A stretch of DNA of 32,000 bases from Candidatus Thorarchaeota archaeon (GTDB lineage: Archaea > Asgardarchaeota > Heimdallarchaeia > Hodarchaeales > Hodarchaeaceae). Both the position numbers and the translations under genes were made by a program. This document shows positions 1 to 32,000 of the stretch, one piece after another. The notes below the pieces were generated by a model that had not been told where the DNA came from, ran no database searches, and worked only from the letters and a program-made list of their open reading frames with translations. The DNA lies in NCBI GenBank assembly GCA_048882505.1, contig JBHLRO010000002.1, positions 420,001 to 452,000 of the forward strand. The letters run 5' to 3'. Position 1 is the first letter of the stretch. Each line of letters opens with the position of its first letter.

Positions 1-117
1 GATTAAAGTAAAAAGGAAGGTGAGAGAAAATAATTGACTTAATTGTCTTGCCAGGTGGATATCTCTCCTCAGCTGGAGCTTTTCATCCCAAGGTGACTTA
101 GGCTTTTGAAAAGATAA

Positions 118-1656
118 TCAGGAAAAAATGGAGCTAAGAGATCCCAAACTTATGCCAATGAAAGATAAAGCAGCTCCTACGTATCCTATCAATTTTGCTC
201 CCAACACCTTGAAGTAGTGTACCAAATCACGGTGGACAGTTATAACAACGGACTTGCCGCTTAATATTCCCTCGGTTTCAGTTGACATTGCAACATTCAC
301 CACATGCGTACCATGCCGATTTGGGCGAAATTGCAGACTAATGGCATCCCCCACCTGAAGAATACCACTCACCAAGCCAAGTACGTCAACTGGTTCGGTA
401 GTAGAGGTGAACTCTAAATGAGTATCCGTTGAAGGGATTTCCAAGGTTCCTTCGTCCAATAATAGTGTCTGGGAGGCATCATCTGGATCAAGAGAACTCA
501 TGGAGGTTTGTGCTTGAATTTGAACCATTCTTTTACGTTTTGTTAAATTCAAGACAAACACTAGGATTCGAAACGGATCAATGTTTCCCATCACTGAAGT
601 TGGGTGTGTTATGCTTACATATTCCTGTTGCTTCCTCAATAGACCAAGATTATCTTTGACTAGCACAAAAATACGTTGCACAAGCTCGAAAACTTGGGGG
701 ATCTCATCTTTTATGTCTCGCAGAATTACCCGAAGCGTGTTTTCGCTAATCCCGCTCTCCCATCCTGCTTGCAAACTTCCCAGATAGTTCGGAGCGATAA
801 TTTCGCTTAGCTCTCGTTGAAAAACATTGTCGGTCATTAGTTCGGGTTTAAATTCTCTTAAATATGTCAGTAGAAAAATTTTCTCGCGAGCTCGTTCCAA
901 TCTAGTTTGTTCGTCCAGTTTAGGGAGATATTTCGGATGAAGGTGTTCAACGATTGATTGAGACCATTCATCAAAATGAATTCGGGTAATCGGATCGAGT
1001 CTGACTAGGATTGAATCAGTTAGAATATTATCTAACCTGATGGGCAAACTTTTTGGGGAATAAAAGCGCATCAGGCCGCCTGGATGTAGAGCAGTTTTGT
1101 TCGGTAAGCGTAAAAGTAGTGACGCTCCGCTGGAAATTGCCAAAAGACCAATGCTAGCTGTAAAGATGAATAGGCGCCCAATTTCCGATATTTCTTGCAG
1201 GGAGATTGCAGAGACGAAAACAGCGAACGAGATAATAACTGTAATCGTTACCGAGTACGAACCTCGATATAAGAGCCGTATTCTACCATCCACCTCATCA
1301 AATCCTTCTACACCTTCTATCAGTAGTCCAGAACCAGTTATCTTCTTAATTTCCTCGTTAAAAGCCCTTTCCTGCATGAACCCATTAACAGCGAAAGGGA
1401 AAGCTGCAATGATAAGCAGCAGGTATGTTACTACAGTCATATCCCGGATGAATTGAATAAATGCTCCTGGCTCTGATGGAACACCAGCAATATCAGGAAT
1501 AAGCAGATTCCATCGTGAATCCGTTAAATCACTGGGAATAATGGCTTGATAGTAAAGCAATATGGCCAAAACTATCGGAAGTAATCCTAAAAAGATTATT
1601 CCAAACCGCTTGCAATACGAATTTAACATTGAATCAAAATCCATTGGCGATACCAT
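118..1656 (-). CDS. Hypothetical membrane protein (about 4 N-terminal TM helices, large soluble domain ending in a beta-rich segment, hydrophobic C-terminal tail)
   Basis: 512-aa ORF with ATG start. Hydrophobic segments near aa 19-40, 76-93, 135-155, 161-182 and 485-512. No recognisable catalytic motif. Confidence 0.8.
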   Translation of the reverse strand: MVSPMDFDSMLNSYCKRFGIIFLGLLPIVLAILLYYQAIIPSDLTDSRWNLLIPDIAGVPSEPGAFIQFIRDMTVVTYLLLIIAAFPFAVNGFMQERAFNEEIKKITGSGLLIEGVEGFDEVDGRIRLLYRGSYSVTITVIISFAVFVSAISLQEISEIGRLFIFTASIGLLAISSGASLLLRLPNKTALHPGGLMRFYSPKSLPIRLDNILTDSILVRLDPITRIHFDEWSQSIVEHLHPKYLPKLDEQTRLERAREKIFLLTYLREFKPELMTDNVFQRELSEIIAPNYLGSLQAGWESGISENTLRVILRDIKDEIPQVFELVQRIFVLVKDNLGLLRKQQEYVSITHPTSVMGNIDPFRILVFVLNLTKRKRMVQIQAQTSMSSLDPDDASQTLLLDEGTLEIPSTDTHLEFTSTTEPVDVLGLVSGILQVGDAISLQFRPNRHGTHVVNVAMSTETEGILSGKSVVITVHRDLVHYFKVLGAKLIGYVGAALSFIGISLGSLSSIFS

Positions 1657-1805
1657 CCAAGAAGATCAGACGTAATCACCCGTTCAACTTTCCTTCAGAA
1701 ATAAAATATCTGCTGAAATAGCGAAATTCCCTACCTACCCCCTTATAAACGGTAGCCACCACTACTTAAACCAGGAAACGAACACCAATTTAGGAATGAA
1801 AGCTA

Positions 1806-2252
1806 TTGGAAGACCCTCCCGATCCGCCAGAACCATCGGATGACCAAGATGATAGAAAATCGGTCCTGTTTCTTTGCACACATAATAGTGCCCGATCTCA
1901 AATGGCAGAAGGTATCCTTAAGGCAAGATTTTCCTCTAAATACAAAGTATATAGTGCTGGAACCCATCCAACCTCTGTGAAACGCGAAGCCATCCAAGCT
2001 ATGAAAGAAGTTGGCATCGATATCTCTAGGAATACCTCAAAGGGCCTAGAAAACTTCCTTGATATGGCAATTGATTACGTTGTAACAGTGTGCGATACAG
2101 CAAAAGAGAATTGCCCATATTTTCCAGGAGCGAAAAAATATATTCACAAGAGCTTCGAAGATCCGTCAACACTTGTTGACTACCGAAGAGTACGCAATCA
2201 GATGCAAACTTGGATCATCAATCAGTTCGCGGAGTTTCCCAATCCAGTTTAA
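1806..2252 (+). CDS. arsC: Thioredoxin-coupled arsenate reductase (LMW-PTP fold)
   Basis: P-loop CX5R motif (CTHNSAR-SQMAE), redox cysteine pair VTVCDTAKENCPYFPG and FEDP motif. TTG start is required: in-frame TGA at 1797 and no ATG before the P-loop. Confidence 0.9.
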   Translation: MEDPPDPPEPSDDQDDRKSVLFLCTHNSARSQMAEGILKARFSSKYKVYSAGTHPTSVKREAIQAMKEVGIDISRNTSKGLENFLDMAIDYVVTVCDTAKENCPYFPGAKKYIHKSFEDPSTLVDYRRVRNQMQTWIINQFAEFPNPV

Positions 2253-2349
2253 AGGAAAAGAAGCTAAAGAAACGGCAAGAATAGAGTGAAGAGATCCTTA
2301 TTCTCGAATTTTAGTTCAAACAGGATCAATATTCAGAAAAAGAGACGTT

Positions 2350-3372
2350 CTAGTTTTCCTTTGGTACGTTTTGGTCAACAGGTGGAGGAGCATATGTTGC
2401 TTTGGCTTTTCCTTGATCATCCGTTAAAGTAACCGAAGTAACTCCATATCCAATCTCAATCGAATCCACAATTAGCTGGTAGAACTTTCCATGGAAAAAC
2501 ACGTTATAGAATAGCGTGATCAAGATCACAATGAGAGAAACATTAACAATGCAGAAAACTACTAACCCTACAATCAGCTCAATTCGATTTGCGAAATCCG
2601 GTATAGTGTCGGCTCCTAGGGCTAACACTGAGCCCACCGTAATTATTCCAGCTGTAATGTTAAGGACTCTTGTGCCTACAAACCAATTAAGTTTCGCTGC
2701 GGAGTTATAGGCCTTTAGCCTAGCATCCTGCAACATCCATCCAATAGGATAGATGAATGTGAATATCAAAGGAACTAAGATCAAGAGGATAACTGTACGC
2801 AATATGAAAAACAATGGATCAGTAGCGTTCAAAATATTCGCAGGAGCTCCGCCTAAGAAGCCTGCTAGAAGATTCATAAGAAAAGCTGAAAGAGAAACCC
2901 AAGCAATTAGGAGCGAGATGAATTTTGTTGAAATATGGGGACTACCTATCTTTCTTTCCTCGAATGTGATATATTCTAAGTAGTGAACATCACCACGAGT
3001 GAACAAAGCTCTGAGAATCTTGTTGTCAATCAAATAATGCGCTACACGGGGTGTTGCCAGAGTACCTATTATGAACCATAAGTAAATTACGATGAATGCC
3101 ACTATTATACTAATTGGAATTCCGAACAAAAAGTTCGGAGCAATGCCAAAAGGGGGAAATTCTAGAAAAAACAAAACAGAGGAAAGGACTCCCAATAAAA
3201 CCACGAGAATAATACCTCCCCGTGAAAATTGGAACTTAGGATGTCTCAAACTATTATACATGTCTCTTAAGGTCGCGATCATAAATTCATTTAGACGTCC
3301 TTTCCTTGTCGGTTCAATAGGGGGGCTCGGTTCATTCATCTGTAGTTCTTCTTGTAGTTGGTCATCTTTCAT
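2350..3372 (-). CDS. Hypothetical polytopic membrane protein (about 7 TM)
   Basis: 340-aa ORF with ATG start and multiple long hydrophobic stretches. Same strand as, and 94 nt downstream of, the WD40 gene. Confidence 0.8.
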   Translation of the reverse strand: MKDDQLQEELQMNEPSPPIEPTRKGRLNEFMIATLRDMYNSLRHPKFQFSRGGIILVVLLGVLSSVLFFLEFPPFGIAPNFLFGIPISIIVAFIVIYLWFIIGTLATPRVAHYLIDNKILRALFTRGDVHYLEYITFEERKIGSPHISTKFISLLIAWVSLSAFLMNLLAGFLGGAPANILNATDPLFFILRTVILLILVPLIFTFIYPIGWMLQDARLKAYNSAAKLNWFVGTRVLNITAGIITVGSVLALGADTIPDFANRIELIVGLVVFCIVNVSLIVILITLFYNVFFHGKFYQLIVDSIEIGYGVTSVTLTDDQGKAKATYAPPPVDQNVPKEN

Positions 3373-3466
3373 CCTTCAATCAGCTCCTTGTTCTTCCATT
3401 TCTCCTTTTTTTACGTAACGATGACTTATTGATATAGCCATGGAATTCTTTTTGGTCAACTTCATT

Positions 3467-5593
3467 CTACCTCCTACGCCCGCCCCAGTCTAGCCTCCTC
3501 CAATCTTCTGGCTCGCTTTTTGTTTCTTCTTCCTTTTCTTCCTCTGAGGTTTTAGAGGGAGTTGATCCTGGGGTTATCCTCTGATTAACTTCTTCCCGAA
3601 CTGCATTAATCCGACTACTTAATGATTCGACCTCAATTCCTAGGATTTCCAACTTGGGCGCCACCAACTGTGATATCTGATTTGATATAGTATCTAGGTA
3701 TTCGATGATCTTGATCAACTCTTCGTCGGGGATTGAAGTTCCTACCTGGGTTGACGTTCCTGTCTCATCCTCACTTGGAGCGAACGTAATCCTCGATGGA
3801 GTTGATTCCTCTAAAAATCGAGACTCTGGGGCTATAGAAGCTCTATCGGGACTCACAAACTGGGTTTTAATTATTTCCCCCGAATAATCAATCGTTAAAA
3901 CGGTATTGGCTTTTTCAAGCCACAAAATTCCCCGAACAGGTTCGGTGTGTCGACAAATTTCTTGCACGCTTATCACATGATAATTATCTAAATTCATCAG
4001 ATAGAGAGTTTCTTGCGCTGCAAAAAATACCCACTTGTTGTTTATAATTTTTATACATTGGACAGAAGCAGAAGCATCATAAGTTTGGAGTAATCTGTTG
4101 GAAATTTTCTCAAAGATTTTGATCGCTCCGCTTCTGTGTCCAGTGATATTATACTCGTAGTCAGCAGTTGTTTCAAAACACTTGATCGGAGAATCGGTTT
4201 GGATGGAGCTAATCAGCCTCCCATCCCGGTTCCAAAACTTCAAAAGACCTGTATCGGAACCTGAAACTATTAGATCATCGTTCAGATATGAAACAGTTCC
4301 AATGTAGTCTTCATGGGCCTCCCAGGTCGCCATCCGTTTACCCTCCACTGTAAATACCCGTAAATAATTATCACCGCTGCATCCTACCACGAACTTATCC
4401 CCCATGGGAGAAACAGCTAATGCAGATCCAAGCGGAACTTTCTTTATACGGCCGATCTCCTCCTGGCGGCCTAGGTGCCAGATAGATACAGTATCATCAT
4501 AGGAAGCGGCTATCACAATATCCTTGTCCTGAATGTGCACAAGGGATGAAACGGTTTCATGGTGTTTTGCAAGGAGCTGATCTTCCCCTGTTGCATAGTT
4601 AATTAGATGAACGCCCTTGTCTCCAGATGCAATCACCAGCTTTGATCCCTCAATGAACACAACATCTTCCACGGATCCGGTACGTCCTCTCAATAGTGAA
4701 ACGATTTCACCCGATAATGAAAAGACACTGATCTCACGCTCACCTGTCCCTTTGAGTATGGTAGAGTCGGATAATACAATGGGGTTACACCCTGATAGCT
4801 CCTGGGGAATAACTGTGATATCCCCACTACGGGTACTTACCACAAGCAGGTTACGATCTCCAGTAACGGCAATAATCCCGTTTTGAGCATTGAAATCGAC
4901 ACTAACGGGAGTAAAAGGGATTTTAAATCCCGAAACGAACTTTAAGTCCAAGGAGAGTACTTTTCCAGTTCCATCCTCTGAGACTGTAATAATTTTATCA
5001 GTATCACGACAGATTGACGTAATCAAGCCCTCATGGATCGATATTTCCTCCTCGATTGCCATTTTCGAACTGTCAACCACTGCAAGATTTCCATTCCGTT
5101 TTGGAACCACTAATCGTTCATCATCTAGCCAAACCAGAGCATCACCAGATGAATTTTCAACAAACACAGATTTTATGCTCACAGTATTTGAGATATGATC
5201 ATATAGGTAGAGATCATCATCGAAGGTGAGAAAAGCAGTTAATTCTGAGCTTGAATTAGTACCAAAGATGTTTCTGATAACTAAACTTCTGTTTTTTCCA
5301 ATTTCGTGAATAACATTATCTCTTAAATGAAGTACAAACGCTTTAGATGAGTTGGAAAGAACAACAATTACCTTTTGATCATCCTCGGTAACCTGAAGGC
5401 CTTCTATTGGCTCAGGAAAAAAGAATAACACTTTTTCCTGGCGATTTCCAGACCAAATGCGGACGGTTCCATCAAAACTACATGATGCGATGCGTGAGGA
5501 ATGATGAAATGACGCTAACCGCATAACAGCAAATCGGTGTCCCGTTTCACCAGGAACTAACACTTGGGAATTTGGGGTGAGATCATCAAACAT
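3467..5593 (-). CDS. WD40-repeat protein (probably two beta-propellers) with C-terminal helical/coiled-coil segment
   Basis: Repeated WD-like units: GH...IASCSFDGTVRIWS, H...IITVSEDGTGKVL, H...IAASYDDTVSIWHL, AH...IVSGSDTGLLKFWN, H...VLTIDYSGEII. About 580 aa of beta-repeat, then a linker and a helical segment. Confidence 0.9.
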   Translation of the reverse strand: MFDDLTPNSQVLVPGETGHRFAVMRLASFHHSSRIASCSFDGTVRIWSGNRQEKVLFFFPEPIEGLQVTEDDQKVIVVLSNSSKAFVLHLRDNVIHEIGKNRSLVIRNIFGTNSSSELTAFLTFDDDLYLYDHISNTVSIKSVFVENSSGDALVWLDDERLVVPKRNGNLAVVDSSKMAIEEEISIHEGLITSICRDTDKIITVSEDGTGKVLSLDLKFVSGFKIPFTPVSVDFNAQNGIIAVTGDRNLLVVSTRSGDITVIPQELSGCNPIVLSDSTILKGTGEREISVFSLSGEIVSLLRGRTGSVEDVVFIEGSKLVIASGDKGVHLINYATGEDQLLAKHHETVSSLVHIQDKDIVIAASYDDTVSIWHLGRQEEIGRIKKVPLGSALAVSPMGDKFVVGCSGDNYLRVFTVEGKRMATWEAHEDYIGTVSYLNDDLIVSGSDTGLLKFWNRDGRLISSIQTDSPIKCFETTADYEYNITGHRSGAIKIFEKISNRLLQTYDASASVQCIKIINNKWVFFAAQETLYLMNLDNYHVISVQEICRHTEPVRGILWLEKANTVLTIDYSGEIIKTQFVSPDRASIAPESRFLEESTPSRITFAPSEDETGTSTQVGTSIPDEELIKIIEYLDTISNQISQLVAPKLEILGIEVESLSSRINAVREEVNQRITPGSTPSKTSEEEKEEETKSEPEDWRRLDWGGRRR

Positions 5594-5677
5594 GCAAAGA
5601 TCGCCGCTGGTTGCTATCCCGGAAGAGTATTGCTCTTGTTTATGCGATACTTGGAGTGAGGGCGATAATTCAAAAGT

Positions 5678-6421
5678 TTATTTCCTTTTCTTGGACAATC
5701 TGCGGGTCTCAGTTCTTTGAATAAGCGAGGGCAGTTCTTCCAAACTTTCAACTCTCGGACAATCGGCATTACGCTGGAATGGTCTCCCATGCATGCCAGT
5801 AGGCCCCTTATCGTAAAGAACTGCGTTAATTTGGAGCTGTTTGGCAGGTAAGATATCCATTTGATAGTCATCCCCCAAGTATATTGTTTCCTTTGCCTTT
5901 ACATTCGGAAAATCATCTAAAGCTGATTTAAAGATAGCAGAGCCAGGTTTTCCACTTCCAATTTCACCTGAAATTGTCACCGAATCAAAATAATCTAGAA
6001 TTCCAAAGTCAGTAAGAAGATCCCGTAAAGATGGATCCCAGTTTGAGACAATACCTAATTTGTACTCTGTAAGACTTTCCAACATAGTAATTACCCCCTT
6101 TTCTAAAATAAACTCTATTTCAAGACGTTCAGCAAGCTCAGCCTCGATTCTATTGATTTGCTTTCGTCCTTGGATCCCCAAAACCGAATAAAACGCATTC
6201 TGATATTTTCTCTGATCTAAATCACTGAATAATGAACCAGGTCTTTTCCTAGTCAAAACCCATCTTTCTGCGTTTTTAAAAGCTTCATAGACTTGAGGTT
6301 TAGAAATCCGTTTGTTTAGGATCGCAGAAAGATGATTAGCATATTGAGAAGGTACCGTACCCCTCTTTGGTTGAATTAATGTTCCCCCTACATTGAAATA
6401 AATGGCTTTGAAATACCGCAC
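5678..6421 (-). CDS. HAD-superfamily hydrolase-like protein; motif I nucleophile reads Asn instead of Asp
   Basis: Motif I FNVGGTL, motif II IVSNWD, motif III SGEIGSGKPG, motif IV YLGDDYQMD. GTG start preceded by AAGGTAG. Confidence 0.85.
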   Translation of the reverse strand: MRYFKAIYFNVGGTLIQPKRGTVPSQYANHLSAILNKRISKPQVYEAFKNAERWVLTRKRPGSLFSDLDQRKYQNAFYSVLGIQGRKQINRIEAELAERLEIEFILEKGVITMLESLTEYKLGIVSNWDPSLRDLLTDFGILDYFDSVTISGEIGSGKPGSAIFKSALDDFPNVKAKETIYLGDDYQMDILPAKQLQINAVLYDKGPTGMHGRPFQRNADCPRVESLEELPSLIQRTETRRLSKKRK

Positions 6422-6505
6422 ATCACTACCTTCTAAAAGCTGCTCCGTAAGAAGTCGACAGCATTAACAGTCTGAATAGCTAATCATCTCGCATCCTCAA
6501 ACGAT

Positions 6506-6522
6506 TAGATTTTTAAAATCTA
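6506..6522. promoter_or_regulatory. Palindromic AT-rich element (TAGATTTT-T-AAAATCTA): candidate bidirectional TATA box or operator
   Basis: Perfect 8-bp inverted repeat around one central base, in the divergent intergenic region between the HAD gene and the basic-protein gene. Its 12-mer AGATTTTTAAAA recurs at 8505-8516 upstream of ligA. Confidence 0.45.
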
Positions 6523-6798
6523 GGGGGTTACGTTTCATCAGAAGTTCTAGCGATCTTCAAACCAAGTTTGGAAAGAAGGACACGAGATACTTCAGTTTTA
6601 ATGACAAGATTCGTAGGGTGCCAAGAGATTAATATCACGAGGCAAGAGATATCTTTTTGTCTTTAGGATTTGAACCGTTTGGTGTCTTACTTACTGGAAC
6701 TCTCAGAAAATGTTCCCTAGCAACCTAGGGACACTCGACGAAGTCTCTTCGGGTTCTAAACTATTGCAGGGCCACGAAGTTGTTTACAGGTGATTCCA

Positions 6799-7167
6799 AT
6801 GACTGTTCATTCGCGAAGAAACAAACGGACTAATGTAGTCCGTGACATAGCCACCGATTATTGGAAAGAAGAAAAAGAAGAAACTCAGAAGATCTTAGAA
6901 CGAAAAAAAAGGCTGAATACAACAGATACCACTAAGACTTCTGATTCATTACCCAAAAAAACCTCCGAGAAGAAGAGGAAAATCCAGAAGGATTTCAAAA
7001 GCAAAAAACCAAGTCTCAAACGCTCATCAAAAAATAAGCGATCTTCCAAGCCCAAGGCGAAGATCCGACCCCAAAGGCGCAGGATAGTTATGAAAAAAAG
7101 TCGCGAGGGAAAAACTCGGCTTAAAAAGCGTTCCCGCGCACAATATTTCCAAAGGTATGGAGTCTAG
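6799..7167 (+). CDS. Small, highly basic Lys/Arg-rich protein (putative nucleic-acid-binding, H1-like composition)
   Basis: ATG at 6799 preceded by AGGTGAT (archaeal SD-like). 122 aa, hand count 27 K + 18 R versus 12 D/E. No competing ORF on the minus strand in the ORF track. Confidence 0.7.
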   Translation: MTVHSRRNKRTNVVRDIATDYWKEEKEETQKILERKKRLNTTDTTKTSDSLPKKTSEKKRKIQKDFKSKKPSLKRSSKNKRSSKPKAKIRPQRRRIVMKKSREGKTRLKKRSRAQYFQRYGV

Positions 7168-7255
7168 AAGGGAACCATCTCTTCTTCTCTTTTTTCATTT
7201 TTCAAACAATTTGTGGGGGACATTAATTCTTTGTAATCGGGTTTACACTAGCCCA

Positions 7256-7702
7256 TCATTTGTGATCCAATTTTATATGCTTCAGTTCAATGCCTGCGGA
7301 TCGGGCAGCATCAAAAATCCGATCATCATGATAAAATTCACCATAGACGACTTTTGTTATTCCTGCATTCGCCAATAACTTGAAACACGTCCAACAAGGC
7401 GATGCCGTTATATAGATCTCTGCCTTTTCCACGGTAACACCATTTTTTGCAGCCTGGGCAATAGCATTAGATTCTGCATGAACTGTTCTCACGCAATGCT
7501 TTCCCGTCTCGTCCATCATGTGACCCACATCATCACAATGAGCCAGGCCACGAATAGAACCATTATACCCCGTGGAAAGAATGGTTTTATCGCGAACAAT
7601 AACAGCACCAATATTCTTTCTATCGCAGGTAGCACGTGTAGCCACTTGATGAGCTATTCGCATGAAATAATGTTCCCATGTGTTTCTAGGTTTTTTCTCC
7701 AT
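7256..7702 (-). CDS. dCMP deaminase / ComEB family zinc-dependent deaminase
   Basis: HAE (HAESNAIAQAA) and PCxxC (SPCWTC) zinc motifs. N-terminal ATRATCDRKNIGAVIVRD and STGYNG segments are typical of the family. Confidence 0.92.
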   Translation of the reverse strand: MEKKPRNTWEHYFMRIAHQVATRATCDRKNIGAVIVRDKTILSTGYNGSIRGLAHCDDVGHMMDETGKHCVRTVHAESNAIAQAAKNGVTVEKAEIYITASPCWTCFKLLANAGITKVVYGEFYHDDRIFDAARSAGIELKHIKLDHK

Positions 7703-7888
7703 TTAATTCACCATAACCATGAACAATAGACGGATCAACACACTAAGTAGTTGTGCTGACCCATAAAGATACAGTAAATCAAGTTTCCGTGCAATTAAAA
7801 CAGATCGTTATGTTCAAGTAACAATCCATAAAGCTTGATGTTGATAACATTTCTATCCAGAACTCATCAAAATTGAGGTTGCAGGTCA

Positions 7889-8257
7889 ATGACTCGCCGA
7901 CATTACAAAACCAGATGGCATCGCGATGGAACGATAATTGCAGTAATTCTAGCTGCCCTTGGAGGGCTATTACAGATCCTCTTTGGTGTAGAAGGTCTAA
8001 TAGGACAAAGAAGTCCCACCTATTTTTATATTGGATCCCTGATCCATTTACCTGCTGACCTGATTATCATCTACGCCGTAGTACCAATTGTATGTGGTAT
8101 AATAGTATTGGCGATAACATTCAAACAGCAACCACACAAAAACGACGAGTTGGTTTGGATGATTATAACAGCAATAGTGGGTGTTCTTGGTGGAACGCTT
8201 GGAGGTTTAATCGTCCTCGGAGCAGTATTCATCTATATAATTCTTTACTTTATCTAG
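7889..8257 (+). CDS. Small hypothetical membrane protein (3-4 TM, Gly-rich helices)
   Basis: 122 aa with ATG start preceded by GAGG/AGGT. Hydrophobic helices including GVLGGTLGGLIVLG. Confidence 0.75.
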   Translation: MTRRHYKTRWHRDGTIIAVILAALGGLLQILFGVEGLIGQRSPTYFYIGSLIHLPADLIIIYAVVPIVCGIIVLAITFKQQPHKNDELVWMIITAIVGVLGGTLGGLIVLGAVFIYIILYFI

Positions 8258-8400
8258 AAACCCAATATCTGTCAATATTCCCTTATTGGAATCCAAATTG
8301 GGGACTTTTTCAATACATCTAACATGTAAGGGAAGTATTCAATGCAAATCAATTTCCTTTTCACTAATGCTGGAGTTTTATGTACTCTAATCGGAAGGAA

Positions 8401-8425
8401 AAATCTCTCTTAAGCGGAGAGATTT
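8401..8425. terminator. Stem-loop (9-bp stem AAATCTCTC/GAGAGATTT, 7-nt loop): possible terminator or protein-binding inverted repeat
   Basis: Perfect inverted repeat in the intergenic region between the 122-aa gene and ligA. No following U-tract, so the function is uncertain. Confidence 0.35.
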
Positions 8426-8500
8426 GGTTCTCGAAGTTTTGGGGAATTAATAATTCTAATCAGAGCAGTTGCACCTATAAAATTCCTGATCTCTCCCTCG

Positions 8501-8516
8501 CCGAAGATTTTTAAAA
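8501..8516 (+). promoter_or_regulatory. Putative archaeal BRE-TATA promoter of ligA
   Basis: CCGAAGATTTTTAAAA about 60 nt upstream of the ATG at 8578, resembling a purine-rich BRE followed by a TATA box. Confidence 0.45.
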
Positions 8517-8577
8517 GTCATTTAAGGAAATGGAATCATAATCTAAGGTGCAGACGAGTTCGAAGGGATGCCAATCA

Positions 8578-10569
8578 ATGGGTTCGGCAACTAAATCTCG
8601 AAATAAAGTGGAAGAAATCAAGAAGCTAGCCGATCAAATCCTTTTTCACAAAAAAAAGTACTATGACGGCGAACCTGTTATTTCTGATGAAGCTTATGAT
8701 TCACTTGAAGATAAACTTCGGAAACTTGATCCGACCAACCCCGTTCTGTTTATGGTGGGTAATAATGAAGCAGGAAAGGTGTTTCATGACCCCCCCATGC
8801 TTTCGAGCCAAAAAACAACGAGTATTGATGATGTCGTGAAATGGAGCGGGGGACGAGACCTCATGGTTGGAAATAAGATTGATGGAGTATCCTTATCATT
8901 AATCTATGAAAACGGTAGGCTTATCCAAGCGGCCACCCGTGGAAATGGTACCATGGGAGATGATACGACTATTGCAGCAATGAAAGTGACTGCCATCCCT
9001 AAATCGGTCCCTGAAATCACCCTTAGGCTCAATATCAGAGGGGAGCTATTTATGCGGCTCTCTGAATTCGCTCGTATTAAAAAAACGGAATCGGATCAGT
9101 ATAGCAGCCCGAGGAATCTAACAGCAGGGACCATAAAGCAAAAAGATCTTGGCTTACTGGATAAGCGAGTTCTTTCGTTTGGTGCGTTTGAACTCCTCGG
9201 ATTAAGGGATGAGGAAGCAACTCTGGAAGAGAAAGTTGATCTCTTGCTCGAATGGGGATTCGAAACCACCGAATTCAAACTGTTAAAGTCTCCCTCAAAA
9301 GAGTCTATCGAAGCCCTTTATCGGAACACGGTATCAGCACGAGGGAACCTTGATTTCGAAATAGACGGGTTAGTTCTAAAGTATAACGATGCCAAAGAAC
9401 GAGCCAACGCGGGCGCAACGGCTCATCATCCTCGATGGATGATGGCACTAAAATTCCGAAGTCAAGGAAAACTATCACAAGTTAACAGTATCACCTGGCA
9501 GGTTGGGAGATTAGGAACGATAACACCTGTGGCTGAATTGGAGCCAGTTGAAGTAATGGGAGCCGTTATCCAGAGAGCTACGCTACATAATGCTGATTTC
9601 CTAGAAAGCCTTGATGTTGCACCAGGAGATAGCGTCTGGGTTATCAGATCCGGCGATGTTATACCGAAAATCACTGAGGTGGTTGAAAAGGGCCCTAATA
9701 GCGTGTTACTGCCATCTCGATGCCCAAGCTGTGACTCAAAACTACGACGTGACGGTGTCAATTTGCTCTGCGCTAGCCCAATATGTCGCGACAGAGAAAT
9801 CCAACGAATCCGTCACTGGATTAAAATTACAGATATTAAAGGACTAGGCACCAAGAATGTTGCCAAATTGTATGACAACGAGCTGATAAGACATTTCGCA
9901 GACCTTTATGACAAAAACCTGACCGAGAGAAAACTGGTTTCATTATTAGGAAAAAACGGGTCCAAAATCTTCCAAAGTATTCAGGAGACTAAGAACATAC
10001 CCTTCCACCTGTTTCTTGCAGGTTTGGGCATTAAAACTTTAGGAAATCAGATGGCTAAAGTTCTCACAAAGCACTTTCCTACATACGAGGCCTTGAAAAA
10101 TGTAACTGCTGATCAGTTGATGGAAATAGAGGGGATTTCAGAGATCACCGCCAGGAAGATTCTTGAAGGGCTCCATGATCCCATGTTGGCTGATCACTTG
10201 CTTGAGAAGGGAGTAATGATTTCTGAAGGTCCGAAGATATCAAAGAGGGAGTCTCAATCCCCAACGCGACTAACGAATTTCTTTGAATCACAAGACAAGT
10301 CCCCAGAATACGAAATTCGATCTCAAGAACCAGAAAATTTAGAGGATTTACCCAAGGTTTATGTTACAGGTGCGATTCCTGGGATGACAAAGAAAGAAGT
10401 TCAAACTTTTCTAGAGCAACATAATTACGAATGGGCTGGAATATCAAAAAAACTAACGCTTCTCATCGTTGGGGAAAAACCAGGCAAGAATAAGCTAGAA
10501 AAAGCACAAAAATATGGTATACCTCAAAAATCCTGGGAAGATTTCATGAAAGAACTTCGCCAGCGATAA
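8578..10569 (+). CDS. ligA: NAD+-dependent DNA ligase
   Basis: Domain Ia YYDGEPVISDEAYD (NAD+ specificity), adenylation motif KIDG, ATRGNG, RGE, PRN, IDGLVLK, TWQVGRLG, ATLHN, RSGDVIP, Zn finger CPSC...CASPIC, HhH motifs and C-terminal BRCT (VYVTG...KLEKAQKYGIP). ATG 8578 preferred over GTG 8548. Confidence 0.97.
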   Translation: MGSATKSRNKVEEIKKLADQILFHKKKYYDGEPVISDEAYDSLEDKLRKLDPTNPVLFMVGNNEAGKVFHDPPMLSSQKTTSIDDVVKWSGGRDLMVGNKIDGVSLSLIYENGRLIQAATRGNGTMGDDTTIAAMKVTAIPKSVPEITLRLNIRGELFMRLSEFARIKKTESDQYSSPRNLTAGTIKQKDLGLLDKRVLSFGAFELLGLRDEEATLEEKVDLLLEWGFETTEFKLLKSPSKESIEALYRNTVSARGNLDFEIDGLVLKYNDAKERANAGATAHHPRWMMALKFRSQGKLSQVNSITWQVGRLGTITPVAELEPVEVMGAVIQRATLHNADFLESLDVAPGDSVWVIRSGDVIPKITEVVEKGPNSVLLPSRCPSCDSKLRRDGVNLLCASPICRDREIQRIRHWIKITDIKGLGTKNVAKLYDNELIRHFADLYDKNLTERKLVSLLGKNGSKIFQSIQETKNIPFHLFLAGLGIKTLGNQMAKVLTKHFPTYEALKNVTADQLMEIEGISEITARKILEGLHDPMLADHLLEKGVMISEGPKISKRESQSPTRLTNFFESQDKSPEYEIRSQEPENLEDLPKVYVTGAIPGMTKKEVQTFLEQHNYEWAGISKKLTLLIVGEKPGKNKLEKAQKYGIPQKSWEDFMKELRQR

Positions 10570-10792
10570 GAATCTTTGTTCTCAATCCTGGAAGCTCTTT
10601 TATGTACTTGAAATTGAGTTTATGATTATAGTTGTATACATATCTTATATTTTCAACTTTATTCAGAGAATGATAGACCAATGGGTCATTATAAGATCCA
10701 ACCTTATGACTTATAGCATCTTTTCTCTCCAAAGCTTCCTTTTGAACAGTTTCATTACTTAAATCGTTACCTTTATTATGAACAGAAATCAT
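10544..10792 (-). CDS. Short AT-rich hypothetical ORF (82 aa), possibly a gene remnant
   Basis: ATG-started ORF fills the otherwise empty gap between ligA and the 753-aa gene and overlaps the ligA 3' end by 26 nt. No motif. Confidence 0.3.
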   Translation of the reverse strand: MISVHNKGNDLSNETVQKEALERKDAISHKVGSYNDPLVYHSLNKVENIRYVYNYNHKLNFKYIKELPGLRTKILIAGEVLS

Positions 10793-10838
10793 CTGATGAC
10801 AAGATTATTCGGTTTCACTGTAAGGAATTGATTCTCCG

Positions 10839-13100
10839 ATGTCTTATGAGTATTATGGCGAAGAAGAAGATAGGCGTACTTGGAAGGCCATGCCACTCCT
10901 GCAGGCGCTTCTCGTATCTATTCTCATCCCTGTTGTTTTGGCAGTTGTTTTTACATTTGCTGGAGCGGCAACCAATCCACTCTTACTACAAATTGAACTA
11001 ATTCTGGTCGCTATCGCGTTTTGTTCGATGGGAATTCTCACACGTTCCAAACTACGTGGCTTCCTTAACATTATAACGGCCCCTATCTCTTGGGGAATCC
11101 TTTATCTAGCAGACACGCTCACTGGCGGCTTTATTGCCAATCCATATGGGCTAATTTCAGGACTTGCAGAACCCTTGGCAGCAATCGCGCAAAGTCCTTA
11201 TTTCAGTGATTTAGCTGCTTACATGGGTATAATAACTCAGATCGCAATTATCGTTGACCTGATCATTATAGAACTTTTTGCCTTCTTTTTGGGATATTTC
11301 CTTGCGATGTTGGCAACAGGCTTATGGAAGAAGGACGGGAGTTTCGCAGTTATTTCTATCCCCTTTAAACTAATTGCCGCGGCCTTTGTTATTGGGATTC
11401 TTGCAATAGTCCCCTTTGCGTACCATGGTATTGGAACCCTTGCTGATGGTGGAATATCATTAGGTGCGGGGGCGACCGAATTCATAGGTATGTTTGGGGC
11501 CGATCTCGCAGGCGGAGGATCACAAGCTGGGCTCCCTTTGGATTTAAACAATGCGACGGTTCTGGCTGAACTTAGCGCCGCAGCGGCACGAGCAGAAGCC
11601 TGGTTTCGAAGATCCAGTATCTCTTTCAGGCATGCCCAAGAGAATATCTTGATCCAAGCTGCGCTCAACGCCCTCTTTCCCGAAGGTTCTAACCTTCAGG
11701 GGCTCAATATGCGTGAAATCACCTCAATACTTTCGATCTCCGACATTCTCGTAGATATTTCTAGCGAACTACCTGCTCTCTTAGCAGGGTACCAGAACTT
11801 TGCTAACGGATTCGACATAACCTTTTCCATCCTTGGCCAAACCAGTATTGGAGGAGGCCAAGGGGGTTCAATTGAGACAGCTCTTGCGATTTATGACCCA
11901 TATTTTGTGGTCGGACTCAATAACATGTCAGCCGCGCTCGAAAATTTTACCGATGCCCAAGATGGGATTTTAGATGCAATCGCTGGAGCCAGTGAAATTA
12001 TCAATAAAATTATCGTTGACCAAACTAGTGATTTCGCAGTAATTACGGATATTATAGACGAAATGCAGGCATTTTTCCCAGTTCTTCTCGACGTAGCTCG
12101 TGGTGGAGTCTTCTTTTTGAATGGTACATATAAGACTGCATTATCGATAGAAGATATAGGTGGAAACGATTTTGATGGGGCAAGCACATGGTTAGGTAGT
12201 GCAGCTCAAGATCTAGGCAGTGCGAATTCAACTCTACAGAATGTGAATACTTCTGGTCTTAATCCCGATTCTCCTCTACCGTTTTGGGGTACGGTGGAGA
12301 TTATCAGAGATCTTGTGAATTTGCTAGGATGGTTTACTCGCGCTGCTGCCAATACCACTGAATGCTATACGCGGATCGATGATGTACTTATAAGCTTGAA
12401 TGACCTGGATTTCCAGGGCACCTCGGTTCTCGCTACCAACTGGGATAATCTTTCAGCAAATGTGTCAGCAGCTAATACCATTTTTGACGCAGCTCAGTTT
12501 AACATTGGCCAAGCTACCAGCCTCAGCAACCAATTAAGCAGTAAGAGCTATGGACCCATTATAGATGGAAGCCTCGGTTCTGCAATTACCGACTTTTCGA
12601 CCATGATGATGCAGTTTACCCAAAATATCACGGAAGTGGATTATCTCTTGGATGCATTGGAAGCTACCGTATTCGCCATCCAATCATTCACAGAAGGATT
12701 TGCCTTGTTTAACAGCACCTTTAGTTATGCGAGTAACAACTCTGCGGACGGACCTACCTTCATATCACTTCTCACTGGGAACACAACGTGGAACCAAACA
12801 AAGGATAAGTTTGGGTACAGCATCGCCAACGCCTCCCTAGGATGGATTGCTATTGACACGACCACCGTCATAGCCGGGAGTGTTCGGACATCGTGGAAAA
12901 ACATGCTTTACACCCCGTCTTGGCCGATTACTCCTCCTACTGAACCCTCAATTGCTGGGCTCTCTCAAACAATTTTGGACCTAATGGCCGCAATAGAATT
13001 GCTTGCTAATTATGCCATTAAAGAAGATAAAGCCGGATTGGTCAAGACTGCTTTCGAGAATATGGAAAACAATGATCTATCGACGATTTTCGGCGGTTGA
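10839..13100 (+). CDS. Large membrane-anchored protein: 5-6 N-terminal TM helices plus a long, probably extracellular, helical-repeat domain
   Basis: 753 aa. Hydrophobic helices within aa 18-200, then amphipathic helical repeats with about 15 N-x-S/T sequons. Confidence 0.88.
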   Translation: MSYEYYGEEEDRRTWKAMPLLQALLVSILIPVVLAVVFTFAGAATNPLLLQIELILVAIAFCSMGILTRSKLRGFLNIITAPISWGILYLADTLTGGFIANPYGLISGLAEPLAAIAQSPYFSDLAAYMGIITQIAIIVDLIIIELFAFFLGYFLAMLATGLWKKDGSFAVISIPFKLIAAAFVIGILAIVPFAYHGIGTLADGGISLGAGATEFIGMFGADLAGGGSQAGLPLDLNNATVLAELSAAAARAEAWFRRSSISFRHAQENILIQAALNALFPEGSNLQGLNMREITSILSISDILVDISSELPALLAGYQNFANGFDITFSILGQTSIGGGQGGSIETALAIYDPYFVVGLNNMSAALENFTDAQDGILDAIAGASEIINKIIVDQTSDFAVITDIIDEMQAFFPVLLDVARGGVFFLNGTYKTALSIEDIGGNDFDGASTWLGSAAQDLGSANSTLQNVNTSGLNPDSPLPFWGTVEIIRDLVNLLGWFTRAAANTTECYTRIDDVLISLNDLDFQGTSVLATNWDNLSANVSAANTIFDAAQFNIGQATSLSNQLSSKSYGPIIDGSLGSAITDFSTMMMQFTQNITEVDYLLDALEATVFAIQSFTEGFALFNSTFSYASNNSADGPTFISLLTGNTTWNQTKDKFGYSIANASLGWIAIDTTTVIAGSVRTSWKNMLYTPSWPITPPTEPSIAGLSQTILDLMAAIELLANYAIKEDKAGLVKTAFENMENNDLSTIFGG

Positions 13101-13126
13101 TAGGCCTAAGCCGTTCCCCTTCCTCC

Positions 13127-13134
13127 TTTTTTTT
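13127..13134 (+). terminator. Oligo-T tract (archaeal-type terminator) after the 753-aa gene
   Basis: T8 preceded by a pyrimidine-rich run, about 27 nt after the stop codon, in a convergent intergenic region. Confidence 0.5.
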
Positions 13135-13291
13135 AATAATTCTTGAATTTCGATGGCACTCACTTTAAATACAGTGATTCTGTCTTCTTTCCCCGTTATG
13201 ATTCATTTTCTTCAAGTTTCAGAATCAGATAGGCCAAAATCAAGGTGGAAATAAACATTGGAGAAACAACAGATACACATTGCACAATCTT

Positions 13292-14263
13292 TTAGAATTC
13301 ATCAGGGTCCTGGAGCCAGCGTTCTGCGTCAAGTGCCGCCTGACATCCCTGTCCCGCAGCTGTAATCGCCTGACGATATCGAAAGTCAACTACATCGCCT
13401 GCAGCGAAAACGCCAGGAATGGAAGTCATTGTATGTTTCTTCTGAACAATGTACCCATTAAAGAGTTCAATATTTTCCTTAAATAGCTGAGTTTGGGGAA
13501 TGTGACCGATGGCAATTAGCAAACCCCCTAGAGCGAGCTCTGACTCGGCCTGGGTCTCATTGTTATAGATTTTGATACCTGTAAGTTTCTGATCGCCCAA
13601 AATTTCTACTACTTTAGTATTATAGATAAAATCAATTTTCTTTTCACTATAAGCCCGTTTTTGAAGAGATCTGTTGGCGCGCATTTTCTCTTTTGGCCCC
13701 CGGTATATCATCCGGACACTAGTGGCGTATTTTGCTAGAAAAAGGGCTTCCTCGAAAGCGGTATCGCCAGCGCCTACTACGGCGGCGTCTACATCTTTGA
13801 AAAAGGGGGCATCGCAGGTTCCACAATAAGAAACTCCTCGTCCACTCAATTCTTGTTCACTTTTGAGGCCCAACCTTTTGGGTGTCGCCCCTGTTGCTAT
13901 AATAATTGCTTTGGCCGTGAGCTGCTGCTGTCCTGTTGAGATAGAAAAGGGGTATTGATCAAGGTTAACGTCTAATACATCTTCCTCAACAAATGTTGTA
14001 CCTAATCGCTCTGCTTGCTGTCGCATACTCGTGATCAAATCGGGACCTTGAATCTGTTCTGGAAATCCTGGATAATTCTCAACTTCCGTTGTAGTCATCA
14101 GTTGTCCACCTGCTTCCACCCCCGCTACGACCAGGGGATTTAATTGCGCTCGAGCCGCGTAAATGGCAGCAGTTAACCCTGCGGGGCCACTACCAATGAT
14201 AATAATTTCTTGATTCGGATCGACTTCCTTGGATGGACTAGGCCTATGTAGATATAGTTGCAT
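13292..14263 (-). CDS. trxB: Thioredoxin-disulfide reductase
   Basis: IIIGSGPAGLTAAIY FAD motif, GGQLMTTTEVENYPGF, redox CxxC (GRGVSYCGTCDAPFF), VVGAGDTA, TSIPGVFAAGDV and QAITAAGQG. ATG 14263 preferred over TTG 14290. Confidence 0.96.
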   Translation of the reverse strand: MQLYLHRPSPSKEVDPNQEIIIIGSGPAGLTAAIYAARAQLNPLVVAGVEAGGQLMTTTEVENYPGFPEQIQGPDLITSMRQQAERLGTTFVEEDVLDVNLDQYPFSISTGQQQLTAKAIIIATGATPKRLGLKSEQELSGRGVSYCGTCDAPFFKDVDAAVVGAGDTAFEEALFLAKYATSVRMIYRGPKEKMRANRSLQKRAYSEKKIDFIYNTKVVEILGDQKLTGIKIYNNETQAESELALGGLLIAIGHIPQTQLFKENIELFNGYIVQKKHTMTSIPGVFAAGDVVDFRYRQAITAAGQGCQAALDAERWLQDPDEF

Positions 14264-14423
14264 ACCTGTACCCTCTGTTAAAAGGCTCAAATAGATAAAA
14301 CCGTGTAATTTTCTACTGTTTTTCTGGTTTTATATCGTAATCGGTCTTTTGTATTTCCTTCTTAAAGAAACTGATTATTCTTATCTAAGCACTCAATTGC
14401 CTCAATTTAAGAGGTATCTGCCA

Positions 14424-15749
14424 ATGATCTATGGTGTAAATCCAAACTGGCGGAAAAACTGCACCCAAGATGTTACAAGCTCCAATGACGGAGCAAAAGT
14501 TCTCATCAGCGGATGGGTTCAACAAATAAGGGATAAGGGCAGTCTGGTCTTCCTAACGATTCGAGATGCCAAGGGAATCTGTCAGGTAACGCTTCACAAG
14601 AAAAAAGCCACAGCTCAGGTCTGGGAAAAATGCCAAACCCTGACACTGGAATCTGTTGTTTCTATTGAAGGTCAGGTTAAAAGAGATCCGCGGTCCCGAC
14701 TTGGGGCTGAGCTAATTCCCTCCAATATTTTGATTCACTCTCTGGCATCGCATAAATTCCCGATTGATCTGACTAAGAAAAAGACAAAGATGGATCTGGA
14801 TACCATTTTTCGGTACAGGGAGCTGTCCATACGTGATCCCGATGTCATAGCTGTAATGGAAATGAAACATCTGATTGCTCAGGTTACACGAAAATTTTTT
14901 ACAGAAAAGGGATTTGTTGAGATCTTCACTCCCTTGATCCTAGCTACATCCACCGAGGGAGGAGCTGAGCAGTTTACTTTAGACTATTATGGGGTTCCAG
15001 CTGTCCTCGCTCAATCATGTCAATTTTACAAACAAGCGGCTCTCGCCTGTCATGAGAAGGTTTTTGGGATAATTCCATCCTGGCGAGCAGAAAAATTTCA
15101 TACTCCGAGACACTTGGCTGAATTCTGGCAGGTAGAAAATGAAATTGCGTTTGCCACCGATGCTGAGATTATGAATGTTCAAGAAGATTATATTGTTTCA
15201 GTATTAGAATACGTTGTGTCCCACGGTGCCCCCCAATTAGAGAGATTGGGGCGAGAAATTTCTATTCCCTCAAAACCGTTCAAACGCGTTCCTTTCGCGA
15301 AAGCAAAGGGGATGCTCACCGAATTAGGAGTGGAAGAAGAACCAGATGAAGATTTTGGAGCCCCTGGTGAACTGGCCCTGTCAAAGGTTTTCAAAGACCC
15401 ATTTTTCATTATCGACTTCCCTACTAGAATACGTGGCTTGTATTATGCCCGCAATCCAACCAATCCAAATATCACGCGATCTATTGATCTCATTGCCCCT
15501 GAAGGGTTTGGCGAGCTTTCCAGCGGTGGGCAACGTGTTTCTAATCCTGAAACACTCAGAAATCGAATATCCCAAAAAGGGTTTAATGAGGCCGACTTTG
15601 CTTGGTATCTACGGATGTTTGAATTTGGGATGCCCCCCCACGCGGGATTTGGTCTAGGTTTCGAACGTCTTGTTCGCTGGATAACGAATGTTTCGCATAT
15701 CAGGGAAACTTCGATGTTTCCGCGAACCCCAGAATTGTATCAGCCATGA
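14424..15749 (+). CDS. Class IIb aspartyl/asparaginyl-tRNA synthetase (AspS/AsnS family; substrate residues favour Asp)
   Basis: N-terminal OB anticodon domain (GWVQQIRDKG...IRDAKG), motif 1 FVEIFTP...STEGGAE, LAQSCQFYKQ, motif 2 WRAEKFHTPRHLAEF, motif 3 GMPPHAGFGLGFERL. ATG 14424 preceded by GAGGT. Confidence 0.9.
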   Translation: MIYGVNPNWRKNCTQDVTSSNDGAKVLISGWVQQIRDKGSLVFLTIRDAKGICQVTLHKKKATAQVWEKCQTLTLESVVSIEGQVKRDPRSRLGAELIPSNILIHSLASHKFPIDLTKKKTKMDLDTIFRYRELSIRDPDVIAVMEMKHLIAQVTRKFFTEKGFVEIFTPLILATSTEGGAEQFTLDYYGVPAVLAQSCQFYKQAALACHEKVFGIIPSWRAEKFHTPRHLAEFWQVENEIAFATDAEIMNVQEDYIVSVLEYVVSHGAPQLERLGREISIPSKPFKRVPFAKAKGMLTELGVEEEPDEDFGAPGELALSKVFKDPFFIIDFPTRIRGLYYARNPTNPNITRSIDLIAPEGFGELSSGGQRVSNPETLRNRISQKGFNEADFAWYLRMFEFGMPPHAGFGLGFERLVRWITNVSHIRETSMFPRTPELYQP

Positions 15750-15766
15750 TAGCTGCGATTGCTTCT

Positions 15767-16555
15767 CTAAATTCCTCTAAAAAGTTGAAAATGCAGTCTT
15801 AATATAAACATCCACGCCCAGAAGGGGAAAAGGGGGTGAACCGGATAGTTATTACGGAACTTAAGAAATTCACCTATACACACATCCTCTGCTTTGTAAG
15901 CTTTAACAATTTGTAGAGGTGTAAAGTACATTGCATTATGGTAATTTCTCCATGTAAATAGGCTCCATTTAACGGCTTCCATTGAGAATTTGATGATTTG
16001 AGGATGAATGAGAGATAAGGCGAGGGCTCCTGTTGCTAGGAGCCATGTCATAAAAAAAGATTTTGTGATATCCCACTTTGTTAACGTTGGAAGCTTCGAC
16101 CAATTAGCAAACACGTTTTTCCCCCAAACGATTCGATGTTGGCGTAACAACGACATCCAAACTGAATTTTGGGGCGCTAATACGGCGCTCAAGATCCGGT
16201 TGACATTAAACACTTTAGAAAATCTTCTTTGCTCAAAATCAATTAGTCTACAGACAAAACAATTCGCGAACATCCCAGTCGATGACTGTAAACTTCGTAT
16301 AAGATTGATATCATACTCCTGATCAATAAGCAGCGCCCTTTCAATTTTAAAGACAGATTCTTTGATAATTTTTAGTTTTTCGTCAGAACAGTGATCATGC
16401 ATGACAATAAGCAGGTCAACGTCAGTCGACCGAGAATCTTTACTTGGAAAAGAAACCGACCCGAATAGGATTACTGCTATGAGATCATGATGATGGTGGG
16501 TTTCTAAATAATCTATTACTGATTCGATATACCGACGGGTATGTGTGCGATTCAT
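15767..16555 (-). CDS. Pol-beta-superfamily nucleotidyltransferase-domain protein with C-terminal helical domain
   Basis: hhhFGS...DxD signature (AVILFGSV...STDVDLLIV) in the N-terminal 55 aa. 262 aa in total, much longer than a minimal NTase. Confidence 0.85.
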   Translation of the reverse strand: MNRTHTRRYIESVIDYLETHHHHDLIAVILFGSVSFPSKDSRSTDVDLLIVMHDHCSDEKLKIIKESVFKIERALLIDQEYDINLIRSLQSSTGMFANCFVCRLIDFEQRRFSKVFNVNRILSAVLAPQNSVWMSLLRQHRIVWGKNVFANWSKLPTLTKWDITKSFFMTWLLATGALALSLIHPQIIKFSMEAVKWSLFTWRNYHNAMYFTPLQIVKAYKAEDVCIGEFLKFRNNYPVHPLFPFWAWMFILRLHFQLFRGI

Positions 16556-16652
16556 AAAAACACAGGATTTTATGATGAAAGGATGTTAATTGTTGACAGT
16601 ACCCAATAAAACTTAAGTAGTGCGGATCACCGAATCCCTGGTGGCGATCTTA

Positions 16653-17318
16653 ATGATTGAATATGAGTCTCTCAAATTTCGCTGGCTTGGCCACGATGGC
16701 TTTATTATCTCGAATGAAGCAGGAACCCGCGTCGCTATTGATCCATTTCAGATAGAAGGGGATTTCGACCCTGTGGATGTCCTTATCAGTACACACGAGC
16801 ATTTTGACCATTGCCATCCCGATAGCATGAAAAAACTGGTTTCTCCAAACACCGAAGTGATAGGCATTCCAATGGCAAAGAAGACATTGGAGACCCTAAA
16901 TTGCAAAAAGCTCCATTATGTTGCCCCTGGAGATACCTTAACCGTAGGAAACCTTAATTTCGAGTTTGTTGCTTCCTATAATGTAAACAAATACCGAGAT
17001 CCTGATAAAGGTATCCATTTTCATCCCAAAGCAGACAAGAAGATTGGAGTAGTAATGGAAATGGATGGACACAGGGTTTATCATGCAGGGGACAGCGATC
17101 ATATCCCCGAAATGGCCGATATCAAGACAGATGTTGCCCTATTACCTGTGAGCGGTACTTATGTTATGACGGCCGATGAGGCCATTGAAGCAGCGAAGAC
17201 TCTCAACCCGAAGCTGGTTATTCCAATGCACTTTGGTACCATTGTTGGAGAGAGAAATATGGCGGAGAAATTCGCCAAGAGCGCTACCTGTGAGGTCAAA
17301 ATCCCCGAACTAGAATAA
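16653..17318 (+). CDS. Metallo-beta-lactamase-fold hydrolase (UPF0173/UlaG-like)
   Basis: WLGHDGF, IDPF, THEHFDH metal motif, YHAGD and IPMHFGT. ATG 16653 preferred over GTG 16620. Confidence 0.9.
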   Translation: MIEYESLKFRWLGHDGFIISNEAGTRVAIDPFQIEGDFDPVDVLISTHEHFDHCHPDSMKKLVSPNTEVIGIPMAKKTLETLNCKKLHYVAPGDTLTVGNLNFEFVASYNVNKYRDPDKGIHFHPKADKKIGVVMEMDGHRVYHAGDSDHIPEMADIKTDVALLPVSGTYVMTADEAIEAAKTLNPKLVIPMHFGTIVGERNMAEKFAKSATCEVKIPELE

Positions 17319-17327
17319 TCGGAATTA

Positions 17328-18770
17328 TTATCCTTTCACTACACCAACTGGCTTAACCTGGACAACTTTTTTTACCACGCCAGAATCGTGCATGGCATCC
17401 ACTACTTGTTCTACGTCCTTGTAGGCGCCAGGCGCTTCTTCCGCTACCCCCACGTATGAATGTGCTTTAACGACAATTCCGCGTTCAGCTAATTGTCGTA
17501 CAATATCCTTACCATAGTACTGTTTTTTTGCTCGTTTGCGCGACATACTACGTCCAGCGCCGTGGCATGCACTACCAAAGGTTTCCTGCATACCCAATTC
17601 AGTTCCTGTTAAGATATAGGATGATGTACCCATGGTTCCACCGATAAGGACGGGATGACCCACAGCCTTATATTTTGAAGGAACTTGAGGGTGCTCAGGG
17701 CCGAATGCTCGCGTGGAGCCCTTTCGGTGAACTAAAACTTTTTGACCGTTGTGAGTCTCAAATTTGGATGTATTATGCCCGACATCATAAAGCTGGCGAA
17801 CTTCAGTCCCTAGAACCTTGTGAACGGTCTCACGGACCAGATGAGCAATCACCTGTCGGTTTGCAAACGCGCAATTAATCCCTGAATTTACCGCCGCAAT
17901 GTAATCTTGACCCTCCTTGCTTGTAATCGGGGCTGAGCCCAATTCTTTGTCAGGTAGTGGTAGATTGTATTTTTCGGAAGCCTGAACAAGAACTTTAGAG
18001 TAATCGGTTCCAATTTGGTGACCCAAACCTCGAGAGCCGCAGTGCATCGTTATCAAGAGCTGCTCTGGGAATAATCCGAATTCTTTGGCAATAGCCTCAT
18101 CAAATACCTTACTTACCACTTGCAGCTCCAGATAGTGGTTACCTGACCCTAATGTACCGATCTGGTTATATTGCCGCTTCTTCGCTTTCAAACTGACTTT
18201 TTCGGGATCTGCTCCTTCAATACGTCCATTTTCTTCTGTGTACTCGAGATCCCCTTCAATTCCATACCCTTTTTCCACCATGTACCTTGCCCCTTCTCTC
18301 ATTAGCTCATCTACTTGGGGAATCTCAAGCTCGATCTTTCCGGCTTTACCAAGTCCTGCCGGGATTGTCCGAAACAACTCGTTCATTAACTCTTTTTTCT
18401 GCGGGTTGAGATCAGACACAGTAAGGTCGGTTAACATGGTACGAACTCCGCAATTTATGTCGTAACCAACACCTGCCATACTTACTACCCCTTCCTCTGC
18501 ATCAAATGCGGCTACACCACCGATTGGGAATCCATAGCCTGGGTGGACGTCTGACATCGCCAACATACCGCGCTGAATGCCAGGTAATGATGCTACATTC
18601 ATAATTTGGCGAGTCGCACTCCAATTACGGGTATAATCGCGCTCGAGTTCCTCAATGATAGCCTGGTCACCATAAATATATGCTGGCACCCGCATATCCC
18701 CTCTCTTTTCGATCGTCCAGAGATTCTTTCTGTTTTCCACTTTTTTAAAAATATCAGATCCTTCTGTCAT
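17328..18770 (-). CDS. rtcB: RNA-splicing/repair ligase RtcB
   Basis: DVHPGYGFPIGG, GYDINCG, GTLGSGNHYLE, HCGSRGLGHQI, DVGHN, HRKG, SACHGAGR and EEAPGAYK motifs. Confidence 0.97.
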   Translation of the reverse strand: MTEGSDIFKKVENRKNLWTIEKRGDMRVPAYIYGDQAIIEELERDYTRNWSATRQIMNVASLPGIQRGMLAMSDVHPGYGFPIGGVAAFDAEEGVVSMAGVGYDINCGVRTMLTDLTVSDLNPQKKELMNELFRTIPAGLGKAGKIELEIPQVDELMREGARYMVEKGYGIEGDLEYTEENGRIEGADPEKVSLKAKKRQYNQIGTLGSGNHYLELQVVSKVFDEAIAKEFGLFPEQLLITMHCGSRGLGHQIGTDYSKVLVQASEKYNLPLPDKELGSAPITSKEGQDYIAAVNSGINCAFANRQVIAHLVRETVHKVLGTEVRQLYDVGHNTSKFETHNGQKVLVHRKGSTRAFGPEHPQVPSKYKAVGHPVLIGGTMGTSSYILTGTELGMQETFGSACHGAGRSMSRKRAKKQYYGKDIVRQLAERGIVVKAHSYVGVAEEAPGAYKDVEQVVDAMHDSGVVKKVVQVKPVGVVKG

Positions 18771-19193
18771 TTATACATCCACCAAACATTGAGCTATCCA
18801 TTTGTTGTCCGTAGTTTGTTTTATCTGTAGCTGGGTCCAGGTAGCTGCTTTAACCTCCAGTTTGAGTTTATGGCGGTCAATATTTATCGGTTCACCATAA
18901 ATTTTGGCGACCAGACTGGTATCACTCAATTCTTCAACCTTGAATTGACCGTACATTTTTCCTTCAACATCTTTCAAATACAGGAGTTCACTAAGCCATT
19001 CTAGAAGCAACTCCTCCTGGTTTGATGCCTTTATCTCGATTATCTCGGGTTCACCCAGCTGGAGGTCTTTTGTTTCCACCATAATCTCGAACATAGCAAG
19101 AGCTACCTGTTCAAATGCTTCTAACAAGGTTATACCGATACCTCTAACACCAATGTCCGCTTGATGCTCAAAATACTCATAAGACATAGGCAT
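18771..19193 (-). CDS. Archease (RtcB cofactor, SHS2 domain)
   Basis: YEYFEHQADIG, LLEWLSELLY, EVKAAT and C-terminal VDV. Stop codon abuts the rtcB ATG (TAA-ATG). Start is ATG 19193 or 19187 after GGAG. Confidence 0.93.
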   Translation of the reverse strand: MPMSYEYFEHQADIGVRGIGITLLEAFEQVALAMFEIMVETKDLQLGEPEIIEIKASNQEELLLEWLSELLYLKDVEGKMYGQFKVEELSDTSLVAKIYGEPINIDRHKLKLEVKAATWTQLQIKQTTDNKWIAQCLVDV

Positions 19194-19324
19194 CGACTCC
19201 AACCACGCGAAAAACTCCACGGATTTACTACTTTATGAACTTAGAACTTGGGTTGGCCCTGAAAGCCTCTGATGAAGAGTATTATGATTCGAAAAATAAG
19301 GCCCTGCCTAAAAGAAGAGAGTCC

Positions 19325-19353
19325 AAAAAAAAAAGGGAGGGCATAAATGCCCT
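19325..19353 (-). terminator. Intrinsic (hairpin + U-tract) terminator downstream of the PGF-CTERM surface-protein gene
   Basis: Minus strand reads GAGGGCA-TTTA-TGCCCTC-CC-T9, starting 22 nt after the stop codon. Confidence 0.8.
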
Positions 19354-19375
19354 CAATATGTTGTGTAGTTTCGTG

Positions 19376-21226
19376 TTAGCGTTCTTTGCGCCTTTGTACG
19401 ACTATCACTGCAAGAATGGGTAGAGCAATTACTGCCACGACTAGATCAAAGCCTGGAATAGGAGCTGTACCCGTTCCGTCACCACTTACTGATCCTGCGA
19501 CCGCAGCATACGTGGGGTCATGTGTAATACTCTTACCACCCCACTGTGGATAAGAAACTGAGTATAGGAACGTTTTTCTCTCAACATTACCCCGAATTCC
19601 GCGGATCATATCGGCTTCACTAGATATCTGTCCATATGCGAAGTCGATCAAGCTCATCGGGATAAGTTGCCCTGTGGCATAAACATCAGTTGACCCATCC
19701 CATTTGTAGGGGATATCATCCAACCTGATCTCGCCAAAGGATGCTTGACTGTCACTAAATCGGATTCTTTGTACACGTGACGTGTTTTCAAACTGATCAC
19801 TGATCTCGGTGTCATTATCGTCGGCCCGCCAGCGGATTACTTCTTGTTGTTTCGCATCTACCACAGTAGAGGCCATCAACTGATTGAAAGATAAGCCTGT
19901 GAGCTGACTAGATGTATCCCACTCGCCTATAACATAATCAAACTTAAGATTCGCGGTTCCATCGTCAACACTGAAATGAAACAGGGTCGACACTTCATCA
20001 ATCGTGTGGAGTCCCGACACACTTTCATTAAACATGCTTATGTCTTGATTTCGTTCAATGGGGCGCAGAAAACCCTTCACATTGGCAAAATCGGAACCAA
20101 AATCCAAAATGTTGTTCGTAGTTGTCGGAGGGTGATAGGTTCGTGTATCTATGGAGTGTGTATCAAAACGGAAGAGAGCTTCATCCCCGATGGTCGGATA
20201 AACAAACGAATTTTGGCCGATTGTAACGTTTTTAACGCCAATGTCCATATATCCGTTATTGTTGGTGTCATTATAGACCAAACTGCCCAAGAGATGATGT
20301 TCAATATACTTATAGTCGAAATCGTTGATTAGTAGTCTTTGTCCGATCTTACGTAACGTGAGCTCATTAATTTGAAGTTGAGACACTGAAAATCGACCGC
20401 GTCGGAAGGTCCGAGCATCATTACTGACCCAGTTTACATCGGGATGCGCAAAAGTACGCATCTGGTTAACCGAAGGAAGACGGAAGAGTAATCCAAGTTC
20501 CCTGGCGAGCCATTCATGAGATGTCAGACGAAAAATAAATCGCTTCAATAGCGTAGCATTGGAACCATCGTTGTATTGCCACTCATTTTGAACAATATAC
20601 TTTCCTCTAACTTCGTCCTGCACCAATGACATAAATACACTCGTGAGGATTTCATCGCCCGTAAAGGGTTGGGTATCTAGAGTTTCATTGTTAGCGATTT
20701 TGGTGAATGCCTCAATAACGGATCTATCCTGGTCATAAAAAATTGAAACTGCTTTACGATCGTGTGTACTGTTTATCGCTAGCTGTGAATCGACGTTTTG
20801 GTTGATGGAGAGTGTTGTCTTGCCTTGCACTTCATTGTACAGGTTTGTTAGATACGTTTTTGAGTCATTCTCTACCGCGGGATCGTTTTCAATGGCGTTT
20901 ATTGTTTCGCTTAAAACGTTAATAAAACGAGCGAGGAATATGTTGTGAGTTCTAGTACGTACGCCAGTTACTTGGTATTCATAGGATCCAACGCTGTTAT
21001 AAACATCAAAGTAAACGTTATCAGGCGTGAAATTCGCACTTTGCATACCATGTATTAACCAGAGTAGGTTGCTATGAAGTTGAGTTCGCATGATGCCTTG
21101 TGGACGCTCTGGAACGATGGGGCCAGTCTTAGTTTGACTTATTGTTCCTGTGCTTGGTAGTATTGCCGACGCAATAAGCAACCAACACATCGTTGCCAAT
21201 ATTAGACTTTTTTGAGTTTTACTCAT
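19376..21226 (-). CDS. Secreted/cell-surface glycoprotein with PGF-CTERM-type sorting signal (surface protein A)
   Basis: Signal peptide MSKTQKSLILATMCWLLIASA from ATG 21226. C-terminus PIPGFDLVVAVIALPILAVIVVQRRKER = PGF + TM + basic tail after a Gly/Thr linker. Many N-x-S/T sequons and a DTNNNGYMD Ca-loop-like motif. Confidence 0.88.
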   Translation of the reverse strand: MSKTQKSLILATMCWLLIASAILPSTGTISQTKTGPIVPERPQGIMRTQLHSNLLWLIHGMQSANFTPDNVYFDVYNSVGSYEYQVTGVRTRTHNIFLARFINVLSETINAIENDPAVENDSKTYLTNLYNEVQGKTTLSINQNVDSQLAINSTHDRKAVSIFYDQDRSVIEAFTKIANNETLDTQPFTGDEILTSVFMSLVQDEVRGKYIVQNEWQYNDGSNATLLKRFIFRLTSHEWLARELGLLFRLPSVNQMRTFAHPDVNWVSNDARTFRRGRFSVSQLQINELTLRKIGQRLLINDFDYKYIEHHLLGSLVYNDTNNNGYMDIGVKNVTIGQNSFVYPTIGDEALFRFDTHSIDTRTYHPPTTTNNILDFGSDFANVKGFLRPIERNQDISMFNESVSGLHTIDEVSTLFHFSVDDGTANLKFDYVIGEWDTSSQLTGLSFNQLMASTVVDAKQQEVIRWRADDNDTEISDQFENTSRVQRIRFSDSQASFGEIRLDDIPYKWDGSTDVYATGQLIPMSLIDFAYGQISSEADMIRGIRGNVERKTFLYSVSYPQWGGKSITHDPTYAAVAGSVSGDGTGTAPIPGFDLVVAVIALPILAVIVVQRRKER

Positions 21227-21247
21227 TTTTCTGTCCCTATTATCCTG

Positions 21248-21277
21248 ATTATCATTCTGTTGAATGCATGTGATAAT
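21248..21277. promoter_or_regulatory. Inverted repeat ATTATCA-N16-TGATAAT (nested CATTC-N4-GAATG) just upstream of surface protein A: candidate operator or leader hairpin
   Basis: Seen directly, 22-51 nt upstream of ATG 21226. TATA-like TTTATATG and TTTTTATAAT lie further upstream on the minus strand. Confidence 0.4.
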
Positions 21278-21523
21278 GAAATGTTCCCTTCTTAAATCGC
21301 GTCTTATACGATTATTGAACACGGCCATAAGGAGTTTTTTTATTTATTTCAGCCATTTTGTATGAGTTTTTCTTCAGAGAAGGTCATATAAATCTGAATA
21401 CGATGATTTAATTATAAAAACACGCTGAACAGGAACATCTGGCAAAAAAGAAGTTTCATTGAATGAGATAAAATTGGAAGTGGTGTTTCAACAGTAATAA
21501 TTTCTGATGGTGTAAAAACCAGG

Positions 21524-22405
21524 TCAAAGCAGTGTCGAAACAACCAAACTCAGAATGGAAAACCCGTACAGGATAATAAACACGGGAACAAGGGCCCGCT
21601 CAAATGCAACGGTTTTGATAACCTGAAGGAGTTGAATCACAAAGACCGCAGTTATTATTTGAAGGACAAAGATGAAGAGAATAGAGACCGTTGGATTAGC
21701 TAAAAACGCAGCCAATATGATGAAATCTCTACTTAATATTATCACGGCTGGATACAGAAAGAGCGGGAGTAAGGCAAGTGGGATGCCACTCAAGAGTTCT
21801 CGTGAGAACCCCTTAATGGAGAAATAGCGTGTAATGATCTCGAGACTCAACCAAATAGCAAGAATTGAAACTAAATATTCGCCAAAACAGCCTATCAGGC
21901 CAAAATATAGATTACCATCGAGGTAGAAAGGAATCATCCCTAACTGGGAGAGATCAAGCAATAATATTTGAAGTAGGGTGACTCCAATGACTATCGCATT
22001 GAATTGGCGTGTAAATCCTCGTCTTCGGATAAATTCTCCAAAAAAAACACTAGAAAATCGTTTGGGAGGATGAAAAACGGGCGTGCTGTTATGATTATCA
22101 GCCCTTTGATCGCTCTCATGAAAAGTTTCACCCGATTGAATTAATCCATAGGCCGTTTTCCCTATTTCTGTAAGATAAAACCGTTTCTCCTCATCTTGAG
22201 CAACTAATTGACCCAACTTCTTGACATGAAAATAAAAAGAACCGGGTTTAATTTGAAGCCACTCTACTAGTTCTGTATATTGTACAGCTCGATGAAAGGA
22301 TCCTAAGTATCTCACAATATCGTAACGGATGGCATGCCCAAGGGCAGAATAGAATTCATGCAGAGCTATGGGTTTCTCTGCCACGGGTGCAATACCTACG
22401 TCCAT
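21524..22405 (-). CDS. Membrane-tethered transcriptional regulator: N-terminal ArsR-like winged HTH plus about 5-TM (Yip1-like) domain
   Basis: FYSALGHAIRYDIVRYL...YTELVEWLQIKPGSFYFHVKKL..LVAQDEEKRFYLTEIG is a typical wHTH. C-terminal 160 aa are hydrophobic helices. Confidence 0.85.
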   Translation of the reverse strand: MDVGIAPVAEKPIALHEFYSALGHAIRYDIVRYLGSFHRAVQYTELVEWLQIKPGSFYFHVKKLGQLVAQDEEKRFYLTEIGKTAYGLIQSGETFHESDQRADNHNSTPVFHPPKRFSSVFFGEFIRRRGFTRQFNAIVIGVTLLQILLLDLSQLGMIPFYLDGNLYFGLIGCFGEYLVSILAIWLSLEIITRYFSIKGFSRELLSGIPLALLPLFLYPAVIILSRDFIILAAFLANPTVSILFIFVLQIITAVFVIQLLQVIKTVAFERALVPVFIILYGFSILSLVVSTLL

Positions 22406-22455
22406 TGGGATGCCTCGGCTTACCTTAACAACTCGTAGTACATTGAAAGCTGATT

Positions 22456-23844
22456 TTATGGCTGTTTGGTAAATCTGCGAATAACCACTACGATTCCTAG
22501 GAGAAACCCAGACACCAAGATCATAAGACTGGTTGGTAGCAAAAACGAACGATTAGGTATAGGGAGAATCGGGAGTTCCACGGGATTGATTACCTCAATC
22601 AGAACCTCTGGATCATAAAAAATCTGGTTACCTTGTGGAAAAACGAAAATTCCCGTTAGGAACAACATGGAAACGAGATCGTATGGGGGACTTGGACTAA
22701 CCAATCGGTTCTGTTCCCCAGAAGATAATGATTGGAAATAAACTGGGAAATCTGTACTATCCGCTAAAACAGTGGGAACCCATGTGAAGTTGAGAAAGTC
22801 ACGATTGCCGTTTCCGAACGAGAACCGCGAATTAACGAATCTGTGGCGTGAAAATTCGGTTCCTTGGCTTTTGTTATGTTCTATCTCGTACGATTGGTTT
22901 ATTGAATTGTCCCGTTCCTGAGTAACGAATTTTAAGCGCCCTAGAAGATTGGTTGCTTGCAAAACGTTTCTGGAGAGAGAAAGCTGAATCAGTGGCTTAG
23001 TGATCCGAAATTGCTCTCTTGCAAAAGTAGTGATCTTCAATGCTAGTTTAGAGGTTGGGCTGCTGAAATCCCAACCTGTAATATTCATTGAAAACTTCAA
23101 TCGAGGAGTTAGGCGTAATGCTCTCAGGGGTAGTCTAGTAGGTTTCAACGTGACCTCCAAGTTTCGGCCTTGCGGGCTAATTTGAATCGTTGGAACCTGG
23201 ATTTCCTCTATTATTTCTCGTATCATCGTCAGCTCAAAGGTAAATGCAATCTTTTCTAGTTTTGAAGAGGTGGTTGTAGAATTTCGAGACCTTCTATTAT
23301 AGGAGACATTGAAAGCTGAGAAAATAACTTGATAGTGCAGAGCAGTTGAATTAATTGTTTCATTGAGCTTTTGAACTGAGAATATAATATTCGAGATGTT
23401 CACGCTGCGGATAAGGCGATCTGTTTGACGAGGATCATACCAGCTGTTGTCATTATTATCCTCAAATTCCACCAGATTATCGAGCTGGAATAAGATATGG
23501 TTTGTTGTGTTAAGTTCTAGCTCTTCCACCACCGTTCCACGGGTATTTAGGCGCTCAATTTTAGCGATTCGTTGTGTAAATTCCGTGAAAAAACGAATTG
23601 GCTGTGGATTTTCGGCGTTTCGATGCAAAATTCCGATTCTAGAGGAACCAATGAGGGCCTGGATCGATTTGACGCCGCCCATATAAGGAATTTCGTTTTG
23701 AACGATCTGAAGTGGCATGGCCTGGTTCAAATCATTAGGCCTGTTCGGGATAGCTCCGAGACTTACAATAGGGTTTAAACATAAGATAAAAATAACAGAA
23801 AATCTTGTGGAAAACCCAAAGGATGGCGTAAGTCTAAATCTCAT
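22456..23844 (-). CDS. Secreted, C-terminally membrane-anchored glycoprotein (surface protein B), distant paralogue of surface protein A
   Basis: Signal-like N-terminus, C-terminal TM plus RR, about 10 sequons, and motifs collinear with protein A (DNNDNSWYD; LKFSMNITGWD; FPQGNQIFYDP). Confidence 0.85.
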   Translation of the reverse strand: MRFRLTPSFGFSTRFSVIFILCLNPIVSLGAIPNRPNDLNQAMPLQIVQNEIPYMGGVKSIQALIGSSRIGILHRNAENPQPIRFFTEFTQRIAKIERLNTRGTVVEELELNTTNHILFQLDNLVEFEDNNDNSWYDPRQTDRLIRSVNISNIIFSVQKLNETINSTALHYQVIFSAFNVSYNRRSRNSTTTSSKLEKIAFTFELTMIREIIEEIQVPTIQISPQGRNLEVTLKPTRLPLRALRLTPRLKFSMNITGWDFSSPTSKLALKITTFAREQFRITKPLIQLSLSRNVLQATNLLGRLKFVTQERDNSINQSYEIEHNKSQGTEFSRHRFVNSRFSFGNGNRDFLNFTWVPTVLADSTDFPVYFQSLSSGEQNRLVSPSPPYDLVSMLFLTGIFVFPQGNQIFYDPEVLIEVINPVELPILPIPNRSFLLPTSLMILVSGFLLGIVVVIRRFTKQP

Positions 23845-23986
23845 TAACGAACTCTCAATTGAAGTTGGAAAAAACCTGATTAAAGCGTAGTGTTAAAGGT
23901 TCCCTGAACATATGCTCAAAATGGAGGAGAACAGATTTCCTAAGGATGGTACTCAAAACCAGGGTTAAGTTTCTCAAATGTACTGT

Positions 23987-25324
23987 TCAAGGCATAGATG
24001 AGCCCTGAGATAATGGGAGTTCAAAAAATATGGTAGTCCCAACTCCCTCCGTACTCTCCATCCATATTCTGCCGCCATGGGTCTCCACGATTTTCTTTAC
24101 ATGCGCCAACCCTATTCCTGTACCCTCAATATCTCGAGTTCTCATGCTAGGGGCCCGCGCAAATAAATTAAAGATACGTGACTGAAATTTCTCAGGAACT
24201 CCAATACCATTGTCTCTAACATAAATAGCAATGAAATTTTCATCAATGGCGTGTTTACCAATTTCGATTATAGGAGAAGGATTATCACCGCGATATTTAA
24301 TGCTGTTCCCGATCAAATTACTGAATAATTGCATCATGCGATTCTCTTCAGCATGTATCTGTGGAAATTCGTCTGAAATAACGATCCTAATGTTATTTTT
24401 CTTGATTTGTGTTGTATATTGGCTAAGACATTCCTCTATGATTTCTCGAAGATCTAAATCACGTTTTGGAGTCGTAACTATCCTCCCGATACGCGAATAC
24501 TCTAAAATTTGTTTTATTTGCGTCTCAATTATCTGTACATTCTTAATAATTCTATCTAGATAAAATTGAGCCTCCTCAGGCAGATCCTCTCCATATTCCT
24601 CCTTAATCGCAGCTGTAAACCCCTGAATCGAAATTAAGGGAGCCTTTAGATCATGGCTAATTGTATAGACAAACTCCTCAATCTCCGTATTTTTATTCCT
24701 AAGAGTTTTTGCTTGAACGCTCAATTTCCGTAATAATTCTCGTCGCTGTTCATATTCACGTCGTGCCCGTTCATCTTTTTCTTTAGCAGTCAGATCTAAG
24801 TCTGGAAGTGAACTATCGAGCTGGAAATGCTCAATTATAAAGAAAGCCAGATTTGAAACAGTTTTAAAAAAAGTGAAATCTTTGTGCAAAGGCCTAAAGG
24901 CGGGATCGAAACTAATATAGCCTAAGTACAAATCCTCGGAAAGTTTTTTTCCGTCTGTCCGAATAAGCAAAACCGAATGAATTGTCTTGCCATTTAAAAG
25001 CAATGAAAAACCTGGGGTCTCTTCTAGAGAGTAAAAGCCCACTTCTTCTTCAAATTGTTCGGTCTGAAGACTCTGTAAGAAGCTGCTTAACGAATTAAAG
25101 TCTTCCAATAATTCAGAATTTAGGCTGGCATGTGAAAGAAGCTTGGAACTATCTTGTAGAACAATTAACTCAATGGGGTAGATCTCTGATATGAGTTTAA
25201 GAAGATTTATCATGAAATTATTGAGATTATCAAAATCTAGTAACTCATATGAGAGTGCTAGAATGATCCTTTGCTGGCTTTCTCGTACTACAGTACTGTG
25301 GGCAGACTCTTTTTCTGGATTCAT
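23987..25324 (-). CDS. Cytoplasmic sensor histidine kinase (HisKA + HATPase_c, possible GAF-like N-terminus)
   Basis: H-box YTISHDLKAPL, N-box FSNLIGNSIKY, G1 VRDNGIG, F-box IFNLF and G2 GTGIGLAHVKK. No TM segment seen. Confidence 0.95.
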   Translation of the reverse strand: MNPEKESAHSTVVRESQQRIILALSYELLDFDNLNNFMINLLKLISEIYPIELIVLQDSSKLLSHASLNSELLEDFNSLSSFLQSLQTEQFEEEVGFYSLEETPGFSLLLNGKTIHSVLLIRTDGKKLSEDLYLGYISFDPAFRPLHKDFTFFKTVSNLAFFIIEHFQLDSSLPDLDLTAKEKDERARREYEQRRELLRKLSVQAKTLRNKNTEIEEFVYTISHDLKAPLISIQGFTAAIKEEYGEDLPEEAQFYLDRIIKNVQIIETQIKQILEYSRIGRIVTTPKRDLDLREIIEECLSQYTTQIKKNNIRIVISDEFPQIHAEENRMMQLFSNLIGNSIKYRGDNPSPIIEIGKHAIDENFIAIYVRDNGIGVPEKFQSRIFNLFARAPSMRTRDIEGTGIGLAHVKKIVETHGGRIWMESTEGVGTTIFFELPLSQGSSMP

Positions 25325-25550
25325 GATTCATCTTCTTAAAATGAATGTTTGTTTAATCTCTATTACTGGACTTATAAAATGCTCGGATGACTCATTCTTT
25401 CAAAGCGAAAGCTTACTTCCAGCCTTATCCATGCATTTGGATCAGGCCTGTAAAACCATGTGAAGATCCAGTCTTAAAGCTTCACCACGACCTATAGAAC
25501 AATAAGAATTCTCCCTTCTCCCCCTTTGGGTAAAATTTTTTTAGGGGAGT

Positions 25551-25775
25551 TCATACATTCCTTATTTCTTGAAGATCAGGGTGTTTTTGTTGTAAGGCTC
25601 GTTTGATACCCGCGGCCAATGTCATCTGACTATAAGGACAACCGCGGCAAGCTCCTGTTAGCCGAACTGTGAGGGTTCCAGCCTCATAATCGACAAATTC
25701 AACGTCTCCACCATCTTTTTGGAGATAGGGGCGTAGCTCTTGTAATGATGCGATGATCTCATCTTTGGCTGCCAT
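25551..25775 (-). CDS. NifU C-terminal domain (Nfu-type) Fe-S carrier
   Basis: LRPYLQKDGGDVEFV...VRLTGACRGCPYSQMTL...GI signature with CxxC. ATG 25775 preferred over TTG 25805. Confidence 0.93.
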   Translation of the reverse strand: MAAKDEIIASLQELRPYLQKDGGDVEFVDYEAGTLTVRLTGACRGCPYSQMTLAAGIKRALQQKHPDLQEIRNV

Positions 25776-25994
25776 GGCAATATTCCTTCTACCAAAATCA
25801 GACAAATGACTTGGATGTTAGGTACGGGAAACCCCTTGTGTCTTTTTAGGGTTTCATTAACCATAGTTATGTGTTTGGAAATAGTCCCTTGCGATCGACC
25901 GCTCTAAAATCTGGTGCAGCGAAATAATGAGATCCAATCTAGTTAGATCAATTTTTGGACCTTCAGTCGAGAGAAGAGGAAGGAACTCTGTATA

Positions 25995-27032
25995 TTAGGG
26001 TGTAGAAATGTCCATTCTAGTGAAATTTTCAGGTTCGTTTGCATCACTTTCATGAACCAGGTCCCCTATATCAATAGCAGTTTCTCGTAGGTCCCGCAAG
26101 AAATTAAGGAGGTAAGTGAGTTTCCAAACATCTTCTTTGGCGAGGCGTGAGATTTCCCTTTCAATCTCTTCGTGGATTCCCGACAACTGTCTTCTAATCC
26201 TCCCTTTCAATTGTTCTGCACCTTGCCCATTTTGTTCGAAGAAACAAACCAAGCTTTGATTCAAAACATCGGTTGTTAGCTCGCTGAGACGGTTGATCTT
26301 TGATAATGTATCGGAACTTAGTGCATCTTTCATTTTGGGATAATTTTTGACAACTCGTGCGAATTCCACTGAGGCATCCCCCAGATCCTCACTGTAGCTG
26401 GCAATCATACGCCAATCCAAGCACGCGGTCGATTTCAGGTAAGACATCTCCCGTTTATCATTGACCATGATTTTTAACATCCGAACAATCAAGAAATAAA
26501 GCCTATTGACCTCAACATCCCGTTCAATGACTTCTACTGCTAAAGACACATCTCCCTCCAGAAAGGCGTTGATAGCATCGCTTTGCATCTGGTTAGCAAT
26601 CGAAAAACAGCGGTTCACGTATTCTGTAGGATTAGGGAGAGATGATGAGTCAATAAGAAAATGCAACTCGATTGATTTCTGGGTCTCACCGAGGATCTCT
26701 AATCCCACTAATTGACGGCTAAGTTCCTTTATAGATGCTTTATGGGTCAGAGGTTGTTTTATATCTGGTGATCTGACGGCAATTATATCGCTTCCCAATA
26801 AATAGGCCCCGAGAACATCACGACTAACATGATCTGATTCTATAATATTGGAAATTCGCTTTGATGGTATGGGAGATTTCTGCGGATAAATAATCAGATC
26901 CCCCGTTGATAATTCCTTGATTACTATATTGGAACCTTTGGTAAGTTGATGTCGTTCTGCCCAGTCCTTCGGGAGCGATATAATACGCGTGTCTCCAGCT
27001 CCTGTGACTTGTACTTTTCTGCTAAATTCCAT
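25995..27032 (-). CDS. phoU: Archaeal phosphate-uptake regulator (AbrB-like N-terminus + two PhoU domains)
   Basis: RKVQVTG...ISLPKDWA AbrB/SpoVT-like domain. PhoU-domain motifs VIERDVEVNRLYFLIVR and EDLGD, and a second repeat LRETAIDIGD. Confidence 0.88.
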   Translation of the reverse strand: MEFSRKVQVTGAGDTRIISLPKDWAERHQLTKGSNIVIKELSTGDLIIYPQKSPIPSKRISNIIESDHVSRDVLGAYLLGSDIIAVRSPDIKQPLTHKASIKELSRQLVGLEILGETQKSIELHFLIDSSSLPNPTEYVNRCFSIANQMQSDAINAFLEGDVSLAVEVIERDVEVNRLYFLIVRMLKIMVNDKREMSYLKSTACLDWRMIASYSEDLGDASVEFARVVKNYPKMKDALSSDTLSKINRLSELTTDVLNQSLVCFFEQNGQGAEQLKGRIRRQLSGIHEEIEREISRLAKEDVWKLTYLLNFLRDLRETAIDIGDLVHESDANEPENFTRMDISTP

Positions 27033-27064
27033 CTAGCACCCTTCTAGCACCGTTTATTGATTAA

Positions 27065-28162
27065 TTATACTTCCAGCATTTCATAACGTGGGATATTACT
27101 GGTTAGTATTCCATCGTCCGTCCTTATTACGTTATCCTCTATTCGAACACCAAATTCATTTGGTAGATAAATCCCTGGTTCTATGGTGAATACATTACCT
27201 GTGGACAGTGGAGATCGATTGGTTCCTACGATATAAGGGTGTTCATGAACTTCTAGACCAAGTCCATGACCTGTTCGATGAGTAAAATACTGGCCATATC
27301 CTCTACTGCTAATATATTCGCGGGCATGATTATCAACTTCGGAGGGTAACTTTCCTTCAGTGACCGCGTCTTTTCCGTAAGTATTGGCTTTGAAAACGAT
27401 GTCGTAAATCTCTTTGAACCGAGAAGAGGCCTCCCCAAACACCGTAGTCATCGTAATGTCCCCCCAATAATTGTTTAAGGTTCCACCCGCATCGATTAAG
27501 ACCACGTCGTCTTTTTTCAGTCGTCTTTCGCCTCCGTGATAGTGAGGAAGGGCTGAATTGTCGCCGAATTGCACGAGGCAGAATGTTTTTTCGCGAGGAC
27601 CCCAGGTTAGACGTTCGATGAGTATTTCTTGGAGCTCCGTTTCTGTTATACCTGTTTCAAGTTCTTCTAGCGTTTTCACGATTGCATCTCCGCTTCTTTG
27701 AGAAGCCTTTAAGATAGTTTTCTGCTCTGTTTCATCCTTAATTGCCCTTCCTGCATCAAATATAGGAGCTGCTGATACTATCTCGATATTTCTAGGGAGA
27801 TTTTTCACTAGAAGGGAGTAAACTGAGAACCACATTTTAGGATCTATCGCGATCTTCTGACACGTTCCGACTAAATTCGGTACCACTGTGTAGGGGTCTT
27901 GAAGTTCCTCCCAACCAATTACCTCGGAGACACCTGTTGTGCGTTTCATTCGATCTACTTCAAACGCGGGTGCCACAATTACAGGGGATCCTTCAGGTGT
28001 TAAAATGGCCAAGACAAGACGTTCGCTCGGTTCCTCAAGAATCCCGAATACCCACCTGAAATTTATTCCTAGGGGGATAAGAACACAATTTATGTTATAT
28101 TTCGGGAGGATGTCACGGATCGTGGTGATTTTACTGGACTTTGTGCTGGAATGACTAGCCAT
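27065..28162 (-). CDS. pepQ: Xaa-Pro aminopeptidase/dipeptidase (M24B, creatinase-N + pita-bread fold)
   Basis: IDAG...YWGDITMT, HRTGHGLGLEVHE, FTIEPGIY and GVRIED metal-binding motifs. Confidence 0.93.
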   Translation of the reverse strand: MASHSSTKSSKITTIRDILPKYNINCVLIPLGINFRWVFGILEEPSERLVLAILTPEGSPVIVAPAFEVDRMKRTTGVSEVIGWEELQDPYTVVPNLVGTCQKIAIDPKMWFSVYSLLVKNLPRNIEIVSAAPIFDAGRAIKDETEQKTILKASQRSGDAIVKTLEELETGITETELQEILIERLTWGPREKTFCLVQFGDNSALPHYHGGERRLKKDDVVLIDAGGTLNNYWGDITMTTVFGEASSRFKEIYDIVFKANTYGKDAVTEGKLPSEVDNHAREYISSRGYGQYFTHRTGHGLGLEVHEHPYIVGTNRSPLSTGNVFTIEPGIYLPNEFGVRIEDNVIRTDDGILTSNIPRYEMLEV

Positions 28163-28246
28163 TTTCTTTCATATAATTAAGAAAATTCTTTTATTCTTTT
28201 ATTCTTCCTTGTTGCTCGAGGATTGTTCCATACAAGATGTGACGAA

Positions 28247-30118
28247 ATGAAGCCAGTCAAACCCTTATTCTACGATGAGTTTAGACTAGCCACCTTGGAA
28301 CAACGAGAAAACACGATATTGGCATATTTGGACGAGTTTTTCGATACAGAAAGTAACTACCTCGTCTATGGAAAATTGTTCTCTCACATGGTCACCGGTA
28401 GAATGGTCGAATTCGATGAAAGTCTGCGAGAGGCGTTTCATTTCCAAAAAAACTGTGCTCAAGTATTTAAGACTTTTTATAATCGAGTTTTGGCCCAGAC
28501 AAAGAACGAGCGGGAAGCAGAAGTTAGGACAGCAAAGATCATGTGGAACTTTATCGATGAAAATCGATTTGATGAAGCCCTTCGACTTTGTCTTCCTGAA
28601 GACGATCCAAACCAACAACTCAGTCCAGAAAAACAACAAAAATTCATTCACCAGTTTGATGTCGTTCAGAACCTGATAAGAATCGTACAGGGGGATGCCT
28701 TAAAATCTGCGCCTCCACTTGCCGCCTATCTCGAGGCTGTCAATTTTGCTACCAAAGCTTTGGATAACTACCGAATGAACAAAATCAAGAGAGCGGTGGC
28801 TTTTTTTGAGCTTGCTGTGAATAAAATCATTGAATTTGACCGCGAAACAGCTGCCAAGTTTGCAGGCCTAGTAGGGGCTCTACTTGCTCAGAAATCAGGC
28901 TTGGCATCAAAGGGCTTGTATTTTCTCCATCGAACCGAACGTTTACTGCAATCGATGAATGATACAGCCAAAAAACTCCAATTTCAGGAGATGGCCTCTT
29001 CATACTGGACTCTAGGATTGTTCACGAAAACTCTGGAGAAACTAATGCAGGAATTGGAGCTTCATAAAGAGGCAAGGTCATCTATCGGGATACAACAAAC
29101 CCAGGAACATTTGAGCATCTTTTACAGGAAGTTGAACCGATATTTAGATTCACATGATTGGGCTCTTCGGGCTTTAAGGTCGACAATTCAGGCCGAGGGG
29201 AAGGAGGATCCCACCAAGGGCTTTCGTTTCTTCCAGAGTAATGTGAATTACGCTAAATCATTGATCGGTCTTAATTCCTGGGATAAGGCAGAAAAACATC
29301 TAGACTATGCAGAAAAAGCCATAAGTCAACTAGAATTCACAACAACACCACGTCACCAAGCCCAACTTGAAATTGCACATTTAAAGGGACTGATCGCAAT
29401 ATTTACAGGTGATCTGGATAGTGCACAGAGCTATTTCGCCAAAAGGCTGACTTTTCCTCGCCAATTGGACCCAATACTCCCTTTGTACTCTCAGTTTTTG
29501 CGATCTGAGGCGATGATGTATCGTAATAAACGTGACTTTCCGAAAGCTATTGAAACTCTCCAACCTTTGTTTCAGGAAAAGCATGCTGTAAATCCTCAGA
29601 ATGTAGCCCTTCTTTCGGAATTGCTGGTAATGCATTCTCACGCAAGGGAGGCACTGAGACTTCTCAAACATGCCCTAGATCTTTTGAATTCCAATTGGAC
29701 CTCCATCCATACACAGTCACAGATCTATCAAAGCATAGCTTATGTTTATCTCTTAACAGGCGAATTCGAAAAAGCATCACAATGGTATCAGAGTTCCCTT
29801 GAAATAAATACTACTGATCTATCGGATCTCCGAATATCCCTTGATTCTCACATGAATTTGGCGTACATGGCAATAGAAGGACACAATAACATCGAACTGG
29901 CAACAAGACATTGCACGACCGTTGAGGAATATGCATCGGCTTCAGGATCAATCAGCGCGATTCTTGACGCTGGATTGCTTCGTGCCTATATTCTCAAACA
30001 TCAGGGCAACGACGAAGCCACGGAACGGATGATTCAACGTGTGGCCAATGAGGCCAATGGGTTTCGGATCAGCTATATCCAAGAAAAAGCAAAATTCCTT
30101 CTAAGCCATTTAACTTAA
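28247..30118 (+). CDS. TPR-like alpha-solenoid protein
   Basis: TPR-like helix pairs such as SIAYVYLLTGEFEKASQWYQSSLEI and AMMYRNKRDFPKAIETLQ. ATG 28247 preferred over TTG 28223. Stop overlaps the rfcL stop (TTAA at 30115-30118). Confidence 0.8.
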   Translation: MKPVKPLFYDEFRLATLEQRENTILAYLDEFFDTESNYLVYGKLFSHMVTGRMVEFDESLREAFHFQKNCAQVFKTFYNRVLAQTKNEREAEVRTAKIMWNFIDENRFDEALRLCLPEDDPNQQLSPEKQQKFIHQFDVVQNLIRIVQGDALKSAPPLAAYLEAVNFATKALDNYRMNKIKRAVAFFELAVNKIIEFDRETAAKFAGLVGALLAQKSGLASKGLYFLHRTERLLQSMNDTAKKLQFQEMASSYWTLGLFTKTLEKLMQELELHKEARSSIGIQQTQEHLSIFYRKLNRYLDSHDWALRALRSTIQAEGKEDPTKGFRFFQSNVNYAKSLIGLNSWDKAEKHLDYAEKAISQLEFTTTPRHQAQLEIAHLKGLIAIFTGDLDSAQSYFAKRLTFPRQLDPILPLYSQFLRSEAMMYRNKRDFPKAIETLQPLFQEKHAVNPQNVALLSELLVMHSHAREALRLLKHALDLLNSNWTSIHTQSQIYQSIAYVYLLTGEFEKASQWYQSSLEINTTDLSDLRISLDSHMNLAYMAIEGHNNIELATRHCTTVEEYASASGSISAILDAGLLRAYILKHQGNDEATERMIQRVANEANGFRISYIQEKAKFLLSHLT

Positions 30119-31698
30119 ATTTCCGATGAGAAAAAATCAGTGAGTGATTTTTCCTTTTTCTTTGCCCTTTTCTTCTTCTTTTTACGATTTTCATGGCTTG
30201 TTGGAGGTTGTGAGTTTTCTAAGTTCTTGTCATCAGTTGATAGATGGTTATTATCGATTCTGTTTGTTTCTTGTATAGTCCCAGGTTTTTGATCCGAGAT
30301 TTTTTGCTGGCTGGTAATTTCTTGCAAGATAGTTGGATCAATCTCCCGCCTGATGACCCTTTCTACTGAAGGATAAAGTGTGCGGATGATCTTCTTTATT
30401 TCACGGTTTGTCTGTTTTTGTTTGCAGAGGTGATCAATCTCTCCATTCCATACTATTCTCATCTGGCGTTTTCCAGGCGCAATATCAAAGAATCGAAAAT
30501 CGAGCGCAAGATGCGCCGCCATTTCAGCGTTATTTTCGAAAATAACCTTTATATATGGAAGATAAATGTTCAAAGCATCTTTTTCTGAGATATTACATAC
30601 TCTAGCGACTTTTAACGCAATTTTCCTTTTTCTTCTTAATCTGGAAAGGAGGATCCAATATTGTGGCACCTGAAGACGAAAATCAGGAAATGTAGGGGAG
30701 TTCTCATGGGATGGAACGAAGTTTGCCAAATTTCGCGTGATAAAATTATAAAAATAGCTCAGTTGGTTCCAAAACCGTTGTCTTTGGGCACGTGTTAAGG
30801 CTAAATCAGCCTGTGCGAGGATGTCATAGATCTTGGCAATGGTGGTGTAGCTGTTTCGGGGCAGATAATCAATGGCGAGATCGCGGAGAATAAGCAGTAA
30901 TTTACTGTAGGTCATATCACTAAGTTGACGAGTCAATTCGTGCGCTTTATCACCGTCGCGTGCAATAAAAATGGTATCAAGAAATTCCTTGGTAGCAACC
31001 ATTTGATCTCGAAAAGAAAGCACGCTAATATCGTCTGGTGTGATCTGACTTCTTTCCGATGCGATTGTTTGAAAAGAATTGATCGATCCTCTGATGTCAT
31101 TTTGGCTTTTTTCGATAATATCTAGAAGAACTTCATCCGAGGCTTGAATCAGTTCTGTATCAGCTATTCTTCTCAATATACGTGCGATTTCTTGCGGTGA
31201 CGGGTTTTCAAATTCCCGAAGTTCACAATGTCTTAGGAGGCTCTTGAATTTCTGTGGAGATACATCATTGGCTGTTAGAATTATTGGAACACGGGTTTGT
31301 TCAATGATTTCAATAATTTCTCGGATTCCGCCTCTATCTGCAGTCCCGCTCAACCCGTCAATTTCGTCAATAAGCAAAATTTGCCCAATTTTGGCTTCCA
31401 AATCTTCCTTGAGAGATCTAGAAGAAGAAGCCTGACGGATGGCTTTCAAAGATCTTTTATTACGTTTATCACTTGCATTTACCATGACAACATCGAAATT
31501 CAATGCCGAGGCAATGGCTAGGATTGAGCTGGTCTTTCCGATGCCAGGTGGACCATGCAATAAGAGGGCCTTTTTTTCTAGCTTTTCCCGTAGGGATGGA
31601 TTACGAAAGCGATTTAAATATACCACAATAGAATTAACGCTCTTCTCATTCCCCACAATTTCAGAACGCCGTGTTGGGGCATACTTCTGAACCCACAA
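30115..31698 (-). CDS. rfcL: Replication factor C large subunit
   Basis: WVQKYAP (RFC box II), Walker A GPPGIGKTS, NASDKR, Walker B LLIDEIDG, and a basic tail ending in the PIP-type motif EKSLTDFF. TTG start after GAGG, directly downstream of rfcS. Confidence 0.95.
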   Translation of the reverse strand: MWVQKYAPTRRSEIVGNEKSVNSIVVYLNRFRNPSLREKLEKKALLLHGPPGIGKTSSILAIASALNFDVVMVNASDKRNKRSLKAIRQASSSRSLKEDLEAKIGQILLIDEIDGLSGTADRGGIREIIEIIEQTRVPIILTANDVSPQKFKSLLRHCELREFENPSPQEIARILRRIADTELIQASDEVLLDIIEKSQNDIRGSINSFQTIASERSQITPDDISVLSFRDQMVATKEFLDTIFIARDGDKAHELTRQLSDMTYSKLLLILRDLAIDYLPRNSYTTIAKIYDILAQADLALTRAQRQRFWNQLSYFYNFITRNLANFVPSHENSPTFPDFRLQVPQYWILLSRLRRKRKIALKVARVCNISEKDALNIYLPYIKVIFENNAEMAAHLALDFRFFDIAPGKRQMRIVWNGEIDHLCKQKQTNREIKKIIRTLYPSVERVIRREIDPTILQEITSQQKISDQKPGTIQETNRIDNNHLSTDDKNLENSQPPTSHENRKKKKKRAKKKEKSLTDFFSSEI

Positions 31699-31710
31699 GG
31701 GTTGATTCCT

Positions 31711-32000
31711 CTATCTGCTCTGAGCTGCTACAATGAATTTCGCTAGAAACGCATCAAACTGAACCAGAGGATTGCAACCAGCTGAGAGACGATAATCAAT
31801 TTCTGATAACATTGATAGTGCTGTAAACCGCACTGTATCCGAAAATTTCTCGTTTGGAAATCGTATTAGTTCCCTATTAAGATATCTGACAATATCCTGT
31901 CCTGAGAGTCCGTACACTTCCATTAAATCTTGAAGCAGTTTCCTTGCGGTTAGGAAGTTGGGCTGGGGTTTGATCACTTCTTGGATGATTTTTCTTACTT
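31711..32000 (-). CDS. rfcS: Replication factor C small subunit, C-terminal part (5' end outside the window)
   Basis: Frame is open to the window edge (VRKIIQEVIKPQ...). ARKLLQDLM...YGLSGQDIV...SEIDYRLSAGCNPLVQF matches the RFC small-subunit C-terminal domain, adjacent to rfcL. Confidence 0.88.
   Translation of the reverse strand, partial: VRKIIQEVIKPQPNFLTARKLLQDLMEVYGLSGQDIVRYLNRELIRFPNEKFSDTVRFTALSMLSEIDYRLSAGCNPLVQFDAFLAKFIVAAQSR

Follow-up and report, generated by a model that had tools for sequence, protein, structure and literature searches.

Does a NAD+-dependent DNA ligase found in a Heimdallarchaeia genome carry a peptide by which it could dock on the sliding clamp of its host? The question is raised by the 32,000-nucleotide stretch of DNA analysed here (the window), in which ligA lies in the same stretch as the gene for the large subunit of the clamp loader RFC (RFC-L). 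In the initial annotation a short hydrophobic motif before the BRCT domain of the ligase had been read as a PIP box adapted to PCNA. Clients of PCNA dock via a short peptide, canonically Q-x-x-[LIVM]-x-x-[FY]-[FY] (the PIP box), and this way of recruitment is textbook knowledge, as is the occurrence of bacterial-type NAD+-dependent ligases in some archaea. The features discussed are collected in Table 1. A tRNA scan of the whole window found none.

Table 1. Positions of the ligase, its linker elements and the reference proteins
Feature	Position	Strand	Remarks
ligA, NAD+-dependent DNA ligase	8548..10569	+	673 aa from GTG at 8548
ligA, database form (P0003)	8578-10569	+	663 aa; start M11, nt 8578
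HhH-BRCT linker	10216..10353	+	residues 557-602 (46 residues), between LLEKGV 551-556 and KVYVTG 603-608
Basic patch K563-I-S-K-R567	10234..10248	+	upstream of the motif
QSPTRLTNFF	10255-10284	+	residues 570-579
PIP-box-like core P572-T-R-L575-T-N-F578-F579	10261..10284	+
LigA C-terminal BRCT	10354..10566	+	residues 603-673; PF00533 E=3.6e-4
RFC large subunit (clamp loader)	30115..31698	-	AAA 5.5e-16; weak sub-threshold matches to RFC1-like lid domains
RFC-L EKSLTDFF	30130-30153	-
Cognate PCNA	L001:1489-2361

Domain anatomy of the ligase and its linker

Judged by its domains and conserved residues, the ligase of the window is a bacterial-type NAD+-dependent DNA ligase (LigA). Pfam returned the adenylation domain (PF01653, 1.7e-47), the OB fold (PF03120, 1.5e-29) and HHH_2 (1.3e-12), and the domains are ordered Ia, adenylation, OB, Cys4 zinc finger, HhH, linker and BRCT. 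A nucleotidyltransferase domain with KxDG is thus followed by an OB fold, as expected of an NAD+-dependent ligase, and the zinc finger, the HhH region and the C-terminal BRCT are all present. In an alignment of 50 orthologues (54-92% identity) K110, D112 and G113 of the KxDG motif (K110-I-D112-G113) are invariant, as are the zinc-finger residues C392, C395, C408 and C413, while Y38, Y39, D47, Y50 and D51 are nearly so. Domain Ia, with helices at 12-39 and 47-60 in the AF2 model, reads ..KKYYDGEPVISDEAYD.. and contains the signature Y-[YH]...D-x-x-Y-D, which we take, by its residue match to the E. coli enzyme, to be the NMN-binding, NAD+-specifying element. The BRCT match scores 21.2 bits, just under the PF00533 cut-off of 21.3; matches to this family are precomputed in many LigA orthologues, and in the AF2 model the region has a folded beta-alpha pattern, with a mean pLDDT of 75-89 over blocks of 10 residues. 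The full-length model has a mean pLDDT of 83.6.

The segment between the last HhH element and the BRCT had been described as a polar linker of about 45 residues, and both its length (46 residues) and its position check out. It is polar, and the consensus of the 50 orthologues is 'x' at nearly all of its columns. AF2 predicts it to be disordered (pLDDT <50 at residues 562-599), the sole secondary structure being a helix of four residues at 575-578. Linkers of bacterial LigAs had been said to be shorter, and this is borne out by the more distant LigA representatives, which carry no taxonomic labels: the span from anchor to anchor is 58 residues in the window LigA and mostly 25-34 in these proteins, so that the linker studied here is roughly 25-30 residues longer.

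Sequence and conservation of the motif

The linker contains QSPTRLTNFF, at the position given by the initial annotation. L575 of its core occupies the aliphatic position 4 of a PIP box, and F578 and F579 the aromatic positions 7 and 8. P572 stands where the canonical Gln is expected, with Q570 two residues upstream; the box is non-canonical, as had been remarked before. Throughout the clade the corresponding place, three residues before the conserved Leu, is mostly held by K, T or S, and several PIP-like tails of the host likewise lack a correctly placed Gln. Over the whole family 92 of the 106 motif-anchored rows, of which 21 are a BRCT-strand artefact, have L at position 4; position 7 is F or Y and position 8 is I, L, F or W, in the orthologues usually I or L and not aromatic. 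A non-aromatic residue at position 8 is typical of archaeal PIPs. Upstream of the core, positions -12 to -3 from the conserved Leu are most often held by K or R, and the K/R run at the place of the basic patch is much stronger in most orthologues than in the window LigA.

In random strings of 46 residues, the loose core [LM]xx[FYW][FWLIYV] occurs in 5-10% and the strict LxxFF in about 0.5%. One match by itself has no significance, and the case for the motif therefore rests on its conservation. Among the 50 orthologues L575 is the only invariant residue of the linker, and F578 is the only other linker column conserved at 90% or more. In the clade of the query (59 rows, support 100) the motif was found in 58 rows. 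The consensus LT[ND]FF proposed earlier from the window alone is indeed present in LigA and RFC-L; as a description of the clade, across which the motif is [GST]-L-x-[DQ]-[FY]-[ILFW], it proved too narrow. An L-x-x-F-[FLI] core following a basic run is conserved in most Heimdallarchaeia LigAs: among approximately 115 near full-length proteins of the Heimdall type, about 82 have the motif in the linker, 4 have it at the C-terminus and 29 are without it. The latter include most of genus g9, and since the motif is missing from them, it is not required for LigA function.

These classes were assigned by two regex classifiers and then corrected by inspection, whereby P0047, P0081, P0055 and P0058 were reassigned to 'linker' and 10 rows of the class 'rest' to 'none'. 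The first BRCT strand (L-K-V-Y-V-T-G) and a strand following the HhH region (V-K-I-F-Y) fit the loose regex, as do HhH elements such as PLxRFLYALGI in LigAs with short linkers.

The four proteins with a C-terminal motif have short linkers, and they carry it at their extreme end, after the BRCT (..KKPDLEDFF, ..SARLTDYFEK, ..KSDLSKFF and ..KKKGLNEFFS). They fall at three separate places in the tree. That the same motif is relocated to the C-terminus in LigAs with short linkers argues for selection on the peptide and not on the structure of the linker. It also bears on the idea that the motif is an intramolecular short helix which packs on the BRCT or the HhH region, for instance as an auto-regulator of DNA binding or adenylation, and has no role in recruitment. 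We consider this very unlikely. A fixed internal contact would not tolerate a motif placed after the BRCT, and in Heimdall-type LigAs the flanks of the motif and its spacing to both domains vary freely, in linkers of 43-76 residues. The helix predicted at 575-578 would fit such an element, and in bacterial LigA, as known from the E. coli enzyme, a mobile BRCT modulates activity; in the full-length AF2 model, however, the motif segment has a pLDDT of only 27-35 and shows no confident packing.

The same data speak to the possibility that the motif is a functionless chance sequence, inherited within the lineage in a low-complexity spacer. Shared ancestry inflates apparent conservation, and the frequency of the loose core in random strings counts in its favour as well. 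Only the L and F columns are kept, however, while all neighbours have diverged, with identity down to about 45%, and the motif reappears independently at the C-terminus. Outside the Heimdall-type proteins, only 2 of the 143 more distant representatives (again without taxonomic labels) have it, and these are fragments that share 43-55% identity with the query; none of 20 LigAs drawn from two further LigA lineages of other Asgard families does. This distribution is what a comparison of archaeal with other LigAs had been expected to reveal if the motif was an adaptation. The conservation data argue strongly against a chance motif, for which we see hardly any probability.

Similarity to PCNA clients and a model of docking

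In this genome, 13 proteins end in [K/R]..[STG]-L-x-[DEQ]-F-[FL], and most of them belong to classical PCNA-client families. The tails include ..RQSLDQFF of Fen1, ..RQNLNQFF and ..GQINLMEFFT of two PolB proteins, ..KTSLESFFS of a Y-family polymerase, ..KKGLDRFLG of UDG, ..VPLESFFS of an EndoIII-like (HhH-GPD) protein and ..QKRLTDFFNSSKFQ of NreA, whose KRLTDFF differs from TRLTNFF of LigA at two positions. RFC-L, in which EKSLTDFF was correctly located on the minus strand, has the C-terminus EKSLTDFFSSEI and reads ...KKKEKSLTDFFSSEI*, with the tail ..KSLTDFFSSEI. At the level of sequence, the linker motif of LigA matches the C-terminal motifs of the genome's own classical PCNA clients. The host-specific consensus also points to further candidate clients of PCNA, namely DNA methyltransferases, SRAP, DUF72 and DUF4130.

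A complex of the cognate PCNA (residues 1-258) with LigA residues 556-600 was modelled together with three controls in which either chain was swapped for an unrelated protein. The PCNA-LigA peptide model scored 0.68, and the best of the three controls 0.00. Among 80 solved complexes 58 come up to the mark of 0.68, and among 110 mismatched pairs 2 do; the counts hold only roughly here, because our own alignments were used. Between runs at least 88% of contacts agreed, and the pLDDT of the partner was at least 46. LigA residues 570-580 contact PCNA residues 43, 46-50, 130, 134-135, 235-236, 252 and 254-257, so the interface, as modelled, is the classical PIP site. Solved structures of PIP-PCNA complexes already exist; a pass of the model therefore shows likeness, and it may come from the model's memory.

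With the disorder and the helix 575-578 predicted by AF2 and the pocket of the PCNA model, the segment has in silico what is expected of a docking peptide, namely a disordered stretch or terminus with a short (3-10) helix which plugs the hydrophobic pocket of PCNA. The earlier reading of the motif as a PIP box adapted to PCNA is thus supported in silico by conservation, host tails, disorder and the PCNA model. Of the checks proposed with it, all those that lend themselves to computation were favourable. We consider it probable that the motif works as a PCNA-interacting peptide: a PIP box of archaeal style, though not canonical, that arose in the HhH-BRCT linker, expanded and disordered, of a NAD+ ligase of bacterial type.

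The peptide could instead be read by a partner other than PCNA, such as a second PCNA-like protein (L002), RPA, a polymerase subunit or a repair scaffold that recognizes similar hydrophobic motifs. The genome does encode a second, divergent protein with PCNA_N only, the canonical Gln is absent from the LigA motif, and PIP-like peptides are promiscuous; in eukaryotes such motifs overlap those that bind Rev1 and Mlh1. On the other hand, the motif matches the host's own Fen1, PolB and RFC-L tails, whose established partner is PCNA, and in the model the bona fide PCNA receives it in its PIP pocket, with the swaps for unrelated chains at zero. We therefore regard a partner other than PCNA as unlikely.

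If the motif does serve as a PCNA-interacting peptide, the K/R-rich stretch and the T-R-L-T-N-F-F core would form a short helix, and L575, F578 and F579 would enter the hydrophobic pocket that the host PCNA has beneath its interdomain connecting loop. The residues upstream of the core would pair with the C-terminal strand of PCNA (LAPMQ, residues 252-257). The flexible linker would then allow the tethered catalytic core (Ia, adenylation, OB, Zn, HhH) to close round the nick beside the clamp. LigA would in this way be coupled to the PCNA tool-belt together with Fen1 and PolB, for the sealing of Okazaki fragments and repair patches. What the analysis itself establishes is the anatomy of LigA, the conservation of the motif, its match to the PIP boxes of the host, the predicted disorder and a dock in silico; the actual binding of PCNA, the stimulation of ligation and a role of LigA in replication are inferred.

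Ligase content of related genomes and comparison with known systems

In eight genomes of the class LigA is present and an ATP-dependent ligase was not detected by either family or protein search. The motif occurs in seven of these eight LigAs; the exception is G032 (84% complete), in which LigA is motif-less. Four further genomes, including the one studied here, have only a divergent ATP ligase of 640-666 aa; that of L003 has 646 aa. The N-terminal L-D-L-N-S-Y-F of the divergent ATP ligase was considered as a PIP and set aside, since in five homologues the block around it is conserved throughout and is thus probably folded. The closed genome G049, of the same genus, has Lig1 and no LigA, and in G041 and G058 a search at the protein level detected Lig1 fragments at contig ends. 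Presence of the motif was associated with loss of canonical Lig1 (Fisher p = 0.027), a value on which we do not rely: the 10 genomes that combine a motif-less LigA with Lig1 are all of one genus, so that the link is not independent of phylogeny, and most of the genomes are incomplete MAGs (80-95%). In several Heimdallarchaeia lineages (the types of G042/G045/G047/G048, G005, G034 and G035, and possibly this genome) a PIP-bearing NAD+ ligase might have displaced the ancestral ATP-dependent Lig1 and might seal Okazaki fragments at a eukaryote-like replisome built round PCNA; repeated gain of the docking peptide (in the linker, in the C-terminal tail) would have been the enabling step. We put this forward tentatively, as a scenario somewhat against the odds.

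The bacterial beta clamp is bound through a different motif and in a different mode, and an interaction of E. coli LigA with it was reportedly found by Lopez de Saro and O'Donnell in 2001. The window LigA shares with E. coli LigA (2OWO, cited in PMC6212786) its domain architecture and catalytic residues, as well as the concept of a ligase working with a sliding clamp. The 143 distant representatives (without taxonomic labels) differ from it in their short HhH-BRCT connector and in having the motif only in the two fragments.

ATP-dependent replicative ligases are recruited to PCNA by a PIP box, N-terminal in human LIG1 and present also in Lig1 of Sulfolobus and Pyrococcus (established knowledge, and discussed in PMC6212786). 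There, as predicted for LigA, a short hydrophobic peptide that lies beyond the catalytic domains or at their margin tethers the ligase to PCNA, and the peptide of LigA is predicted to use the same pocket, below the interdomain connecting loop. The ATP ligases, however, are built as DBD-NTase-OB and not as Ia, NTase, OB, Zn, HhH and BRCT, whereas the motif of LigA, without the canonical Gln, lies inside the protein, in the HhH-BRCT linker. T4 DNA ligase binds the gp45 clamp via a loop insertion with a hydrophobic LDFLF motif, which sets a precedent for a ligase that evolved a clamp-binding motif independently, in a flexible insertion, instead of inheriting it (PMC6212786). The T4 insertion lies within the NTase domain and forms an alpha-helix on a phage clamp (PMC6212786), while the motif of LigA lies in the pre-BRCT linker or the C-terminal tail and has cellular PCNA as its predicted partner. 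LigN of Haloferax volcanii, a NAD+ ligase acquired by horizontal transfer, and the ATP ligase, which is there named LigA, have an essential function in common (PMC7776575, PMC1684257). This redundancy of an archaeal bacterial-type NAD+ ligase with the native ATP ligase is paralleled by the complementary presence and absence in Heimdallarchaeia. LigN comes from a different archaeal phylum, and in the papers cited no PCNA-interaction motif is reported for it. In the literature searched, the coverage of which was incomplete, no NAD+-dependent ligase is described as bearing a PIP box.

Taken together, sequence and model suggest how a presumably borrowed LigA was plugged into a eukaryote-like replication machine via a linker peptide. 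If the peptide binds PCNA, this would be a clean natural example of an enzyme from a foreign replication system, acquired horizontally and integrated by a docking peptide of 5-8 residues in a disordered segment, and the same solution at two positions in the LigA family strengthens the case. The finding also touches on how plastic the replisome is in the Heimdallarchaeia, a class that includes the Hodarchaeales, for which the closest archaeal kinship to eukaryotes has been proposed. Since several genomes of the class are apparently without canonical Lig1, NAD+-dependent ligation of Okazaki fragments on a PCNA clamp becomes a testable idea.

The ligase and its linker motif

The window encodes a LigA protein (P0002; the record form starts at M11, P0003) in which Pfam searches recognised the NAD-dependent ligase adenylation domain (1.7e-47), the OB fold (1.5e-29) and HhH motifs, with a borderline BRCT match in the C-terminal 134 residues (21.2 bits vs a cut-off of 21.3). 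Its best homologues carry submitter labels of Heimdallarchaeota, Hodarchaeales/Hodarchaeota and Kariarchaeaceae MAGs. Among 50 orthologues, KxDG (K110, D112, G113) and the four zinc-finger cysteines (C392, C395, C408, C413) are invariant, with the YY..D..YD signature of domain Ia nearly so; judging by these residues, LigA appears to be an active NAD+ ligase rather than a relic.

The initial annotation had placed a PIP-box-like peptide, QSPTRLTNFF, between the last HhH motif and the BRCT domain, and a similar one at the end of the RFC large subunit. These positions proved exact: LLEKGV (551-556) and KVYVTG (603-608) enclose the linker, the peptide spans residues 570-579, and the RFC subunit ends in KKKEKSLTDFFSSEI. 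The AlphaFold2 model of LigA (50-row alignment) is a confident multi-domain one with a mean pLDDT of 83.6, which falls below 50 over residues 562-599, where the sole element is a four-residue helix (575-578). The hydrophobic and aromatic positions of a canonical PIP and the disorder are thus present and the Gln is not, so that "non-canonical, archaeal-style PIP" describes the motif best.

As for other genes of the window, the 753-aa ORF, which has a hydrophobic N-terminus, lies immediately 3' of ligA, and a dCMP/cytidine deaminase gene of nucleotide metabolism (PF00383, 1.1e-26) lies ~850 bp upstream on the opposite strand. For the 753-aa and 650-aa ORFs, Pfam searches at E up to 0.001 found no family.

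Coordinates of the ligase, its motif, other genes of the window and host factors
Feature	Location	Strand	Remark
ligA	window 8548..10569	+	673 aa (P0002), 663 aa (P0003)
HhH-BRCT linker	window 10216-10353	+	46 residues
QSPTRLTNFF	window 10255-10284	+	
RFC large subunit	window 30115..31698	-	
ORF	window 10839-13100	+	753 aa
ORF	window 19376-21328	-	650 aa
dCMP/cytidine deaminase	window 7256-7702	-	
PCNA	L001:1489-2361		contig C67; 290 aa
Second PCNA-like protein	L002:970-1812	-	contig C11; 280 aa
Divergent ATP-dependent ligase	L003:1057-2997 (G000:C2 ~121,800-123,750)	-	646 aa; outside the window

Conservation and placement of the motif among LigA lineages

A single occurrence of the motif means little, because its loose core ([LM]xx[FYW][FWLIYV]) is found in 5-10% of random 46-residue strings (strict LxxFF in ~0.5%). 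The argument for it is carried by conservation. Across the 50 orthologues (54-92% identity), essentially no linker column yields a consensus residue apart from L575 (invariant) and F578 (≥90%). The motif was present in the linker of ~82 of 115 near full-length Heimdall-type homologues, that is, of the query's lineage (regex artefacts were mended by eye), and one protein, P0085, carries two in tandem. When all Heimdall-type homologues were anchored on the motif, K/R was commonest from -12 to -3, with G, T or S in the next two places (-2 and -1). Position 0 is L, +2 most often D or Q, +3 F or Y and +4 one of I, L, F or W, after which come small and acidic residues. In a tree built without linker columns, the query's clade (59 rows, support 100) has the motif in 58 rows. 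Of 143 more distant LigA representatives (32-55% identity), only two carry it, both fragments 43-55% identical to the query. These counts bear out the expectation that the core would be conserved in the archaeal clade, and the connector of the distant set, mostly 25-34 residues, bears out the claim of shorter linkers elsewhere.

At least two further LigA lineages occur in other Asgard families (f11, f14, f23; loci L066-L085), one that closely resembles bacterial LigA (675-725 aa, Pfam E 1e-85 to 1e-99) and one divergent (636-670 aa), which implies several independent acquisitions. The linker and tail of 20 LigAs from these two lineages contained no motif (0/20). Since it is also rare in distant LigAs, the motif is, in the sequences compared, specific to the Heimdall-type lineage, and a property neither of LigA in general nor of every LigA living beside PCNA.

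Some short-linker homologues are longer than expected, and four of them end in the motif, past the BRCT domain: P0096 (..KKPDLEDFF), P0107 of genome G035 (..SARLTDYFEK), P0116 (..KSDLSKFF) and P0121 of genome G033 (..KKKGLNEFFS). These require at least three changes on the tree. The motif could be thought to have an intramolecular structural role; however, this is hard to reconcile with one short peptide at two unrelated positions, linker and C-terminus, always within extra disordered sequence. Selection for a docking peptide predicts such a recurrence within a single enzyme family.

Host PCNA, its putative clients and the predicted complex

The organism's own assembly (4.3 Mb, 83 contigs, 94.6% complete) encodes a bona fide PCNA with PCNA_N and PCNA_C domains and a D/E-rich tail, and a divergent protein with a weak PCNA_N match alone (4.2e-5), which might serve as a heterotrimer subunit or be a paralogue akin to a checkpoint clamp. 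We scanned all six-frame ORFs of this genome for a C-terminal [LIM]xx[FW][FWLIY] and ran Pfam on matches with the motif at the C-terminus or a few residues from it. Most Pfam-typed ORFs with a terminal motif belong to classical PCNA client families. The tails comprise Fen1 (..RQSLDQFF), two PolB copies (..RQNLNQFF, ..GQINLMEFFT), RFC-L (..KSLTDFFSSEI), NreA (..QKRLTDFFNSSKFQ), a Y-family polymerase (..KTSLESFFS), UDG (..KKGLDRFLG), an HhH-GPD glycosylase (..VPLESFFS), an HMCES/YedK-like SRAP protein (..KTTLSEFF), two N6/N4 DNA methyltransferases (..VKLSEFL, ..KTSLDQFL), and DUF72 (..RQYGLSEFFG) and DUF4130 (..FASLDAFF) proteins. These tails define the organism's working PIP as [K/R-rich]-[STG]-L-x-[DEQ]-F-[FL], in which a Gln at the proper place is often missing; P-T-R-L-T-N-F-F of LigA fits it and nearly equals K-R-L-T-D-F-F of NreA. 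The consensus that the initial annotation drew from LigA and RFC-L thus caught, in two proteins, a small part of a real signal that runs through the genome (13 tails).

The methyltransferases, SRAP, DUF72 and DUF4130 proteins (L005, L007, L006, L010, L011) lie on other contigs of the same genome and, by their tails, are candidates for unrecognised PCNA clients. Eukaryotic DNMT1 offers a parallel for a PCNA-tethered DNA methyltransferase.

The complex of PCNA 1-258 (40-row alignment) with LigA 556-600 (50-row alignment) scored 0.68 (runs 0.65, 0.68 and 0.68), vs 0.00 for the best of three controls. Of 80 solved complexes, 58 reach this mark, as do 2 of 110 mismatched pairs; both counts are only rough guides here because our own alignments were used. 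The runs share at least 88% of contacts, with a partner pLDDT of at least 46. The confident predicted interface joins LigA 570-580 to PCNA residues 43, 46-50, 130, 134-135, 161, 208-213, 235-236, 252 and 254-257; these make up the hydrophobic pocket, interdomain connecting loop and C-terminal strand on which known PIP peptides dock. Solved PIP-PCNA complexes are abundant, so the docking of the peptide at the PIP site of host PCNA measures PIP-likeness to the model and is no proof of binding.

Hodarchaeales-type PCNAs (L001 and 39 homologues) share a conserved, D/E-rich C-terminal tail ~30 residues long that follows the LAPMQ strand, and PIP-bearing clients, LigA among them, have K/R runs directly before the motif. 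This suggests an electrostatic second contact, with the tail lying outside the modelled complex.

Ligase content of the class and known clamp-tethered ligases

Among 70 genomes of the class, each at least 80% complete, 40 have LigA. In eight (G005, G032, G034, G035, G042, G045, G047, G048; 80-93% complete) family and protein searches found no ATP-dependent ligase; the own genome, G046, G051 and G033 add only a divergent ligase (640-666 aa, 25-28% identical to canonical Lig1), and the closed genome of the same genus, G049, has canonical Lig1 (560 aa) without LigA. An ATP-dependent ligase is present in all genomes that lack LigA, though in G058 only as a contig-end fragment. The divergent ligase, L003, is the sole ATP-dependent one found in the own genome and is 25% identical to the Lig1 of G049; Pfam recognised its adenylation domain only (best PDB match 1e-21). 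Its form recurs in G046, G051, G033 and G057, and these proteins share an N-terminal stretch of ~300 aa that is strongly conserved and has no assigned fold.

Of the eight genomes in which LigA is apparently the only ligase, seven carry a motif-bearing LigA, the exception being G032 (motif vs Lig1 loss, Fisher p = 0.027, a value given no weight here because the MAGs are incomplete and phylogenetically non-independent). The complementary pattern, weak evidence for the same two reasons, fits a PCNA-coupled, replication-competent LigA and recalls Haloferax volcanii, whose LigN shares an essential function with its ATP ligase (PMC7776575). Replacement of Lig1 by the PIP-bearing LigA as Okazaki ligase in some Heimdallarchaeia is conceivable, if somewhat doubtful.

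PIP-mediated tethering to PCNA is known for LIG1, archaeal Lig1, Fen1 and PolB, and our literature search found no report of it for the NAD+-dependent ligases. The closest parallel in the literature is T4 ligase, whose clamp-binding LDFLF motif evolved independently in a flexible loop insertion (PMC6212786). The initial reading of a PCNA-adapted ligase gains support in silico from the host consensus, conservation, specificity and the predicted complex, and the LigA linker motif is, on sequence and model, quite probably a functional PCNA-docking peptide. We propose that a known mechanism, PIP tethering to PCNA, is applied here to another enzyme class, the NAD+-dependent LigA.

What the first reader, a model, noticed from the sequence alone, without database searches (positions are those of the whole stretch)
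19376..23844. Candidate new envelope system: two distantly paralogous surface glycoproteins flanking a membrane-tethered wHTH regulator
Seen: order B (22456-23844), wHTH-TM (50-nt gap), then a 297-nt promoter gap, A, and a strong terminator, all on the minus strand. A and B share collinear motifs despite low identity: LLGSLVYNDTNNNGYMD / LDNLVEFEDNNDNSWYD; FANVKG / AFNVSY; LKFDYVIGEWD / LKFSMNITGWD; WDGSTDVY / ADSTDFPVY; YPQWGGKSITHDP / FPQGNQIFYDP. A has a PGF-TM-basic sorting signal; B has a plain TM anchor. Established: PGF-CTERM proteins are processed by archaeosortase and include S-layer glycoproteins; membrane-anchored wHTH regulators (ToxR/ToxS, CadC, archaeal ArnR) sense envelope state, often with a co-encoded partner. 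Inference: B plus the regulator monitor assembly or Ca2+ status of the homologous major surface protein A and control its transcription, an autoregulatory envelope circuit I do not know to be described.
Basis: partly seen in the sequence, partly recalled or inferred. Interest (0 to 1): 0.72.

Follow-up and report, generated by a model that had tools for sequence, protein, structure and literature searches.

The report
Membrane regulator with GLMP-like surface partners
In this Hodarchaeales (Asgard) archaeon, a DNA-binding protein embedded in the membrane is encoded between two anchored surface proteins that are distant relatives with the fold of the human lysosomal glycoprotein GLMP; this gene pairing recurs across Asgard archaea, so it is probably an undescribed kinase-free link between the cell surface and gene control.

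Summary
Genes, gaps, terminator, motifs and anchors are as described.

A (616 aa) and B (462 aa) are not detectably alike by direct comparison (BLASTP E 0.065; family-to-family hhalign probability 1.2%). They are linked in three ways:
- A B profile enriched with distant relatives matches A: hhalign probability 94%, E 9e-8, 0 of 50 shuffles reach the score.
- Their models have the same fold, a galactose-mutarotase-like beta-supersandwich. The best solved match for both is GLMP (Z 15.0 and 13.7).
- They share a structural neighbour in the ESM Atlas.

The regulator is an ArsR-like wHTH (DUF7347) fused to five membrane helices.

B-regulator-A is conserved throughout Hodarchaeales. The same genome holds a second cassette of two B-like genes plus a paralogous wHTH-membrane gene. 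In 11 of 20 Asgard loci, from five other families, a wHTH-membrane gene lies next to a B-like gene. A complex model passes its controls (0.67 against 0.00) and places B's invariant juxtamembrane motif on the regulator's membrane domain.

Three things are not shown: that the regulator controls A, that A is a major surface protein, and what is sensed.

No paper describes this module. The scan found the same module earlier in another genome (e1-5444383), with the same reading.

The parts
22456..23844 (-). B: type I membrane protein of 462 aa. It has a signal peptide, a beta-supersandwich ectodomain (about residues 43-421), a conserved juxtamembrane P-N-R motif and one C-terminal membrane helix.
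   Evidence: ORF. Family of 10 close and 172 distant clusters. Model has pLDDT 68.7. Best solved match is GLMP 8r8q_B: Z 15.0, rmsd 4.6, 232 residues aligned. No Pfam family.
22477..22566 (-). Part of B (residues 427-456): juxtamembrane segment and membrane helix, predicted to contact the regulator.
   Evidence: P430, N431, R432, L435, S439 and L443 are invariant. Interface residues are 427-443 and 446.
21524..22405 (-). Regulator of 293 aa: cytoplasmic N-terminal ArsR-like wHTH, a basic linker, then about five membrane helices carrying many invariant polar residues.
   Evidence: Pfam DUF7347 at 29.5 bits, cut-off 27.6. 69 homologues at 50-60% identity. Alignment; hydropathy. The membrane part matches no Pfam family.
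22142..22357 (-). wHTH domain of the regulator (residues 17-88).
21227..21523 (-). Intergenic region holding the A promoter. It contains a block conserved in 5 of 5 relatives (21301-21320: a TTCAA element followed by a GTATAA TATA-like box), about 75-95 nt upstream of the A start.
   Evidence: Sequence; footprint alignment; the exact 16-mer occurs once in the genome.
19376..21226 (-). A: surface protein of 616 aa. It has a signal peptide, the same supersandwich fold expanded by helical insertions (about residues 68-578), and a Heimdall-CTERM sorting signal.
   Evidence: ORF. 54 homologues, all from Hodarchaeales or other Heimdall-group archaea. Model has pLDDT 73.9. Match to GLMP 8r8q_B: Z 13.7, rmsd 3.9, 248 residues aligned.
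19385..19462 (-). Heimdall-CTERM signal of A: P-G-F, a hydrophobic helix and a basic tail.
   Evidence: NF045529 at 25.0 bits, cut-off 24; 20 bits.
19325..19354 (-). Terminator after A: a 7-bp G+C stem, a 4-nt loop and T10.
23851..23909 (-). Upstream region of B with two blocks conserved in 7 relatives. One is a TTCA..TTTAAC promoter-like block (23891-23909), degenerate in this genome. The other is a CTTCAATTGAGAG block (23851-23863) just before the start codon.

Best explanation
The locus holds a conserved Asgard membrane module with three parts.

(1) B is a glycosylated type I membrane protein. Its ectodomain is a galactose-mutarotase-like beta-supersandwich, and GLMP is its closest solved relative by fold.

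(2) The gene 50 nt downstream encodes an ArsR-like wHTH fused to a five-helix membrane domain. B's conserved juxtamembrane segment and helix dock on the outer face of that domain. The pair then forms a kinase-free transmembrane device: B, or the partner's membrane domain, takes the signal at the surface, and the wHTH gives the output at the DNA.

(3) A is a diverged paralogue of B, found only in Hodarchaeales, with its own promoter and terminator. It has swapped the interacting helix for a Heimdall-CTERM sorting signal, so it is probably released from the complex and lipid-anchored on the surface. It is the most likely regulated target, or an extracellular partner of B.

Shown: homology, fold, conservation and recurrence of the pairing. 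Predicted: the complex. Inferred: signalling, DNA targets and the ligand (a glycan or Ca2+ through the D-x-N-x-N-G loop).
For: Fold and homology:
- Both models hit GLMP 8r8q_B first (Z 15.0 for B, 13.7 for A) and then the same mutarotase-like chain 3os7_A.
- Foldseek gives probability 1.00 (B) and 0.91 (A) for GLMP.
- Both share a 431-aa archaeal Atlas cluster as neighbour.
- The enriched B profile against the A family gives hhalign probability 94.4%, E 9e-8, over 362 collinear columns. None of 50 block shuffles reaches the score.
- The B-superfamily HMM finds A in the genome's own ORF set at E 2.3e-5.
- Bridging members carry A-type motifs and a PGF anchor.

Module:
- B-regulator-A is present in a relative where B is only 38% identical and in all four same-genus genomes whose contigs are long enough.
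- Contig C6 holds a second cassette: two B-like genes plus a 284-aa wHTH-membrane paralogue (BLASTP E 9e-5).
- In 11 of 20 loci centred on wHTH-membrane homologues, from five other GTDB families, a B-superfamily gene lies directly adjacent. Three more loci have neighbours with the same topology.

Complex:
- Score 0.67 against a best control of 0.00. This mark was reached by 58 of 80 solved complexes and 2 of 110 mismatched pairs. Runs agree in at least 89% of contacts and the partner's pLDDT is at least 77.
- The interface uses invariant residues of both families and fits the predicted topology.

Glycosylation: A has 10 sequons and B has 11, against about 6 expected from shuffles.
Against: - The core A and B families are not significantly alike on their own.
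- The link to GLMP is by fold and topology only. PF15065 and the PDB sequence searches find nothing. GLMP leads the mutarotase-like rows by only about 1 Z unit.
- The complex score is a model's own confidence, and my own alignments were used.
- Nothing shows DNA binding, the ligand, or regulation of A.
- The shared promoter block is only about 1.5-2 times enriched over its reversed control in relatives, not enriched in this genome, and degenerate at B's promoter here.
- The regulator HMM finds no homologue of the wHTH-membrane protein in the Thermoplasmata loci. The B-like genes there pair with a different, soluble regulator type.
Confidence: 0.5

Rival explanations
1. Accessory-subunit reading. 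B acts like GLMP does for MFSD1, or ToxS for ToxR: it stabilises and shields the polytopic partner. The sensing or transport function lies in the partner's own five-helix domain, which is rich in invariant polar residues. B's ectodomain senses nothing.
For: GLMP is the closest solved fold, and its single helix packs against its polytopic partner. The predicted interface is mainly helix to helix plus the juxtamembrane segment. The regulator's membrane domain has many invariant charged or polar residues, including E124, R127, D163, E189, Q249, Q258-K264 and E269.
Against: B's ectodomain is itself well conserved, with a Ca-loop-like motif. In Thermoplasmata, B-like proteins pair with soluble regulators and carry conserved cytoplasmic tails, which fits signalling better than shielding. 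This reading overlaps with the best explanation rather than excluding it.
Confidence: 0.25
2. Structural envelope reading. A and B are the two parts of a surface layer: B is a membrane-anchored base and A a lipid-anchored canopy, as SlaB and SlaA are in Sulfolobales. The wHTH-membrane gene is merely their local transcription regulator.
For: Both are secreted, sequon-rich, anchored paralogues. A has its own strong terminator and a conserved promoter. S-layer-like lattices and N-glycosylated S-layer proteins are reported for cultured Hodarchaeales (bioRxiv 10.1101/2025.02.26.640444).
Against: The genome carries several such cassettes. B-like plus wHTH-membrane pairs occur widely without any A. 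The preprint describes its S-layer protein as conserved across many Promethearchaeota lineages, whereas the A family appears only in Hodarchaeales and other Heimdall-group archaea. B's invariant helix is predicted to bind the regulator.
Confidence: 0.12
3. Synteny without function. The three genes are neighbours only because gene order is generally conserved in Hodarchaeales, and the A/B likeness is a common fold reached independently.
For: The whole neighbourhood (PhoU, NifU, hydrolase, RtcB, archease) is syntenic in relatives. The supersandwich fold is widespread, with 95 chains at Z of 8 or more. The core-family comparison is at chance level.
Against: There is a second, paralogous cassette in the same genome. 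Adjacency is seen in five other Asgard families whose surroundings differ. The collinear profile match far exceeds the shuffles. The complex model passes its controls.
Confidence: 0.08

Closest known systems
GLMP / NCU-G1 (Pfam PF15065; PDB 6NYQ, 8R8Q), accessory subunit of the lysosomal dipeptide transporter MFSD1
   Same: Both are type I glycoproteins with a beta-supersandwich ectodomain and one C-terminal helix that packs against a polytopic membrane partner. GLMP is the best solved match for both A and B and the nearest named Atlas family for B (TM 0.43/0.50).
   Different: There is no sequence similarity. The partner here is a wHTH-five-helix protein, not an MFS transporter. The archaeal family also occurs in Thermoplasmata, and the Atlas structural neighbours are labelled Thermoplasmatota and Bathyarchaeota. 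A special link to eukaryotes is therefore not shown.
ToxR/ToxS, TcpP/TcpH and CadC: bacterial membrane-bound one-component transcription regulators with a co-encoded extracytoplasmic partner
   Same: A DNA-binding domain is held at the membrane, a single-pass partner with an external domain is encoded beside it, and no kinase is involved.
   Different: ToxR-type proteins have an OmpR-type wHTH and a single helix. Here the wHTH is ArsR-like (DUF7347) and there are five helices. The partner's fold is unrelated to ToxS. The organisms are archaea.
PGF-CTERM / archaeosortase substrates, here the Heimdall-CTERM variant (NCBIfam NF045529)
   Same: A ends in P-G-F, a hydrophobic helix and a basic tail, and it scores above the family cut-off.
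   Different: No exosortase/archaeosortase (PF09721) was found in this 94.6%-complete genome. Processing is inferred only. B keeps a conserved, probably uncleaved helix.
Galactose mutarotase-like beta-supersandwich domains (for example PDB 3OS7, the YidC P1 domain, C-terminal domains of GH2 and GH38 enzymes)
   Same: Same fold, at Z 11-14 over 200-245 residues for both A and B.
   Different: Those are soluble enzymes or enzyme domains. No catalytic residues were identified here. A and B are membrane-anchored and have their own conserved motifs.

Membership tests
Heimdall-CTERM / PGF-CTERM sorting-signal proteins (A) | C-terminal tripartite signal matching the family model above its cut-off | tested here: met
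   NF045529 at 25.0 bits, cut-off 24, in the genome search. The hmmscan of the protein gave 20 bits, so the match is borderline.
Heimdall-CTERM / PGF-CTERM sorting-signal proteins (A) | Cognate archaeosortase encoded in the genome | tested here: inconclusive
   PF09721 gives no match at E up to 0.01 in a 94.6%-complete genome. The sortase for this signal type may belong to another family.
Heimdall-CTERM / PGF-CTERM sorting-signal proteins (A) | Cleavage and lipid attachment | not testable with these tools
   Needs mass spectrometry of the mature protein.
GLMP / NCU-G1 (PF15065) | Sequence match to the family model | tested here: not met
   No Pfam hit for A or B at E up to 1. PF15065 finds nothing in the genome at E up to 10. 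Neither family profile finds GLMP among PDB sequences at E up to 10: the B profile found nothing and the A profile found three unrelated chains.
GLMP / NCU-G1 (PF15065) | Beta-supersandwich ectodomain plus a single C-terminal helix | tested here: met
   Against 8r8q_B: Z 15.0, rmsd 4.6, 232 residues for B; Z 13.7, rmsd 3.9, 248 residues for A. Topology.
GLMP / NCU-G1 (PF15065) | Tight complex with a polytopic membrane partner | tested here: inconclusive
   The complex model scores 0.67 against 0.00 in controls. This is a prediction, not a measurement, and the partner family differs.
ArsR-like wHTH, Pfam DUF7347 (regulator) | Match above the gathering cut-off | tested here: met
   29.5 bits, cut-off 27.6, residues 17-88. 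NCBIfam's ArsR/SmtB model gives only 13.7 bits against a cut-off of 55.
ArsR-like wHTH, Pfam DUF7347 (regulator) | Sequence-specific DNA binding | not testable with these tools
   Needs EMSA, DAP-seq or ChIP.
ToxR-like membrane-bound regulators | OmpR/PhoB-type wHTH, one membrane helix and a periplasmic sensor domain in the same chain | tested here: not met
   The wHTH is ArsR-like, there are about five helices, and there is no external domain. The resemblance is in logic only.
   PF04893 hits four other places in the genome but not this gene at E up to 10. hhalign against the two genuine Yip1 proteins gives probability 0.2%. No structure of the membrane part was modelled alone.
Archaeal S-layer glycoproteins (A) | High abundance and lattice formation | not tested
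   No RNA run was listed, and I have no proteomics. The published Hodarchaeales S-layer protein could not be compared because its sequence is not held.

The most novel reading that the evidence does not exclude
Asgard archaea, and in another form Thermoplasmata, use a so far undescribed, kinase-free transmembrane signalling system. A GLMP-like supersandwich glycoprotein is the obligate external partner of a transcription regulator. In Asgard the regulator is membrane-embedded. In Thermoplasmata it is a soluble wHTH-STAND-TPR protein that may read the conserved acidic tail of the surface protein. The GLMP-type arrangement, 'supersandwich accessory subunit plus polytopic partner', would then have an archaeal precedent.
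Probability: 0.3. Interest if true: 0.8.

Novelty: new variant of a known kind. Interest (0 to 1): 0.62.

Why it matters
Very little is known about how Asgard archaea, the closest prokaryotic relatives of eukaryotes, sense their surroundings. This module is widespread in the phylum: 96 of 151 genomes hold a homologue of the regulator, and many hold several copies. It is built from three uncharacterised families, two of which have no Pfam model.

If the predicted complex is real, it gives a simple and testable route from the cell surface to transcription without any kinase. It would also be the first prokaryotic counterpart of the GLMP architecture, a supersandwich glycoprotein bound through its single helix to a polytopic partner.

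It also gives cultured Hodarchaeales a defined surface-protein pair (A and B) and a candidate regulator to study.

Tried and rejected
- Direct A-to-B comparisons gave nothing significant: BLASTP E 0.065, core-profile hhalign probability 1.2%, and neither core profile finds the other protein in the genome at E up to 10. Homology appeared only after B's profile was enriched with distant relatives.
- The family profiles found nothing meaningful among PDB sequences.
- GLMP's Pfam model finds nothing in the genome.
- Weak Foldseek rows for Ost1/ribophorin I (probability 0.1-0.2, TM 0.09) were set aside as noise.
- Yip1-like reading of the membrane domain: not supported.
- The language-model Atlas search on the membrane domain gave only a 0.82 hit to an unnamed Promethearchaeota cluster, which is at the noise level.
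- Expression: no RNA holder was listed.
- The first attempt at search for related loci, with a 52-sequence alignment, failed for lack of a conserved stretch.
- The Hodarchaeales-type regulator HMM finds no homologue in the Thermoplasmata loci.
- The histidine kinase at 23987-25324 was considered as a fourth member and rejected. In relatives the gene upstream of B is a hydrolase, and the kinase is absent or displaced.
- A palindrome, TTCAAC-N4-RTTGAA, follows the regulator's stop codon in 3 of 5 relatives but is not intact in this window, so it is not claimed as an operator.
- The identity of A with the published Hodarchaeales S-layer protein could not be checked.

Full report
**What is there.** Three genes lie on the minus strand:
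- B, 22456-23844, 462 aa.
- A 293-aa protein, 21524-22405, 50 nt downstream of B.
- A, 19376-21226, 616 aa, after a 297-nt gap.

A is followed by a 7-bp G+C hairpin and T10 at 19354-19325. Archease and RtcB lie downstream, and a histidine kinase lies upstream. Homologues are labelled Hodarchaeales, Heimdallarchaeota or Promethearchaeota, so the organism is an Asgard archaeon of the order Hodarchaeales.

**The three proteins.**
- A and B have no Pfam family.
- A ends in a Heimdall-CTERM signal: 25.0 bits against a cut-off of 24, and 20 bits. It is one of about ten such proteins in the genome. No PF09721 sortase was found.
- B has a signal peptide and one C-terminal helix. Its juxtamembrane P-N-R motif and several helix residues are invariant, which is unusual for a mere anchor.
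- The middle protein has a DUF7347 ArsR-like wHTH at residues 17-88 (29.5 bits, cut-off 27.6). A basic linker and about five hydrophobic helices follow, carrying many invariant polar residues.

**Are A and B related?** Not by direct comparison:
- BLASTP gives E 0.065.
- hhalign of the two core families gives probability 1.2%, score 25.4, a score that 3 of 60 block shuffles also reach.
- Neither core profile finds the other protein in the genome.

Three further lines change the answer.

First, the models (pLDDT 68.7 and 73.9) have the same fold:
- Both hit GLMP 8r8q_B first. B: Z 15.0, rmsd 4.6, 232 residues. A: Z 13.7, rmsd 3.9, 248 residues.
- Both hit the mutarotase-like chain 3os7_A second, followed by much the same list of supersandwich domains.
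- Foldseek agrees, with probability 1.00 and 0.91 for GLMP.
- In the ESM Atlas, both have the same 431-aa archaeal cluster as a neighbour. The nearest named family for B is GLMP.

In A the fold spans residues 68-578 with helical insertions, not only the C-terminal 300 residues.

Second, the exhaustive profile search with B's family found 172 clusters of 430-580-aa type I membrane proteins. Fifteen relatives found in genome contigs come from Thermoplasmata or unclassified archaea. A profile enriched with these clusters matches the A family:
- Probability 94.4%, E 9e-8, score 67.1.
- Block shuffles give mean 33.9, sd 2.7 and maximum 45, so 0 of 50 reach the score. The reversed profile gives 19.

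Third, that profile finds A among the genome's own ORFs at E 2.3e-5. Bridging members carry A-type versions of the D-x-N-x-N-G loop, the pre-anchor Y-P-x-G-x-x-I-x-H-D-P motif and even a PGF anchor.

I conclude that A and B are distant homologues. The link to GLMP is by fold and topology only.

**Is the triad a unit?** The whole neighbourhood is syntenic within Hodarchaeales, so the triad's conservation there proves little by itself. Two observations carry more weight.

- The genome has a second cassette on contig C6: two tandem B-like genes followed by a 284-aa wHTH-membrane protein. That protein is a paralogue of the regulator (BLASTP E 9e-5, 30% identity over 149 residues reaching into the membrane part).
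- The regulator profile finds homologues in 96 of 151 genomes of the phylum. I fetched 20 loci centred on such homologues. In 11 of them, from five other GTDB families, a B-superfamily gene is the immediate neighbour, sometimes two of them, tandem or flanking. Three more loci have neighbours of the same topology that the HMM misses.

A third cassette, on C30, combines a membrane protein bearing two C-terminal wHTH domains with two anchored surface proteins. One of these shares A's pre-anchor motif and Heimdall-CTERM signal.

**Do B and the regulator touch?** The single complex job used B residues 40-462 and regulator residues 100-293, each with its family alignment.
- The score was 0.67 (runs 0.67, 0.53, 0.67) against a best control of 0.00. 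This mark was reached by 58 of 80 solved complexes and 2 of 110 mismatched pairs.
- The runs agree in at least 89% of contacts, and the partner's pLDDT is at least 77.
- The interface joins B 427-446 and 100-106 to the regulator's 153-168 loop, 221-249 and 276-293.
- These stretches hold the invariant residues of both families. All lie on the outer side in the predicted topology.

This supports binding but does not show it.

**Does the regulator control A?** This is untested.
- The A promoter region holds a block conserved in 5 of 5 relatives (window 21301-21320), about 75-95 nt before the start codon.
- In relatives, a similar TTCAA...GT(A/T)TAA block sits before B.
- The exact 16-mer occurs once in this genome. 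With one mismatch allowed, the pattern occurs 22-69 times per genome, against 21-43 for its reversed control.

The block is therefore partly a generic promoter shape. It is a lead, not evidence of an operator. No RNA data were available.

**Reading.** Most likely, B and the wHTH-five-helix protein form a membrane complex that links the cell surface to transcription without a kinase. In logic this resembles ToxR/ToxS. In architecture it resembles GLMP/MFSD1: a supersandwich glycoprotein whose single helix packs on a polytopic partner.

A is a Hodarchaeales-specific paralogue that has exchanged the interacting helix for a sortase-type signal. It is a plausible target gene or external partner.

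The rivals are:
- B is a protective accessory subunit only.
- A and B form a two-part surface layer.
- The arrangement is mere synteny.

**Novelty.** I found no paper on DUF7347, on archaeal GLMP-like proteins or on this module. The scan met the same module earlier in another genome, and a follow-up agent reached the same reading (e1-5444383). My tests were run independently of it and agree.

Noticed in passing
L021-L035, L017, L018 (Thermoplasmata and unclassified archaeal contigs): Distant B-like genes are paired divergently with an 850-970-aa HTH-STAND ATPase-TPR protein in about 14 of 18 loci. In four loci (L022, L026, L030, L034) a roughly 260-aa four-helix protein follows; the L022 copy matches DUF4064. 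Many B-like proteins there end in a conserved acidic cytoplasmic tail (D-W-S-D-Y-Y-D-R), which a TPR domain could read.
   Followed up: partly
L016 (own genome, contig C30) 3624-8668, minus strand: A third cassette: a 504-aa membrane protein with two C-terminal wHTH domains, then a 493-aa anchored surface protein, then a 589-aa Heimdall-CTERM protein that shares A's pre-anchor motif (A profile E 5e-11 over the last 60 residues).
   Followed up: partly
L020 (own genome, contig C6) 1169-4588, minus strand: A second cassette: B-like genes of 392 and 409 aa, followed by a 284-aa wHTH-membrane paralogue of the regulator.
   Followed up: yes
L045, L049, L051 (other Asgard genomes): Some wHTH-membrane homologues sit beside a small (132-140 aa) four-helix protein instead of a B-like gene. 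This is possibly a different partner type.
   Followed up: no
table (Asgard genomes): The regulator's wHTH also matches the N-termini of many open frames of roughly 850-865 aa across the phylum. By size these are probably wHTH-STAND-TPR proteins like those beside B-like genes in Thermoplasmata.
   Followed up: no
L056, L060, L002: In three independent assemblies the contig ends inside this locus: right after the regulator in two, and after B in one. This suggests that the AT-rich regulator-A spacer, or strain variation in A, breaks assemblies.
   Followed up: no
window 21227-21328: The A frame is open for 34 codons upstream of the true start. The extension overlaps the conserved promoter block, so automatic annotation may call A 650 aa long.
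   Followed up: yes
window 23987-25324, minus strand: A HisKA/HATPase_c histidine kinase lies directly upstream of B. It has no evident membrane segment in its Pfam matches and is not conserved at this position in relatives.
   Followed up: partly
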